Below the pieces are notes generated by a model. That model had not been told where the DNA came from. It searched no databases and saw only the letters and a program-made list of their open reading frames with translations. Shown piece after piece: positions 1-64,000 of a DNA stretch of 64,000 bases. A program made the position numbers and the translations under genes. The DNA comes from Thermoplasmatales archaeon (GTDB taxonomy: Archaea > Thermoplasmatota > Thermoplasmata > Thermoplasmatales > Thermoplasmataceae): positions 180,860-244,859 of the forward strand of contig DAIDBH010000006.1 in NCBI GenBank assembly GCA_027310185.1, in the 5' to 3' direction. How positions within the stretch are numbered: position 1 is the first letter of the stretch; every line of letters begins with the position of its first letter.

Positions 1-377
1 AGCCAAAGTCAGATTATTACAAAAAAAGGATATTGAATGCTGACCAAAACGTGATCACTCTTAAAGAACTGGCAGAGAAAAACGAAATAAGGAAAATATT
101 TGAGCTTGCAATGAGAGATACAGACGATTACCATTACCTGAACAGCCTTGTAGATGTAAAGATAGTTACAGACGAAATGAAGTCCCTGATGGAAAGAGTG
201 CAGGAGATCAGAAGAAAATTCTGGGTCACATACATTGTGACTGGTGGGAACAGTGTTTTCCTTGTTTCAGATAAGAAAAATGTCGAAACTGTAAAGGATA
301 TAGCTCTGGATCATTCAAAAGAGATTTACCTGTTAAAGGTTGCAGGCGGGGCTAGAATTATTGAACCCCGTAATTGA
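1..377 (+). CDS. C-terminal part of mevalonate-3-kinase / diphosphomevalonate decarboxylase-family GHMP enzyme (gene starts before window)
   Basis: Frame is open from the window start; DTDDYH...YIVTGGNSVF...LLKVAGGARII resembles the C-terminus of Thermoplasma mevalonate-3-kinase. Confidence 0.7.
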   Translation, partial: PKSDYYKKRILNADQNVITLKELAEKNEIRKIFELAMRDTDDYHYLNSLVDVKIVTDEMKSLMERVQEIRRKFWVTYIVTGGNSVFLVSDKKNVETVKDIALDHSKEIYLLKVAGGARIIEPRN

Positions 378-432
378 AATATGAGTTCAGCAATAGGAAA
401 GAATAAAAAGCTTAATTGTATTAGGATTCTGA

Positions 433-594
433 ATGGCCGAAAAGAAGGATGGTTTCCAATCAGGGGCAGGTTTAATAAGGTATTTTGATGAAGAAGAAAT
501 CACAGGACCAGCGCTTGACCCTAAACTCGTTATATACATAGGCATAGCAATGGCCGTGGTTGTTGAACTGGCAAAAGTCTTCTGGCCCATTTGA
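433..594 (+). CDS. secG: Preprotein translocase subunit Sec61beta (53 aa; missing from ORF track)
   Basis: Manual translation MAEKKDGFQSGAGLIRYFDEEEITGPALDPKLVIYIGIAMAVVVELAKVFWPI; has the GAGLIRYF(D)EE signature and one C-terminal TM helix. Confidence 0.93.
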   Translation: MAEKKDGFQSGAGLIRYFDEEEITGPALDPKLVIYIGIAMAVVVELAKVFWPI

Positions 595-710
595 TCCAGC
601 GTTGACATTCATATTCTTAAATCACAGTAAAAACCTAAGACTGATTTTGATCAATAATAAAATGAAGGTTTATGCTTCCCTATACTAGTCATTATTTTTA
701 TTTTTAATGA

Positions 711-938
711 TTAGTCATCTTGAATAAAACAATAAAATCTCCTTCTGGTATCGCTGAGACAAGTTTTAACACTTATCAACGATTCCTCCCTTAAGTGTTT
801 CAAAGAACCCATTAGAGCCCTCTTTGAAAGCCCGGTTTCCTTCATAAGTGTCTTAACATCTGCTATTTTTATACTCTTCAAGGTTATTAATATGAGTCTT
901 GATGAGGGTGTGAGTTCCTTAAATTTTTCTTCGCTTAA
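711..938 (-). CDS. Small winged-HTH (MarR/ArsR-like) regulator, 75 aa, no canonical start codon (missing from ORF track)
   Basis: Manual translation LSEEKFKELTPSSRLILITLKSIKIADVKTLMKETGLSKRALMGSLKHLREESLISVKTCLSDTRRRFYCFIQDD; HTH (ETGLSKR...L..L) and wing DxRRxxY; GGTG SD-like motif precedes a TTA codon. Confidence 0.75.
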   Translation of the reverse strand, partial: LSEEKFKELTPSSRLILITLKSIKIADVKTLMKETGLSKRALMGSLKHLREESLISVKTCLSDTRRRFYCFIQDD

Positions 939-1197
939 CGTAAAACACCGATTATTTCATAGGTATAAATCTTACTTCATTTCAGAGAAGATAAATAAAA
1001 TACAATAGGCGATATCGTGGATTTAAAATTGAAGACTTTGAACGGTAAGAAATATGAAATTATATCTGCTGAACTGAATGGCTAAAGATAATCAAAACAC
1101 GATGTTTATTCCCAAGATCGGGACAAAAAAAGTTAAAATTTTATTCACGATGAAAATGCAAATGTTTTTTAAACCAGATGAATTATGATTATTCTAT

Positions 1198-4092
1198 ATG
1201 AAACCAGTGATAAAGGAAGATAAAGCAGTGAGCGAAATAATTGGTGCTATTCTCCTCTTTGCCATAGCCTCAGTGCTGTTGACAAGTTTTATTTTATGGT
1301 ATGTGCCTAGCACTGGTACAAATAATGATCTATCGTATCAAAGTTCAACACAGAATGCATTTTCATCTCTGGACTCAAAGATGATCAATCCATCGGTGAC
1401 TCCGGGAAGCGGTATTTCGCAAAGTTTCTCTCTTGGAATAAGTGGAACACCCCCATTTACACCATCACAGAGTACAAATCTTTACTATTCAAACAACTTC
1501 AATGCTAACCTCTCCTATGGAATGAATGTAAATTATACAAATATAGTCACAAAGAAAACTGTATCAGTGGCGGCATGCGCTAACGCAAGTACTAGTAACA
1601 TATTAGATAACAATTACGTTTCATCTCAATTTAGATATGCAGTGAACTTCCAGGAGACGGGTTTGCCAGCAGGATATTACTGGACCGTAACACTTGGAGG
1701 TGTCCAACAGTCAGGAAGCCCAGTTGGATCGCATTATGCAGATACAATTTCTTTCAGTCTTTCAAGAGGGACATATAGTTATTTAATATCTTCAGACAAC
1801 GTAACAGATAGAGCAAGTCCAGAGGGTGGTACAGTAAAGGTAACTAATCAGGAAGTAACCGTCCCTGTTGAGTTTACAAATTCTTTAAACAGTTCTACAG
1901 CATTGAGCATAGTTGCTGCGGCATATGGACCTTCAAAAGAAACTAATGCTATTAACACTGCTAATTTCATAGGAGTGGTTGAGCAGGCGGATACATGTGA
2001 CATCACATATCCAAATTACTGGTTAAATAATACCGCAAATCACTTTGACGGATTGAGTGAGAATTATTATCCTCTTGCCTCTCAACAGTTTTTTATCTAT
2101 CAGAAAGACACTCCTGTTAGTTACGTTGAATTTTACCTAGAACCCAATATAGTTTATTATGAGCAAAAATATCAAGGAGAAGCGAATCTATTCATTACTA
2201 TAAGCCAATCACCATTCGGAAGTAGTGTTAAGTACAGTACTACATCAGTAAATGTGTCCCATACTCCAAACTGTGATGCCTACACTTCAACAAATATTCC
2301 GGAAAATGTATCTTTTCGTGATGGTACTCCGATACTTAATCCGACAGGGAAAACTAATACATATTATTTGAACTTCTATGAGGCAGTAAATGAGAGCCAA
2401 GCAAATTATAGTAGCTCAGGAGATGGATATTTACAATTTGAAAACACAAAAACTGGTTACGGGTATGGACCTAATGAGTTCATTGCAACCACTTCAGATC
2501 CGAGTATATCTGTAAACAACGGAATTTCTTATTATTATGAAGCAACAGTCGATGCAACGTGTACAGGTATTCATGGACATGGCCCTAATAATAATAGATA
2601 TGGGGATACTGAATTCCACCTTTCATCGGAATTGTTAGTTCAGAGCTATGGCAGTTATTATTTCCTGTTGGGTTATAATGTAATAACAGAAAAAGCTGAT
2701 GGTATACTTCATATACACCAATCAGGAATTAATACAACATATCTGAAAAACACTAAAAAATTCTGGACATTTTATCTCGGAACAAAAGAATATTCTAGTA
2801 ACACAGGGTGTATCACTATAACAGGATTATCTTATAAAGAATATAATTATACTGTTCCTGATTTTGAAAAAAATATTTCCAACCCAGAGAATGGGTTTAT
2901 ATCAATAATTAGCACACGGAATGTAACTTATCTTAACGTAAGCTATTTTGCTCCAATAGGTTCTTTACCAAATTTTTGGGCCATATCAGACTGTGCTAAA
3001 CAACAATTTGTTTTGGATAAGGGTGCAAAAGTGAATTATGTAACGCTATATCTTTATAATTTTACTATACCTCCGGGTTATAAGTCAGGAAGTACTCCAA
3101 CAAATTATATAAATATAGAGTTATATAGTAAGACAGGGGACCCAATAGTAAGTATAGATAAGAAAGTTGTTCAAACTGGATGGTCACAAATATTTCTGAC
3201 TAGTTCAATAGGTGGCCATCAACCCATTGATTTAGGGAAAGGAGTATATAATATAACAGTGAGAGATGTAAACTCCACTGGTCAGATTTCATTCTCTGGA
3301 GAGATTGGCTGGGGATTTTCAATGATGGGGGGTTATAGCAATTATTTACAGAGAGTAGAGTCGGATAGTATGACATCCGCTTTGAACGACTCTAGGGGTT
3401 CGGTACTCACTTCATATGACGCTAATTCACCAAACACATGTGATGTTACAAATCAATCATTCATATTTGGAATTGGCTATTACAATGTAACAGTATCAAG
3501 AGAAATAGTTCCATACAAAGTTACTGGAGATTTCCATATTCACGGTTCCATAAATTCCGAGGGAGTTACGCAGTTTACTATATCTGAAACACAGGTTTTA
3601 CAGGATGGGATTGTATTGACGGCAGGTAAGGGTGTTACATATGTTACCGTTAATCCTCTTCCTATAAGGATAGTTTCTTCATCTAAAGGGATATCGCTAA
3701 GTTCAATCGCATATAACATGTCCATGGCAAAAGGGGTCTCAACTTCTGTAAGTGGTGTTGGGAGTACGATTGTTTCAATGATCATGTCCAGGTCTACACT
3801 TGTAAATTACACCATGGGAAACAGTTATACCTTCAACAACAAGTTGGGAAAGGTTAACAGCATTTGTTTATACAATTACAGCTATATAATTCACTCGTCA
3901 TATGCTTCCTACTGGGCCAATACCATGTTCACAGAATTACTAGGTTCAGGTTCTTACAGTAATTTCAACCTGTTTCATCGTTTTGATTTTCAACTTTCCA
4001 AGGATACAGAAAAAGTTTCCATGTCAGGTAAATATGTATCGCTATATTCAACAAACATAAAGAGCGTAGATTTTAATGTGGATTCTATCTAG
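1198..4092 (+). CDS. Giant type IV pilin-like surface protein (class III signal peptide), paralog 1
   Basis: EDKA|VSEIIGAILLFAI prepilin motif with hydrophobic helix; FQETGLPAGYYWTVTL thermopsin-type repeat; S/T/N/Y-rich with many N-x-S/T sequons. Confidence 0.85.
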   Translation: MKPVIKEDKAVSEIIGAILLFAIASVLLTSFILWYVPSTGTNNDLSYQSSTQNAFSSLDSKMINPSVTPGSGISQSFSLGISGTPPFTPSQSTNLYYSNNFNANLSYGMNVNYTNIVTKKTVSVAACANASTSNILDNNYVSSQFRYAVNFQETGLPAGYYWTVTLGGVQQSGSPVGSHYADTISFSLSRGTYSYLISSDNVTDRASPEGGTVKVTNQEVTVPVEFTNSLNSSTALSIVAAAYGPSKETNAINTANFIGVVEQADTCDITYPNYWLNNTANHFDGLSENYYPLASQQFFIYQKDTPVSYVEFYLEPNIVYYEQKYQGEANLFITISQSPFGSSVKYSTTSVNVSHTPNCDAYTSTNIPENVSFRDGTPILNPTGKTNTYYLNFYEAVNESQANYSSSGDGYLQFENTKTGYGYGPNEFIATTSDPSISVNNGISYYYEATVDATCTGIHGHGPNNNRYGDTEFHLSSELLVQSYGSYYFLLGYNVITEKADGILHIHQSGINTTYLKNTKKFWTFYLGTKEYSSNTGCITITGLSYKEYNYTVPDFEKNISNPENGFISIISTRNVTYLNVSYFAPIGSLPNFWAISDCAKQQFVLDKGAKVNYVTLYLYNFTIPPGYKSGSTPTNYINIELYSKTGDPIVSIDKKVVQTGWSQIFLTSSIGGHQPIDLGKGVYNITVRDVNSTGQISFSGEIGWGFSMMGGYSNYLQRVESDSMTSALNDSRGSVLTSYDANSPNTCDVTNQSFIFGIGYYNVTVSREIVPYKVTGDFHIHGSINSEGVTQFTISETQVLQDGIVLTAGKGVTYVTVNPLPIRIVSSSKGISLSSIAYNMSMAKGVSTSVSGVGSTIVSMIMSRSTLVNYTMGNSYTFNNKLGKVNSICLYNYSYIIHSSYASYWANTMFTELLGSGSYSNFNLFHRFDFQLSKDTEKVSMSGKYVSLYSTNIKSVDFNVDSI

Positions 4093-4149
4093 ACCTACAG
4101 TTGCGTCGCAGAAAAAACATATAATTAATTTTTAATTTTAACCTTTTAT

Positions 4150-4947
4150 TTATAGATGCAATATTACACCATAATTTTGATACATGATGTAGAAAGCCAC
4201 AATAATTACAATTATTGCGAACATTTGCGTGAGTCTCCTCTTTGGAACTCTTCCGGCAAGTCTTGCACCAAACCATCCCCCAAATATGCCTCCGACAATA
4301 AACAATGCTGATATAACTATATCAAGATCACCACTTATTGCGTACCTGGCTGCTGTAATCACTCCAAATGTACCCACAGCCATTAGGGATGTTCCCACTG
4401 CCTGTAGAATGTTTAGGCCTCCTCCAAACAGTAATCCTGGAACTATAAGGAAACCGCCACCTATGCCAAAGTAACCTGATGCAAATCCTACAATGAGCCC
4501 TGTGAGGATGAGTATTTCCAACGACTTTGTAGAACTGGATATCTTCCGCTGAACTTCTGATAGATCAATACATTTTCTCTTCAACATGTAAATTGCAATT
4601 CCTATCATGAGAAAACTGAAAAAGAATAACAGATCGTTTCCAGGAGTTAAGAGTCCTAATTCAGATCCGATCAATACGCCAACTATACCGGGAATTGTGA
4701 ATTCAAGACCTATCTTGTAATTAACATGCTTCTTTAGAGTATGCGGTATCAGGTTTAAATATGCATTCACGCCAACTGCCAGCGCTGTTGTACCTATCAC
4801 TATGTGCGGATGATCAAAGCCGACAAAATATATCAATAGAGGTATGGCAAGAATTGAACCACCGCCACCGATAAGGCCAAGAGAAAATCCTACAAGAACA
4901 CCAGAGATTATTGAAAGTATTATCTGAACCTCACTTATTGTAAACAT
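4150..4947 (-). CDS. Sulfite exporter TauE/SafE family membrane protein
   Basis: Duplicated GxxGGGG motifs (LGLIGGGGSIL; GYFGIGGGFLIVP); about 8 TM helices. Confidence 0.9.
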   Translation of the reverse strand: MFTISEVQIILSIISGVLVGFSLGLIGGGGSILAIPLLIYFVGFDHPHIVIGTTALAVGVNAYLNLIPHTLKKHVNYKIGLEFTIPGIVGVLIGSELGLLTPGNDLLFFFSFLMIGIAIYMLKRKCIDLSEVQRKISSSTKSLEILILTGLIVGFASGYFGIGGGFLIVPGLLFGGGLNILQAVGTSLMAVGTFGVITAARYAISGDLDIVISALFIVGGIFGGWFGARLAGRVPKRRLTQMFAIIVIIVAFYIMYQNYGVILHL

Positions 4948-4954
4948 AGATCAT

Positions 4955-5314
4955 CTAGAATGTTATGACTGAATAGCCTTCCTTTATCCTGCTATCTACT
5001 TCAACTGCACCGTATACCAGTTCAAGGTTTTGAAATATATCTTCCTCCGACAACCCTTCCCCTTCAAGACTCACTTTACAGATCTTAACGGGAATGGATG
5101 CTTTTCTCAGATTTTCTAGCTGTTCCTTAAACTGAGTGGAACTCTTCTGCGTGCTATTGGCAGCCTGTACTCCTCTGCCGAGATAGAGAAATTCAACGGT
5201 TGAACCCGCATTTTTAACAGCGTTAACTGCAAAGTTAAATGCTACCATTTCTGTATTTATATTCTCTTTACCTGTGATCAGCATAACAAGAATTTTAGTC
5301 ATATTCATTATCAT
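4955..5314 (-). CDS. DsrE/DsrF-like protein
   Basis: Size ~119 aa; FLYLGRGV and VKICKVSL motifs; ends in VITF; cotranscribed with tauE. Confidence 0.75.
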   Translation of the reverse strand: MIMNMTKILVMLITGKENINTEMVAFNFAVNAVKNAGSTVEFLYLGRGVQAANSTQKSSTQFKEQLENLRKASIPVKICKVSLEGEGLSEEDIFQNLELVYGAVEVDSRIKEGYSVITF

Positions 5315-5643
5315 CTCTTCTTTTCTATCATATTTCTATCTATAATTTAATTATTGTGAATATTTTAGAATATTTATGATTTATCTAGAACTACACCAGG
5401 TTGTGAAAATTAAATCATCCAGTGAAATGAGAATAGTAAAGAACTATCGTAAAAGTGTAACGAAATAATTAATTCCCGACTTAATATTTGAGGATGTAAA
5501 AACCGGAATATTTTGAGATGTTTTCCAAACAATCCCTAAAATAGAAATTTCACTAATGATGACAAACTGGGTTTTTCTTTCACGCACTGTGCAATTTTTG
5601 TACATTAAAAGTGCTGTTTTATTCATTATGCCATGACCTGTTT

Positions 5644-8532
5644 ATGAAAACTCCTATAACTGAGGATAAGGCAGTTAGTGAGATTATAGGTGCACTTCTC
5701 CTGTTTGCCATTGTAAGTGTTCTTCTGACGAGCTTTATTCTGTGGTATGTGCCAAGCACCAGCACAAATAATGAGGTTAACTTTCAAATGGACACCGAAT
5801 CCTCGCTCATTTCCCTGGAGACAAAGATGTTGAGCCAGAAAATCAACCCTGGAGACTCAATTTCTGAAAATGTACCACTTGGCATAAGTGGCACTCCCCC
5901 TTTCATTCCAGCGGAAAGTACCAACATTTATTACTCGAGTAACTTCAATGCTACTCTTTCATATTCCCTCGAGATGAACTATACAAAACAGATACAGAAA
6001 AAAGTTGACTCTGTTGTTTCCTGTGCAAACACCAGTTCAAAAAACATTATGAATAACATGGAGATTTCAGAAATTGACCACTATGAAGTGAAATTTAAGG
6101 AAAATGGATTGAAGGCTGGCAGATACTGGGACGTACAGTTAAACGGTGTGTCAAAGTCTTCAAGCCCATTGACTTCTTCATCTTCTGGAATCCTGAGTTT
6201 CTGCCTTCCCAGAGGTGAATACACTTTCAGGATAAGTTCTGATAGCAAAAGTTTCAAGCCTGATCCTTCGAGAGGAATTGTCTTTGTAAACACTTCATCA
6301 CTTTCTATTCCCGTGGTATTTACATGTAATCTAAATCAGACAGTTATTTCTGGTAATTTCGGCGAAATATCTGATTTAAGTTCAAACAATTTCAACCACA
6401 TAAGTCCCTATTATGGCAATTGCGCAGAAACGAATAACTCATATGGAAAGAAAATTTGCCTGAATAACTGGCTTGGAAACAGCTCGGATGAGATGAGAAT
6501 AGGAGATATAAATTATTACAGGCTTGCCTCCCAGCAATTTACAGTTGGTTCTTCCTATGAGTCCGTAAATTATGTTGAATTTATGCTGGAACCTAATCTG
6601 GAATATGGAAACCAGTTCATGCAGGGCAAATCGTCACTGTACATCAATATTGGAAAAAGCATGTGGGGATCGGCAGTATCAGGGTCAGGAAAGGTCATTA
6701 ATCTAAAAAGGAATACAAACACTACCTCCTATACGAAAGGTGATATTATGGAAAAGGTGAACCTTGCAAACTGTATACTTTTGGGTACTCAGCATCCCTA
6801 CGTAAGAAATTATTACCTAAATTTCTGGGAATCCGTAAATGAGAGTTCCACATCTTCGGGTAAGCAGAATAACACCTTTGGCATTAAATATGACAATAAC
6901 AGCGTGGGTTTTGGATATGGACCCAATGAATTTCTGGCATCATCAGGTAATCAACCATGTGTAGAGGGAGTTGACACCGCTTATGCATTCGCTGCTCAGA
7001 TCAAATGTAATGTCTCTTCCTATGTAGATGAAGGCTCAATAATGCATGAATTCGACTGCTTCAACATTACAGGAGAGAATATGAAATCACTTTCAGATCC
7101 TTATTTCTTCTTAATAGGCTATAATACAACATGCGGTTCATCCACACTTCATATTACTGAGAATGGACTGCCTGCAGACACGATCTCAAACCTGGGATGG
7201 AAGATGTGTGTTGGCGAAAACAGTTATTCAGTTAACAGCAATTCTTTAACCATACAGGATCTATGCAATTTTCAATATTCAATCTATATTCCTAATCATG
7301 GTGAATATGTTCCTGATATTGTAAATGGAGTCTTATCAATTCACAGTGGCTGTAATTCACTTTCCATTAATTTTACAAACCCACGCAGTGAACTCAAAGA
7401 TGCTTCTGGAATCTCAGATCAGGGAATACAGTGTATTAAATTAACCCATCCTGAACAGTTTAACTGCATCTCCATGTACTTTTTTAATTTCACGCATAAT
7501 GAATTACACAATTCACCTGAAAAAACCGGTTCCTATGTTAAGGTTTCTCTTTACAATACTGATAGTGGACTTCAATTTTTCAAAGTATCCAGGATAATCA
7601 AGGTGGATGGCACTGGATATTACAATATCCACTTCTTTGATAGATCTTACGGAAATGGGGCTTACCGCATTCATACCGGGACATATTATTTATCTGCATC
7701 TGAAGTTGATCGTAATGGAACTCCTTCAGCGTCCGATAATTCCGGCTGGGGCTTCACTACATCAGGAGGTTATGATAGTTATATTCGAGAAGTTTCGCAG
7801 GACCTGGTTTTGAAAAGTGCCAATAACAGTTGTGATTCCATAATCACGCCTTACTATGCAATACAACCCTGCCTCTCGAAGACTACGAATCAGTCATTTA
7901 TATATTCAATAAGGTACGTGAATGATGAAATATTTTCACACAAATGCCAGAGGATCATAACCAGGGATATAAGTGAGGGAGGAGCAATTATTTCATCTGG
8001 TTCAACAGAGTTTACGCATTCTAGCGATTTCGTACTAGGAGATGGCATGTTCTTCTCTACAGGTTCACAGGGTAGGGAATTGAGTGTCGGTGAATTACCA
8101 TTAAATCTTTTTATAAATTCAAATGGAACATCCATGAAGAGTGCAATATATGGCATGAAAATAACTGGCGGGATTCCAACGTCCGAAAGTAACACAGGCA
8201 GTTCCTACCTGTCCATGAGGGAAAGTTACCGGGATGTTCACAACCTTGAGCTAATGCATTCTTATGCATGTGATAATAACACAATGATCATAACCGGCCT
8301 TAACCTCATGGATTATAATTACACCATAGAATCTCACTTTGCAAATATTCTGGGAAAGAGTTTTTACAGTATGCTTGAAGGTATTAAGGGAACGCCTGAA
8401 AGATTCACTGTGAATGCAGGGCTTTCTTTCACAGCCCATAAGGATCTGGAGACAATAAAGAATTTTAAGGGTGACCTGAAATTGAACTCATTTTCCTGTA
8501 CAGAACTGGGATTCAGAATCGATTCTATTTGA
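5644..8532 (+). CDS. Giant type IV pilin-like surface protein (class III signal peptide), paralog 2
   Basis: ATG at 5644 gives MKTPITEDKA|VSEIIGALLLFAI; colinear similarity to 1198..4092; both end F.(V/I)DSI. Confidence 0.85.
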   Translation: MKTPITEDKAVSEIIGALLLFAIVSVLLTSFILWYVPSTSTNNEVNFQMDTESSLISLETKMLSQKINPGDSISENVPLGISGTPPFIPAESTNIYYSSNFNATLSYSLEMNYTKQIQKKVDSVVSCANTSSKNIMNNMEISEIDHYEVKFKENGLKAGRYWDVQLNGVSKSSSPLTSSSSGILSFCLPRGEYTFRISSDSKSFKPDPSRGIVFVNTSSLSIPVVFTCNLNQTVISGNFGEISDLSSNNFNHISPYYGNCAETNNSYGKKICLNNWLGNSSDEMRIGDINYYRLASQQFTVGSSYESVNYVEFMLEPNLEYGNQFMQGKSSLYINIGKSMWGSAVSGSGKVINLKRNTNTTSYTKGDIMEKVNLANCILLGTQHPYVRNYYLNFWESVNESSTSSGKQNNTFGIKYDNNSVGFGYGPNEFLASSGNQPCVEGVDTAYAFAAQIKCNVSSYVDEGSIMHEFDCFNITGENMKSLSDPYFFLIGYNTTCGSSTLHITENGLPADTISNLGWKMCVGENSYSVNSNSLTIQDLCNFQYSIYIPNHGEYVPDIVNGVLSIHSGCNSLSINFTNPRSELKDASGISDQGIQCIKLTHPEQFNCISMYFFNFTHNELHNSPEKTGSYVKVSLYNTDSGLQFFKVSRIIKVDGTGYYNIHFFDRSYGNGAYRIHTGTYYLSASEVDRNGTPSASDNSGWGFTTSGGYDSYIREVSQDLVLKSANNSCDSIITPYYAIQPCLSKTTNQSFIYSIRYVNDEIFSHKCQRIITRDISEGGAIISSGSTEFTHSSDFVLGDGMFFSTGSQGRELSVGELPLNLFINSNGTSMKSAIYGMKITGGIPTSESNTGSSYLSMRESYRDVHNLELMHSYACDNNTMIITGLNLMDYNYTIESHFANILGKSFYSMLEGIKGTPERFTVNAGLSFTAHKDLETIKNFKGDLKLNSFSCTELGFRIDSI

Positions 8533-8617
8533 GGCGCCAAATAATGTCTATAAAATTTATTTTTTATAAAAAATGAGATAAACTTCACTGAAATTATTCT
8601 TTAAAAACATAGGGATA

Positions 8618-9166
8618 TTAATCAAATTCATTGTTGAACTTGTCATCAAAGCTCTTCATTGAACTTTCAATCTGCTTCTTTGCTTCCGCCGCATCCCCAT
8701 AGTCAGATACACTGGTCTTTTTTCCTTCAAGGATCTTGTAGGTTTCAAAGAAATTCTTTATCTCCTTAAGCAGATGTGGATTTACATCCTTGATATCCTT
8801 CATATTAGTAAAAGATGGATCTTTTGAGGCTACGCCAATAATCTTGTCATCCCTGTCTCCTCCATCAATCATGTGCATAACGCCCACGGGCCTTACCTTC
8901 ACAATTGTACCTGGATATAATGGAAAACTTGTGAGTACGATAACATCTATGGGGTCACCATCATCATAGTATGTTCGCGGAACGAAGCCATAATCTGCAG
9001 GATACATAACTGATGAATGAAGAACCCTGTCTAACATTATTCCAGGACCTTCTTTGTTGACCTCATATTTGTTTCTGCTTCCCTTGGGAGTTTCTATTAC
9101 AGCATAAAATTCTTCCGGGGCATCATCACCAGGAGATGTTGTAATCCATAAACTGTTATTTGCCAT
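8618..9166 (-). CDS. ppa: Inorganic pyrophosphatase (family I)
   Basis: IETPKGSRNKYE, YPADYGFVPRT, DGDPIDV motifs; start reassigned to MANNSLW. Confidence 0.96.
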   Translation of the reverse strand: MANNSLWITTSPGDDAPEEFYAVIETPKGSRNKYEVNKEGPGIMLDRVLHSSVMYPADYGFVPRTYYDDGDPIDVIVLTSFPLYPGTIVKVRPVGVMHMIDGGDRDDKIIGVASKDPSFTNMKDIKDVNPHLLKEIKNFFETYKILEGKKTSVSDYGDAAEAKKQIESSMKSFDDKFNNEFD

Positions 9167-9295
9167 AGTCAATGATTGCACCATTATTATTAATTCTATC
9201 ATTCACAATTCAATTAGGATATTCAAACCGGTTTTGACTGGAATATGGCGAAATCTCTATGAACGCTTATATACGCGGATTACCTTTTCTTCACT

Positions 9296-10237
9296 GTGAT
9301 GGAGAACAAATACTCGCAGGTTTACAAGAAGCAGCATTATGGCCTTGTAGGAAAACATTCAGCAGTAAAGGTATGCCACTGGACAAAAAGTGAAATGACT
9401 GGTGGCGCATCCTGCTATAAGGGGACGTTTTATGGAATAAACTCACATCAATGCATTCAGATGACCCCTGCTCTCAATTCATGCACTGAAAATTGTTCAT
9501 TTTGCTGGAGATTCAATGGGTTTGACAGCATGCATATTGGGGACGAGGATGACCCGGAATTCATATTGAATGAAAGCATAAAAGCACACTTGAAATTGAT
9601 TTCAGGGTTCAAGGGTAATCCGAAGGTAACCGAAGAAAAGTGGAAGGAAGCGTCAAATCCAAAGCACATTGCCATATCACTCACGGGAGAACCCACTCTT
9701 TACACAAGGCTGGGCGAATTCATAGAGCTGGCCCATAAAAGAGGTATGTCAACCTTCCTCGTGACCAATGGAACCCTTCCGATGGTTCTTGAGAAACTTC
9801 ACCCATTACCCACCCAGCTCTATGTGACGACAGCTGGACCTGATAAGAAAACATTCAATGAACTCCTGAATCCAGCCATGGGAAATGCATGGGAAAATTT
9901 CCAGAAAACGCTTGAGCTCATGCCATCACTGGATACAAGAAAGGTTATAAGACACACACTTGTCAAGGATTTCAACATGCCATTTATTGATGAATATGCA
10001 AGGATGGATAGTATTGCGCAACCTGATTTCATAGAATCAAAGGGTTATGTACATGTTGGACAATCCATAGCAAGGCTATCTATAGATAACATGCCATCGC
10101 ATAATGATATCATGGACTTTACCGTAAAACTTGGTGAGAAGGTTGGATATGAAGTAGTTGCGGAAAGAAGGGAGAGCAGGGTATCATTGCTTGCAAAAGA
10201 TCCATCCAAGGCAAAAATAGATTTTAACAGCATTTAA
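9296..10237 (+). CDS. taw1: 4-demethylwyosine synthase TYW1/Taw1 (radical SAM)
   Basis: HSAVKVCHW, CYK..FYGI.SHQCIQMTP, CxxxCxxCWR, AISLTGEPTLY. Confidence 0.95.
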   Translation: MMENKYSQVYKKQHYGLVGKHSAVKVCHWTKSEMTGGASCYKGTFYGINSHQCIQMTPALNSCTENCSFCWRFNGFDSMHIGDEDDPEFILNESIKAHLKLISGFKGNPKVTEEKWKEASNPKHIAISLTGEPTLYTRLGEFIELAHKRGMSTFLVTNGTLPMVLEKLHPLPTQLYVTTAGPDKKTFNELLNPAMGNAWENFQKTLELMPSLDTRKVIRHTLVKDFNMPFIDEYARMDSIAQPDFIESKGYVHVGQSIARLSIDNMPSHNDIMDFTVKLGEKVGYEVVAERRESRVSLLAKDPSKAKIDFNSI

Positions 10238-10277
10238 ACACATACTTATTTTTATTCCATAAAAGAATACACTGTGG

Positions 10278-11471
10278 ATGTTAGATTATACTTTTACTGA
10301 GGAGCAGGAACTGTTGAGGACTACAGTTAGAGAATTCTGCAACAGGGAGATAAAGCCAAGAATTAAGGATATGATAAAAAACAGAAGGATTCCTTCTGAA
10401 ATTATAAAGGGAATGGCTGAACTTGGAATACTCGGAATGACCATACCTGAGAAATATGGAGGGCCAGGTTACGACGCGGTGACTGTAGGTATAGTTGCTG
10501 AGGAAATCGGAAGAGCAGATCCTACAGTTTCAATACCGGTATTTTTTCTTGTTGACAATGCATGGTCATATCTCATTTCAAAATATGGATCTGAAAGGTT
10601 AAAGACAGAATTTCTGCCAGATGTGGCTAAAGGCAGGAAGATAATTGGAATTGCATCAACAGAACCAAATTTTGGATCTGATGTTGCATCCATGACCACT
10701 GTGGCGAAAAAAAGTAGCAGAGGTTATTTGGTTAATGGTGAAAAAAGTTACATAAGCCTTGTGCGCGACATAAAGGAGATGGGAGGTGGGTACGTAACGG
10801 TAACAAAGACTGCTCCTGAGAAACCCGGTACCTCTGGAACTTCCCTCATATTCCTCCCTTATTCTGAAGGGCATTTTGATATAACCTATCTTGAAGAAAT
10901 GGGCAGAGAAGGTTCAAGCTGGGGTGCATTCAGGATAAAAGATTATGAGGTTCCCGAGCACTACCTTATAGGAAAGGAGAATGAGGGTTTCAAGATTATC
11001 CATGAGGGATTTGAATTTGCAAGAGCCCTGATTTCAGTAATAAGTGCGGGAACTGCGCTGGAATCCATAAACAGAGGAATAGAATACATGAAGCAGAGGG
11101 TGGCCTTTGGAAAACCTCTTACCAAATTCCAGGGACTCCAGTTCCAGGTCGCGGACAATGTGGCAAAAATGGAAACTGCACTGGATATGGGGTACAGGGC
11201 ATTGTGGGTATATGACCAGGAACAGAAATACCATAAGTTCACAAGATTCCAGGTAAGCAAGGAAATAGCCAAGGCCAAGCTACTCTCAACAACGTGGGGA
11301 TTTGACGCAGTGAATGATGCATTGCAATGGCAGGGAGCCTTTGGGTATTCAACAGATTGTCCCGAAGAATATTCTCTAAGGGGTATCAGATCTTTCCAGC
11401 TTGCAGAAGGCTCAAGGGAAATAATGAAACAGATCATTGCGAGAGAATCTATAGGAAAAGAATATATCTGA
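10278..11471 (+). CDS. Acyl-CoA dehydrogenase
   Basis: FTEEQELLR, TEPNFGSD, NGEKSYIS, RVAFGKPL..FQGLQF, EGSREIMK. Confidence 0.93.
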   Translation: MLDYTFTEEQELLRTTVREFCNREIKPRIKDMIKNRRIPSEIIKGMAELGILGMTIPEKYGGPGYDAVTVGIVAEEIGRADPTVSIPVFFLVDNAWSYLISKYGSERLKTEFLPDVAKGRKIIGIASTEPNFGSDVASMTTVAKKSSRGYLVNGEKSYISLVRDIKEMGGGYVTVTKTAPEKPGTSGTSLIFLPYSEGHFDITYLEEMGREGSSWGAFRIKDYEVPEHYLIGKENEGFKIIHEGFEFARALISVISAGTALESINRGIEYMKQRVAFGKPLTKFQGLQFQVADNVAKMETALDMGYRALWVYDQEQKYHKFTRFQVSKEIAKAKLLSTTWGFDAVNDALQWQGAFGYSTDCPEEYSLRGIRSFQLAEGSREIMKQIIARESIGKEYI

Positions 11472-11574
11472 AGAAATAAACCCTATTTTTAAAATCCTCT
11501 GACATGAGCAATTTCTTCACCGTGTTAAGTTCGTGGTGAGACTGTCATTAACTGAAGGAAAACTACTTCTTAAA

Positions 11575-13077
11575 TTACTGATTTTTCCTGGGTATCACAT
11601 TCCTTATAAGTAATTTTATCTGGCCAGCGGTTATTTCCTTGAAGAATAAACTCATCATCAGGTATATGAACAGACTTAACAGTATTACTGGAAACAGGAT
11701 TATGAATGAATAAGGCCTTATATAAATTGCAGAAAGTAGTAGGAGAACTCCACTTGGAAATGCTACAACTATATGAATGAGAGTGGTGGACCTTGTTCTT
11801 GTCTCGTTTATCTTCCTGAAATATTCCTTGTAGAGAAAATAAACTAGAAAATTGGCAGCCGTATAACTTATGGTGGCACCTTCAACACCAAGGGAACCCA
11901 GCCTGATTCCAAGAATGCTTGTTGGTATCAGGATTACATTTAGTATTATGTTGAGGATTATTCCACTTAATGATATCCATGCAACCATATGCTGCTTTCC
12001 CTTAGATATTATGGAACTTGAAAATGGATATGTTAATGCACCAACATATCCCCCAACTGCTATTATACTGAGTGATGTTGCATACATCAGATATCTTGCG
12101 TTGTATATATTCAGGATGAATGGAGACAGGAAGAACAGTATCATTGCAAATGGTGCTGAGATAAGCGAAAGGATTCTTTCATATTCCATTATTTTAGTGT
12201 TCTGGATCTCTTTAGTATCCTCCAGATTCCTCATGAGTAAAGGAAGAATGAAGATAGTGACAGGACCTGTAAGAGTTGCAATTATGGATATCAGTTTCTG
12301 ATCTGTGTAAAGCGCCCCTGTTGCCACGGCTCCCCAGTAGAACTGGACTATGATTTTATCAATGTTTCCATTTACGATGCCTATACTTGTTGCAAATGCC
12401 AGTGGAATTGCAAATCTTATGTACTTTTTAATCGTTTCAAATGCTGGTTTTCTGAAAATCCAGGGACGACCGTGCAACCAGAGGAGTATGATATAGATCA
12501 GGTATGAAAGACTGTACAGAGAAGCGAGTATTACTGTAATTTGTGCACCCAGAGACCCTTCGATATGAAGATAGTACAGGACTCCTATTCCGATGAAGAT
12601 GGAGTTCCTGAAAACTGACTCTATCAATCTAGGAATTGCTATGTTGTATGATTGCATATTAGCCTTGTAATAATTGTTGAAAACTGGCATGATGTTCAAT
12701 ATGGTATAGTAAGGAATGATTGCAATAATGGTCCAGAATTCTATGGGGTTCTGAAAACCTCTCCTCAATACATCTGTCCAGAAGAATAGGGAACCCAAAA
12801 CCACACCTATGTATATCAGATTCAATACCACTTTTATTACAAGATATGCACCCATATCCTCTGCCTTGTCACCTTGGCCAGATATGAATTTTACATATGT
12901 TGTATTGAAACCAAGGTCCGTAACTAATGAAAAAAGAGCACCAAACGCAAGAGCATAACTGAGATATCCCCAGTAGACTGGACCTATGTAACGGTTTATG
13001 AAAAAAAGTGCAATATATCCTAATAGTGAAGAAATAAAGGTTTGAAAAAATATAGCTGGAGATTTATTAGAGAGCAA
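11575..13077 (-). CDS. MOP-family oligosaccharide flippase / polysaccharide export protein
   Basis: DLGF motif, IDKI, NIILNVILIP...GVEGA; about 14 TM helices. Confidence 0.85.
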   Translation of the reverse strand: MLSNKSPAIFFQTFISSLLGYIALFFINRYIGPVYWGYLSYALAFGALFSLVTDLGFNTTYVKFISGQGDKAEDMGAYLVIKVVLNLIYIGVVLGSLFFWTDVLRRGFQNPIEFWTIIAIIPYYTILNIMPVFNNYYKANMQSYNIAIPRLIESVFRNSIFIGIGVLYYLHIEGSLGAQITVILASLYSLSYLIYIILLWLHGRPWIFRKPAFETIKKYIRFAIPLAFATSIGIVNGNIDKIIVQFYWGAVATGALYTDQKLISIIATLTGPVTIFILPLLMRNLEDTKEIQNTKIMEYERILSLISAPFAMILFFLSPFILNIYNARYLMYATSLSIIAVGGYVGALTYPFSSSIISKGKQHMVAWISLSGIILNIILNVILIPTSILGIRLGSLGVEGATISYTAANFLVYFLYKEYFRKINETRTRSTTLIHIVVAFPSGVLLLLSAIYIRPYSFIILFPVILLSLFIYLMMSLFFKEITAGQIKLLIRNVIPRKNQ

Positions 13078-13116
13078 TTTAGCGTATATTAAAAGGTTGT
13101 ATTAATAGTTTAAAGA

Positions 13117-14745
13117 TTAATCTTCCCCGCCCATTCCGCCGGGTGCTCCGCCTGGAGGTGAGGCGCTGCCTGATCCCTTTGTTGCAATGACATCATCTAT
13201 TCTCAGGATCATCACGGCTGCTTCAGTTGCTGCATCAATTGCCTGCCTTCCAACTCTGATAGGCTCAATGATTCCTGCTTTTGTCATATCCTCTATTTCT
13301 CCTGTATAGAGATTGAGGCCGTATGATACCTTTCCCTTTGCATGAGCGGTCCTCAGGTTAATCAGTATATCTATTGCATTTATACCAGCATTTTCAGCAA
13401 GTGCTCTTGGTATCTCTTCCATTGCATTTGCAAATTTCTCTATGGCGAGCTGCTGCCTGCCTCCAACCTGAGTTGCATAATCCCTCATCTTTACGGCAAT
13501 CTCAACAGCTGATGCTCCACCACCAGCAACATATTTACCATCTTCAATTACTGCTGCAACAACATGTATAGAATCGACCATTGATCTTTCGATTTCATCA
13601 ACAACGTGCTCAGTTCCTCCTCTGATGAGAAGACTCACTGCCTTTGGATTCTTGCATCCTGTAACGAAGGTCATGTAGTCGTCTCCGATCTTTACCTGTT
13701 CCACTGATGCAGCGTTTCCCAGATCTGAGGATGATAGTTCATCAACGGATGAAGCGATTGATGCACCGGTAGCCTTTGATAACTTCTCAATGTCGCTCTT
13801 CTTGACTCTCCTCACTGCATAGATTCCTTCCTTTGAAAGGTAATGCTGAGCCAGGTCGTCAATTCCTTTCTGCGTGATGAGAACATTTGCACCTGTTTCC
13901 TTAACTTTCCTGACCATTTCCTTGAGCATCTGTTCTTCCTGAGAAAGAAACTTCTGGATCATGGTTGGGTCATCAATCTTCAGATTTGTGTCAAATTCTG
14001 GTTTCTTGATTTCCAGTGCTGCGTCCATAACGGCGATCTTTGCGTTCTTCACTTCATCTGGCATGCCAGGATGAACTTTCTCCTTATCAACAATTATACC
14101 GTATATGAGTTCAGTATCGTCAATGTCTCCTCCCTGCTTCTTGACAATCTGGACATTGTCCATGTCTACCTTGTATCCATCTTCGGTCTTCTCTGCTACA
14201 GCCTTTATTGTTTCGTATGATATGTCAGCCAACTTGACTTTGCTCCCTGTTGCAGACTTGCTGCTTAGGGAGGTTTCTGCCATCTTAACGATCTTTGCCT
14301 TATCGTCAATCTTCACTGGGGTACTGGCAGCTTCCAGAATATCCTTGGCTTTCTGGGCAGCCATTCTGTATCCCTCTGCAATAACTGTTGGATGGACATT
14401 CTGGTTTATCAGTGATTCAGCTTCCTGAAGTAATGCACCAGCTATTATAACTGCTGTTGTTGTTCCATCTCCAACCATTGAATCCTGTGTCTTTGATACT
14501 TCAACCATCATTTTTGCTGCTGGGTGTTCTACATCCATTTCCTTCAGAATTGTGACTCCATCGTTTGTTATGACGATATCTCCAAGTGAATCTACAAGCA
14601 TCTTGTCCATTCCTCTTGGGCCCAGACTTGTTCTTACTGCTGCAGCGATACCCTTTGCAGCGTCAATATTGGCCTTCATCGCGTCTCTTCCGGTTTCTCT
14701 TTTGGAACCTTCTTTTAATATGAATATTGGTTGTCCTCCCATCAT
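13117..14745 (-). CDS. thsB: Thermosome (group II chaperonin) beta subunit
   Basis: Start [31 protein letters not shown] tail; N-terminus matches the beta type. Confidence 0.93.
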
Positions 14746-14887
14746 TGTAATCACATAGTAAAAATAAACTTCTATATAAACATTTTTAGAATTATACTGT
14801 TTATTTAACATAAGGTTAGTATCATGAAAAACAGAATTCACATTATATATTGCAGATACAAGACTTGAAAAAGATAATTTATCTCCA

Positions 14888-15376
14888 ATGCATAATGACA
14901 GTATGGCTGCCAGAAATGAAACAGCAGTGAGCATACTTCTGAGTCATAATCAAATACTCCTCCTGAAAAGAAAGGCCAGATCAGATGATCCGTGGTCAGG
15001 AGATATGTGCTTTCCTGGTGGATTCGTCAAGGAGGGGGAAACACCATATATGGCATCATTGAGGGAACTTAGGGAGGAGACGGGAATAGAACAACACTTT
15101 GTCTCCTTTCAATTTGAACATAAGGTATTCCATCCTGTGAGATCATCATCAATAAACGTACATCCGTTCGTATATTTGTGTAAGGAGATTATGCCAATCA
15201 ATCCAGATTCAGAAATTGAAAGAGGTGGGTGGTATATGCTTGGATCAGAAGTGAAATCGCATGATGAGAGGATGGGTGACTATATCAAATGGAATGGAGA
15301 TATCATATGGGGACTCACTTTCAGGATATACGACAGCCTGAAGGAAATTCTATACGAAATGGGTAGAAAAGACTGA
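14888..15376 (+). CDS. Nudix hydrolase, CoA-pyrophosphatase-like
   Basis: DPWSGDMCFPGG...RELREETG Nudix box; IIWGLT. Confidence 0.88.
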   Translation: MHNDSMAARNETAVSILLSHNQILLLKRKARSDDPWSGDMCFPGGFVKEGETPYMASLRELREETGIEQHFVSFQFEHKVFHPVRSSSINVHPFVYLCKEIMPINPDSEIERGGWYMLGSEVKSHDERMGDYIKWNGDIIWGLTFRIYDSLKEILYEMGRKD

Positions 15377-15408
15377 CTGTGATCATCTTTATTTGACTTC
15401 CGCTAAGT

Positions 15409-16404
15409 TTACTGCTCCTCACTGGTGATAAATGTTCCCCTTATGGTTGGCTTTACCCTGACCACAAAATCGGAAAGTCCCATGAGAGAACGTTGCAGTT
15501 CCCATAATCTATCAGGTTTACCAATTGCCAGTACAAATCCCTGGTTCCCTCCTCCGAGAAGACGTGCACAGTCTGCACCGCTTTTCAGGGCAGTGCTTAT
15601 TATGTTATTCACCGCACTGCTTGTAACCTTTTCACTCAGTGTCTTCTTCACATTCCATCCCTCGTTGATCAGTTCCGTGAATGTTATGTAATCTTCTTCC
15701 TGCACTGATTTTACAAGTCTGGCTGTCAGATCACTTATCTTCTGCAGCTTCTCGATTGTTCCTGAATCATTCTTTGATGACTTTTCAACCTGGTTCTTCA
15801 AAACCTCGGAACTTTCCCTTGTGCCTCCAGTGTAACATATGAGCATTCCTTCACCGATCCTATCCAGGAATTCGTTTCCCTCAAATTTTTTTACCTTGAT
15901 ATCAATTCCGTCAGATTCCATGTACTTGAATCCTCCAAGAGATATGGCGTATGGATCCTGAATGCCGAGGGTTATTCCAAAGAAATTCCTCTCCTTTTCA
16001 TATGAAACCCTTGCAAGTTGCATCGGGTCTTCGTATTCATTCCTGATCTCCAGGATGATCCTCATCAGTGCGGTGATCATTGCGCTTGATGAAGCAAGGC
16101 CTGAACCTGGCGGTACCTCCCCATTTATATAGATCTTTCCATTCTTAATCCCATAATCTGATAGAAGGTCCAGGATCTTGTTCTGGAAGCTTTTGCCATG
16201 CCCATTTCCCATTATAACAGTTTTGAGGAAGTCTCTTGATGATACCTCCAGGGGATAACTGTCAGGTGTATAGATCACCTGTACACCATGATCTATGGTG
16301 GTGTTGAATACCCTGCTTCCATGCTGTTCAAGGAAAGGGGAAATATCCGTGCCACCGCCAAGAAAACTCACCCTCAGAGGACTGTATGAGACTAACCTTT
16401 TCAC
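15409..16404 (-). CDS. GHMP sugar kinase (HddA heptose-7-phosphate kinase-like)
   Basis: PLRVSFLGGGTD, PPGSGLASSSA, GIQD.YA..LGG, GGGNQGF. Confidence 0.85.
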   Translation of the reverse strand: MKRLVSYSPLRVSFLGGGTDISPFLEQHGSRVFNTTIDHGVQVIYTPDSYPLEVSSRDFLKTVIMGNGHGKSFQNKILDLLSDYGIKNGKIYINGEVPPGSGLASSSAMITALMRIILEIRNEYEDPMQLARVSYEKERNFFGITLGIQDPYAISLGGFKYMESDGIDIKVKKFEGNEFLDRIGEGMLICYTGGTRESSEVLKNQVEKSSKNDSGTIEKLQKISDLTARLVKSVQEEDYITFTELINEGWNVKKTLSEKVTSSAVNNIISTALKSGADCARLLGGGNQGFVLAIGKPDRLWELQRSLMGLSDFVVRVKPTIRGTFITSEEQ

Positions 16405-16481
16405 TTCAGGAAATTTCTTTCTGATATATTGAAATGATCTATGGAAGAAATTATTAACCAGTCAAGCAATGCTGAAATTAA

Positions 16482-17828
16482 ATGGGCATATTGAATGAAG
16501 AACTCAGACCTAAGACATTCGACCAGGTTTTTCTCATAAAGGAGGATAGAGCTAAAATACAGGCATGGGCTGATTCATGGGATAATGGCAAACCGGAGAA
16601 GAGAGGTCTCATACTTGCAGGACCACCAGGACTGGGAAAGACTTCCATAGCATATGCTCTTTCCAACAGCAAGGGCTGGGATATTATTGAGATAAATGGA
16701 TCGGAGGGGAGAACCGAAGATTTCATTAAACGAACCATTGGAATGTTTTCCCTCTACAAGGACCTTACGTGGGATGACGCAGAAGGGAGCAGGAAAAAAG
16801 CAGGGCTCATTGATGAAGCGGACAATATCTATGAAAGGAGTACAAAGGGGGGAACTGGTGAAAGTGGAGGATACAAAGCGATTGTGGATATCCTGAGGAA
16901 CACCTCCATTCCCATAATCATCACGATGAATGATTTTGCTAATTTCCGTTACAGGAAAGGAACAAATGCTGCGACCATAATCAACCTGTGCGAAGTTGTG
17001 GAAATAAAGAAGATATTTTCAAGGAAAGGAGGTACAGAGTATAGGAACATTGTAACGACCCTCTCTTCAAGAATAATAGAAACTAGCGGGAAGCTAGGAC
17101 TCAAGCCCCAGAAAGTGACACTGGAAAAAATCATTGAAGGAGATTTGCCGGATATAAGGGCTTCAATAAATGATGCGGAAGCCTATGTATTCTCACAGTC
17201 TGACTCTCTTATAAGTGCCGGAAACAGGGATGAACAGTCGATTATTTGGGACACTCTTTCTGGAATATTTCACAGGGACAGCTATTCAGATAATGTTACC
17301 CTTATAGACAACTCAGATTCGGACTCGGGTCAGATTCTTCTCTGGATATCCCAGAATGTTTTTTCCCAGGCAAAAAATCTTGAAAGCGCTCTTGATGCTT
17401 TCGATTACGTATCGGTGATTGACCAGATGGACTGGTTTGCACACAGGCATAATTACTACAGAATGCTTGTTTATGTGAAAGATCTTGAGGCATTGTTTGC
17501 AACGAGATTTAAGGGCAAAACTGGTGTGTTCATTCCATTCAAGTTCTCGAACTACCTGAGCCAGATGAGCAAAACAAAAAAGAGCAGGGGGGCGAGGAAC
17601 CAGGTTGCACAGGACCTTTCAAAAATATTGCATATCTCAAGGGAAGAGGCTTATGAAATGAGGGGAGTTTTGAAAGTTATGTCAAGGTTGAGAAAGGGAT
17701 TCCAGAGTGAGCTTGTGAATTACATAAACACTGAAATTGAAAAACATAATTCTATGTTTGTTTCTGGCGGAAATTTCAAGGAGATAGAACCCCTTGATCT
17801 AAATGATCTGGAGATGTTCATCGATTAG
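16482..17828 (+). CDS. rfcL: Replication factor C large subunit
   Basis: EELRPKT, GPPGLGKT, IEINGS, IDEAD, DIRASIND. Confidence 0.9.
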   Translation: MGILNEELRPKTFDQVFLIKEDRAKIQAWADSWDNGKPEKRGLILAGPPGLGKTSIAYALSNSKGWDIIEINGSEGRTEDFIKRTIGMFSLYKDLTWDDAEGSRKKAGLIDEADNIYERSTKGGTGESGGYKAIVDILRNTSIPIIITMNDFANFRYRKGTNAATIINLCEVVEIKKIFSRKGGTEYRNIVTTLSSRIIETSGKLGLKPQKVTLEKIIEGDLPDIRASINDAEAYVFSQSDSLISAGNRDEQSIIWDTLSGIFHRDSYSDNVTLIDNSDSDSGQILLWISQNVFSQAKNLESALDAFDYVSVIDQMDWFAHRHNYYRMLVYVKDLEALFATRFKGKTGVFIPFKFSNYLSQMSKTKKSRGARNQVAQDLSKILHISREEAYEMRGVLKVMSRLRKGFQSELVNYINTEIEKHNSMFVSGGNFKEIEPLDLNDLEMFID

Positions 17829-18083
17829 TGTTGTCATTTTTCTCTTGCATTTCTTTATTGTTCCACTGACCGTTATTATCTTGACCCCCTTGATTCTCTG
17901 TTCTACAAAAGTGCATAGCTGATCCTTGAGGAACTGGTCAGTCTTGATGATAATGAAGGAGCTGTCCCTGAATTTTTCCCTTGTGTTGAAAATCCTCCTG
18001 CATTCCATTGAAAGGTAATCTGCTGATTTCATTTCTGAAAACTCTATGAGAACATATCTTTTTCTGTAGGGAGACCCTTTCAC
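17799..18083 (-). CDS. RNase P protein Pop5/Rpp14 family
   Basis: RKRYVLIEF near N-terminus; TVSGTIKK near C-terminus; GTG start proposed at 18083. Confidence 0.8.
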   Translation of the reverse strand: MKGSPYRKRYVLIEFSEMKSADYLSMECRRIFNTREKFRDSSFIIIKTDQFLKDQLCTFVEQRIKGVKIITVSGTIKKCKRKMTTLIDEHLQII

Positions 18084-18248
18084 GTTTCCACATATCAAAA
18101 TATTTAAAAATGCTTTTGATTGTTTACCTCATTTACTAAACGGAATCGTGTAATCTGGTTAGCTGAAATAGAATTTAGATCTACAATTACCATAAAATTA
18201 TTTATTATAGCTTCATATCACCATTACATTACTTAAGGGTAGAAAGAA

Positions 18249-18845
18249 ATGGTTAATCATTCAAATCTATATGGCAAAATCGCAGAAACGTGGAAGAATC
18301 CAAAGAAGTCTGAAATCCTGTTGTTTCAGAGGGAAAGGATGATAGACTGGAGGAAAGGAAATTCCATAGAAAGACTGGAACATCCAACCAGACTGGATAG
18401 GGCAAGATCACTTGGATATAAGGCAAAGATCGGATATATAGTAGTAAGATCAAGAGTCAGAAGAGGAGGGTCCAACAGACCTAAAATAATGGGAGGAAGG
18501 AGACCGAGAAGACTGGCATACAGCAAGCTCACAAGAAAAAAGAGCATCCAGTGGATTGCAGAGGAAAGAGCTGCAGATAAATATCCGAATACTGAAGTTC
18601 TGAACTCCTATTACGTGGGTGAAGACGGGTTCTACAAGTATTATGAGATAATTCTAGTAGATAAAAACCAGCCAACGATCTACAAGGACAACAGAATTTC
18701 ATGGATCTCAGAACCACAGAACAAGGGCAGGGTTTACAGGGGTCTCACTTCAGCAGGTTACAAGGGTAGAGGGCTGAGGACTGGAAGACAGGGATCAGCA
18801 AAAAGCAGACCCTCAATAAGGGCAAATGACAGACTGAGAAGATAA
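18249..18845 (+). CDS. rpl15e: 50S ribosomal protein L15e
   Basis: [34 protein letters not shown]. Confidence 0.97.
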
Positions 18846-18912
18846 GATATTTTCTCAGTTCTTGATCTTGCAGTATATTGTTTGCATTTGAATTGATTTA
18901 ACATACAGATTT

Positions 18913-18994
18913 GCCGGGGTGGCCCAGTGGTACGGCGCCAGACTTGAGATCTGGTTCCCTTTGTGGATCGGGAGTTCGAATCTCTCTCCCGGCG
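18913..18994 (+). tRNA. tRNA-Ser(TGA)
   Basis: Acceptor GCCGGGG/TCCCGGC, anticodon arm CCAGA-CTTGAGA-TCTGG, long variable arm, TTCGAAT loop, discriminator G; followed by a T-run. Confidence 0.93.
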
Positions 18995-19069
18995 CTTTTT
19001 AAGGCATTATGTCATTATTGAATTTTTAGTGATCGAATCGTTTATAATGGAAGTTGTGGTTAATTTAAG

Positions 19070-19642
19070 ATGAAGCATAGGAACCCATTGAGCGAAAAGG
19101 AAAAAATGATCTCCGGGGAATTATACCGTTCGAGCGATGCCCAGCTTATTGAAGAAAGAATGAGGGCAAGAACCATACTGAATGAATTCAACATAATTCC
19201 AGTAGGTAATGCTTCCAGAAGAATTCAAATCCTTGAAGCCTTTTTTGGAAAGGTAGGAAAAAATCCCTATATTGAACCTATTTTTTACTGTGACTATGGC
19301 TACAATATTGAGATTGGAGATGAGTTTTATGCAAATTATAACTGTGTTATACTGGATGTCTGCAGGGTGACCATAGGAAGAAATGCTCTTCTCGGACCTT
19401 CTGTCCATATATATACGGCATCTCACCCACTGGAAAGTCAAAAAAGAATAAGTGGACTGGAGCTGGGAAAACCAGTGACCATAGGTGATGACGTATGGAT
19501 TGGAGGTGGTGCCATAATAAATCCGGGAATCAGTATTGGAAACAGATCCGTAATTGCTTCTGGTTCTGTGGTTACGAGAAATGTCCCTCCAGATGTATTA
19601 GTGGGAGGAAATCCAGCAAGACTTATAAAAAAAGTTTCCTGA
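19070..19642 (+). CDS. maa: Maltose/sugar O-acetyltransferase (hexapeptide repeat)
   Basis: EKEKMISGELY, FYCDYGYNI, IGDDVWIGGGAIINPG, GGNPAR. Confidence 0.9.
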   Translation: MKHRNPLSEKEKMISGELYRSSDAQLIEERMRARTILNEFNIIPVGNASRRIQILEAFFGKVGKNPYIEPIFYCDYGYNIEIGDEFYANYNCVILDVCRVTIGRNALLGPSVHIYTASHPLESQKRISGLELGKPVTIGDDVWIGGGAIINPGISIGNRSVIASGSVVTRNVPPDVLVGGNPARLIKKVS

Positions 19643-19770
19643 CATCCTCTCCATGCTAAAGTATCGGAGGTTCCTGATTCATAGAGTGGCAACTCGTAGA
19701 CCTCCTTTTGAGAGTTCCGCTGCTGTAGCACTTTCCACAGGCGTGAATTTGGACATGTCCTGTCCTATTT
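19639..19770 (-). ncRNA. Predicted omegaRNA/reRNA scaffold of TnpB (overlaps tnpB 3' end and right end)
   Basis: GGACA..TGTCC hairpin, TTCA/TGAA and CCTG/CAGG pairings, terminal hairpin; position as known for TnpB reRNAs; 5' boundary approximate. Confidence 0.7.
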
Positions 19771-20848
19771 TTATTAATCCCATATTCCTTATGTTTATTG
19801 CAGCATTCAGATCCCTGTCCATAGAAAGACCACACACATTGCAGTGATATATGCGATCCGACAGTTTCAAATCATGCTTGATGTTTCCGCATTTTGAGCA
19901 CATCTTTGATGAAGGATCGAATCTTCCAATCTCAATGAGGACCGCTTCCCCCCATTCGAGTTTATACGTTAGCATGGTCTTGAACAGATACAATCCCTGA
20001 TCTGCTATGCTTCTTGCAAGATGTTGGTTTCTTTGCATTCCCTGTATGTTTAAATCCTCAATTACAACAGTACCGTAATGCTTGGCTATCGCTGTTGATA
20101 CCTTGTGGTTGAAATCCGTTCTTGCATCCCTGATTTTCTGATTTATCTTCTGCACTTTCACTATCTGCTTCTTCCTGTTTTTCGATCCTTTTCTTTTCCT
20201 TGATAACCTCCGCTGTTCTCTTTTTAACTTCTTTTCACTTTTCCTCAATGCATTAAGCGGTTCAACCTGCAATTTATCCGATGTGGTTAGGAATGCCTTG
20301 ATTCCCATGTCTATGCCGATGATGGCATCTCCTTTAGATAACTTCTCATCAGTTTCATGCTGGATAAATGCATAGTAGCGTTCAACATCTTTAGTTACAA
20401 TAACCTGCTTTATATCGGCTGGAAATGTAGATTCGTCTCTGTACTCTATGCCTTCCATGAATTTTTTGATAATCAGCTTGTTTCCGTCTGTTTTGAATCC
20501 TGATGGTATTATGAAATACTGGTTATCCTTTTTTGATCTGAATTTCGGATAACTGGCATTATGCTTGAAAAACGACTTGAATGCCATGTCCAGCTTTACA
20601 AGGGAGTGTTGAAGGCTCTGAGAATTGATTTCGTTCAACCATGTTAACCCCTTCTTCAATGTCGTTAACATCTTCATGGTATCGAAACCTGATAATCCCC
20701 TCTTTTTGTCGTTCTTATGCTCAGCAAAGTACTTGTTTCTCACTTCGAGAAAATGATTCCATACAAAGCGGCATGACCCAAAGTGCTTTTCCAGAAGAAC
20801 CGTCTGTTCTACATTTGGGTATAAACGCACCTTGAGGATTTTAATCAT
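19679..20848 (-). CDS. tnpB: RNA-guided endonuclease TnpB
   Basis: N-terminal HTH (RLYPN..Q...FGSCRFVWN); RuvC triad IGIDMG / VIEDL / DRDLNAA; CxxC...CxxC zinc finger; FTPVE tail. Confidence 0.96.
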   Translation of the reverse strand: MIKILKVRLYPNVEQTVLLEKHFGSCRFVWNHFLEVRNKYFAEHKNDKKRGLSGFDTMKMLTTLKKGLTWLNEINSQSLQHSLVKLDMAFKSFFKHNASYPKFRSKKDNQYFIIPSGFKTDGNKLIIKKFMEGIEYRDESTFPADIKQVIVTKDVERYYAFIQHETDEKLSKGDAIIGIDMGIKAFLTTSDKLQVEPLNALRKSEKKLKREQRRLSRKRKGSKNRKKQIVKVQKINQKIRDARTDFNHKVSTAIAKHYGTVVIEDLNIQGMQRNQHLARSIADQGLYLFKTMLTYKLEWGEAVLIEIGRFDPSSKMCSKCGNIKHDLKLSDRIYHCNVCGLSMDRDLNAAINIRNMGLIKIGQDMSKFTPVESATAAELSKGGLRVATL

Positions 20849-20965
20849 TACTTACACAGTCACACAAATACCAATAAACTTTCACAATTCATCTCCTCCC
20901 TGAAGGTCGGAGCTTTCTTGCTCAGATTATTGTAAAATTTATAATAGGGTTGATTATATGCACCG

Positions 20966-23425
20966 GTGGGTAAGTTAACATCATACTTATTGGGACTTGG
21001 AATCGTTTTATTCTCAAGCTATTATTATCTAACTGTCTATTACAGTCCTCTGATCCAATGGATAGGACCGTCCCTTGGGACCCCTTTTGTTATAATTTCA
21101 GGACTTTTATTGTTTCTCCTTGGGAATCCATTAAAGGAGACTATATTGATTCCCATATTTATACTGACTGGCATTGCAATTGGAATAGGGGCAAGAAAGG
21201 GCAGAAAAGCCTTTGTATCAACCATTTCTATATATGCATCAATACTGACAGTAATGGGTATTTCGCTGTATTTCATACTGTTCAATGAAACCAGCGCAAT
21301 CAGTTCATTGTTGAAACTATCTACCTCAACCTCGGTAAGCGGTGTAACTAATTCAGGTCTCCCTCCAATTCCAAAGGGAAGCTCAATGACTGCTATTCTT
21401 TCTGAGCCATTGGTACAAAGGATACTCAGTACAATTTCCTCTTTCCTTGGAAAAGGTACTTCTAATCCACTCTCCGGTTCGTCAGGTTCATTTTCAGCTT
21501 CCTCCATAAGTACAATAGTGTCAACATACGGGCCGATTATCTTCAAAGAGTTACTTATACAGGCAATCGAAGACTTCCTGATTGTTGCCATAGTTGCTAT
21601 GCTCGTTGGATATCTAATTAATAGATATGCAAAGAGAGAGAAGAAGGCTCCTGCAAAGACCGGGAATACTGAGCAGGTTAAGGAAACGAAGGAAACTGCT
21701 AAAATGGCAGCAATAGTCATACTGACACTACTTGTCATAATTTCATTTTCTGTACCCATTATGCATTCAGGTAATCAAAGTAATAATAGAGGTGATGTGG
21801 CGCAAACTACATTAGAACAGTCATTTGCGACAGGTTTTATTACAAATGTCCTCCATACCGATTCTAGCTTGAATTCGCGTGGTAACAGTTCGTATTCCTT
21901 CGCCGGTGGTTTTATTGGTAAAACTGGGTCACAGTATGGCGTGTATGGGAGTATGCAAGCTAACAGCAGCTCAGGAAGCGAACTTATGGCTGCAAATTCA
22001 ACAATTCTGTCCGCATATTTTGTCACATACAACGTTTCTAATCTGTTGTCTCAATTAGGTATTGATAACCTGTATCATGCTACTGACTTCAATTCAAATG
22101 AGTTAACCCAGGTTTTCAACCTGCTCCCGGAAGGAATGATTCTGTTTATCACTGATGGTTATTCAAATTCTCAGCAGTCTTCCACCTATTCATCAGCTAA
22201 AGATTTTGTGTCATCGGTAGGAGGCAGTTCACTAAATTCAGTCCTGGCATTGAATCTCAGCCTGAGCAGTCTTAATATACCGGATGTTGGGATTTATTTA
22301 TTCTCATTCACTCCTGATTACAGGAATATTGAGAACAAACTGGTAGAAAATAATGGTGCATTCTATGGAAATACTCAGTCTAGCTTGATCCTTAAGAGTT
22401 CTATTCAGGACGGAAATCTAAGTTCAGTAACAGCAGATGGTCCTATTGATTCATTTGTGATGATGGGTGGAAGTATCCATTCAAGCGAAATAACTTCAGA
22501 TCTGTCCAGCTTTTCAGGACTGTCTACACTTTTTAATTCTAAATCCGATTTTACCTTCTCTCTTTCTATTTTTGAACAGAATCACGTATATACGTCCTCA
22601 GGAAACAAACATACGTTTACCCTGGCCAAACTGATAAACTATGATCACAGTCTTAACTTCTCAGGAACTCCTGAGTCTTTAATTGTAACAGGATTCCCGG
22701 TGGAAATGAATAATGTAAACAAGTATGAATTCTACAGTTACACTAACAACAAATCACTTGCCAGTGAAGTAGACTTCGGCAACTATGCCAAAGTGGTAAA
22801 TACAACGGGCATGATTAATCCGGATGAAGTGAATTATGTTACAAATGCAAATTTCCCGGCTAAACTGGAGGTTTCAGATAGAATATCCAACATAACTGCA
22901 AACGAACATGCTGTTTCCATAGGAGTTACGAACAGGGACACAGATACACTCACGAACCTGTCTATAAATGAAACTGGATTTGTGGGAGAGTACGGAAATT
23001 CCATTCACATAATTTCCGGATCGACTGAAAGTTCAACTTATGCAAAACTATCTCCAGGAAATACGCTGTATCTTAATTTTACAGTAATAACCAGGAATCC
23101 AGGATTCTATACACTTGGAAATCCAATAGTGAGCTATGAAAACAATAACACTAAGGAGAATACAACTGGACCTTTGGTCGGTTTTTCTGTAGCTGATCCA
23201 CCCGTTCAGGACGCGGTAAATAACTTACTTTATTTCTATGTTGACATGGATGCGGGCTCGCTCGTGCCACAGCTGAAGATATTATTAACACCCCTTGTTG
23301 GCTACTTCTATCTTTTCGACCTGATAGTTGTCCTCGTCGTGATTGCGGACCTGTATTTAGAAATCAGGGCATTCAGGAGATGGAGAGCGAAGAAAAAGAA
23401 TATGCCCACAGGCGGTGGAAATTAA
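20966..23425 (+). CDS. Large membrane protein: N-terminal TM bundle, large S/T/N-rich extracellular domain, C-terminal TM
   Basis: Long ORF; hydropathy pattern; Ig-like C-terminal stretch (NRDTDTLTNLSINET...LSPGNT). Confidence 0.7.
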   Translation: MGKLTSYLLGLGIVLFSSYYYLTVYYSPLIQWIGPSLGTPFVIISGLLLFLLGNPLKETILIPIFILTGIAIGIGARKGRKAFVSTISIYASILTVMGISLYFILFNETSAISSLLKLSTSTSVSGVTNSGLPPIPKGSSMTAILSEPLVQRILSTISSFLGKGTSNPLSGSSGSFSASSISTIVSTYGPIIFKELLIQAIEDFLIVAIVAMLVGYLINRYAKREKKAPAKTGNTEQVKETKETAKMAAIVILTLLVIISFSVPIMHSGNQSNNRGDVAQTTLEQSFATGFITNVLHTDSSLNSRGNSSYSFAGGFIGKTGSQYGVYGSMQANSSSGSELMAANSTILSAYFVTYNVSNLLSQLGIDNLYHATDFNSNELTQVFNLLPEGMILFITDGYSNSQQSSTYSSAKDFVSSVGGSSLNSVLALNLSLSSLNIPDVGIYLFSFTPDYRNIENKLVENNGAFYGNTQSSLILKSSIQDGNLSSVTADGPIDSFVMMGGSIHSSEITSDLSSFSGLSTLFNSKSDFTFSLSIFEQNHVYTSSGNKHTFTLAKLINYDHSLNFSGTPESLIVTGFPVEMNNVNKYEFYSYTNNKSLASEVDFGNYAKVVNTTGMINPDEVNYVTNANFPAKLEVSDRISNITANEHAVSIGVTNRDTDTLTNLSINETGFVGEYGNSIHIISGSTESSTYAKLSPGNTLYLNFTVITRNPGFYTLGNPIVSYENNNTKENTTGPLVGFSVADPPVQDAVNNLLYFYVDMDAGSLVPQLKILLTPLVGYFYLFDLIVVLVVIADLYLEIRAFRRWRAKKKNMPTGGGN

Positions 23426-23853
23426 TTATTTTCCACGTATAATTTTTCTTTTATGAAGTTGTAGGCTTTAGTGATTATGTTTTTCTGATTATCGAACTTC
23501 AGAAACTTTAAAGTTTCCTCGTAGTTTAGCCAAACATAGGCTTCGTGCTCGTCTGATGTTTTTACCTTTATGTTCTTATCAACTTCCCCGAGAAACAGGG
23601 TTAGATCCTTATGGATGTTGTTCTTGTCATAATAGAAATAGTAATCTGTCTTCTCTTCAAACCCGGGTATTATCTTGCACTCTATTCCTGTCTCCTCGAG
23701 CGTCTCCCTGAGTGCTGCATCTGTCTTATTTTCTCCCTTTTCTATATGTCCCTTTGGAAAATCCAAATTACCATCCTTTTTCATCAGGAATAGAAACTGA
23801 ATTTCGTTCATTCTTCTGAAAATAACTATTCCGGAACTACTTTCGTGAACCAT
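23422..23853 (-). CDS. Nudix Ap4A hydrolase (bis(5'-nucleosyl)-tetraphosphatase)
   Basis: FPKGHIEKGE...AALRETLEETG; SDEH..Y.W. Confidence 0.85.
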   Translation of the reverse strand: MVHESSSGIVIFRRMNEIQFLFLMKKDGNLDFPKGHIEKGENKTDAALRETLEETGIECKIIPGFEEKTDYYFYYDKNNIHKDLTLFLGEVDKNIKVKTSDEHEAYVWLNYEETLKFLKFDNQKNIITKAYNFIKEKLYVENN

Positions 23854-23967
23854 TGTTAAGTATTACATGTTATTATAAAATGTTGATTTATATCAATTGC
23901 AGAAAATCAATGTCAGGACTATATAGATTCACAATTAATTTATGTATTCAGGGCATTATGGGTCTGT

Positions 23968-25218
23968 ATGGATCAGAGGCAAAGGGATTTCTTCACACTT
24001 GACGATTTCGACTTTAGCGGAAAGACTGTTCTTTTAAGGCTGGATCTGAACTCGCCAATACATCCAGTGACAAATGAGATTATGAGTGATACGAGATTCA
24101 GATCTCATCTTCCAACAATCGAGCGTTTGAAAGGTTCAAAACTGGTTATTCTTGCTCACCAGAGCAGACCTGGAAAGACCGATTTTACTTCACTGTTGAA
24201 TCATGCAAGGAAACTTGAAAGGTTGCTTGGTCGCAGAGTCAGGTATATTGATTCACTCTACGGTTCAAGCGCCATATCGGCAATTAAGCAGATGTCAAAT
24301 GGAGAAATACTGATGCTGGAGAATACCAGATTTTTCTCAGAGGATGTTGTTCTTGAGCCAGAGGATAAGGAAACCGTTGAAAATTCAAATTTTATCAGGA
24401 ATCTATCAGAAGTGTGTGATTATTTCGTGAATGATGCTTTCCCGGCTATCCACAGGTCCCAGACATCCCTCACAGGTTTCTCAAGGAAGATGCCCAACAT
24501 TGCAGGCCTCCTGATACAGAGGGAAACAGATGCCCTTAATGCGTTTCTCAAGGGAGACACAAGTAAAAATCTCGCCATACTTGCAGGCGCTAAAATTGAA
24601 GATTCCATCACTGTTGCAGAATCGTTCCTGCATAAGGGAACCGTTAATCATATAATCGTAGGTGGAGTTGTTGCAAATGCTTTCCTCTGGGCCTCTGGAT
24701 ATAAAATTGGCAAAAAGAATGAGGATTTCATTATAAAGAACAATAAGAAGTATGAAGCATACCTGAAGATATGCAGAGAACTACTTGAAAAATACCGTGA
24801 AAGGATCCTTATTCCAGATGATTTTGTCCTGAATCCTTCAAACAGGAGAGTTGAGAAAGGGGAGGAAATACCCGATGATCAGATACTTGCTGACATAAGC
24901 CTCAACAGTATAGCAATGTTCTCTGAGGAGATAAGAAAAGCAAAAAGTATATTCATAAATGGCCCAATGGGAATGTATGAAATTGAACAGTACAGCTTCG
25001 GAACGTTCGAGATCCTGAGAGAGGTGGCTGCATCAACCGCAATGAAAATAGCTGGAGGCGGTCATACAATTTCTGCAATTGAAGCCCTGAATATTCAGAA
25101 CAGGATAGATCACATCTCAACGGGTGGTGGGGCACTCATAAGCTATTTATCCGGTGAGCCAATGCCTGTACTTGAGTCATTGAGGGAAAGCAGGGAATAT
25201 TTTGAGAAGGTGGAATAA
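23968..25218 (+). CDS. pgk: Phosphoglycerate kinase
   Basis: RLDLNSP, AHQSRPG, LENTRF, NDAF.AIHR, HISTGGGA. Confidence 0.97.
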   Translation: MDQRQRDFFTLDDFDFSGKTVLLRLDLNSPIHPVTNEIMSDTRFRSHLPTIERLKGSKLVILAHQSRPGKTDFTSLLNHARKLERLLGRRVRYIDSLYGSSAISAIKQMSNGEILMLENTRFFSEDVVLEPEDKETVENSNFIRNLSEVCDYFVNDAFPAIHRSQTSLTGFSRKMPNIAGLLIQRETDALNAFLKGDTSKNLAILAGAKIEDSITVAESFLHKGTVNHIIVGGVVANAFLWASGYKIGKKNEDFIIKNNKKYEAYLKICRELLEKYRERILIPDDFVLNPSNRRVEKGEEIPDDQILADISLNSIAMFSEEIRKAKSIFINGPMGMYEIEQYSFGTFEILREVAASTAMKIAGGGHTISAIEALNIQNRIDHISTGGGALISYLSGEPMPVLESLRESREYFEKVE

Positions 25219-25635
25219 ATGGAAAATAACGAGAACAGAATTGATGTAAGGGAAGAACTGGAATTTCTGGAATCTTTTATAAATTCTTCAGAAAAGCAGA
25301 TAAATCTACTCACCCAGGGAATAGAAGACTATGGAAAAGCACTCAGCGTATTACAGTCAAAGGAAGTATCAGAATCATCAGAAAACCTGATATCACTGGG
25401 AGGAGGTGTTTTTGCCAAGGGGAGAATAGAAAGAGAGAAGGAAGTAATGGTAGCCATAGGCTCTGACATCTTCATAGAAGAAAAGCCAGAAATAACAATA
25501 GAACGTCTCAAGGGACAGATAGAGGAAGTCAGGAAATCACTCCAGAGCATGAACGACCAGCGAGCTGAAGCACTCAGAAGATATCAGGCTATAGTTCAAT
25601 CAATCAATTCAGGCCAGAAAGAAGATGTCTCTTAG
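25219..25635 (+). CDS. pfdA: Prefoldin alpha subunit
   Basis: Coiled coils flanking LISLGGGVF...VAIGSDIFIE beta hairpins; upstream of ftsY. Confidence 0.9.
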   Translation: MENNENRIDVREELEFLESFINSSEKQINLLTQGIEDYGKALSVLQSKEVSESSENLISLGGGVFAKGRIEREKEVMVAIGSDIFIEEKPEITIERLKGQIEEVRKSLQSMNDQRAEALRRYQAIVQSINSGQKEDVS

Positions 25636-26485
25636 AGAGAAACTTGGAAATCTTTTCAGAGGGAGCAAGGACGAGATAGAGCTATCCAGATTCAGGGATG
25701 AGTATTTTGAAATACTGCTTGAATCAGATGTTTCCCTTGAAACGGTTGAATATATACTGGATATATTTGAAAAGAAACATTTAAAACAGAAAAGACTCAA
25801 CAGAATAGAGGCTATTGAGAGTCTCAAAGAAATACTGCTTGAAATTCTTCAAAAAGCTAAGCCGGAAATAAATCTCATTGATATGAACAAGAAGCCTTTA
25901 ATTGTAATGTTTCTTGGTATTAATGGAACCGGAAAGACCACCACAATCGCCAGACTTTCATACATGCTTAAGAATAAGGGAAAAACTGTGGTGGTTGCTG
26001 CCTCGGATACTTTCAGGGCAGGGGCCATAGAACAGATAAGATATCACGGTGAAGAGCTTGGAATACGTGTAATATCCCAAACAATGGGAAGTGACCCTTC
26101 TGCAATAGCATTCGATGCCATTGAGCATGCGAGAGCGAGAAACCTGGATTTTGTTTTGATTGATACTGCAGGGAGGATGCAGACAAACAGGAATCTGATG
26201 GATGAGATGAGAAAGATAAAGCGTGTTGCAAAGCCTGACCTGACATTCCTTACGGTGGATGCAATGGCTGCAAGTGATGCCATAGAGCAGGCTACCACGT
26301 TTCTGAAAGACATAAAGTTTGATGGCATAGTTGTAAACAAGCTTGATACCGATGCAAGAGGCGGTGCCATATTTTCCATAGCACACATGTTTAAGGAACC
26401 GATCTATTTTCTAGGTATAGGTCAAAAGATGGAAGACCTCATTCCATATGATCCCCAGTTTATTATTAAAAAAATATTTGGTTGA
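25625..26485 (+). CDS. ftsY: SRP receptor FtsY
   Basis: GINGTGKTTT, DTFRAGAIEQ, DTAGR, KLDTDARGG. Confidence 0.96.
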   Translation: MSLREKLGNLFRGSKDEIELSRFRDEYFEILLESDVSLETVEYILDIFEKKHLKQKRLNRIEAIESLKEILLEILQKAKPEINLIDMNKKPLIVMFLGINGTGKTTTIARLSYMLKNKGKTVVVAASDTFRAGAIEQIRYHGEELGIRVISQTMGSDPSAIAFDAIEHARARNLDFVLIDTAGRMQTNRNLMDEMRKIKRVAKPDLTFLTVDAMAASDAIEQATTFLKDIKFDGIVVNKLDTDARGGAIFSIAHMFKEPIYFLGIGQKMEDLIPYDPQFIIKKIFG

Positions 26486-26568
26486 GAATTCCAAAGTACT
26501 ATAAACTTCAATCATAGAATGAATATGCTAACACTGTGAAATGTTGTTGTATATTTGAATTCAAAGAC

Positions 26569-27294
26569 TCATTTTATGTTTGATATTAGCCTGGAAATTT
26601 CATCTGTATCCATTTCGGTTGTTATGAGTGGTATATTTTCAACTTCTGAAAGTTTGATTGCCAGTTCATCAACACGATCTGCCTTTACGTAGACAACTGC
26701 AGCAGGCTTCAGTGGGTGTACCCTGATGGCGATCATGGGACTTCTTCCCATCTTTACATCAGTAAAGAATATGACTCTCTGACTGGACCATCCATAGAGG
26801 AGACTATACTCACTGTAAGAAAATGAAAGTATTGCCTTCACCCCGTTGACTATTGTGTACCCCCTTACATACCTGTCAGTTGGTGCTCCTGACACTGATA
26901 CACCCTTTATCTTATTGATGATTGTTTTAAGATTTATATCCCGATCATAATCCCTTATGTCGATGAGGGCTTCGTATGGCACGCCAGACCGGTATCGTCT
27001 CAGTATTGTGCCTCCATGTTTTGTCTCTATTCTTATCATTGCAGAAACAAATTTTCTTATTGTATTGACACCAGGCGACTGCCTCCTGCCAGTTTCATAA
27101 TCACTTATCATCGAAAGGCTGACATTCATCTCCCTTGCAAGTTCGCTTTTGGTTATGGAAAATTCTTCCCTCCATTTCTTGAGAGTTTCATTTGGAGTCT
27201 CAGACAGAACTATTTCCCCAGCTATCTTTTCTTCTACGTTCACAACCGCTGATGATTTTATTTTATTTATATTTGTCGAATTGATATTCGACAA
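26569..27294 (-). CDS. Archaeal XRE-type HTH regulator (COG1709-like)
   Basis: KIAGEIVLS..P..TLKKWRE, SDYETGRR.SPG, GRSPMIAIRV. Confidence 0.85.
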   Translation of the reverse strand: MSNINSTNINKIKSSAVVNVEEKIAGEIVLSETPNETLKKWREEFSITKSELAREMNVSLSMISDYETGRRQSPGVNTIRKFVSAMIRIETKHGGTILRRYRSGVPYEALIDIRDYDRDINLKTIINKIKGVSVSGAPTDRYVRGYTIVNGVKAILSFSYSEYSLLYGWSSQRVIFFTDVKMGRSPMIAIRVHPLKPAAVVYVKADRVDELAIKLSEVENIPLITTEMDTDEISRLISNIK

Positions 27295-27298
27295 TAGT

Positions 27299-28165
27299 CT
27301 AAACTTTTTGTCCGTGAAGCAATGATTTCATCAGGAGGCTTATATGACCAGCTTCCTGCATTCTTCTCACTGAATATTGAATCCATTTCTGCCCGAATGG
27401 AATGTAGGAGAAAGCCATCTTGCCTCTTTTCTGAAGATCAATAAGGTACTGATTCCTGATTCCATTAAGCATTCCGTACCAGACCTCTTTCTTATGTTCC
27501 TCGCTTAATTCTACTGCTTTCTCTATCATAAGCTCGTCGTGACTTGCAACCATAAACATTTTTGTGTTTTCAAACATATAGACTAAAATATCCTCATAAT
27601 TCTTATTGATCTCATCTTTCGTCTTGAATGCCACCTTTTCGTCCTCTGTATAAGCTCCCTTTACCAGCCTGAATATTCCACCCTCACTGGAAAGTGTCTC
27701 CACATCCTTTTTTGTCCTCCTGAGGTATGATTGGACACATAGACCAACGTTACCTGTCGAAATCTGGCTTCTATAGAGCTCTATGGTTTTGTCTACAAGT
27801 TCAGATTCTTCCATGTCTATCCACGTGAAAATATTTTTTTCCTTAGCCTTGCTGACTATTCTCTCAAGGTTTTTCTTTGCAAGGTCAGGACTCACTGATA
27901 GACCAATTTGAGTTGGCTTTATGGATATTTGGAACTTTTCATCTCCAGCATCGATCTTGTCAAGAATCCTGATATAAATACCAGTTGCTTCCTCTATATC
28001 GTTTGAATCTGTGAGTGCCTCTCCCAGATAATTGAATATGGCCCCAATTCCAATTTTCCTGAATCTCTCCCCTCTAGTTATGGCGTCATCGACAGATGGC
28101 CCAGCAATCCATTTTCCAGCCAATAATTTTTCCATGAACCCGTTAAACATTAAGATCATGAACAA
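27299..28165 (-). CDS. Proline dehydrogenase (monofunctional); start may be downstream
   Basis: IAG, LGE, SIKPTQIGL, IDME, QSYLRRT, RLVKGAY.E, ASHD, YSVRRMQE. Confidence 0.92.
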   Translation of the reverse strand: MFMILMFNGFMEKLLAGKWIAGPSVDDAITRGERFRKIGIGAIFNYLGEALTDSNDIEEATGIYIRILDKIDAGDEKFQISIKPTQIGLSVSPDLAKKNLERIVSKAKEKNIFTWIDMEESELVDKTIELYRSQISTGNVGLCVQSYLRRTKKDVETLSSEGGIFRLVKGAYTEDEKVAFKTKDEINKNYEDILVYMFENTKMFMVASHDELMIEKAVELSEEHKKEVWYGMLNGIRNQYLIDLQKRGKMAFSYIPFGQKWIQYSVRRMQEAGHISLLMKSLLHGQKV

Positions 28166-28363
28166 AATGACAAAGATGTTATTATCCCTTTTCTATCCTT
28201 TAAAACCGTTATCCACTATTCATGTTAACCACCTGGCTCTTCATTAGTTTTAGTTCTTAGTGCTGTCATAACTAAGGAGTAACATGATAGTGAAAATTCC
28301 ACTCAAACGATGAGGTTTAGTGTCAATGTGACAATCTTTAAACCTATCTCTCTATGCTGCTCT

Positions 28364-28747
28364 ATGTACAGAAAGATTTATTCGACTCTTGTTTTATTAT
28401 CAGCACTCAGCCTTTTAATTGGTTCACTCTCACTCAGGTTGGGTAATCTTGTGCCAGAAAGCCTGACTGGCCTTACCATATTTGCCATAATTATACTGAT
28501 TTCATATGGTATCCTGCTGCTGTATTTTGATGGCAGCAGATTCCAGTTTATTGGCGTTATTCTTGCTATTATTTCCTTCCTCATTTCTTCAAACACTGCT
28601 CATTTTAACGGATTGACAGATTTTTACTCCTCCAAATATTTAGGAATTGCTGACATAACGATGATTACCGGTTTCTATGTATTTCCTGCAGCCTACATAA
28701 TATTCTGGATAAAAAGTAATTTTAACAGGGTGACAATACACAGATAA
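28364..28747 (+). CDS. Small 4-TM membrane protein
   Basis: Hydrophobic ORF coupled to the next gene (TAATG); start reassigned to MYRKIY after a TTTAAA box. Confidence 0.65.
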   Translation: MYRKIYSTLVLLSALSLLIGSLSLRLGNLVPESLTGLTIFAIIILISYGILLLYFDGSRFQFIGVILAIISFLISSNTAHFNGLTDFYSSKYLGIADITMITGFYVFPAAYIIFWIKSNFNRVTIHR

Positions 28748-29478
28748 TGGTAACCGGTATAATTACAGCGGCCGGTCTTGGCACGAGATCCGGACTCGAC
28801 GGGAAATTCAGAAAAGAACTGTTGCCGATTTATGATAGAATCGATGATAGACTTGTTCTTAGACCGGTCATCGACGTTGTTTATCGAAGACTCAGGAAGT
28901 ATGGTTGTAATAAGATAATACTTGTACTTGATCCGGCAGACCAGATGAGCAAGCTGTATGTGGAGTCAAATTTTGAAGACTTTGAGATAGTTTTTCAGAA
29001 GGAAAAGAAGGGTTTCGGAAATGCAGTTTTTATTGCTGCGCAGGCTGCAGGGGATTCGGATTTTGTTCTTAATGCGGGTGATGGGGTGGTTGCAAACTCA
29101 TCCTATTACGAAACAATCTGCAATTCTGGATGTACTAACCTGAACATTTTCAGGGTAGATCACCCGGAGAAATATGGTAACGCTGTGCTGGATGAGAGCA
29201 GCAAAACTGTCTGGGAAGTGGTGGAAAAACCCCAGCATCCAAAGTCAAATTTTGCCATAGCAGCCCTGTATTTTTTCAAGAATGATTTTGTTCAATTTCT
29301 TGATCAGTCTACTGTGGAACTTACAGACTCAATAAACAATTACATAAAGGCAGGCAACAGAGTTTCATATAATATCATGGACAGAAATGACTGGATCAGC
29401 ATAGGCCGAAAGGATGAATATTATAAGGTACTTGAAAGGTCTTACAAGATTAGTGCGACAGAAAGTGGTTTGTGCTAA
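28747..29478 (+). CDS. Sugar-phosphate nucleotidyltransferase
   Basis: AAGLGTR..K.LLP, Q...KGFGNAV, VVEKP. Confidence 0.88.
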   Translation: MVTGIITAAGLGTRSGLDGKFRKELLPIYDRIDDRLVLRPVIDVVYRRLRKYGCNKIILVLDPADQMSKLYVESNFEDFEIVFQKEKKGFGNAVFIAAQAAGDSDFVLNAGDGVVANSSYYETICNSGCTNLNIFRVDHPEKYGNAVLDESSKTVWEVVEKPQHPKSNFAIAALYFFKNDFVQFLDQSTVELTDSINNYIKAGNRVSYNIMDRNDWISIGRKDEYYKVLERSYKISATESGLC

Positions 29479-29790
29479 TTTGAGCGAAATAACTCTTAAA
29501 CTTACAGTGAATTTGGATTACGACGTTTTATTAAGCATAAATTAAGTGCGTGAACAGTTAGAACCCACAAAAAAAATGCAATTATGAACGGCGAAAGTAA
29601 AGATTCATTATGAATAAAATGTGTGTGCCATGAATGTTATTCCACACTGTTACTGTGGAAGATGCTAAGATGTGGATTACTCTAGTTAAGATGTGTGGGA
29701 CAAAGCTATATGAAATAATGCCATTATGTCATTTGTAAACTAGAACATACCCTATGGAATCAATTATTAGATAAAAAAGTGAAAATGGGT

Positions 29791-31248
29791 TTATTTCAGT
29801 ATCTTTCTGTAAGCCAGGCTACCCAGGTATGCTACAATCACAATTATTATGCCTGCTATTAAGCCGTATGTATAATAGAAGAAGCTGGGAATCTTACTGA
29901 ACGATACACTTTGCGTGATGAATGATGCATACATGGTCACATTACCGGACTGCCCTGTATATCCACTTGGTGCAATGGTTGTGTATCCATATGTACCGGC
30001 CATCAAAAGGAATTCTACTTCATTTGAAGTTGTTGTGACAGATTTTGAATTAAGAGTTATTCCCCAGGTTGCATTACTTGGTAATCCTGATTCCTGGAAT
30101 TCTATCCAGTTATAGGTATTATTTTGGAACTGGTATGTGTAATTTATGTAGGAATTTGTGCTTGTGCTTAACCCTCCGTACAGTACAATTGTATCGTTTG
30201 CTTCAAGAACAGACATGCTCTGGCCATATGCCGGTGCTGGAGCATTTATATTCATATTCTCCCATGTCATTGAAACAGGTGAAAACATCCAGCTGCTATT
30301 TGTTGCGACTCCGTTGGAATTTACACCACCGTAAAGTAGAAGGAAGTTGTTAAAGGAGAAATATTTAAGATGTGAAAATGCAAGTTTCCCTGGATTGTTG
30401 TTTAGATTGAGGTTTTTCCAGTGCATTGTTGTCACATTAAGCAACCATGTTGAATCAGAATAAGTACCATTGAACCCACCGTATAGGAGTATGTTACCAT
30501 CTGGAAGAGATTCCATTGTTGATCCTTCCATTGCTGGAATCTGCCCTGTTGTTGTAACTTTTTTCCATGAATTGTCCTTGAATATCCATGTACTGTTTGA
30601 TAACCCGGAACTTGTGTTTCCTCCAAATAAGACGATTGAACTTATGCTATTAGAATAGGCCGATGATGCAAAAGCCCTAGCTGAAGGTGCAACTACAAGA
30701 CCCTTCAGCGGTGTCCAGGCAAATCCAGTAAATATCCATGTCTGGTTTGTTAGAACCATTTTCCCGCTTGATGTGATATTTTCCCCACCGAACAGCACTA
30801 TGTCATCGCCTCTTGGATAGAAGTTCATTGTTGAACCTTCCAGTCCTGGTATGCTGCTTGAAGTTGTTAATTCAGTCCACGTTTGAGAGTTATATATCCA
30901 GGTTTCGTTAACTGTTTTCTTAACCAACATAAATGATGTTGATTTTCCACTGACGATAGTCTCATTAACTACAGTGATCCCACCAAACATTATTGCCTCC
31001 TTGTTTGGAGTAAAACAGGCCATCGTGGAGTTGCTAACAGGCAGAGGTGCAGTAGAAGAGGTGTCGTTCATCCACTGATATTTGTATACTGTACTGTTTT
31101 GTACCACGCTTGGAGTAACTATGACAGCCTTTTGGCTGCTTGCTGAAGGAGCGCCAGAAAAGGTGAATGCAAAGACCATAACTGTAAGTAGTGAAATAGC
31201 TATAACTGCAAATTTCATAATTCCATCACTCTTTCTACTAGAAGTCAT
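29791..31248 (-). CDS. Membrane-anchored Kelch-repeat (beta-propeller) surface protein with thermopsin-type Ig repeat
   Basis: Six (L/M)(F/Y)GG repeats, most followed by (T/S)W...W; FQESGLPSNATWGITL; signal peptide and C-terminal TM. Confidence 0.88.
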   Translation of the reverse strand: MTSSRKSDGIMKFAVIAISLLTVMVFAFTFSGAPSASSQKAVIVTPSVVQNSTVYKYQWMNDTSSTAPLPVSNSTMACFTPNKEAIMFGGITVVNETIVSGKSTSFMLVKKTVNETWIYNSQTWTELTTSSSIPGLEGSTMNFYPRGDDIVLFGGENITSSGKMVLTNQTWIFTGFAWTPLKGLVVAPSARAFASSAYSNSISSIVLFGGNTSSGLSNSTWIFKDNSWKKVTTTGQIPAMEGSTMESLPDGNILLYGGFNGTYSDSTWLLNVTTMHWKNLNLNNNPGKLAFSHLKYFSFNNFLLLYGGVNSNGVATNSSWMFSPVSMTWENMNINAPAPAYGQSMSVLEANDTIVLYGGLSTSTNSYINYTYQFQNNTYNWIEFQESGLPSNATWGITLNSKSVTTTSNEVEFLLMAGTYGYTTIAPSGYTGQSGNVTMYASFITQSVSFSKIPSFFYYTYGLIAGIIIVIVAYLGSLAYRKILK

Positions 31249-31383
31249 TGAAAAAGTAATATTGAAATCATTAATAAAGATTGCATATGATGAATGGCAT
31301 AGAACTTTAGGGCAGTTTTATCCACTTCTTTTACGTGATAGTATGAAAACAACTTAATCGAAGTTATTATGAGATGAACAAAT

Positions 31384-32553
31384 TTAGTTTCCCTTGCTCT
31401 TTTCCCATACTGTTTTTGGTTCGATTACACTTCTGAGGCTTTCTGCTTTTTCCTTGAACTTCTCTACATCCTTCAGTATTGTGTCTATATCCTCAGGAAG
31501 GCTTCTGCCAGGTTTATATCCAAGCTCTTTCAGTTTTTTATGTTCAGGATTGTAATAGTGATCCTCCTTTTCGACCCTTGGATTGGGATAATGCTTTATT
31601 TCAACATCCCTGTCAAATAATGCCTTTGCTCTCCTGCTCACAAGTTCAGTCAGTTCGTTGATGGAATAGTGCTCATCAAACTGGTTGTATACCCTGTACT
31701 CTCCATCTTCAGGCTCCTTCTCAATGCCCAGTGTAAGGCATGAAATGCTGTCATCAAGTGAAAGAAATCCCCTTCTCTGGTTCCCCTTTCCGTATGCTGT
31801 CAGAGGATAACCCAGTACGGCCTGTGTGCAGAACCTGTTCAGTGCTGTACCCCATACCTCATCAATATCAAATCTTGTATGGAGATCGTACTTTTTGATC
31901 TCACTTGTCTGCGTTCCGTATACCACACCCTGCATCACATCTGTTATCTTCAGCTTCCACACCTTGTTTGCAAACATCAGGTTGTTTGTATCATGCACCT
32001 TGCTCCAGTGGTACCAGGAACCTGCAAACTTTGGGAAAGGCAGATAATCTTCCCTGCCGTTGTATTTTACATTGAAGAATCCCTCAGGAATATCAATATT
32101 CGGTGTACCGTATTCACCCATGGTTCCAAGCTTTAGCAGATGGGCTTTGGGTACAATATCCTTCATCGCATAAACCAGGTTTAGTGTGCCACCCATGTTC
32201 TGCATCAACGTCTCCCTTGCCTGTGACAGTCCGATCATGGAGTAGGGTGCAGATCTCTGCTCTGCTAGATGCACGAAAGCATCTGGTTTTGTTTCGCTGA
32301 CAACCCTGTAAAGAAAATCAGGATCGTTCACATCTCCCTTATAGAATTTTATTTTTCCAAGCCCCTTTTCTTCTGCTGTTTTGATCCTATCTTCCATTGA
32401 TGATATTGGCGTGACTGAATCAGAATTTACCTCTGAAACTCTCCTTCTTGTGTAAAGTGAATCAACGCCTATGACCTCATGTCCCCTGCTCATGAGCCTC
32501 ATGGCCAGTGGCCATCCTATGTAACCGTCAATTCCAAGTATTGCGACTTTCAT
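31384..32553 (-). CDS. agl3: UDP-sulfoquinovose synthase (SqdB/Agl3 family)
   Basis: GIDGYIGWP, HLAEQRSAPYSM, KLGTMGEYGTPNIDIPEG, YHWSKVHD, NPRVE.E.HYY. Confidence 0.93.
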   Translation of the reverse strand: MKVAILGIDGYIGWPLAMRLMSRGHEVIGVDSLYTRRRVSEVNSDSVTPISSMEDRIKTAEEKGLGKIKFYKGDVNDPDFLYRVVSETKPDAFVHLAEQRSAPYSMIGLSQARETLMQNMGGTLNLVYAMKDIVPKAHLLKLGTMGEYGTPNIDIPEGFFNVKYNGREDYLPFPKFAGSWYHWSKVHDTNNLMFANKVWKLKITDVMQGVVYGTQTSEIKKYDLHTRFDIDEVWGTALNRFCTQAVLGYPLTAYGKGNQRRGFLSLDDSISCLTLGIEKEPEDGEYRVYNQFDEHYSINELTELVSRRAKALFDRDVEIKHYPNPRVEKEDHYYNPEHKKLKELGYKPGRSLPEDIDTILKDVEKFKEKAESLRSVIEPKTVWEKSKGN

Positions 32554-32671
32554 TATTTTAGGGAAAGTTAATCCTCGTTATAATATATTCCAATTGATTA
32601 GTGATCGGGATAAAGTTATTAATCGTCAAAAATGTATATTTATGAAAAAGTATTATATTTAAATACAATCG

Positions 32672-33280
32672 GTGAACATGTCCCTGGGAGTATCTTTCGT
32701 TGATGTATTTTTTCCCCTTTTTATTGTAATAGATCCCTTTGGGACCATGGCCCTTTTCCTTACCATGACATCAGATTATTCTGAGCAGGAAAAAAGGACT
32801 GCTGCCAAGGATGCTTTCATCTATGGAAGCCTGATACTTGTATTTTTTACTGTGGCCGGTTATTATGTACTATCTTTAATGGGAATATCAATCAACGCCA
32901 TAGAGATTGCAGGAGGGATAATTCTACTGATAATGGGAATTGAAATGGTGAGAGAAGGAGATCGCCCGAAATCAACGGGCAAGACCTTCAAGAACCCGGA
33001 CCTTGGAATTGTTCCATTTGCAACACCATTACTGGCTGGCCCTGGTGCAATTTCCCTTGTTATAATACTGGCAAGAAAAAGTTATGTTTCCATGGGCTAT
33101 ACCATTATTTCTGTCGTTATCATATTCGTGGTTGTTCTCGTCCTATTTTCCTTTGCTACACCAATATCAAAAGCACTTGGCGATAAGTCCATGAAAGCAA
33201 TTACCAGAATTTTCGGTCTTTTTGTTGCTGCTTTTGCGATACAGTTCATGATTACCGCAGTAACAGCACTTTTAGGATGA
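32672..33280 (+). CDS. MarC family membrane protein
   Basis: IDPFG, IAGGI, VPFATPLLAGPGAI, RIFGL. Confidence 0.92.
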   Translation: MNMSLGVSFVDVFFPLFIVIDPFGTMALFLTMTSDYSEQEKRTAAKDAFIYGSLILVFFTVAGYYVLSLMGISINAIEIAGGIILLIMGIEMVREGDRPKSTGKTFKNPDLGIVPFATPLLAGPGAISLVIILARKSYVSMGYTIISVVIIFVVVLVLFSFATPISKALGDKSMKAITRIFGLFVAAFAIQFMITAVTALLG

Positions 33281-33299
33281 AAATAATATAGTATATTTT

Positions 33300-34529
33300 T
33301 CAGTCTATTGTGAATTCCTTTCCATTGTATGGCAATATCACGTTGTAATTCCCGAGATCATCCACAATGGCCTCTCTCTGATCACCATGACATAGAATCA
33401 CGTTCTCTGGCTGGCATCCCTTTATGAATGAGACCAGTTCATCGTGACCGGCGTGAGCGGACATATCGAAAAATTCCACTGCCATATCAGGCTTTACTTC
33501 TACTCCCGATAGATTCAATGTTCCTTTTTCCATAAGGTTCCTGCCGTTTGTTCCCTCTACCTGGTATCCCGTCATGAAAATGGCACTTTTGTCATCATGC
33601 ACATACTTTTCTATGTATGAGAGTGCTGGTCCACCATCCAGCATGCCTGATGTGGAAATGATTACATCTGCAGAATCTATGTTCTCCCTCATCCTCTTGC
33701 CTCTTATCGCCTTTACGCTGGACAGAGATTTTCTGAATTCCCTGTCAGATCTAAGGTAACCGGGAGTATTCAGATAAATGCTTGTTATCAGGTTGCCCAT
33801 TCCATCTGTTGCAATCTTATAAGGCAGGTCAGAGAGGGACATTATAAGTTCCTGCATTCTTCCCATTGCAAATGAAGGAAGTATTACTTTTCCACCATGT
33901 TCTACAATTTCAGATACTCTTTCTCTCAATCTTTTTCTAACTTCCTCTCTGTCTTCGTGATTCTTACCGGCGTATGTACTCTCAATTACAAGATTCCTTA
34001 TCTTCCTCGGTTTTGCCCCAGTTAAGAGTTTTGAATCTCCTGTATACAGGTCACCGGTAACCATTACTTCATCAGAATTCTCAAATTTCCACATTGTTGA
34101 ACCGGGTATATGTCCTGCGGAATATGGTGTGACATTCACTTCATCAAGAACTATCTTCTCGTTGTATTTTGTCTGATTCATGAATGTGTACATCTTTTCT
34201 ACATCCTCACGATTGAATCTTTCCACGTAACCTTCTATGGCAGTTATCTTGATCGAATCGTTAAGCATTGGCCTCGCTGTGTTTGATGTCATTTCTGTTG
34301 CAAAAATATCCACACCATCATTCTGGTAATACATAGGTAATGCACCTATATGATCCAGATGTGAGTGCGTAACAAAAAGTCCATCAATCTTTTCTGGTGG
34401 CAATGGAAATAGTGGTGGTTTTTCTGGAATTACTCCATAATCCACCTGAAAAACCTTATCGTCCATATTGATTATTATTCCTAGCCTACCTACTTCTTCT
34501 GCTCCTCCTAAAAATTTCATTTTTAACAA
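33300..34529 (-). CDS. Beta-CASP metallo-beta-lactamase ribonuclease
   Basis: LGGAEEVGR, THSHLDHIG, AGHIPGS, TGD, ESTYA, SAHAG, HGD. Confidence 0.92.
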   Translation of the reverse strand: MLKMKFLGGAEEVGRLGIIINMDDKVFQVDYGVIPEKPPLFPLPPEKIDGLFVTHSHLDHIGALPMYYQNDGVDIFATEMTSNTARPMLNDSIKITAIEGYVERFNREDVEKMYTFMNQTKYNEKIVLDEVNVTPYSAGHIPGSTMWKFENSDEVMVTGDLYTGDSKLLTGAKPRKIRNLVIESTYAGKNHEDREEVRKRLRERVSEIVEHGGKVILPSFAMGRMQELIMSLSDLPYKIATDGMGNLITSIYLNTPGYLRSDREFRKSLSSVKAIRGKRMRENIDSADVIISTSGMLDGGPALSYIEKYVHDDKSAIFMTGYQVEGTNGRNLMEKGTLNLSGVEVKPDMAVEFFDMSAHAGHDELVSFIKGCQPENVILCHGDQREAIVDDLGNYNVILPYNGKEFTID

Positions 34530-34531
34530 AT

Positions 34532-35296
34532 TTATAACCTCGCGTTTTCAAGTCTATTCTTGCATTCACATGTTCTTTCTTCCGAATGTATTTTCAGAAA
34601 ATCTGCAATAATTTTCTGTGTTTTTTCCTCATTTTCTTTAAGGATCTTAATAACTTCTGATGCTTCTACAGGTTTATCAGACCATACATCATAATCTGTA
34701 ACATTAGCAATTAGAGAATAACACATGCCAAGTTCATCGGCAAGATTAATCTCCGGAACAAGAGTCATTCCTATTATGTCTCCAAATTGTCTGAACATTT
34801 TTGATTCAGCTCTGGTAGAGAATCTTGGACCCTCTATTACCACATATGTTCCAGAATCGTGAGTATCCCCATGTTTATGGGATACTGAACTCAATTCTTT
34901 ATTGATTCTCGGGCAAAATGGATCTGCCGACGATATATGAATAACCTCAGGGCCATCATAGAAAGTCAACTTTCTATTTTTTGTAAAATCTATGTATTGA
35001 TCCGGAATGACAACGTCACCTGGCTTTAGTTCCTCCTTGAGGGAACCTACTGCATTTATCCCGAGTATTTCATCACAACCGATACTGTGAAGGGCCCATA
35101 TATTGGCCCTGTAATTCACCATATGAGGTGGTATATTGTGTTTCTTTCCATGTCTTGGTAGGAAAGCAACTTTCTTCCCATTGAAATCTCCTATTTCTAT
35201 TTCCGAAGATGGTATTCCAAATGGAGTGTCAATCATTTTGCTTTCTTCAATTGTTATAAGATTGTAGAGGCCACTGCCTCCGATTATTCCTATCAA
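34532..35296 (-). CDS. mtnP: S-methyl-5'-thioadenosine phosphorylase
   Basis: [40 protein letters not shown]. Confidence 0.94.
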
Positions 35297-35519
35297 TGTA
35301 AATCACTTCCTGTAAGTAATATGACAATGGTATTTAATTTATTTTTAAATATTTCCAATAAAAACTGTACTCAAAATATGCAATTATTCATAGATGCGAA
35401 ATAAGAATGGCACATGATTTAGAGGAGAAACTTCAGGTAACAACAGTTATAATATATCATGTAACCTGAATTTGCATAAGATCGATAAAACTATAACTGC
35501 TATAGAATTATTATATGGA

Positions 35520-36614
35520 ATGGAATCCTCAAAAAAATTGAAAATAGCTGAAATAAAAGGAGAGGTAATGGACATAGAGATAAAGGCGAAAATCCTTTCA
35601 ATGTCTAAGAGAGAGATACAGAACGATAAGGGACCTCTGACATACCATTATGGTCTTGTTGGAGATGAAACCGGCGTTATGCCCTTCACTGCATGGTCTA
35701 TTCCAGGCACAGTAAGAGATAATGATGTATATCTGATATCAAGATGCTACACAAAAAGTTATAAGGATAAACTGAGGCTATATTTTGATGCCAGAACGGA
35801 ATTCAAATTACTTACTGAGGTACTAGAAGTAAAGAGAACTTACAAATATTATGAGATTAAGGATTTAGATTTGAAAGACAAATTCATAACCGTTGAGGGG
35901 CTTCTAACTTCTGAAAATAAGAGGGAATATGAAAAAGAAGGAGAAAAAAGGGAAGTGTTCCAATACATACTTAAGGATCAGACCGGAACTGTGCCAATAT
36001 CATCCTTCGGTAAGAAACTGGAACAGGGAAAATATGCAAGGATTGAGGGCGTAAGATTGGATGAATTCAATGGTTATTACAGGTTGAACATGTCTGATAA
36101 AGCTAAGGTAGAATATCTGAATGTTGAACTCAGGGACAATGAGATAATCCAGGATATATCTTCACTAAAGGGTGCAGTGGGAGGAATTACAGTATCCGGA
36201 TTTGTGATAAATATGGGAGAAAAAAGTGGGCTTGTGGTCAGATGCAGCGAATGTAACCAGAGGGTTGATGATGTTAGGTGTGCGGATCATCCGGATGCAA
36301 AACTCGTCTATGATCTGTTTGCCTATTTTACCATAGATGATGGGACAGATTACCTGCAGGTTAATGCAGGATATGAAGCCCTGAAGAACATAGTAAAAAT
36401 TACAAGAGAATACCTGGATAACCCTCAGAGACCTCCACTGAAGAAAGAGGTAAAGGAAAAAATTGAGTCTGCCCTGGTGCATAATGCACTAAAAATAAAG
36501 GGGAACCTGCGTATAAATAATATGGGACTGTCCCTGAGATCAACGGAAGTGAGTTACATAGCTGATAAGGATATTTCTTACCTCAAAAATGAGATAAAAG
36601 GGGTGTTAAATTGA
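35520..36614 (+). CDS. Replication protein A (multiple OB folds plus Zn finger)
   Basis: GDETG..FTAW, DQTG, DDGT OB motifs; RCSECNQR....C.DH; start reassigned to MESSKK. Confidence 0.85.
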   Translation: MESSKKLKIAEIKGEVMDIEIKAKILSMSKREIQNDKGPLTYHYGLVGDETGVMPFTAWSIPGTVRDNDVYLISRCYTKSYKDKLRLYFDARTEFKLLTEVLEVKRTYKYYEIKDLDLKDKFITVEGLLTSENKREYEKEGEKREVFQYILKDQTGTVPISSFGKKLEQGKYARIEGVRLDEFNGYYRLNMSDKAKVEYLNVELRDNEIIQDISSLKGAVGGITVSGFVINMGEKSGLVVRCSECNQRVDDVRCADHPDAKLVYDLFAYFTIDDGTDYLQVNAGYEALKNIVKITREYLDNPQRPPLKKEVKEKIESALVHNALKIKGNLRINNMGLSLRSTEVSYIADKDISYLKNEIKGVLN

Positions 36615-37429
36615 TGGAGAGAAGGAGGGAACCGGCAAGATGGATATTTGCGAAGGAAATGCGAGATACCTCGATCACTTTCGTGGAGGGTGAAGACGAT
36701 ACCCGAAGGGAATATTTCATCACACCAGGTGGATCTTATGGTAGGAGAATACTCATTTGCGGAAAGATAACACAGAAGACTCAGGATAATGATATGACAA
36801 AATTCACTGTAGCTGATCACACAGGTGCGTTCTATATTACATTTTTCTCCAAGGATTTCAATCAGAATACAAAGATACAGGTAGATGCCGTGAACGAGAA
36901 CGATCTTGTAGTTCTAATGGGCAGAACATCCTATTTCAGGTCCAATGAGGGCAAGATGTATATTAACATAAATCCGGAATACGTGAGAACTGTAAATGAA
37001 GTTGATGCTGAGTACTGGAAGATGAGGACAGCAAAGTCACTAAATAGCAGGCTTTCTGCAATAAAGGAGATCAGGAAATCCCCTGAAATGGATCAGGACC
37101 ACCTACTGGAGCTTGGATTCACTGAAGATGAGGCAAAGGGTTCCCTGAAAGCATGTTCACTATACGAAAATTACAATACAGGACCACTGGAAGAAATAAT
37201 TGCAGGTATGTCCTCATACCAGTTTTCTGATGCGGCTGTTAAATTGAAGGATAGCGTGCTCCAGATAATAAAGGAAAATAATCCATTTGGTGGAATCAGC
37301 TATGATGAAATTCTGCAGAGACTGGCGAAAGACGGTGTTGAAGCCAGACAACTGGATGAGACCCTGAATCTTTTGGGTACAGATGGAGAGATTTATGAGG
37401 CAGGAAAAAGGAAATTCCGGGCTATCTGA
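36611..37429 (+). CDS. RPA-associated / RPA32-like OB-fold protein with C-terminal wHTH
   Basis: RREPARWIFAKE, TPGG...RILICG, ADHTG, GEIYE. Confidence 0.85.
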   Translation: MMERRREPARWIFAKEMRDTSITFVEGEDDTRREYFITPGGSYGRRILICGKITQKTQDNDMTKFTVADHTGAFYITFFSKDFNQNTKIQVDAVNENDLVVLMGRTSYFRSNEGKMYININPEYVRTVNEVDAEYWKMRTAKSLNSRLSAIKEIRKSPEMDQDHLLELGFTEDEAKGSLKACSLYENYNTGPLEEIIAGMSSYQFSDAAVKLKDSVLQIIKENNPFGGISYDEILQRLAKDGVEARQLDETLNLLGTDGEIYEAGKRKFRAI

Positions 37430-37430
37430 T

Positions 37431-38849
37431 CTACCATTTCAATTTTAGATCCTTAGCTGCCTTGACTTCATCCGCCCTTCCAATTGACAGGTTAACCGGC
37501 ATTTTATGAAGTTCCTCATCAGGTGTCAACACTGCTTCCTGAATTATGTTGCAGAACTCGTCCATGTCATCCTTGCTTGCATCTTCTGTTGGCTCAATCA
37601 TCAGGGCTTCAGGAACTATGAGAGGGAAATATATGGTTGGAGCATGAATACCCCTGTTGATTATATATTTTGCAATGCCCAGTGCCCTCTTGTTCACCAT
37701 CTTGGTTGACATTATAACTTCATGTTTCTTCAATCCCTCATGATGGTAGTTGAGTATGGGTTCCAGTCTCTTTGCCATATAGTTTGCATTTAGCACTGCC
37801 CTGTGAGTGTTTAACAGAAGACCATCTGATCCCTTGTATTTTATGTATGCCCATGCTCTCAGAAGATTTGTGAAGGATCCCTGAAAACCAGCTACTCTAC
37901 CTATGCTATCCTTTTCCTCAGATTTAAGAACATAAAGGTTGCCTTCCTTTTCGATCCTTGGAAATGGTAGATATTTTTCCAGGAAAGACTTCACAGCAAC
38001 GGGCCCAGCTCCAGGTCCACCTCCTCCATGGGGAGTTGCAAATGTCTTGTGAAGATTAAAATGTACCATGTCAAAACCCATTGCCCCAGGCGATGTCAAT
38101 CCAAGTATGGCATTCAGGTTGGCACCATCATAATATAGCAATGAACCGTTCCTGTGTACCATATCTGCTATTTCCTTGATGTCTGTTTCGAAGATTCCAA
38201 GTGTATTTGGATTTGTTATCATGAATGCTGCTGTTTTTTCACTCAGTGCAGCTTCCAGTGCATCCATATTGATAACACCAGTCTCAAGAGATGGTATCTC
38301 CACCACGGAAAACCCCGCCATGGCAGCAGAAGCTGGATTCGTGCCATGTGCAGAATCAGGTATAATTATTTCTGTTCTACCTGTCTCCCCAATATCTTCC
38401 ATGTATTTTCTCACAATTAACATGGATGTGAACTCGCCATGAGCACCAGCTAAGGGTTGCAGGCTCACCGCATCCATGCCTGACATGATCTTTAGATATT
38501 CCCTTAGCTCATACATCACCTGTAGATTTCCCTGTGCATATTCGTAGTCTACGAGAGGATGTACCCTTGCAAATCTTGAGTCATTTGCAATTCTGTCTGC
38601 GAACTTTGGGTTGAATTTCATTGTGCATGAACCAAGTGGGTAGAATCCTGTATCTACAGCATAATTCATCTGTGATAGTCTCACATAATGCCTTACCACA
38701 TCATTTTCAGCTATTTCAGGAAGTTTCAGGTCAACCTGCCTGATTGAATCGTCTAATTCAGGCAATTCAACCTTTTCACAGGAAAAGCTATTTCCAGAGT
38801 TAATTTCCTTGATATATTTTTCATCGTATTCAGCCTGATGATACGTCAT
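37431..38849 (-). CDS. gcvPB: Glycine dehydrogenase subunit 2
   Basis: PLGSCTMKFNP, DSAHGTNPASA, NLHKTFATPHGGGGPG. Confidence 0.96.
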   Translation of the reverse strand: MTYHQAEYDEKYIKEINSGNSFSCEKVELPELDDSIRQVDLKLPEIAENDVVRHYVRLSQMNYAVDTGFYPLGSCTMKFNPKFADRIANDSRFARVHPLVDYEYAQGNLQVMYELREYLKIMSGMDAVSLQPLAGAHGEFTSMLIVRKYMEDIGETGRTEIIIPDSAHGTNPASAAMAGFSVVEIPSLETGVINMDALEAALSEKTAAFMITNPNTLGIFETDIKEIADMVHRNGSLLYYDGANLNAILGLTSPGAMGFDMVHFNLHKTFATPHGGGGPGAGPVAVKSFLEKYLPFPRIEKEGNLYVLKSEEKDSIGRVAGFQGSFTNLLRAWAYIKYKGSDGLLLNTHRAVLNANYMAKRLEPILNYHHEGLKKHEVIMSTKMVNKRALGIAKYIINRGIHAPTIYFPLIVPEALMIEPTEDASKDDMDEFCNIIQEAVLTPDEELHKMPVNLSIGRADEVKAAKDLKLKW

Positions 38850-40171
38850 TGTAACACCTCCATCGCCCTTATTAATTGATCAATTTCAGTATCACTTCTC
38901 ATTTCTGTTGCCGCGAAGAACACATCATCCTTCAGGTTCTCAGGCATAGTAAATAAGAACTGCTTTGCCTTTAAGCCTCCAAGAAATCCTGCCTTTTCAA
39001 GATCGCACATAAGCTTATCGGACTTATTACCTGCACCCACGATAAAATCTGTGAAAAATGGATTCTTCCATTTATGAACTCTGATATAACTGATATTTTC
39101 CATTTTTTTGAGGGTTTTACTTACATTTTCCATGGATCTGGAAGCAACCCACCTCAGTCCTTTCGTCCCAAGGATTGAAAGATATGCGGAAGAAGCTATG
39201 GCAAGCAGTGCCTGGTTGGTGCATATATTGCTCATGGCCTTATCTCTTCTTATGTGCTGTTCCCTGGTCTGAAGTGTCATCACAAATGCCCTCTTTCCAT
39301 TTGTATCAACCGTTTCTCCTATGAGCCTTCCTGGTGATTTTCTAACGTATTTTTCCTTGAATGAGAAAATTCCAAGATAGGGTCCTCCATAGCTGAGTGG
39401 AATGCCGAGCTGCTGTCCTTCTCCAACAGCTATGTCGGCGTCATAATCTCCAGGGGACTTCACAATTGCCAGTGAAACCGGATCATAATATGCTATGTGG
39501 ATTGCACCTTTCTTTATGTCTTTAATTTGAGCTACACCAGGATCTATTGTTCCATAGTTAGAAGGATTATAGGTTATGATTGACGAAGTATTCTCGTCAA
39601 TTGATTGGTTTAATTTTTCAAGATCAATCGTTCCATCTTCATTTACTGGATATGGTTTGAGTGATATTTCAAGTCCAGTTATGTAAGTTCTTATTACCTG
39701 CCAGTGTGACATCCTTATATTTTCAGGTATAAGTACTGTGTTTTTACCGTTTATTCTATGGGCCATTCTAACAGCCTCACCGATTCCCGTAGGTCCATCA
39801 TACATGGATGAGTTCGTTACATCCATCTTCGAGAGATCAGATATTATACTCTGATACTCAAAAAGTGAGTGAAGCATACCCTGTGATATTTCCGCCTGAT
39901 ATGGAGTGTAGGATGTTATAAACTCATTTCTCATGATGATATTTGGAATTGACGACGGAATGAATCGCTCATAAGCCCCTAGTCCGAGGAATATTTTCAT
40001 ATCCAGAGCGTTCTTAGAACCTATATTTTCTGATTCAAACATCACATCCATCTCTGACCTGCCACTGCCAATGGATTTTATATCACTTCTGACGTCCTTA
40101 GGTATATCATTAAAAAGATCCTCAAAATCATTCATTCCCAAATAAGCCAGTAACTCGTTATCTGTGTCCAT
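38846..40171 (-). CDS. gcvPA: Glycine dehydrogenase subunit 1
   Basis: YTPYQAEISQG, NSSMYDG, TREQHIRRDKA.SNICTNQ; start reassigned to MDTDNE. Confidence 0.95.
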   Translation of the reverse strand: MDTDNELLAYLGMNDFEDLFNDIPKDVRSDIKSIGSGRSEMDVMFESENIGSKNALDMKIFLGLGAYERFIPSSIPNIIMRNEFITSYTPYQAEISQGMLHSLFEYQSIISDLSKMDVTNSSMYDGPTGIGEAVRMAHRINGKNTVLIPENIRMSHWQVIRTYITGLEISLKPYPVNEDGTIDLEKLNQSIDENTSSIITYNPSNYGTIDPGVAQIKDIKKGAIHIAYYDPVSLAIVKSPGDYDADIAVGEGQQLGIPLSYGGPYLGIFSFKEKYVRKSPGRLIGETVDTNGKRAFVMTLQTREQHIRRDKAMSNICTNQALLAIASSAYLSILGTKGLRWVASRSMENVSKTLKKMENISYIRVHKWKNPFFTDFIVGAGNKSDKLMCDLEKAGFLGGLKAKQFLFTMPENLKDDVFFAATEMRSDTEIDQLIRAMEVLQ

Positions 40172-40235
40172 GGAATCAACCAGTGAAGTAATCCTCAACC
40201 ATTATTAAAATATAGCCAGAAATTCTGGTAGGATT

Positions 40236-41135
40236 TTATTTTTCAAAGTTTAGTTCCAGCAGTTCTTCTTTGTTTGAATTGCCATTATACCTGAAAATTT
40301 CTTCTATTACAAGGTTCCCGAACTCTGCTTTTGTTGACAGCCCGACAATCTGCATCAACTGGAATTGTGGAACAGCTATCTGAAGATAAAGCTTTCCCAT
40401 TCTTGCTTTCAGAACCCTGCTCTCTGTAAGAATATTTTCTGAAGCGAGTATCTTGAGAAAATCAGAATATGTCCCTTTCAGTGTTACATACTTTGAACTT
40501 CCTATCACCTCTTCAATGTTCACAACTGTTCTGTCGTAGTTTTCGTCTAATGTTCCGATCATTGTTACCTTGTTCAATCTGGGCGTATCCCCTTCGAGAA
40601 ATGTTGAATTGTCATTTGACCCTGGCATTGCCAGATCCAGAAACGTGATACCCATTAGAGGCTCTGCATATGTGTTAAGGCCTTCATCAATTATTCCATT
40701 GGATATTGGCCTGATCCAGTCAACAAAAATATCATCCAGATTCCTGACGCCATCAAGTACTATATCATTCAGGTCCCCAAGTTTTTCGTCCATTACTCTT
40801 CCAGTGATTGAAAACCCCTCGCCGGAAAGCTCCATGTAATCTACTATGAATCCACTTATATTGAGCAATTTTTTTATATGTTCTAACTCCTCCCTTGATT
40901 CACCAAGGTTCATCACATAGTTACCGTAATTATCCCTCTCCGCCTTCATTTTCAGGAATATTGCAATGTTCCTGTTCTTTGCAACTTCAGATGGAATAAA
41001 GAAGAGAAAATCCTGTTTTTCACCATCACTGACAACTCTTGTTCTTATAACGATTCTGTTTTCAAAAAGAACATCGAATAACTGTGCTTCCCATTTATAT
41101 CGAACCTTGATTGAGTGCATGTTCCTCTTCACCAC
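40236..41135 (-). CDS. Hypothetical protein, possibly Thermoplasmatales Ta1207-like family
   Basis: 299 aa ORF with typical codon use; family resemblance from recall only. Confidence 0.5.
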   Translation of the reverse strand: MVKRNMHSIKVRYKWEAQLFDVLFENRIVIRTRVVSDGEKQDFLFFIPSEVAKNRNIAIFLKMKAERDNYGNYVMNLGESREELEHIKKLLNISGFIVDYMELSGEGFSITGRVMDEKLGDLNDIVLDGVRNLDDIFVDWIRPISNGIIDEGLNTYAEPLMGITFLDLAMPGSNDNSTFLEGDTPRLNKVTMIGTLDENYDRTVVNIEEVIGSSKYVTLKGTYSDFLKILASENILTESRVLKARMGKLYLQIAVPQFQLMQIVGLSTKAEFGNLVIEEIFRYNGNSNKEELLELNFEK

Positions 41136-41254
41136 AATTTAGTTTAGTTTAATTTGGAATATTAATCTTATCGAAATTTGTGAGACCTGGTTTGATAACA
41201 AATATTGATCACATTTGAAAAAGGTTTATCTAAATGTAATGCGTTGTACCCTTA

Positions 41255-41983
41255 ATGAAATTAAAATCTAGTGTAAGCAACCTGAAGGAAGTTACAGATA
41301 TACTAAGTTCAATAACCAATGAAGCAAAGCTTGAGTTTGATAATGAGGGTTTGAAAGTGAGGGCAATTGATAGCGCTAGAATAGCTATGGTTGACCTTTT
41401 TGTTCCTAAGGAATCATTTTTAACATATGAAGTGGAGGAGAAGGTTGAAGTTTCGGTTGAACTGGACAAGATCAGAAATGTTCTGAGGCTTGCTTCCCAG
41501 TCCGATGACCTATTGTTGAGTATTTCCGGGACTAAAATGAAATTCTCCCTTGGAAATCTCACAAAAACAATCTCGACTCTTGATACCTTTGTGAACTCAC
41601 CAAAACTACCAAGTGTTGATCCGAAGAACTATGTTGTTATAAGAAAGGCAGATCTTGACAGGGGCTTGAGAGCAGCTACAGATGTGAGAGATTCAATTAA
41701 GTTTACGATAGAAGATAAGAGATTTGAAGCAACATCTAAGAGTGATTCTGAAGAAGTTGATCTTATAATAGACAACGATAACCTGATAGAAATCAAGGCA
41801 CAAGAAAAGGCTTCCAGCAGTTATCCACTTGACTATCTGAGCAAGATAATAAAGGCAGTAAGCTTTGCTGATACCTTGAAAATAGCGTTTAACAATGATT
41901 ATCCCCTTGTGATGGAATTCAACTTTGCAGGTAAAGATGGGATCAAGACGGCTAAGTTCCTCCTCGCACCAAGAATAGAGTAA
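41255..41983 (+). CDS. pcn: DNA polymerase sliding clamp PCNA
   Basis: GLKVRAIDSARIAMVDL, SSYPLDYL, DYPL, FLLAPRIE. Confidence 0.96.
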   Translation: MKLKSSVSNLKEVTDILSSITNEAKLEFDNEGLKVRAIDSARIAMVDLFVPKESFLTYEVEEKVEVSVELDKIRNVLRLASQSDDLLLSISGTKMKFSLGNLTKTISTLDTFVNSPKLPSVDPKNYVVIRKADLDRGLRAATDVRDSIKFTIEDKRFEATSKSDSEEVDLIIDNDNLIEIKAQEKASSSYPLDYLSKIIKAVSFADTLKIAFNNDYPLVMEFNFAGKDGIKTAKFLLAPRIE

Positions 41984-41992
41984 ACTAAAAAG

Positions 41993-42067
41993 CGGGCGCG
42001 AGGGGATTCGGACCCCTGATCTACAGCTTAGGAGGCTGTTGCCATATCCAGGCTTGGCCACGCGCCC
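41993..42067 (-). tRNA. tRNA-Arg(CCT)
   Basis: Acceptor GGGCGCG/CGCGCCC, anticodon arm ACAGC-CTCCTAA-GCTGT, T arm AGGGG-TCCGAAT-CCCCT. Confidence 0.92.
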
Positions 42068-42314
42068 TTTTATGTTTGAGACTTTATTCATATCTCATAC
42101 AATCTCCATTTCAAAAGTTTCCATTTTGAAACTTACTAAAATGGTACTTCGGTGGGATTAAATTCGTAATCTGAGCTTTAGATATTATATTTTCGAAATA
42201 TACCTGAAATATATCCCCGTTTCTCTTTAAAATTTTTTATTGAAATTAGAGCACTCAGTGAAAAAATTTATTAATTTATCATAAAGCTTAAGGTTGTATG
42301 AATAATCAAAGGTT

Positions 42315-43160
42315 ATGTTGGAAGGTACTCCATTTAAAAACAAGGGAGTGATCGTTACAGGAGGTGGAACAGGACTTGGTCAGTCTCTTTGCCTGAAGTT
42401 CTCACACTACGGTGCAAGAGTTTATACATTTGGCAGGACAGGGTCCACTCTTGAGGAAACGAAAAGAAAAGTCGTTGAATCTGGAGGTGAACTTAAACCT
42501 GAGGCCATTGATATAAGAAACTTTGATGCGGTAAGCGAGTTCGTTGATAATGCTTTCAGAGAGACTGAAATAGTAGGTCTTGTTAACAATGCTGCGGGTA
42601 ATTTTATATCACGGACAGAGGACCTGTCAATGAATGCCTTCAAGTCTGTCATTGATATAGTTTTGATGGGCTCTATTAACACTTCAGTTCAGGTATCGAA
42701 GAGATGGATTGAACGAAAGACAAGGGGAAGCATTGTAAATATCCTCACTTCCTATGCTGATACAGGTTCCGCATTTGTGGCCCCTTCAGCTGCAGCTAAG
42801 GGTGGGCTAAGATCATTTACCAGAAGTGTTGCTGTGGAGTGGGGTCCAAGAGGTATCAGAACGAATGGTGTTGCACCAGGGCCGTTCAAGACCAAGGGTG
42901 CTTGGAAAAACCTCATACCAGACGAAAGCTATGAAAAAATCCTTATGGAAAAAAATCCTATGAGGAGACTTGGAACTCCTGAAGAGATTTCAGAGCTTGT
43001 TTCATATCTTATAAGCGATTATTCTTCGTTTATAAATGGTGAGATCATAACAATAGATGGGGGAGAATGGATACAGGGTGCAGGACAGTTCAACATGCTC
43101 TCACAGCTTGACGATAATATGTGGGATATGATCAGAAAGAGCAGGGTGAAAAAAGAATGA
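42315..43160 (+). CDS. SDR oxidoreductase, 2,4-dienoyl-CoA reductase-like
   Basis: TGGGTGLG, NNAAGNF, SAAAKGG, AVEWG..GIR.N..APGPF. Confidence 0.88.
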   Translation: MLEGTPFKNKGVIVTGGGTGLGQSLCLKFSHYGARVYTFGRTGSTLEETKRKVVESGGELKPEAIDIRNFDAVSEFVDNAFRETEIVGLVNNAAGNFISRTEDLSMNAFKSVIDIVLMGSINTSVQVSKRWIERKTRGSIVNILTSYADTGSAFVAPSAAAKGGLRSFTRSVAVEWGPRGIRTNGVAPGPFKTKGAWKNLIPDESYEKILMEKNPMRRLGTPEEISELVSYLISDYSSFINGEIITIDGGEWIQGAGQFNMLSQLDDNMWDMIRKSRVKKE

Positions 43161-43633
43161 TGAGTATATATATAAACGGATGGGAAACAAATATGAAGTT
43201 TTCAGCTGCGCACTTCATTCCATATCATGATAAATGCAAAAGGTTGCATGGACATGACTATGCAATAGATATAAGGATAGAAGGCGAACTGCTGAACGGT
43301 ATGGTGGCTGACTTTGTTACTGTGAAAAAAGAAACGAGGAAATTACTCGAGGAGATTGACCATAAGCTCATACTTCCAGTACATGGTAAAGATATGGAAC
43401 AGGAAAAGGAAGGTGATCATTTTATAATAAAATACGAGGGAAAAACCATGTCAATACCTGAGGAATTTGTGTATCTATGCGATATAGATTACAGCAGCAG
43501 TGAGGAACTGTCAAAGTTTTTTGCAAGTGAGATAATCAAAAAAGTGAAATTTGAGAAGAATGTTAAATTAATTGAAGTTTCAGTTTATGAAGGCCCTGGA
43601 CAGAAAGCATCATGGAGTGAGAAGATTGGATAA
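43157..43633 (+). CDS. queD: 6-carboxytetrahydropterin synthase
   Basis: FSAAHF...KCKRLHGHDY, SSEE; adjacent to queC. Confidence 0.9.
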   Translation: MMSIYINGWETNMKFSAAHFIPYHDKCKRLHGHDYAIDIRIEGELLNGMVADFVTVKKETRKLLEEIDHKLILPVHGKDMEQEKEGDHFIIKYEGKTMSIPEEFVYLCDIDYSSSEELSKFFASEIIKKVKFEKNVKLIEVSVYEGPGQKASWSEKIG

Positions 43634-44336
43634 TGCAATTGTATTGATGTCAGGAGGATTGGATTCTACAACTGTTCTGTCATATGCCCTAAAGCATAAC
43701 TACAGTGTTACTGGGCTCAGTTTTGATTATGGTCAGAGGCACAGAAGGGAGCTTGAAGCCTCGAGGAAAATTGCTGAATTTTACAATATTCAGAGAATTG
43801 TGTTCAGGATTGATCTCAGGCAGATGGGTGGAAGTTCCCTTACGGGAGATGAGGCAGTTGAAGAGGGTAAACTTGAAAGAAATGAGGTGCCAAACACTTA
43901 CGTTCCAGGGAGGAATATACTTTTTTTGTCAGTAGCAGGTGCATATTCAGAATTAATAGGAGCAAAAACAATAATGATGGGTGTCAACTCAGTGGATTAT
44001 TCTGGCTATCCTGATTGCAGACCGGGTTTTATTAGCTCGATGGAACAGAGCCTTCAATATGGACTCGATAAAAAAGATTTGAAAATAGTGGCACCGTTGC
44101 AGTACCTGGATAAGGGAGAAATAATAACTATGGGAAAGAAGAATAACGCGCCATATGAACTCACATATTCATGCTATAATGGGAGGGAAAAAGCGTGTGG
44201 AAAGTGTGACTCATGCCTCTTAAGATTGAGAGGCTTTATGGAAGCAGGGGAGATTGACCCAGTTCCCTATGAAGCGTATCCCGAATTTTACTCAGAATAT
44301 CTAAGAAACAAAAAAGTGTGGAAGAATAATAAATAG
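43626..44336 (+). CDS. queC: 7-cyano-7-deazaguanine synthase
   Basis: SGGLDSTT, YGQRH, TYVPGRN, GYPDCR, TYSCY, CGKCDSC. Confidence 0.96.
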   Translation: MDNAIVLMSGGLDSTTVLSYALKHNYSVTGLSFDYGQRHRRELEASRKIAEFYNIQRIVFRIDLRQMGGSSLTGDEAVEEGKLERNEVPNTYVPGRNILFLSVAGAYSELIGAKTIMMGVNSVDYSGYPDCRPGFISSMEQSLQYGLDKKDLKIVAPLQYLDKGEIITMGKKNNAPYELTYSCYNGREKACGKCDSCLLRLRGFMEAGEIDPVPYEAYPEFYSEYLRNKKVWKNNK

Positions 44337-44340
44337 ATTA

Positions 44341-45306
44341 TTATTTCGACAGGAACTGATCTACTTTATCTGCATTCCCTTTTACTGAAGCGACTGTCTT
44401 GTTCCAAAGCTCCTTCTCTTCTGGTGTGAAGTTAATATCAAAGATTCTCTCCACTCCATTTTTGCCTATAAGAATTGGAAGTCCTATGAACAGCCCCTGA
44501 GCTGAATAGTGTTTTGCTGTTTTTTCATCGACAAATGATGCACAGGGTATCATTCTTCTCCTATCTTTTACTATTGATTCTACCATTGCGGTTATTGCTA
44601 TACCTGGTGCATAGTAAGCGCTTCCTGTCTTGAGGTAATCTACTATTTCACCTCCTCCAAATCTCGTCCTCTTTACAATTTCATCTATTTTTTCTTTGCT
44701 TAGAAGATCTGTTATTGGAATACCGCCTACAGAAGAATACCTGATAAATGGGACCATATCATCTCCGTGACCGCCGATGACAAATGCGTTTACATCCTGA
44801 ACTGATGCGTTGAGTTCCATTGCGAGGAATGTCCTGAACCTTGAACTGTCTAGTGAGCCACCTAGACCTATTATCCTCTTTGGATCTATTCCGCTGACCT
44901 TCTGAAAAGCGTAAGCCATGGTATCAGCCGGGTTTGACACTATTACAATTACAGATTCCGGGGAATATTTCTTGACATTTTTTGCAACATCAGCTATTAT
45001 TGCTATGTTTTTTGCAAGCAGATCATCTCTGCTCATTCCTGGCTTTCTTGCAAGTCCGGCAGTTATAACAATAACATCAGAGCCCTTCATATTCTCATAA
45101 TTCTTCGGATCAACAGTAGTAAATCCCTTAATATTCAGATCTGTACCCCAGTGAGGTGTGCCCTCCATCATATCGAGTGCTTTTCCTTCTGGAATTCCAT
45201 CAACCACATCAAATAAATAGACATCACCAAGGTCCTTCAGCGCAATAAATTGTGCAACTGTAGCTCCAACATTTCCCGCTCCTATTACGGATATTTTAGA
45301 TCTCAT
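44341..45306 (-). CDS. mdh: Malate dehydrogenase (LDH-like)
   Basis: GAGNVG, TAGLARKPGMSRDDL, LDSSRF, GGHGD. Confidence 0.95.
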   Translation of the reverse strand: MRSKISVIGAGNVGATVAQFIALKDLGDVYLFDVVDGIPEGKALDMMEGTPHWGTDLNIKGFTTVDPKNYENMKGSDVIVITAGLARKPGMSRDDLLAKNIAIIADVAKNVKKYSPESVIVIVSNPADTMAYAFQKVSGIDPKRIIGLGGSLDSSRFRTFLAMELNASVQDVNAFVIGGHGDDMVPFIRYSSVGGIPITDLLSKEKIDEIVKRTRFGGGEIVDYLKTGSAYYAPGIAITAMVESIVKDRRRMIPCASFVDEKTAKHYSAQGLFIGLPILIGKNGVERIFDINFTPEEKELWNKTVASVKGNADKVDQFLSK

Positions 45307-45433
45307 GCTGTCAGTATTACTTTAAGGGTTAAATGGTTATTTATCTTTTTATAATACTAGCTAATCTTATATTAGACTTTTTTAATCTTTGAACCTCATG
45401 AAAGAATTTATCAAATCTAATAAATGTTTCACC

Positions 45434-45530
45434 GTGACCTCCTTTCCCACCCTCGCAGTGAGCTTCCCGTTTCAGAGGTTGCTAGAAAAATCTCCACGGG
45501 CTTGAATTCCCCTCAGTCCGAAGGTACTGT
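45434..45530 (-). ncRNA. Orphan omegaRNA-like scaffold
   Basis: AATTCAAGCCCGTGGA...TCTGAAACGGGAAGC parallels AATTCACGCCTGTGGA...TATGAATCAGGAACC of the intact element, with compensatory changes. Confidence 0.6.
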
Positions 45531-45669
45531 GTCCTTCATACTAAGCCATCTAACTTTACGGCTGCACGCACGCATGAAACAATATGCTATCCGACATTTT
45601 TCACTTCTTTCTGCAGGCACACATCAAAATATCCCATCCTGCAAAAATAGGAGTTCCCGCTCGTGCATT
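45434..45669 (-). mobile_element. Non-autonomous IS200/IS605 derivative (PATE-like; tnpB deleted)
   Basis: Minus strand: TTTAA|AATGCACGAGCGGGAA left end with degenerate hairpin; remnant 'VPSD*GEFKPVE' of a TnpB tail; right end GAAGC..hairpin..GGAGGTCAC; GC-richer than flanks. Confidence 0.72.
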
Positions 45670-45931
45670 TTAAAACAATTTTTAGAAGGGTGCGTAAAAC
45701 ACCTTTTGATAATAGTAATATAGTTGATTCTAATACATCTACCAATAATATAGTAATACCAACCTATTCCAGTACTAATTGGCATGGATATGTCTGATAT
45801 CATGTTGATTTCAAAATATAGGTATTTAGGTTGTACTGTAAAATTTAAAACCAAAATGTTTAAATCCAATTTAAATTACACATAACAGTATTGCGAACCA
45901 AGTTCAATGCAAGATAAGAGGTTAAAACTTA

Positions 45932-47380
45932 ATGGAAGATCCATTTGAAGTGTTTCGGGATTTCTTTAACCAGAAATTTGGAAAGTCACTTATAATCAAG
46001 GGCAGACCCGGTACGGGTAAGACAACATTCAGTCTTGAATTAGCATCCCGCTTATATGAAAGCCAACCAATACATTTTCTTTCCTCAAGATTCAACGACG
46101 AACCACTGAAGGATGCTTTTCCCTTTATAGAACAGATTTCTTATAGAATTAATAAAGAAAATTTTTCGTATACTGAAGATTTTAAATATGTAAGTACTGA
46201 ATCGCTTAAAAAACTTGAAAAACTCCTCGAAGAGAAAAACCTTAATTCTGATTTCACAGGCTCCAGTGGATTAATATTTGATATAAAGGAGGTTATACCT
46301 GAGCTCAATGCCATTTACACATTTGTAGAGAAAAATTTTGAACTGGGTCCTGTTGTAATTCTGGACTCAATTGAGGCTATTGCGCAGAAATACAGTATTG
46401 ATGAAACTACATTATTCAGCATATTACAGAATGATCTGGTTGAAAAGAGTGGAGCTGGACTCATTGTTGTTTTGGAGTCGACACAGAACGATAAACTGGA
46501 ATATTTTTCTGATGGAGTTATCAGCCTTAGCATGGAAATAGACAGGAATTACATGATCAGGTATATGAGAATTGAAAAATTAAGAGGTTTATCCCTTGGT
46601 TCTACCCCTTTCTTTTCATACTCCCTCCTGAATGGAAGATTTACATTATTTCCAATAATTTCAGTGTCTTACCCTACCCAGAAGGTACCGGTATTTTCTG
46701 ACATTGGGGAGAACAAAGACGCTGTAGACATGGGAGTTTCAGCAATTTCGAAGGTGCTTCCAATGAACAAGAGAACAGTAGACATTGGTTCTCTTGTACT
46801 GATTCATCGAATGGAAATATCTGACAGGACAGACATTGCCGTAAATCTGATTAAGAATTCTCTCGTTAGGCGAACTATATCTGAGGGAAGAGGAGTGATA
46901 GATGTATCCTCAAGCAGTTATGAATCAGCAAAAATATTGAATCTGACTATGGAACCGGAACAGCTGAAGCATTATATAACTGCAGAAAAAACAAAAAGAA
47001 CAAATCCCTCCGTCATAAATCTCGAAGGAGCAAAAATGACAGAGGATTTTACAAGTGAGGCAATAGAGTATTTTACGGGTTCATCCAAAAGACCTAACGT
47101 TTATATTTTTTCCACAGACTTCCTAAATTTTACCTACGGTGAAAATTTCATAGGTGATTTCCTTACTATATTGAATGAAATACGTCTTACAGGTACAATA
47201 TTCATGATATGCGATGAAGATTTTTACAAGAAATTGAGTCATCATGCAACATTCTCCCTGCACCTTCGGGATAAAGATGGATTTATCTTCCTTAATTCTG
47301 GTGGAAATAAGCACTTTTCTGTGCAGTCTCTGGTTGATCAGAGCGGATGGCCTTCCTATGATCTCATAGAGTCTGTCTGA
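45932..47380 (+). CDS. KaiC/GvpD-like RecA-superfamily ATPase (intact N-terminal domain, degenerate second domain)
   Basis: IKGRPGTGKTT Walker A, VILDS Walker B, DGVISL...IEKLRG. Confidence 0.8.
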   Translation: MEDPFEVFRDFFNQKFGKSLIIKGRPGTGKTTFSLELASRLYESQPIHFLSSRFNDEPLKDAFPFIEQISYRINKENFSYTEDFKYVSTESLKKLEKLLEEKNLNSDFTGSSGLIFDIKEVIPELNAIYTFVEKNFELGPVVILDSIEAIAQKYSIDETTLFSILQNDLVEKSGAGLIVVLESTQNDKLEYFSDGVISLSMEIDRNYMIRYMRIEKLRGLSLGSTPFFSYSLLNGRFTLFPIISVSYPTQKVPVFSDIGENKDAVDMGVSAISKVLPMNKRTVDIGSLVLIHRMEISDRTDIAVNLIKNSLVRRTISEGRGVIDVSSSSYESAKILNLTMEPEQLKHYITAEKTKRTNPSVINLEGAKMTEDFTSEAIEYFTGSSKRPNVYIFSTDFLNFTYGENFIGDFLTILNEIRLTGTIFMICDEDFYKKLSHHATFSLHLRDKDGFIFLNSGGNKHFSVQSLVDQSGWPSYDLIESV

Positions 47381-47447
47381 AAATTTCATTTTTATATTTC
47401 ATCGTTTCCAATTACAAGGTTATTATAATCGACAGTCATTTGCTTAT

Positions 47448-48416
47448 ATGTTTCCAGAGTACAGACCAAGAAGACTCAGGGAGAACCAAATTTTGAGAAA
47501 CTTGACGGGAGAGACGAAACTCAGCCTGGACAGGCTGATCATGCCCATTTTTATAGATGAAACATTGATTGAACCTAAGGAAATAGGGAGCCTGCCAGGC
47601 ATATTCACGCAGACGCTAGACAGCATTGATGAATATGCTAAACGTTTGAAAAAGATTGGCATAAACACTGTACTGTTGTTTGGCATTCCTGAAAATAAGG
47701 ACAGTGAGGGTTCCCAGTCTTTTGCGGAAGACGGTGTTATACAGAGAAGCATTAAGTCATTCAGGGATAGTGGACTTCTTGTCGTCACCGATCTATGCAT
47801 GTGTGAATATACAGACCATGGCCACTGTGGTATTCTAAGAGGGAAAGAAGTATGGAATGATAAGACACTTGACTACTATGGGAAAATTGCGGTGAGTCAG
47901 GCAGAGGCTGGGTCTAATATTATAGCTCCAAGTGGTATGATGGATGGCCAGGTAGGTGCAATTAGAAATGCATTGGATGGGAGCGGTTTTGAGAATATTC
48001 CCATAATGGCATATTCGGCGAAATATGCTTCTTCACTTTACGGGCCTTTCAGGGATGCAGCAAAATCTACTCCGTCTTTCGGAGATAGAAAAACATACCA
48101 GATGGACCCGGCAAATATAAAAGAAGCTATGAGGGAAATTGAGCTTGATATAGAAGAGGGGGCAGATATCATTATGGTTAAGCCTTCACTGTTTTATATG
48201 GATGTAATAAGGGAGGCGTCTACCTTATTCAATAGACCTCTGGCAGCCTACGGAGTCAGCGGTGAATATAACATGATAATTAATGCAGTGAAAAATGGCT
48301 TCATATCAGAGTCCGCCATAAATGAATATGTTACCTCTGTATTCAGGGCAGGTGCTGATATGTTCATAACATATTTTGCAGAATCTATGGCAGAGGGAAA
48401 GAAGAGAAAGATTTAA
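47448..48416 (+). CDS. hemB: Porphobilinogen synthase
   Basis: RPRRLR, DLCMCEYTDHGHCG, APSGMMDG, YGPFRDA, MVKP. Confidence 0.97.
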   Translation: MFPEYRPRRLRENQILRNLTGETKLSLDRLIMPIFIDETLIEPKEIGSLPGIFTQTLDSIDEYAKRLKKIGINTVLLFGIPENKDSEGSQSFAEDGVIQRSIKSFRDSGLLVVTDLCMCEYTDHGHCGILRGKEVWNDKTLDYYGKIAVSQAEAGSNIIAPSGMMDGQVGAIRNALDGSGFENIPIMAYSAKYASSLYGPFRDAAKSTPSFGDRKTYQMDPANIKEAMREIELDIEEGADIIMVKPSLFYMDVIREASTLFNRPLAAYGVSGEYNMIINAVKNGFISESAINEYVTSVFRAGADMFITYFAESMAEGKKRKI

Positions 48417-48448
48417 ATGAATTTTGAAAATGTGAGAGTGATAAAATA

Positions 48449-50209
48449 ATGAAATTGGGATATATATTAGAAATGCGGGAACCCCAAAACGGCTTCTTTC
48501 AGGTTACAATGAACATTGACTCAGTGTCAGAAGATATAACTATGTTAACAATGCCTGCATGGACACCGGGCTCCTATGCCATAAGGGATTATGCCAGGAA
48601 CGTTAGAATGCTGAGAGCCAGAACACCAGAAAATGAAAATATAGAAATTCAGAGAAAGGATAAATCCACGTGGAAATTAATAAACGGAAATAATAAGACA
48701 TTCAGTGTTTCATATGAGGTATATGCTGGAGAATTCTCAGTAAGAGGAAGTCATCTGGATACAACCCACGGATATCTCAATGGAACAAACGTTTTCATGT
48801 ATATAGAAGGATATAAGGATCAATCCATAGAGTTGATCATCAAGCCATATGAGGACTGGAAGGTTTCTACCGGTCTTGAAAAAATTGGTGACAACAGGTT
48901 CAGGGCAACAAACTATGATATATTTGCCGACTCCCCAATAGAGATAGGAAAGCACCGTTCTCTGCTTTTCACTGTAGATGGAAGGGAGCACGAAATTGCG
49001 CTCTATGGAAAGGGAAACGAGAATACAGATAAACTTGTGGAAGATGTCAGGAAAATAGTGGAAACATCCAGAACAATATTCGGGAACCTCCCCTATAAAA
49101 GGTATGTGTTCATAATGCACCTTACTGATAGAGGGTCTGGTGGTCTGGAGCACCTGAACTCAAACACCATAGATTTCAACAGATTTGCATTTGGGGACAA
49201 AAGGGATTACCAGTCATTTCTTTCAGTTGTTTCGCACGAGTATTTTCACCTGTGGAATGTAAAGCGGATCAGGCCTGTTGAACTCGGCCCGTTTAATTAC
49301 AGAGAGGAGAATTACAGTACATTGCTCTGGGTATCTGAGGGGATCACTAACTTTTATGCATATATAATCCTGCTCAGGAGTGGAATTATTTCAAGAGAAG
49401 AGTATTTCAAGCATATATCAGAGGTTTTCAGGGCATATGATATGACCCCTGGAACCAGGTATGAATCTGCATCCGAATCTTCCTTTGACGCGTGGATAAA
49501 GCTATACCGTGAATCCCCAAATAACCTGAACAGTTATGTTTCCTATTACCTGAAGGGAGAAATACTTGGCTTCATGATAAGTTCAAGGATATGCGAATAT
49601 ACAAAGGGCCAGAAAAGTCTTGATGATGTATTCAGGCATATGATAGAAAAATACAACAAGGATGGCCGTGGATTCAATGAAAAAGACCTGCTGACTACAC
49701 TGTCTGAGGTATCATCCCTGGATTTTGGACCATTCTTTGCAAAATATGTGAGGGGTACAGATAGTATTGATTTTGTATCAGAACTGAAGAAAATAGGGAT
49801 GGTTCTGGAGGAAAAATATGATGGACTGGATAAGGGATACAACCAGACGCTTCCATTTCTTGGATTAATTGTTAAAAAGGATAAGACCACAGTATATTCT
49901 GTTATGGAAGATTCTCCAGGTCAGAAGGCTGGAGTTATGCCCGAAGATGAGATAGTTGCAATAGACAGTTTCAGGATGGACTCAAGATTTCTGAAACCAT
50001 TGAGAGAAAGAGGGGAATCTATGTTTATCGACGGCCTGAAAGATTATAAACCTGGAGACAGAATCAGGATACATCTTTTCCGAAGAGGGTTGCTTGACAG
50101 GGTGGAAGCTACTCTCGGTGAGGCTCCAAAGGACCTTTATGAGATCAGGGATTCCGAAGGGCCAGATGAAGCCATCTCAAGAATCAGGGAGAAATTTCTT
50201 ATGGGATAA
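48449..50209 (+). CDS. M61 glycyl aminopeptidase with PDZ domain
   Basis: MPAWTPGSY, GGLEH, SHEYFHLWNVKRIRP, LWVSEG.T, SYYLKG, DSPGQKAG. Confidence 0.93.
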   Translation: MKLGYILEMREPQNGFFQVTMNIDSVSEDITMLTMPAWTPGSYAIRDYARNVRMLRARTPENENIEIQRKDKSTWKLINGNNKTFSVSYEVYAGEFSVRGSHLDTTHGYLNGTNVFMYIEGYKDQSIELIIKPYEDWKVSTGLEKIGDNRFRATNYDIFADSPIEIGKHRSLLFTVDGREHEIALYGKGNENTDKLVEDVRKIVETSRTIFGNLPYKRYVFIMHLTDRGSGGLEHLNSNTIDFNRFAFGDKRDYQSFLSVVSHEYFHLWNVKRIRPVELGPFNYREENYSTLLWVSEGITNFYAYIILLRSGIISREEYFKHISEVFRAYDMTPGTRYESASESSFDAWIKLYRESPNNLNSYVSYYLKGEILGFMISSRICEYTKGQKSLDDVFRHMIEKYNKDGRGFNEKDLLTTLSEVSSLDFGPFFAKYVRGTDSIDFVSELKKIGMVLEEKYDGLDKGYNQTLPFLGLIVKKDKTTVYSVMEDSPGQKAGVMPEDEIVAIDSFRMDSRFLKPLRERGESMFIDGLKDYKPGDRIRIHLFRRGLLDRVEATLGEAPKDLYEIRDSEGPDEAISRIREKFLMG

Positions 50210-50283
50210 TGGATGGATAATTAATTAAAATTGCAGTAAATAAAAATAAAACTAATATATGAGTTTAGCAATTTACATGCTCA

Positions 50284-51240
50284 GTGGAAGACTATCGTAC
50301 CTGGGCAAACAGGAATTTGATGACAATTCTGAGGGCAAATGACTATTTACCAATCGAGATTGATATGGAAGGGTCACTCAGCTTTGATATTTTAGCTAAG
50401 GGTAGTGAGGAGACTGTCATCCTAAAAAGTGTTTATAACGTAGATACACTGAAAATCGACATGGCTTCAGAATTGTACAGATTATCAACCAGCATGGACC
50501 TTGTTCCGATTATTATTGGTTACAGATCAGGGTCGGGAGAACTTGAAGATAACGTAATGTACTTCAGGCACAAAATCCCAATCATGACTATTGAAACTTT
50601 CAGAGAATATGTGAAAGGTAACAGGCCAACAATGTATTCAGGTCCTGGTGGATATTACGTGAATATTGATGGGAAAAAAATGCAGGAACTCAGGGCAAAA
50701 AAGGGCTGTTCTATAGGCTATGTATCAGGAAAAATTGGTATATCAAGAAGATCTATTTCACTGTATGAAACGGGCAATTCTACAACACTCGATGTGTTTA
50801 ATAAATTAAGGGCGCTTCTTGGGGAGGACATCAGCAGAAGCATAGACCTGAGAGAAACACTGAGGGAGACCAAACTTGACAATGCTTCAGAAGAGTCTGA
50901 CAATGAATTCATAAAAGGCATAAGACAGGTGATGGGAGGCTTTGGAATGATTACCGAATTCTTCAGGAAACTCCCATTCGATGCGCTAAGTGAAGAACAG
51001 TCAGATTTGGTATACATAATGGGAATTTCAGAAAAGAATAAATTTGAAACAAAAAAGATAGCCTACATAAGAAACATTTGCAATATTCTTGAGAAAGAGC
51101 CAGTGCTTATTTCAACAACGGATACCTCAAGGGAGATAATAGGAGGATGCAGCGTCATAACTTTCAAGGAATTACTTGAACTGGGAAGCCTGGAAAATTT
51201 CCAGAAGCGTATAGAGAAAATTAAAGAGAGTATTCAGTAA
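50284..51240 (+). CDS. Archaeal HTH transcriptional regulator (COG1395-like)
   Basis: SFDILA, GPGGYYVNIDG, GISRRSISLYETG, PFDA. Confidence 0.85.
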   Translation: MEDYRTWANRNLMTILRANDYLPIEIDMEGSLSFDILAKGSEETVILKSVYNVDTLKIDMASELYRLSTSMDLVPIIIGYRSGSGELEDNVMYFRHKIPIMTIETFREYVKGNRPTMYSGPGGYYVNIDGKKMQELRAKKGCSIGYVSGKIGISRRSISLYETGNSTTLDVFNKLRALLGEDISRSIDLRETLRETKLDNASEESDNEFIKGIRQVMGGFGMITEFFRKLPFDALSEEQSDLVYIMGISEKNKFETKKIAYIRNICNILEKEPVLISTTDTSREIIGGCSVITFKELLELGSLENFQKRIEKIKESIQ

Positions 51241-51870
51241 ATGGAATTTATTGAGATCAGATCCAAAGAAAAGCTTATGATTGTGGGTTTTGGCATAAAG
51301 GGTCTTGTTTCTGATGGCAATGCAGTAAAGGAGAAACTTGAATCCTTTGAACCGGAAGTAATAATGATGGGCATATCACCAGAAGAAGTTGAAGGCCTGA
51401 AGAATTTTGTGGATGATCCCTTCGAGATAGACATGAGTGACTACGAGCTTATTTACGGTACACTTCTATCTCAGTTTGGACCAGTTGAGGTTCCTCCACC
51501 GATTTTCACTCAGACAATAATTTACGCAAAGGCGAACAATATCCCGGTGAAAGGACTGGATGTTGATGAGGAAACATTCGGTACAAGATATGAAGAGGAA
51601 TATACAGTTTCCCAGATGGTTGGATATATCACGAAAAAGAAGAAACTCAAGAAGAGGAACTTCGATATGGAGTCTCCAGAAAAGTTTGTCCTCCAGTGGA
51701 GAAAGGAGATTGAGAAGACTAAGGCAATGGGGAATATGGAAAAAATGAGAGAAGAGGCTATTTCTGAGAATCTTTACAGAATATTCAAGGAGGGTAGCGA
51801 AAGAAGATATTTTGCAATCATAGAGTATGAATTCAACAACGAAGTGAAAAGAAGAACAAATTATGTGTGA
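51241..51870 (+). CDS. Conserved hypothetical protein (possible TraB/ChaN-like fold)
   Basis: Abuts upstream gene; EPEVIMMGIS..E, IPVKGLD, REEAI pattern. Confidence 0.55.
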   Translation: MEFIEIRSKEKLMIVGFGIKGLVSDGNAVKEKLESFEPEVIMMGISPEEVEGLKNFVDDPFEIDMSDYELIYGTLLSQFGPVEVPPPIFTQTIIYAKANNIPVKGLDVDEETFGTRYEEEYTVSQMVGYITKKKKLKKRNFDMESPEKFVLQWRKEIEKTKAMGNMEKMREEAISENLYRIFKEGSERRYFAIIEYEFNNEVKRRTNYV

Positions 51871-52448
51871 TCGAGAAGCCCAGCAAATATTATGTATATT
51901 TCACTGCTTTCGCTTCTTGATGCCATGGGCTTGGTAATATAGTTCCTCCTGAAGAATCCACTGAACTGATTCATGAATTCCTTTGTGTATTCCCCCTGGA
52001 ACTGCTTTACCATCATGTTTCCACCAATTCTGAGTACATCCATGCCATATTTCACTATTGATGTACATATATCTACTGATGATGCGTGATCAAGTGAATG
52101 CTGTCCAGTGGTGTGAGACATGGCATCTGACAGGATGAGATCCATCTTCCTTCCGTCAAGATAATTCCTGATATCGTTCCAGGATGATTCTTTAGTAACA
52201 TCTCCCCTGATGGAAAATGGCATGATATCAGATTTTTTCGCACTTATATCAACACACAAAAGATATTCTGGATTTCTTTCCATTAAAACATCTGTCCACC
52301 CTCCAGGTGAGGATCCAATTTCCAGAATGTAATGAGCCCTTGACAGGATCTCGAATTTCCTGTCAATCTCTATGAGTTTATAGGCAGCTCTGCTTCTGTA
52401 ACCAGCCTTTTTAGCCCTGTTATAGTAAGTATCTTCTCTATTTTTCAT
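51861..52448 (-). CDS. rlmE: 23S rRNA 2'-O-methyltransferase RlmE/FtsJ
   Basis: YRSRAAYKL, IGSSPGGW, LSD, KP.ASR..SSEIY. Confidence 0.94.
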   Translation of the reverse strand: MKNREDTYYNRAKKAGYRSRAAYKLIEIDRKFEILSRAHYILEIGSSPGGWTDVLMERNPEYLLCVDISAKKSDIMPFSIRGDVTKESSWNDIRNYLDGRKMDLILSDAMSHTTGQHSLDHASSVDICTSIVKYGMDVLRIGGNMMVKQFQGEYTKEFMNQFSGFFRRNYITKPMASRSESSEIYIIFAGLLDHT

Positions 52449-52819
52449 TGTCCAGTTAGTTTCCTGTACTCTTCGGCGGTTAATGTGCCTTTTACATCGT
52501 CAGTCAGCTTAACTTTGACCAGCCATGCATTGTATGGTTCCTGGTTGATCAATTCCGGTTTGCCTTCCAGTTCCCTGTTTACTGCAGTTATTTTTCCAGT
52601 AACTGGTGAGAAAACCTCCTCAGCAGATTTAACAGACTCAACAGTCAACAGGGTATCCCCAGTTTTTATATCCTTTCCAACTTCTGGCAGATCCACATAG
52701 ACGACATCAGTAAGCTGTTTCTGTGCAAAGTCAGTTACTCCTATTTCAACTTCACTACCATTAGCTTTAACCCACTCATGGGTCTTGGTATATTTCAAAT
52801 CTTCAGGAACATTGCTCAT
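52445..52819 (-). CDS. gcvH: Glycine cleavage system H protein
   Basis: YTKTHEW, GVTDFAQ, VESVK lipoyl lysine; start reassigned to MSNVPE. Confidence 0.95.
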   Translation of the reverse strand: MSNVPEDLKYTKTHEWVKANGSEVEIGVTDFAQKQLTDVVYVDLPEVGKDIKTGDTLLTVESVKSAEEVFSPVTGKITAVNRELEGKPELINQEPYNAWLVKVKLTDDVKGTLTAEEYRKLTGQ

Positions 52820-52886
52820 AGGTGCGTAAGAAGTTAGGAGTAAATAAGTTTTTATTTCGAATGTGCTCAAAAAAATATAGATGTAT

Positions 52887-53210
52887 TCAGCTTATATAAT
52901 TTACTGAATCATGATTGGTCTTTGATTTTCCCTGTGTAACAACTTCATCTTCACCAAAATCAATGGCGATCAGGTTTGACACAGGAATCAACCTCAAAAG
53001 AACTTTTTCTACACCGGAAACTTTGAAGACCAGTGCACCTTCTTCACCTAGAATTGTGTATCCTACAAATTCACCATCTGTCTCCATTGGCTCATCCTTT
53101 CCGCTATTAGATATTACCTTGTATTTTCCACCTTTTTTAATTTCTACCATATCCATTTTACTCAAAACCTCCAGTATATTCATAATTTTATTTTCTGTCA
53201 GCTTCAACAC
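52887..53210 (-). CDS. Conserved hypothetical small beta protein
   Basis: ORF upstream of gcvH; G.F.GYT..G, R.IP pattern; start uncertain. Confidence 0.6.
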   Translation of the reverse strand: MLKLTENKIMNILEVLSKMDMVEIKKGGKYKVISNSGKDEPMETDGEFVGYTILGEEGALVFKVSGVEKVLLRLIPVSNLIAIDFGEDEVVTQGKSKTNHDSVNYIS

Positions 53211-53357
53211 TGAGCCATAGCGATTTAATTAATAAAAGTTTAGACCCTTGGAGATACAGAGTTTATTTTGCAATCCTCCAGCTAAAAGTGAGAAGGTTAG
53301 CTCCGAATCAATGTCAAGTTATTATAATGAAATCGTATGGGTAGATAAGTGTGAATA

Positions 53358-54026
53358 TTGGTAAATATAGACATACTGAGAAAAAGAAATGGTAAATCCA
53401 TAATTGTAGCGTCTGTTATTCCAGAGAAAGATTATGAGAATCAGATTAGACTCATCTCAAAAAAGCTTGAAGATTTTAATTTCATACCTGAGTTCAGGAT
53501 GGACCTTGGTACCTTTGATTATGATAATATTGAAAAATACATGAAGATGGTAAACGACTACTCGATACCAAACATTTTCACCTACAGGACAGGACAGCCA
53601 TTCTTAGCAGAGAAAGCTTATAAAATTCCCCTTGGACTGGAAAATTCAATTCTGGATATTGATGTATCCATAATTAGGAGAATTTCCTTTAATTATCCAG
53701 GAAATAGAACCATTCTATCCTCACATTTCCTGAATCCTCTGGAATTCAGGGCTAAGTTTGAGCAACTTGCGAAGTTCAGGAATGTGGCAATTAAGCTGGC
53801 TTCTTCTTTCGATCACGAAAATATACTGGATGTTTTATGGTTCCTTAAGCATGCCAGTGGTGAGAGGATATTATCTGTCGTCCCTCAGGGCATGAACAAC
53901 CAGATATTCAGGATAGTTTCTTCTCTGACGGTGAGTGACTTTATGTATTCATCTCTTGATGAACCTGTTGTGGGTGGACAATACAGAATGGAGTGGCTAT
54001 CGAAAATTCTGGATATGATTCACTGA
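53358..54026 (+). CDS. aroD: Type I 3-dehydroquinate dehydratase-like protein (divergent)
   Basis: EFRMD, IFTYR, SSHF, IKLA (Schiff-base Lys), GGQ. Confidence 0.65.
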   Translation: MVNIDILRKRNGKSIIVASVIPEKDYENQIRLISKKLEDFNFIPEFRMDLGTFDYDNIEKYMKMVNDYSIPNIFTYRTGQPFLAEKAYKIPLGLENSILDIDVSIIRRISFNYPGNRTILSSHFLNPLEFRAKFEQLAKFRNVAIKLASSFDHENILDVLWFLKHASGERILSVVPQGMNNQIFRIVSSLTVSDFMYSSLDEPVVGGQYRMEWLSKILDMIH

Positions 54027-54054
54027 ATGATAGTAACTTTACAGTTTGGCGATC

Positions 54055-54714
54055 CTATATGCCACTGGCTATTGCAATTATGCCTGTAGTTATGAGTTCT
54101 ATTGCTATGGATGCAAGCAGGAGCCCCATTATCCTTGAAATAACTGTTGTTCCAGTCTTTCCTATTTTCGAAGCAATGGAAGAGGAGAAGTACAGAATGA
54201 GATATGAAATTACGAACAGAATCACAAGTGCAATGCCAAAACTGAATTTTAGCGGAATAGTATTTGCCTTTGCGTTAAGAAGTATGGCGGTCGTGATTGA
54301 ACCGGGACCAGCAAGCAGTGGTGTTCCTATGGGTACTATTCCTACGTCTTCCTGCTGCTTTCCCTCCTGACTCTCTTCCCTTGTAAGTTTTGTGTTCGAT
54401 GTCTTCCCCTGAAGCATATCAAATGCAACTTTGAACAGCAGGATTCCACCAGCAACCTTGAAGTCATTTATGTTTATTCCCAGTCCTTCAAATATATAGT
54501 ATCCTACAAGAACAAAACCGATAATCATTCCTGAAGCCATGTAAATGCTTCTCCTGATTGTTGCCATTTTTTCCTTCTTGCTGTATCCATCTGTTAGAAA
54601 AACGAGTGTCGGTATTGCCCCTATGGGATTCATTATGGCGAACATAGCTGCAAGGCTGTAACCTGCGAATTCAATCATTTCAATAAGGGACAATGTCATG
54701 GCCATAACTTTCAC
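54055..54714 (-). CDS. MarC family membrane protein
   Basis: IMNPIG, VAGGILL, VPIGTPLLAGPGSIT, RIMGLLL. Confidence 0.92.
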   Translation of the reverse strand: MKVMAMTLSLIEMIEFAGYSLAAMFAIMNPIGAIPTLVFLTDGYSKKEKMATIRRSIYMASGMIIGFVLVGYYIFEGLGININDFKVAGGILLFKVAFDMLQGKTSNTKLTREESQEGKQQEDVGIVPIGTPLLAGPGSITTAILLNAKANTIPLKFSFGIALVILFVISYLILYFSSSIASKIGKTGTTVISRIMGLLLASIAIELITTGIIAIASGI

Positions 54715-54856
54715 TCTTATAATTATTGGTTTGGATTTTCAAAAACCAGTTTCAGTTTAATATATTATTGATTTTAATTTATTTTGGTTTATGTGTCTGA
54801 CAACCAATGTTTCATTATCTGAAAAATCATATATACCTTAAATCGTTGTTGAATTA

Positions 54857-55702
54857 TTGGAACAGATTAAGTTATCCCAGATGATAAAGAATAACCTCAG
54901 AGGAAACAGTGGATATTATATAATGAAATTTATCACTGGTCAGGAAATGAGCCTTGATGGGTATTCTTCAGAACATATTGTATTTCCCTATTCCGAAAAC
55001 CTTAAGATCATATCATACAGAAGTAGAAAGACCCCAAAGATCAGGGAAAGTGACTTCCTTATAATGCCAGAAAATGTCTTTGCAAGACTGGCATCGGATA
55101 TGGAGGGTTCTGGTTTCTATCCATCTACTGTAGAATTGGAAGGCGAGGAGGGAGAGTATCTGGGAGCTTCCTCAGCCCTGACTCTGATTTCCTATGATGT
55201 CATTTTTAAGTTCCTGAAGAATGGCTTCAGTTTCAGGACCTGTGTTTTCAGGAAGGATAGAACCTATTTCGGTGTCGACAGATTTTCAAGAATATGGTCA
55301 AACGATAGGGAGATCATATCAACCATGGGAGAACTAACAGCACAATACTTGTCGGAGGCTCTCAAAAATTTTCCCCTGAACAGAAGTGCAGAATCTACCA
55401 CTGAAAACATGATACAACGGCCATATATTTCTGATTACTCTGCCAGCAGTGAAGTTTTTGAGAGATTGAAATTGAGGCTAGGGAAGAGGAGAATTACATT
55501 AAGCAGAAGATTCAGGAACGGGGAAAACTTGATTTATGCGTTTGCAAGTAACCAGACCCACAGGATAGAGATAGCATTTACGGGAACCAACCTGAGCCTT
55601 GTATCCATGAACTCAACGGATCTGAACACATTGATTGTAATGAGCGAAATTGTTGAAAAAGCAGGAGGGATATTTGTTGGAACTAGATCCACTATTAAGT
55701 GA
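54857..55702 (+). CDS. Hypothetical protein
   Basis: 281 aa ORF overlapping the next gene; no family recognised. Confidence 0.6.
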   Translation: MEQIKLSQMIKNNLRGNSGYYIMKFITGQEMSLDGYSSEHIVFPYSENLKIISYRSRKTPKIRESDFLIMPENVFARLASDMEGSGFYPSTVELEGEEGEYLGASSALTLISYDVIFKFLKNGFSFRTCVFRKDRTYFGVDRFSRIWSNDREIISTMGELTAQYLSEALKNFPLNRSAESTTENMIQRPYISDYSASSEVFERLKLRLGKRRITLSRRFRNGENLIYAFASNQTHRIEIAFTGTNLSLVSMNSTDLNTLIVMSEIVEKAGGIFVGTRSTIK

Positions 55703-56402
55703 GTTTCATAGGGAAGAGAAGGAAAAAAGCAGACTTCATGCCGTGATTTCAGGCCTCTTTTCTTATCTTGAATGCTGGGGCTTCACACCAGTGCATATAA
55801 GAGTGTTCAACTGCGAAAGGCAGAGCTTTTTTCTGGAAACGGTGGATAATAAGGGTCAAATAATTATGTGGAATGGCTTTTCAGGAAAGATCAGGAATAT
55901 TTCACCTGATTCACTCACCCAGGGTAAAAGGATTGTTAATGTTTGCCTCGGAAAAAATGCTGGATTGGACCTCGATCCATCCAAAAATTACCTGATTGCT
56001 TCAGAAAGGAACAGATCAAAGGTAATTGAGAACTATTCGGATCAGCAGAAAGAGGTTGAGGTAGTTAGTTTTTATCCATTCCCTTATTACGAGAAAATGC
56101 CAGTTTATGAGAAATTCTGCATACTCAGGTCAGTAATGGGAATAAGAAGGGCGATATTGAGAAATGACTTAATTGCAGAGGTCACCAAGGAGACGATTAA
56201 TAGAAGTCTTGGGATGAGTTCTTACGAGCTTTGGGAGTCCATTAGCAAGTTATTAAGTGAAGGTGTTGAGGCAGGTCTTCTAGAAGAAACTGCAGATGGC
56301 ATAAAAATGATCGGGTTGAAGTTTACCTCAAGAAAGAAGTTCATGGAAAGCTATGACAGATACTTTCTGAAGGTAAACAAGACAACACTATATGATTTCT
56401 AG
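55650..56402 (+). CDS. Hypothetical protein with C-terminal PIP-box-like motif
   Basis: ORF (probable TTG start at about 55674-55677 after GGAGG); ends NKTTLYDF. Confidence 0.6.
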   Translation: MLKKQEGYLLELDPLLSEFHREEKEKSRLHAVISGLFSYLECWGFTPVHIRVFNCERQSFFLETVDNKGQIIMWNGFSGKIRNISPDSLTQGKRIVNVCLGKNAGLDLDPSKNYLIASERNRSKVIENYSDQQKEVEVVSFYPFPYYEKMPVYEKFCILRSVMGIRRAILRNDLIAEVTKETINRSLGMSSYELWESISKLLSEGVEAGLLEETADGIKMIGLKFTSRKKFMESYDRYFLKVNKTTLYDF

Positions 56403-56432
56403 AAAACGGATAAAATGAATTTGCTGGATTTA

Positions 56433-57335
56433 CTACGCAATGATGTATCCCAGGATCATGCCAAGAACTGGTGATACGATCCACATGATCACAATGATCA
56501 AGAATGGTCTCATCTGCATAGCCTTCGTTTTATAAGAAAGGCCTGTACCAAAAACGCTTGACGTGAGTGTTTGTGTACTTGGAAGGGGGAGGGAGAAAAA
56601 TGTAGCTCCCTCTACCAGGAGACTTGACACAAGAAGGGAAACGGTTGCGTTCTGGTATCTCATCCCATACATGTCCTGTGATACTCTCCTGATAACCCCG
56701 CTGCTCATGAATGCAGCTCCAAGAAATATTGCAATTATCATGATAAGGATAGTGAGATCAGATGATCCTCCAAGTGAGGCTAGAAGACCAAATGTGTTGG
56801 CTCCAAGAGAGAATGCGGTCAGGAAAGAGATCAATACAAGAAATAGTTTATAGAACCTTGCAGTTTTCCATACATTTTTCACACTTATCCTGTTCAGGTT
56901 GAGATTGAGAAAATAAGAGGACAGTATGGCGAGAACAGGAGCCAGAATCCATAGGGCGATTATCATTGTAATATACACCGAATCATAATTGTATCCTGTT
57001 TTCAGCCCAATTCCAATGGATGTGCCTACTATTGCCATTATGAGAGAAAGTGGGATCCTGGCAAATGTTGCAATAATAAACATGACTATTGATACACCAA
57101 GCACTATGAGAATCAGGTTGCTCCTTTCTGGCATAATAAGGAACAGAGAGTTTGATAGAAATCTTCCTTCTGTGATCAGCCCTATTGAAAAACCTGCTGC
57201 CCCTAAAGTTAGTCCAAAGTTTCTTGAAACTATGCGGGAGCCAATAATGGTTCCAACTGCTGCTGAAATATTGTTACCTGAGACTACTGCACTCAGTATT
57301 CCAACAAGTGCAATTGCAATATAAAGAGAGATCAT
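56433..57335 (-). CDS. Inorganic phosphate transporter, PiT family
   Basis: GNN..AAVGT, PLSL, LGANT, PLPSTQ...SV.G, WIVSP. Confidence 0.88.
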   Translation of the reverse strand: MISLYIAIALVGILSAVVSGNNISAAVGTIIGSRIVSRNFGLTLGAAGFSIGLITEGRFLSNSLFLIMPERSNLILIVLGVSIVMFIIATFARIPLSLIMAIVGTSIGIGLKTGYNYDSVYITMIIALWILAPVLAILSSYFLNLNLNRISVKNVWKTARFYKLFLVLISFLTAFSLGANTFGLLASLGGSSDLTILIMIIAIFLGAAFMSSGVIRRVSQDMYGMRYQNATVSLLVSSLLVEGATFFSLPLPSTQTLTSSVFGTGLSYKTKAMQMRPFLIIVIMWIVSPVLGMILGYIIA

Positions 57336-58012
57336 CTTGATACTGAAAGCATTGTGTTGAGAACAAGATCAGAAATATCCTCACAGTTATCAAGAAGGTC
57401 ATCAAGAGTGTGAACTATGGAATTTATGTGATTGAACATAAGGTATGATATACTCTCGGATGTCCTGTAAAGTCTATCTATGATCCCATCCTTTATTTCA
57501 TCCACTTTTTCTTCCATTTCCTGTATGTTACCCCTCACTTCCTTGACCTGATCGATATCTGCCACCTCAAGCATCTTATTTACCTTGCCTATAGCCTCAA
57601 GATTTATTTCCAGAATAGTTATGAAATTTGTATAAAAGCCCTTTATAGGCTCCATGTGGAATCCATTTGCAATGAAACTATCCTTTGCCCTTGACATTTC
57701 CCTTGCAATCCAGTAAGTCTTATCGATTATATCATCAAACTTCTCTATAAGAGTTAGGAAATTGTCCATCAGGGTTGATCCTATTGCCCCTGAAGTAATA
57801 TCCCTCTTCAGATTCAGTGTAATTTCATCTGCTTCTTTTTCATTCAATCCAATTTTCTTAACCATATTCTGAATATCGTTTTCCGGTTTCTCAAAGATTT
57901 CCATGAGCAGGTTTGAATTTTCCTGTGCCAGTGAGAGATACTTTTCCATATTCATAAGAGACTGTCTTTCCCCTATGACCATAAGTTTCTTCAGAAAGTG
58001 GTAATTTACCAT
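57332..58012 (-). CDS. DUF47 / PhoU-like phosphate transport regulator
   Basis: EKEADEI, DDIID, EEKVDEIK, DNCEDISD; cotranscribed with pit. Confidence 0.88.
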   Translation of the reverse strand: MVNYHFLKKLMVIGERQSLMNMEKYLSLAQENSNLLMEIFEKPENDIQNMVKKIGLNEKEADEITLNLKRDITSGAIGSTLMDNFLTLIEKFDDIIDKTYWIAREMSRAKDSFIANGFHMEPIKGFYTNFITILEINLEAIGKVNKMLEVADIDQVKEVRGNIQEMEEKVDEIKDGIIDRLYRTSESISYLMFNHINSIVHTLDDLLDNCEDISDLVLNTMLSVSR

Positions 58013-58032
58013 TCTAGGACATTGCAATCCCA

Positions 58033-58103
58033 TATTTAAAAATTTTTAGTATATAAAGAAACATATATAGATATATATAGAAACTATATCATTTTTTATA
58101 TAG
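58033..58103 (-). promoter_or_regulatory. TATA box plus phased TATATA repeats upstream of DUF47-pit
   Basis: TTTTTAAATA on minus strand about 25 nt before ATG; TATAT(A) units near 58050, 58064, 58074, 58085, 58097. Confidence 0.55.
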
Positions 58104-58168
58104 CTTCCAGTTATCTTTGCATTAGAAGGTAATAATTATTCCGCCAGATACCTTCTGGTTGCAGAATG

Positions 58169-58990
58169 TTACAGTGATAGATTCTTTACATCCATCTGGG
58201 AAAGATTTGCCTTCACACTGTAAAAATCCCATTTTATAATTGATCTTGCTTCATCAATATTCAGGGATGAATCCCTGGGCCTTCTGGCAACCTGCCCTGA
58301 AAATTCCTGGCTTTCTATAATTTTTGTAGAATCAAGCTTGAAAAAATCTGCAATCCTGAGCGCAAATTCCTTTCTTGATATCCTTTCACCACTTATATTT
58401 ATCTTACCACTGAAGTTATTCTTAATAAGTTCAGATGCAGCCCTGGCCAAATTTTTGGAGTGTATTGGGGAGTAATATGAATCAATTACCCTGACCTCCT
58501 TTCCCTCCTTCAACCTTTTGTATACCACTACCGGAAAATTATTCTTAACACCATAAACCCCTGATGTTCTGACTATCAGGTGGTTGGGAACCGATTCAAC
58601 TGCCATGTCACCCATTATTTTGCTCATGCCATAATAATTTATGGGATCTGGTACAGAATCCTCTGAATAATTTCCTGTTTCACCATTAAAAACAAAGTCC
58701 GTTGAGAAATGAATGAACCGTATGTTATTCTTGATAGCGTACATTGCCATGACAGAAGGTGATACTGCGTTTATGTTATATGCCCTTTCCCTGTTAGTCT
58801 GGCAGGCATCCACATCTGTCATGGCTGCACAGTTTATGATCACTGCAGGTTTAATTCTATCTAGAGCTTCATATACCTTTGATGGATTCTCGAGATTCAG
58901 TAATTTTCTTTCTGATGGTACAACATCGTCGAAAAGTTTCACCATTTCTGCTCCAAGCTGGCCTGTAGACCCTGTTATTAAAATTTTCAT
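58169..58990 (-). CDS. rmlD: dTDP-4-dehydrorhamnose reductase
   Basis: ITGSTGQLG, AAMTDVD, STDFVFNG, YGMSK, RPRDSSL. Confidence 0.9.
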   Translation of the reverse strand: MKILITGSTGQLGAEMVKLFDDVVPSERKLLNLENPSKVYEALDRIKPAVIINCAAMTDVDACQTNRERAYNINAVSPSVMAMYAIKNNIRFIHFSTDFVFNGETGNYSEDSVPDPINYYGMSKIMGDMAVESVPNHLIVRTSGVYGVKNNFPVVVYKRLKEGKEVRVIDSYYSPIHSKNLARAASELIKNNFSGKINISGERISRKEFALRIADFFKLDSTKIIESQEFSGQVARRPRDSSLNIDEARSIIKWDFYSVKANLSQMDVKNLSL

Positions 58991-60052
58991 TTAGAGTTCC
59001 ACCTTTGAGTCACGCCCAAGAACCAGTTTTGTTCTCCTCGTCTTGGAATTGCCTGATTTGATTGAACATGAGGGGCCGATTATGCTTTCATATATTATCC
59101 TGCCATCTTCAAACTCCACCTTGCAGTTTTCCATTATGATTGAATTCTCTATATCAATACCCTTTATCGTGCAACCGTCACCTATGCTAGTATATGGACC
59201 GATAAATGAATTGACTATGCTGACGTTATTTCCGATATAGCATGGACCGAGTATTTTTGTGGCAGAGTCAATAACCAGATTTGTACCCATCTCAACCCTT
59301 CCCTTGATATTCCGATTTTCCATATCGTTGTTACCCTTCATGCCCTCCAGAACGAGCATGTTGCAGTCGATGAAATCTTCCACTGTACCAGTGTCCTTGA
59401 ACCATCCCTTTATTATCTTATAACCTATCTTCTTCCCATCGAGGATCATGGATTGCAGTGCTTCCATTATTTCATATTCACCTCTTGCTGATGGTACCAG
59501 TTTTTCTATGTAACCATAAACAGAGCTTCTTAGAAAATAGATTCCAGTAACAGCAAGATTACTCTTTGAATCCTTTGGCTTTTCCCTTAAATTGGTTATC
59601 AGGTTTCCCTTTACTTCTGCAACACCGTACTTGGATGGGTCCTTGACCTGTACAAGAATGAGGAATGCGTCAAATTTTTCCTTTTGAAATTTTTCGTAGG
59701 ATTCAGTGAGATCATCCTGGATCACGTTGTCTCCAAGATAAACCAGAAAGTCATCATCCTTTGTTATATTCCTGCACAGTGATATGGCATGGGCAATACC
59801 CAGGGGCTTTTCCTGAAAAACATATTCTATGGATGAATTCCACTTCGATCCATCTCCATAATATTTCTTTACCTCTTCTCCACCTATCTTGCCGATGACT
59901 ATTCCTATTTCTTTAATTCCAATATCAATCATCTGCAGGAGACCATATTCACTTGTAGGTTTTCCCGCTATCGTTAGGAGCTGTTTAACATCGGAGTATG
60001 TGAGTGGCCTGAGTCTTGTCCCTGTGCCTCCGTGAAGGATTATTCCTTTCAT
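58991..60052 (-). CDS. rmlA: Glucose-1-phosphate thymidylyltransferase (long form)
   Basis: GGTGTRLRPLT, PLGIAHA, YLGDN, EKP, SARGEYEI, KDTG; start MKGIIL. Confidence 0.92.
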   Translation of the reverse strand: MKGIILHGGTGTRLRPLTYSDVKQLLTIAGKPTSEYGLLQMIDIGIKEIGIVIGKIGGEEVKKYYGDGSKWNSSIEYVFQEKPLGIAHAISLCRNITKDDDFLVYLGDNVIQDDLTESYEKFQKEKFDAFLILVQVKDPSKYGVAEVKGNLITNLREKPKDSKSNLAVTGIYFLRSSVYGYIEKLVPSARGEYEIMEALQSMILDGKKIGYKIIKGWFKDTGTVEDFIDCNMLVLEGMKGNNDMENRNIKGRVEMGTNLVIDSATKILGPCYIGNNVSIVNSFIGPYTSIGDGCTIKGIDIENSIIMENCKVEFEDGRIIYESIIGPSCSIKSGNSKTRRTKLVLGRDSKVEL

Positions 60053-60192
60053 CGCTTCATAATATTCAATAAAGTTATTACTGTTTCTATTTTCAAGGTA
60101 AATGGATATCCAGCTTAAAGAGATAAAGTAATGCAGGAACCAAACTAGAAATAAATTAATAACAGTTTTCACTTAGAGAGATCGTCGTAGAA

Positions 60193-60744
60193 TTGAATAT
60201 GTCAGATTTTTTTGAAGATGTTGTCAAGAAAAGCATGTACAGAGATATATCGGTAAATATAAGAAATGGATTGCCAAATACTTCCATAATTTCACTTTTC
60301 GCATACTCTGAGGTACTTGGGGCAATGGGGAGAATAATAAATGGTGAAGCTGAAAACATTGTGTTTGGGACTGGGCAGTCAAACAGGAATTTTCAGTCAT
60401 ATCTTAGCTTTGCAGGCAAGGCCTATTCAAGGGTCAATGCAAAGGAGGCCTATCGAGTTATAAGGGGTGGGATAATTCACAGATATTTCATAGGGAGATC
60501 TGCAATGGTTGTTATTAATCCGGAGGATCCCATGGGAACATTAAACTACATTGGTGAATGCCCCATAAGGATAACTGAAGCCGAGGTTTATTTCAATATT
60601 AACCATTACTTCAGGGACATGAAAATTACGGTAAACAGGATAAGAAGAAAGATGAAAAGACAGAGACTTGAGAATCTTGAAATTGCTAGGAGCTTCAACC
60701 AGACAAGATTTGTCTTCCTACATAATGAAATTAAAAATTCCTGA
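60193..60744 (+). CDS. Hypothetical all-helical protein with HEPN-like RxxxxH motif
   Basis: AYSEVLG early helix; YRVIRGGIIH. Confidence 0.55.
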   Translation: MNMSDFFEDVVKKSMYRDISVNIRNGLPNTSIISLFAYSEVLGAMGRIINGEAENIVFGTGQSNRNFQSYLSFAGKAYSRVNAKEAYRVIRGGIIHRYFIGRSAMVVINPEDPMGTLNYIGECPIRITEAEVYFNINHYFRDMKITVNRIRRKMKRQRLENLEIARSFNQTRFVFLHNEIKNS

Positions 60745-60753
60745 GCCAAATAT

Positions 60754-61374
60754 CTATTCAGGCGAACTCTTTCTGATTTCATTCAGGGCTTCCCTGTCTC
60801 TGCAATAAAGGTAAGGAGCAAGATCCAGCGATGGGGGAGACTTTTCCAGTGTTTTTGAATATACATTTCTCAGATTCCTGTCTACAACTGAACAGTATCC
60901 TTTCCATGTTACACCTAGTGATTCGACGAATTCTTTCTCTATACCTGTGGCCTTTTCATGTGCGTATGGATACTCAAATTTTTCATCAGATAACCACTTT
61001 TCCGGCAGCTCGTGGTGATAGCCTATTGTCAACATTGTGTTGATTTTCCTGTTCTCAACCTCAATTTCTTCTGGAAAATGCTCATCCAGAAAGATTGTGC
61101 TCCCATCCAGTGAGTATCCTCCCGTATATTTTATGTCAAAGTCATGGCTAGCCTTCACGTCCTTGGCCGATTTCATTATCTTAACTTTTCCAATTTGAAT
61201 GCCGTTATGATAAACATAACTCCCTCTTACCTCAAGTAATTCTCCATCTTTCAATGGTTCACCTGATTCGAATTTAATCATGGCTGGTTCCCTGAATTCG
61301 ATTGCTATTATTTCCTTGAGCCCATTTTCGAAAGTTTTCTCTTCCCTTGTTATGATTTTGAATTCATCTTTCAT
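60754..61374 (-). CDS. Hypothetical protein with HHExxE...AHxxA metal-binding-like motif
   Basis: GYHHELPEKW...YPYAHEKATGIE; two C-terminal Cys. Confidence 0.6.
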   Translation of the reverse strand: MKDEFKIITREEKTFENGLKEIIAIEFREPAMIKFESGEPLKDGELLEVRGSYVYHNGIQIGKVKIMKSAKDVKASHDFDIKYTGGYSLDGSTIFLDEHFPEEIEVENRKINTMLTIGYHHELPEKWLSDEKFEYPYAHEKATGIEKEFVESLGVTWKGYCSVVDRNLRNVYSKTLEKSPPSLDLAPYLYCRDREALNEIRKSSPE

Positions 61375-61638
61375 TGAATCACATAGACTGGGTGGATTAA
61401 AGTTTTACTTATATACTGCTGATGTTATAAATTTTAGGATTACCTGTAATCATAAGATATGAGAAAAATAAGAAATATATAAGGAAAATCTCTGTTATCA
61501 TGAATCAACAGACCTTCATCAAACTGGATGGAAAATATCAAAAAAACACGAAAATAAAGGGACAGTTGAATATCAAAGGCACCCATATTACTCCAGGTAA
61601 TTTTCTCTTGGAATGTTGTTCCTGCCAGAGGTTTTAGG

Positions 61639-62661
61639 ATGGACAAACTAAGTGTTGGCGTTTTGGGATGCACTGGTCTGGTAGGTGAGACCTTTCTTAA
61701 ACTTCTGGAAAAGCATCCATGGTTTAGAGTCGATGGGATCTATGCTTCCAGGAATTCCGCTGGACTATCAATAAAATCTGGACCTGATGAAAATGAAGAA
61801 ATGACGGTTCATGAATCTACCGTTGAGAATATAGTCAACGGAAAGCATGATATGGTATTCAGTGCAATAAGTGACCTGAATGCTGGACCTATAGAGCTGG
61901 AACTTTCAAAACTCGGTCAGAGAGTATTTACCAATGCTTCTGCAAACAGGTTAAACACAGATATTCCTCTGGTAGTTCCAGAGATAAACAGTGAGCATTT
62001 CAATATGATCACAGACAATCATGGATATATAGTTGCTAATGGGAACTGCAGTACAATAGGGTTAAGCCTCGGGATTGATCCTATTTTTGATCTGAATCCA
62101 CAGCATTTAACTGTAACTACACTTCAATCAATCAGCGGTGCCGGTTATCCTGGTATTCCATCCATGGATATTCTGGGCAACGTCATTCCTTTCATAAATG
62201 GTGAGGAAAGAAAACTCGAAAATGAAACGAAGAAAATTTTTGGAAAGTTCAGTGATGGAAAAATTCATGAATCGAAACTGAACATTAGTGCAACAGCAAC
62301 AAGAGTCCCGGTGAGGATCGGACATGTGATTTCAGCTACTGTTGAAGTGAAGGAAGAAGTTGGAGAAGAATTAGTACTGAATAAGTTCAAAAAATATGGT
62401 AATGGCTCCCTGGTGGGAAAGTTTCCCTCTCTGCCCAGGCAAAGCATCCTGTTTTTGCCCGGTAGTGACAGGCCCCAACCTCTTATGGATTCAGGTTCAG
62501 ATGATTTAATGAAAGAAATGCAGGTAAAGGTTGGCAGGATAAGGGTCTCCGGGAATTATATCTCACTGATAATTCTGGTGAACAATCTGGTGAGAGGAGC
62601 AGCAGGTGCCTCGATCTTGAATGGGGAGATAGTCGCAAAGACATGGGGAATGATCTCATGA
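61639..62661 (+). CDS. asd: Aspartate-semialdehyde dehydrogenase
   Basis: GCTGLVG, PLVVPEIN, NGNCST, QSISGAG, RVPV..GH, NLVRGAAG. Confidence 0.95.
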   Translation: MDKLSVGVLGCTGLVGETFLKLLEKHPWFRVDGIYASRNSAGLSIKSGPDENEEMTVHESTVENIVNGKHDMVFSAISDLNAGPIELELSKLGQRVFTNASANRLNTDIPLVVPEINSEHFNMITDNHGYIVANGNCSTIGLSLGIDPIFDLNPQHLTVTTLQSISGAGYPGIPSMDILGNVIPFINGEERKLENETKKIFGKFSDGKIHESKLNISATATRVPVRIGHVISATVEVKEEVGEELVLNKFKKYGNGSLVGKFPSLPRQSILFLPGSDRPQPLMDSGSDDLMKEMQVKVGRIRVSGNYISLIILVNNLVRGAAGASILNGEIVAKTWGMIS

Positions 62662-63554
62662 GTTTCAGGGTCATGAAAGTTGGAGGTTCCTGTCTTACAG
62701 ACATAGATTCCCTAAATCAGCTCACTAAGATACCAGAACTCTGGCCGTTTAATGTAATAGTGGTGAGTGCTTTCAAGGGTGTGACCGATGCACTCTATGA
62801 TGCTTATTTTGGTTCCCATCGATCGGAATATGTATCTGGGCTTATTAGAGAGTTTTCTAAAGAGTTGTCTAAAAAGAAACTTGGAACGGAAGATATCCTG
62901 TTTAAAAGGATACTGTCAATGATTAGGTTCTCAGATGTTGATGATTTTATAGAAAAAATAGATGAATGCACCCTGGATTTTTATGTATCACTCGGAGAGC
63001 AAATCTCAGGAGCCATCTGCACCATATATCTAGAAGATAATCATGATGCAATTTACATGGATTCAACAGATACAGGGATATTTATCAGGAAGGTAGATGA
63101 TGTGAATAAAATTGACCTCGACAGATCAGTATACCTTCACAGTGAAAAATTAGAAGAATTTCTTGGCAAAAAAACCATAGTAACAACTGGGTTCTATGGA
63201 CTGAATGAATCTGGAAATATTGCCATAGCAGGGAGGAATAGCAGTGATTATGTGGCCTCAGTCCTTGCAGTCAAATTCAGGGCAGATGTTCTTGTTTTGT
63301 TCAAGGATGTGGATGGGATCTATCAAGCTGATCCTAAGATAGAACATTTGATAAGCCCCATCAGGGAGATGAACTATGAACAGGCAATGAGATACTCTAT
63401 GGAGGGGGCGATCATTCATCCTGATGCAGTTAGGATATGCAGTGAAAATGATATTAAAATTCATGTAATGGGATACAACAGTCTTAAAATTGGTACCACC
63501 ATAGGACGATATGGTTACATAACAGATAATTTATTCTTTCCAGAAACCATTTAA
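62658..63554 (+). CDS. Aspartate kinase, catalytic domain only
   Basis: KVGGS, VVSA..GVTD, GEQIS, GRNSSDY.A, KDVDGIY.ADP, IHP; ATGA overlap with asd. Confidence 0.88.
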   Translation: MSFRVMKVGGSCLTDIDSLNQLTKIPELWPFNVIVVSAFKGVTDALYDAYFGSHRSEYVSGLIREFSKELSKKKLGTEDILFKRILSMIRFSDVDDFIEKIDECTLDFYVSLGEQISGAICTIYLEDNHDAIYMDSTDTGIFIRKVDDVNKIDLDRSVYLHSEKLEEFLGKKTIVTTGFYGLNESGNIAIAGRNSSDYVASVLAVKFRADVLVLFKDVDGIYQADPKIEHLISPIREMNYEQAMRYSMEGAIIHPDAVRICSENDIKIHVMGYNSLKIGTTIGRYGYITDNLFFPETI

Positions 63555-64000
63555 AAGCAGATTTTCTTCTTTTCTAGAATTGAAGAGAATTAACATACTC
63601 GTTTATTCAAACCTTTGAATGAAACATGTTGATCTTCAACACTTGTGCCCTGATTAATTAAAAGGCAGATTGCCACCGAATCTTTTGTTTCTCAAGTAAA
63701 ACCAAGCTCTATTCCTCAGATATAATTGCCAGGTACACATAAAACTTATTCTGAATGTGGACTAAATAATAATTTGTCATATGCTTATGACACTTTTTCA
63801 TTTTATCGGACAATGAAGCTTTACTGTAGCTTCTTATACTATTACAATACCTTAACTATAGAGGATTTCTAACAACCTCTTAGAAAACACCGTAACATTT
63901 ATTCATGAAACACGCATGTTACAGCATGAGTGACCTGCTTGATCATGCGTTGAAGGAAAAATACAATTCAATGAAGATAAATGATCCATTAACATTTGTA

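Follow-up and report, generated by a model that had tools for sequence, protein, structure and literature searches.

The window, the whole 64,000-nt stretch of Thermoplasmatales archaeon DNA that was analyzed, holds a GC-richer island (GC 0.44 to 0.51, vs. 0.25 to 0.32 in the flanks) between mdh and a gene for a GvpD/KaiC-like ATPase. Read on the minus strand, positions 45434 to 45669 are a worn copy of a TnpB-less derivative of an IS200/IS605 insertion sequence. Its parts and its neighbors are as follows.

44341-45306, minus strand: mdh, neighboring gene
45932-47380, plus strand: GvpD/KaiC-like ATPase, neighboring gene
19679-20848, minus strand: neighboring intact tnpB, 25 kb away, with OrfB_IS605 and two other Pfam domains
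45670-45674, minus strand: TTTAA motif abutting the left end, read directly
45654-45669, minus strand: left-end tip AATGCACGAGCGGGAA, 16 nt, of the same length as the consensus CATTTGCGAGCGGGAA and identical to it at 12 of 16 positions
45621-45653, minus strand: variable spacer, rich in A+T; its run TATTTTT at 45643-45649 is TATA-like and lies some 25 to 30 nt upstream of the conserved core
45525-45620, minus strand: conserved 5' domain, with the lowest entropy in the family (0.39 to 0.51) and two-sided changes in helices P1 and P-mid
45614-45618, minus strand: 5' strand of helix P1, within the conserved 5' domain
45481-45485, minus strand: 3' strand of helix P1, CTAGC, enclosed by stem 2 at the place taken in full-length elements by a local stem-3 hairpin
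45572-45579 with 45534-45541, minus strand: P-mid hairpin, within the conserved 5' domain
45510-45524, minus strand: stem 1 hairpin (CCTTC, loop GGACT, GAGGG), its pairs varying on both sides
45515-45518 (stem 1 loop) with 45436-45439, minus strand: proposed pseudoknot, paired in 95.7% of cells
45492-45512, minus strand: degraded tnpB tail remnant G-E-F-K-P-V-E, in frame, 7 codons, aligning with TnpB tails
45466-45500, minus strand: stem 2, CCCGT (45496-45500) with ACGGG (45466-45470), with covariation
45446-45462, minus strand: right-end subterminal hairpin (CTCAC, loop TGCGAGG, GTGGG), with covariation in the family
45434-45442, minus strand: right-end terminus GGAGGTCAC; homology between copies stops exactly at 45434
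45418-45433, minus strand: putative 16-nt guide GGTGAAACATTTATTA, the flank immediately 3' of the right end

The preliminary description had proposed a TnpB-less mini-element, and this was borne out: the ends are homologous to those of IS200/IS605, the tail remnant GEFKPVE is retained, and no gene lies inside. The remnant aligns with the tail of the TnpB encoded on contig C3 (...GTPEFTPVEI...) and with a second type of TnpB tail, that of locus L071 (...RVPTDCGEFMPVEE...). The minus-strand parts that had been named, namely TTTAA, the tail, the paired segments, and the right end, are present, while only the tip remains of the left end. The window copy has a deletion at the 45654/45653 junction that removes about 34 model positions, among them the left-end hairpin of other copies, and its alignment to the family profile does not begin until position 46 of the model. 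By inspection, this deletion is flanked by the repeats GAGCGGGAA and GAGCGAAA, and the right-end hairpin of the window copy is shifted in register, with 5 pairs still possible. Directly 3' of the right end stands GGTGAAACATTTATTAG, and the C3 and C7 elements share the terminus of the window copy. As had also been pointed out, the TTTAA/TCAC ends differ from those of the neighboring tnpB element (TTAC/TCAG), which has a TTAC-flanked left end and the terminus GTCAG.

Rather than a lone relic, the element is a copy of a mobile PATE that is spread across the archaeal family. A genome-wide search for copies and a full-length parent, suggested at the outset, recovered three further copies with 77 to 84% identity (four good copies in total) as well as C3 with the same ends, and 8 weaker profile matches, possibly decayed copies, are also present in the genome. 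The profile matches the window copy at E = 1e-61, and from this match and the recurrence of the element it follows that it is more than a chance resemblance. The family element is ~273 nt long (range, 269 to 276 nt). Of 101 genomes of the archaeal family, 39 carry it, distributed over 15 of 20 genera; in a sister family, 2 of the 3 genomes do. Up to 7 or more copies were scored per relative's genome, and the divergence between copies is 14 to 30%. Scanning of 73 loci gave 74 profile matches, the second match in one locus being in L028, and 51 of the 74 span the model in full, beginning no later than position 3 and ending at 278. Among copies aligned from the first model position, 37 of 43 are preceded by TTTAA, and among those aligned to the last, 53 of 58 close in TCAC. 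The flanks are unrelated between copies, and the sequence beyond the TCAC border differs in every one; TCAC forms the right-end border of the scaffold, and the flank just outside it takes the guide position, as for an omegaRNA.

Copies contain no protein gene, as judged from tblastn with TnpA and TnpB and from the lack of coding periodicity. When C3 TnpB, the window TnpB, and C3 TnpA were used as tblastn queries, nothing was found beside the element in the loci of 29 relatives, except in L028, where the sole match is a 46-aa fragment 1.3 kb away. Multiple copies occupy unrelated sites, and the element is present in some relatives and absent from others, both of which are signs of mobility. At the orthologous mdh site, the element is absent from two congeners (G050 and G031), whose intergenic region there is too diverged for a clean empty site to be recovered. 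A search for the exact TTTTAA-plus-flank junction gave 0 matches in viral contigs; 6 metagenome matches were dismissed as chance, having nothing else in common with the locus. The family thus consists of non-autonomous IS200/IS605 elements of the PATE kind, which is already described. PATEs of IS200/IS605 elements have reportedly been described in Haloquadratum.

A second TnpB subfamily, encoded elsewhere, had been anticipated as the partner, and contig C3 indeed carries an intact tnpA together with a tnpB for a protein of 420 aa, between TTTAA/TCAC ends like those of the window copy. The left- and right-end sequences of C3 match those of the mini-elements, whose two end hairpins resemble those of C3, and TTTAA precedes the left end of C3. 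C3 TnpA gives a full Y1_Tnp match. An alignment with ISDra2 TnpB (8h1j, E = 2e-55) spans residues 13 to 391 of C3 TnpB, which has three Pfam domains, and its DxG, E, and DRD motifs can be recognized in the alignment to chain 9yyg, an AI-designed RNA-guided nuclease. In the family model, the left end (positions 1 to 70) and the tail plus right end (202 to 278) are homologous to full-length elements, and 22 of 30 TnpB loci match the profile through to its last position. Judged by sequence, the family descends from a tnpA-tnpB insertion sequence of the TTTAA/TCAC type. No full-length parent with the central domain was found by profile search in 30 C3-type TnpB loci, the best reach of the profile being model position 164 to 179 (L058, L069, L071, and L072). 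Partial DNA matches considered as candidate parents were rejected as shorter or more diverged mini-elements without tnpB.

The preliminary description had further held that the scaffold mirrors the 3' end of the intact tnpB 25 kb away. This applies to CCTG...CAGG and TTCA...TGAA, which occur there at matching places, but the middle (~45525 to 45620) mirrors no tnpB 3' end that was found, and the central domain is derived from none of the tnpB 3' ends examined. Nineteen alignment columns with the stem-3 hairpin of tnpB-linked ends are absent in all aligned mini-elements, and a covariation scan of 19 tnpB-linked 3' ends resolved stem 2 and the right-end hairpin only. The C3 scaffold, with stem 3, differs from the mini scaffold, with P1 and the 5' domain; compatibility of the two is assumed here.

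Retention of the paired regions through compensatory changes, also proposed, agrees with the pair counts, which exceed both slid and shuffled controls. Among the family helices, 92.7% of cells are paired, vs. 43 to 54% with partners slid. Two-sided changes occur in 119 cells, vs. 18 to 37 with slid partners and 40 ± 4.5 after shuffling (119 was reached in 0 of 500 shuffles), in helices that were chosen from the same alignment in which they were later counted; these changes stem from few lineages and few independent events, and the counts apply alike to RNA and to top-strand ssDNA structure. When tnpB-linked ends were included, ~95% of cells were paired in stem 1, the pseudoknot, and stem 2, and cells with two-sided changes numbered 182 (vs. 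36 to 113). Between mini-elements and TnpB-linked ends, all 5 pairs of stem 1 change on both sides, with 95.5% of cells paired and the variants CCUUC/GAGGG, GGGAG/CUCCC, CCCAC/GUGGG, and GGUAC/GUGCC. In the pseudoknot, the stem 1 loop pairs with positions -6 to -3 (C-G 29, A-U 20, U-A 2), and stem 2 occurs as CCCAU/GUGGG, CCUGU/GCAGG, and CCCGU/ACGGG, with 94% of cells paired. The right-end hairpin shows two-sided changes in 6 of 7 pairs, and the left-end hairpin also covaries. The right-end hairpin would be both the predicted TnpA recognition hairpin and the predicted terminal stem of the omegaRNA.

Single-sequence folding was no better than that of shuffled sequences (z = 0.06 for the window core and -0.31 for a consensus-like copy). 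The covariance-model search for a known guide-RNA family, proposed as a check, came back empty: Rfam at gathering thresholds gave 2 tRNAs only in the whole window, and with E up to 1 it gave tRNA only for the four copies and the C3 element, with no family on the element or on tnpB-linked ends.

The layout resembles that of the ISDra2 TnpB omegaRNA in what its cryo-EM structure paper describes (PMC10097598). Both RNAs are located at the right end with the flank as guide; in both, a hairpin ~100 nt upstream has a loop that pairs with the pre-guide bases (pseudoknot), stem 2 joins about -38 to -34 to an upstream strand, and a terminal hairpin has a tetraloop near -22 to -19. Unlike the ISDra2 omegaRNA, the putative mini RNA is neither overlapped by nor adjoining tnpB, and its stem 3 would be replaced by a long-range helix to the 5' extension, creating a second crossing topology. 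The transposon-associated motif also differs (TTTAA in the mini family and TTGAT in ISDra2). TTTAA recurs in another archaeal IS200/IS605 setting, that of SisTnpB1 from Sulfolobus islandicus, an IS200/IS605 TnpB for which 5'-TTTAA is given both as its TAM and as the left-end cleavage motif; its omegaRNA, unlike the mini RNA, is tnpB-linked and biochemically proven, according to what is stated in bioRxiv 10.1101/2023.03.06.531077.

Whether RNA is made from the locus received a divided answer. Metatranscriptome run X1 contains a separate 199-nt contig on 45377 to 45573 (depth, 4.1; 0 mismatches) that spans the scaffold, the guide, and 57 nt of flank, carries no strand information, and may reflect DNA carry-over. 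Positions 45261 to 45376 and 45574 to 45919 have no cover in X1, and the contigs of the neighboring genes reach depths of 250 and 365. Run X2 of the same sample left the element without cover, and three further runs from another study contain next to none of the locus's words. In the spacer, the TATTTTT run is a possible internal archaeal promoter: an A+T-rich block lies 25 to 32 nt before the core (55 copies), and no other part of the family varies as much as the spacer (entropy, 1.35).

The best explanation, to which we assign a probability of roughly 0.6, is that the locus is a damaged copy of a PATE family that TnpA would move and that encodes an omegaRNA-type guide RNA for TnpB, both enzymes being of the parent type and supplied in trans. 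TnpA would move intact copies by peel-and-paste, and the interior would be transcribed from an internal promoter to give the guide RNA. The 3' ~100 nt of this RNA would form an ISDra2-type scaffold consisting of stem 1, the pseudoknot before the guide, stem 2, and the terminal hairpin, followed by the flank as guide. A C3-type TnpB made elsewhere would load the mini RNA and cut the empty TTTAA-plus-flank site left by excision, and recombination after the cut would restore the mini-element, so that both parental enzymes would be exploited. The conserved 5' domain would stand in for the deleted stem 3 via long-range pairing (P1) and may take over the role that the tnpB mRNA context has in the parent. 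Use of the family RNA by TnpB in trans is plausible. The locus would then be an omegaRNA-like gene by derivation and presumed working, and not a canonical tnpB-linked one, since no tnpB adjoins it.

This arrangement has counterparts. PATE-like gene-less elements are reported from Geobacillus stearothermophilus, and PATEs are said often to encode omegaRNAs that need TnpB action in trans, in the account given by PMC10055086. Like known PATEs, the family described here is a gene-less fusion of IS200/IS605 left and right ends that is multi-copy and presumably moved by TnpA in trans. It differs from them in its host lineage (the archaeal family and its sister family), in being a 273-nt family with a structured 5' domain of ~95 nt foreign to the parent elements, and in the deletion of the parental stem-3 hairpin, to which the window copy adds the loss of the left-end hairpin.

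The strongest competitor, which we consider unlikely while giving it serious weight, holds that the family is a shell moved by TnpA (a MITE or PATE) whose interior has no RNA role and that the window copy is a plain IS scar; conservation of the center would then stem from the recent spread of a few master copies or from ssDNA folding that aids TnpA. Several observations fit it. C3-type TnpB is missing from 21 of the 38 other mini-bearing genomes (best E above 1e-100), neither a thermodynamic signal nor an Rfam match was obtained, and micro-derivatives of ~97 nt (L041 and L042) consist of the tip of the left end plus tail and right end alone. The two congeners do without the element at the mdh site, and the host therefore does not need it there. 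The 4 good and 8 weaker profile matches perhaps represent several stages of decay, and if the weak ones are decayed copies, then copies are not kept by the host. Against a mere shell, the center (entropy, 0.39 to 0.51) is more conserved than the hairpins recognized by TnpA (left end, 0.89 to 0.96; right-end hairpin, 0.72), despite the 14 to 30% divergence among copies. The covarying helices moreover sit at the positions of stem 1, the pseudoknot, and stem 2 of the ISDra2 omegaRNA, and transposition is not known to require the pairing that involves the bases immediately 5' of the guide. U-G pairs recur at constant positions (e.g., in 48 of 52 sequences), and a contig from an RNA library lies on the locus.

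The persistence of mini-elements in genomes without a cognate TnpB (8 of the 38 mini-bearing genomes have no TnpB match at E ≤1e-20, including the near-complete G050 and G010) is also what one would expect of a stand-alone regulatory sRNA working without TnpB, which may titrate TnpA or base-pair with mRNAs. The conserved 5' domain, which has no counterpart in tnpB-linked elements, points the same way, and expressed PATE-derived RNAs exist in archaea: VNG_R0052 of Halobacterium is such an RNA, and its overexpression improved growth, according to the portion of PMC4615843 that deals with it. VNG_R0052 and the sotRNAs of Halobacterium salinarum, as presented in that paper (PMC4615843), are likewise archaeal intergenic RNAs of fused IS200/IS605-type left and right ends, but VNG_R0052 is expressed, whereas expression of the window copy rests on one low-depth contig, and the Rfam scan, including HgcC as named in PMC4615843, gave no match at E up to 1. 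We regard an sRNA of this kind as improbable: the 3' flank differs in each copy, and a fixed targeting part would be confined to the conserved core; the 3' half keeps scaffold features of the TnpB type, including the guide-adjacent pseudoknot; and the weak, possibly decayed matches in the genome argue against selection at the host level.

An effect in cis, with the element donating a promoter or leader to mdh, is suggested by the strand that the two share, by the distance of 127 nt to the mdh start downstream, and by the RNA contig, which runs 57 nt past the right end toward mdh. It is highly improbable, since the contigs are separate, with the gap at 45261 to 45376 uncovered and depths of 250 vs. 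4, and G050 and G031, both of which lack the element, conserve the ~45 nt that precede the mdh start; mdh therefore has its own promoter region. The antisense open reading frame (45424 to 45723, plus strand, 99 aa) was rejected as a gene for a small protein. The longest stop-free stretch per copy (median, 90 codons) does fall on the antisense strand in 43 of 57 copies, but two antisense frames out of three show the same openness (median, 64 codons each), which indicates a composition effect. Variation lacks a three-base period (permutation P = 0.89), copies differ by scattered single-base indels, and no Pfam match was found.

Within the guide-RNA reading, the window copy itself is most probably a guide-RNA gene that is inert and in slow decay. 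It is 83.6% identical to the family consensus and retains 25 of 27 tested pairs (among them P-mid, 8 of 8; stem 1, 5 of 5; pseudoknot, 4 of 4; P1, 3 of 5), an excess of intact pairs that is not significant (P = 0.07). The RNA core is largely intact in a copy that is old and damaged and that seems to be weakly transcribed. Because the left-end hairpin is lost, the copy is probably immobile and its excision unlikely. Excision would create the only natural target of the guide. The search for TTTAA-plus-guide targets that had been suggested yielded none at ≤2 mismatches in the genome, where the 16-nt guide is unique, its 3 sites at 2 mismatches all lack TTTAA, and the single TTTAA-flanked guide-like site has 4 mismatches.

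It is tempting to go further and regard the family as a specialized hyperparasite of the parent insertion sequence, with its own guide-RNA gene, promoter, and ~95-nt 5' domain that would rebuild a TnpB-competent scaffold (P1 crossing stem 2) with no need for tnpB coding sequence, but this extension is tentative and, in our estimate, falls well short of even odds. If true, it would show the origin of a stand-alone, tracr-like guide RNA locus from a transposon end. Such a stand-alone guide locus is a presumed step on the path from TnpB to Cas12 systems.

For the locus itself the consequence is small, as it holds an immobilized, decaying copy whose guide has no target. For annotation, the profile recognizes a ~273-nt repeat that is otherwise seen as unannotated GC-richer islands. 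If TnpB uses the family RNA in trans, the family would be a natural archaeal example in which guide and nuclease come from different loci, and would offer a compact natural scaffold variant for ISDra2-like TnpB. The scaffold would then have been freed from coding constraints and partly rebuilt, which would inform the modularity of TnpB on the way toward CRISPR-Cas12.

The element occupies window positions 45434-45669 on the minus strand, in an intergenic island between mdh and a GvpD/KaiC-like ATPase gene, and runs exactly from the first base past TTTAA to the final base of TCAC. Every part named in the preliminary description (TTTAA, left end, TnpB tail, scaffold, and right end) can be read on the minus strand, and the core has a GC content of 0.44 to 0.51 vs. 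0.25 to 0.32 in the flanks.

Features of the element and its neighbors (window coordinates)
44341-45306, minus strand, mdh, one neighbor of the island
45932-47380, plus strand, gene of the GvpD/KaiC-like ATPase (Pfam), the other neighbor
45674-45670, minus strand, TTTAA directly before the element
45669-45654, minus strand, left-end tip AATGCACGAGCGGGAA, 16 nt
between left-end tip and core, minus strand, AT-rich spacer
45512-45492, minus strand, in-frame tnpB tail remnant GEFKPVE
45500-45496, minus strand, CCCGT
45470-45466, minus strand, ACGGG
45462-45446, minus strand, hairpin near the right end
45442-45434, minus strand, right-end terminus GGAGGTCAC, followed by GGTGAAACATTTATTAG

An antisense ORF of 99 aa (45424-45723, plus strand) was rejected as a protein-coding gene because the copies leave two antisense frames open to the same degree, three-base periodicity is absent from the variation among them (p = 0.89), and indels of a single base occur at scattered places. 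The frame is open in many copies through the pyrimidine-rich antisense strand, not through coding.

The genome-wide search for copies suggested in the preliminary description recovered three more, on contigs C13, C1, and C12 of the 1.88-Mb source genome, with 77 to 84% identity and unrelated flanks. That genome is archaeal, as it codes for TBP, a family detected among the control genomes in archaeal ones only. A DNA search of 101 same-family genomes located this mini-element in 39, the source genome included, and in 15 of 20 genera; the count is 17 of 49 for those that are at least 90% complete, and several genomes carry at least seven copies each. Within a class sample of 301 genomes, 12 of 33 other same-family genomes and two of three from a sister family contain it, and one genome of a third family has left-end-like pieces only. 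The 73 fetched loci gave 74 profile matches (two of them in locus L028), 51 of which span the whole 278-position model. Homology is sharply bounded on both sides: TTTAA abuts 37 of the 43 matches starting at model position 1, TCAC closes 53 of the 58 that reach position 278, and the length without TTTAA is 269 to 276 nt (median 273). With two TnpB proteins and the TnpA of the source genome as queries, tblastn detected no transposon gene beside the mini-elements in 29 relatives' loci, other than a 46-aa fragment in L028 at a distance of 1.3 kb.

Micro-derivatives of ~97 nt occur in two relatives (L041:1620-1760, genome G098; L042:2650-2760, genome G015), in which a common GGGAATTC joins the left-end tip to the tail and right end; the whole central domain is gone, and the flanks are still TTTAA and GTCAC/GTAAC. 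The left- and right-end hairpin stems covary by copy subgroup, e.g., CCCAC...GTGGG (left) with CCCACG...CGTGGG (right), which suggests several TnpA specificities. The source genome also has eight weaker profile matches (scores 19 to 62), which are probably either decayed copies of greater age or the ends of different elements; in the former case, selection at the host level does not protect individual copies.

Weaker profile matches in the source genome (contig:positions)
C18:249598-249863
C17:174386-174559
C18:141932-142059
C1:130956-131152
C17:140822-140937
C12:188149-188225
C4:21939-21997
C4:182161-182379

For tnpB, the source genome has three genes (on C3, C2, and in the window), one fragment (C7), and a further subthreshold match (C13); its tnpA genes on C2 and C3 are intact, and that on C7 is broken. 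The C3 element (C3:51120-52869) consists of TTTAA, a left end, tnpA (141 aa, full Y1_Tnp), and tnpB (420 aa, three Pfam domains), and its right end closes in GGATGTCAC (TCAC). It is apparently an intact, autonomous IS200/IS605 element; the mini-element aligns with its left end GAGCGGGGATTCCCCTTTCGCAAGAGAGGGAATGAAAGCGAGCGAAAC as well as with its tnpB tail and right end, and it likely supplies both TnpA and TnpB to the mini-elements of this genome. The initial observation is confirmed, and the second TnpB subfamily that it predicted is encoded elsewhere in the genome. A decayed sister of the C3 element lies at C7:21860-22513 (tnpA in two pieces with stops, 85-aa tnpB fragment). The solo tnpB element of the window (19639-20960, minus strand; TnpB of 389 aa at 19679-20848, no adjoining tnpA) belongs to another subfamily: TTAC precedes its left end, and its right end closes in GGATGTCAG (GTCAG) at 19639. 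As had been noted, it has CCTG...CAGG and TTCA...TGAA at places equivalent to those of the scaffold.

In 30 C3-type TnpB loci of relatives, the mini-element profile matches the left end (1 to ~70) and the tail and right end (202 to 278), in 22 of them through the final position. A TnpB subgroup (L071, L069, and L072) extends the match to position 175 to 179, and its TnpB tail ...RVPTDCGEFMPVEE... is similar to the in-frame ...DRVPSGRGEFKPME... of the mini-element. For model positions ~85 to 175 (window ~45525-45620), no counterpart was detected in any full-length element examined. Among the 100 other genomes, C3-type TnpB (best E ≤ 1e-100) occurs in 17 of 38 mini-bearing vs. 12 of 62 mini-less genomes, which are related, so that the comparison is not a statistical test, and 8 of the 38 mini-bearing genomes have no TnpB match at E ≤ 1e-20. 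Many C3-type tnpB genes of relatives carry one to three in-frame stops, a mixture of TAA, TAG, and TGA, and look like pseudogenes rather than genes with a recoded stop.

Mean column entropy, at 0.89 to 0.96 in the left end, peaks in the spacer (1.35), falls to 0.39 to 0.51 in the core, and is 0.72 in the right-end hairpin; the interior is thus better conserved than the parts that TnpA is known to need. Scanning every column pair in an alignment of 55 cores (A1) gave three top helices. One is 133-137 with 164-168 (CCCAU/GUGGG, CCUGU/GCAGG, and CCCGU/ACGGG in the window copy). The other two, 52-59 with 91-98 (U-A or C-G) and 12-16 with 149-153 (GCUGG/CCAGC or AUCAG/CUGGU), the latter crossing the 133-137/164-168 helix, are independently recovered by RNAalifold. 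A six-helix structure leaves 92.7% of 1759 cells paired vs. 43 to 54% when partners are slid by 1 to 3 columns. Cells with two-sided changes number 119, as compared with 18 to 37 after sliding and 40 ± 4.5 after shuffling (119 is reached in none of 500 shuffles), for helices that were selected on the same data and with double changes confined to few lineages; pairs showing at least one such change number 14, not more than in shuffles (180 of 500 reach 14). By minimum free energy, neither the core of the window copy (z = 0.06) nor a consensus-like copy (z = −0.31) outperforms its dinucleotide shuffles. No Rfam family matches the element in the covariance model check proposed in the preliminary description. 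The pair counts fit RNA and top-strand single-stranded DNA alike; fixed U-G pairs, one of them in 48 of 52 sequences at its A1 position, lean toward RNA.

Pairs were also counted in an alignment of 22 tnpB-linked 3' ends and 36 mini-elements (A2), with 182 two-sided cells overall vs. 36 to 113 slid. In the hairpin preceding GAATTC, two-sided changes affect all five pairs, and 95.5% of cells are paired; it reads CCUUC/GAGGG in the mini-elements, GGGAG/CUCCC in the C3 type, and CCCAC/GUGGG plus GGUAC/GUGCC in the L071 group. Its loop pairs with positions −6 to −3 from the element end (95.7% paired; at one position C-G 29, A-U 20, and U-A 2), and the CCCNU/NNGGG helix is 94.8% paired. The right-end hairpin is 88% paired in A1 and 65% in A2, the register of which misfits the mini-elements.

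The helices lie at positions closely similar to those that the structural description in PMC10097598 gives for the ISDra2 omegaRNA: stem 1 at −116 to −86, a pseudoknot of −105 to −103 with −5 to −3, stem 2 of −84 to −81 with −35 to −32, stem 3 inside stem 2, and a tetraloop at −20 to −17. An alignment of the C3 TnpB to ISDra2 TnpB covers residues 13 to 391 (8h1j, E = 2e-55). The stem-3 hairpin of the tnpB-linked form (e.g., GCCAGCAATGGC, within GGAGCTCT...AACTCC) is deleted in all aligned mini-elements, and the GCCAGC left from it pairs instead with GCUGGC ~135 nt upstream, forming a long-range helix (P1). From these positions, we infer that the mini-element retains an ISDra2-like core, to which it adds a 5' domain docking in the place of stem 3.

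Two metatranscriptome runs from one sample, X1 and X2, contained 81 to 82% of the sampled words of the 3-kb stretch around the locus, and were mapped to window 44900-46300. In X1, the mdh contig (depth 250) ends at 45260, that of the ATPase gene (depth 365) starts at 45920, and between them a separate 199-nt contig on 45377-45573 has a depth of 4.1 without mismatch, for which DNA carry-over is possible. It extends over 140 nt at the 3' end of the scaffold, the guide (45418-45433), and 57 nt of unique flank, and therefore derives from the window copy. X1 has no cover at 45261-45376 or 45574-45919, and in X2 the element is not covered at all. The ATPase contig of X2 begins ~170 nt before the start codon at 45932; this stretch (45759-45931) may be a long leader or indicate a missed upstream start codon. 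An A+T-rich block 25 to 32 nt before the core in the copies (here TATTTTT, 45643-45649) may, as its distance fits, be an archaeal TATA box. The genome has no second copy of the 16-nt guide: three sites with two mismatches are without TTTAA, and the sole TTTAA-flanked site has four mismatches, so that the proposed search for TTTAA plus guide yielded no such site with ≤2 mismatches. The locus itself has GTCAC, not TTTAA, before the guide. The junction of TTTAA and flank was not found in viral contigs, and matches in metagenomes were chance only.

The family profile aligns the window copy from model position 46 only, and compared with other copies, it has TTTAA and the left-end tip (12 of 16 bases shared with the consensus) and then skips the left-end hairpin. 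We read the junction of this jump as lying between the repeats GAGCGGGAA and GAGCGAAA. In IS608, TnpA requires both subterminal hairpins; since the left-end one is missing, the window copy has probably lost its mobility. Against the family consensus, its core scores 83.6% identity (rank 43 of 55), and 25 of 27 pairs are intact over five tested helices (P1 3 of 5, the other four complete), an excess that is not significant (≥25 pairs survive in 6.9% of random placements of 30 substitutions); the right-end hairpin appears to be retained in a shifted register. Two congeners, G050 and G031, have 205 nt at the orthologous site, without the element, vs. 353 nt here, with flanking genes 86 to 89% identical. 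The insertion therefore either postdates the split from them or was lost there; a clean empty site was not recovered in these two genomes, the intergenic DNA being too diverged. With the left-end hairpin missing and no target for the guide, a present-day role of the window copy is unlikely.

Gene-less elements of the PATE kind were reported in the preprint of Meers et al. (PMC10055086), according to which PATEs often encode omegaRNAs requiring TnpB in trans. An expressed PATE-derived RNA is described for Halobacterium by Gomes-Filho et al. (PMC4615843), and a TTTAA TAM is documented for one archaeal TnpB (10.1101/2023.03.06.531077). A PATE is also pictured in the IStron paper. A literature search not aimed at this lineage did not find the mini-element family, and we do not claim that it is unpublished. 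The element belongs to a kind already described, PATEs with an omegaRNA-type scaffold, to which this family would add a twist of its own, a conserved 5' domain that replaces stem 3.
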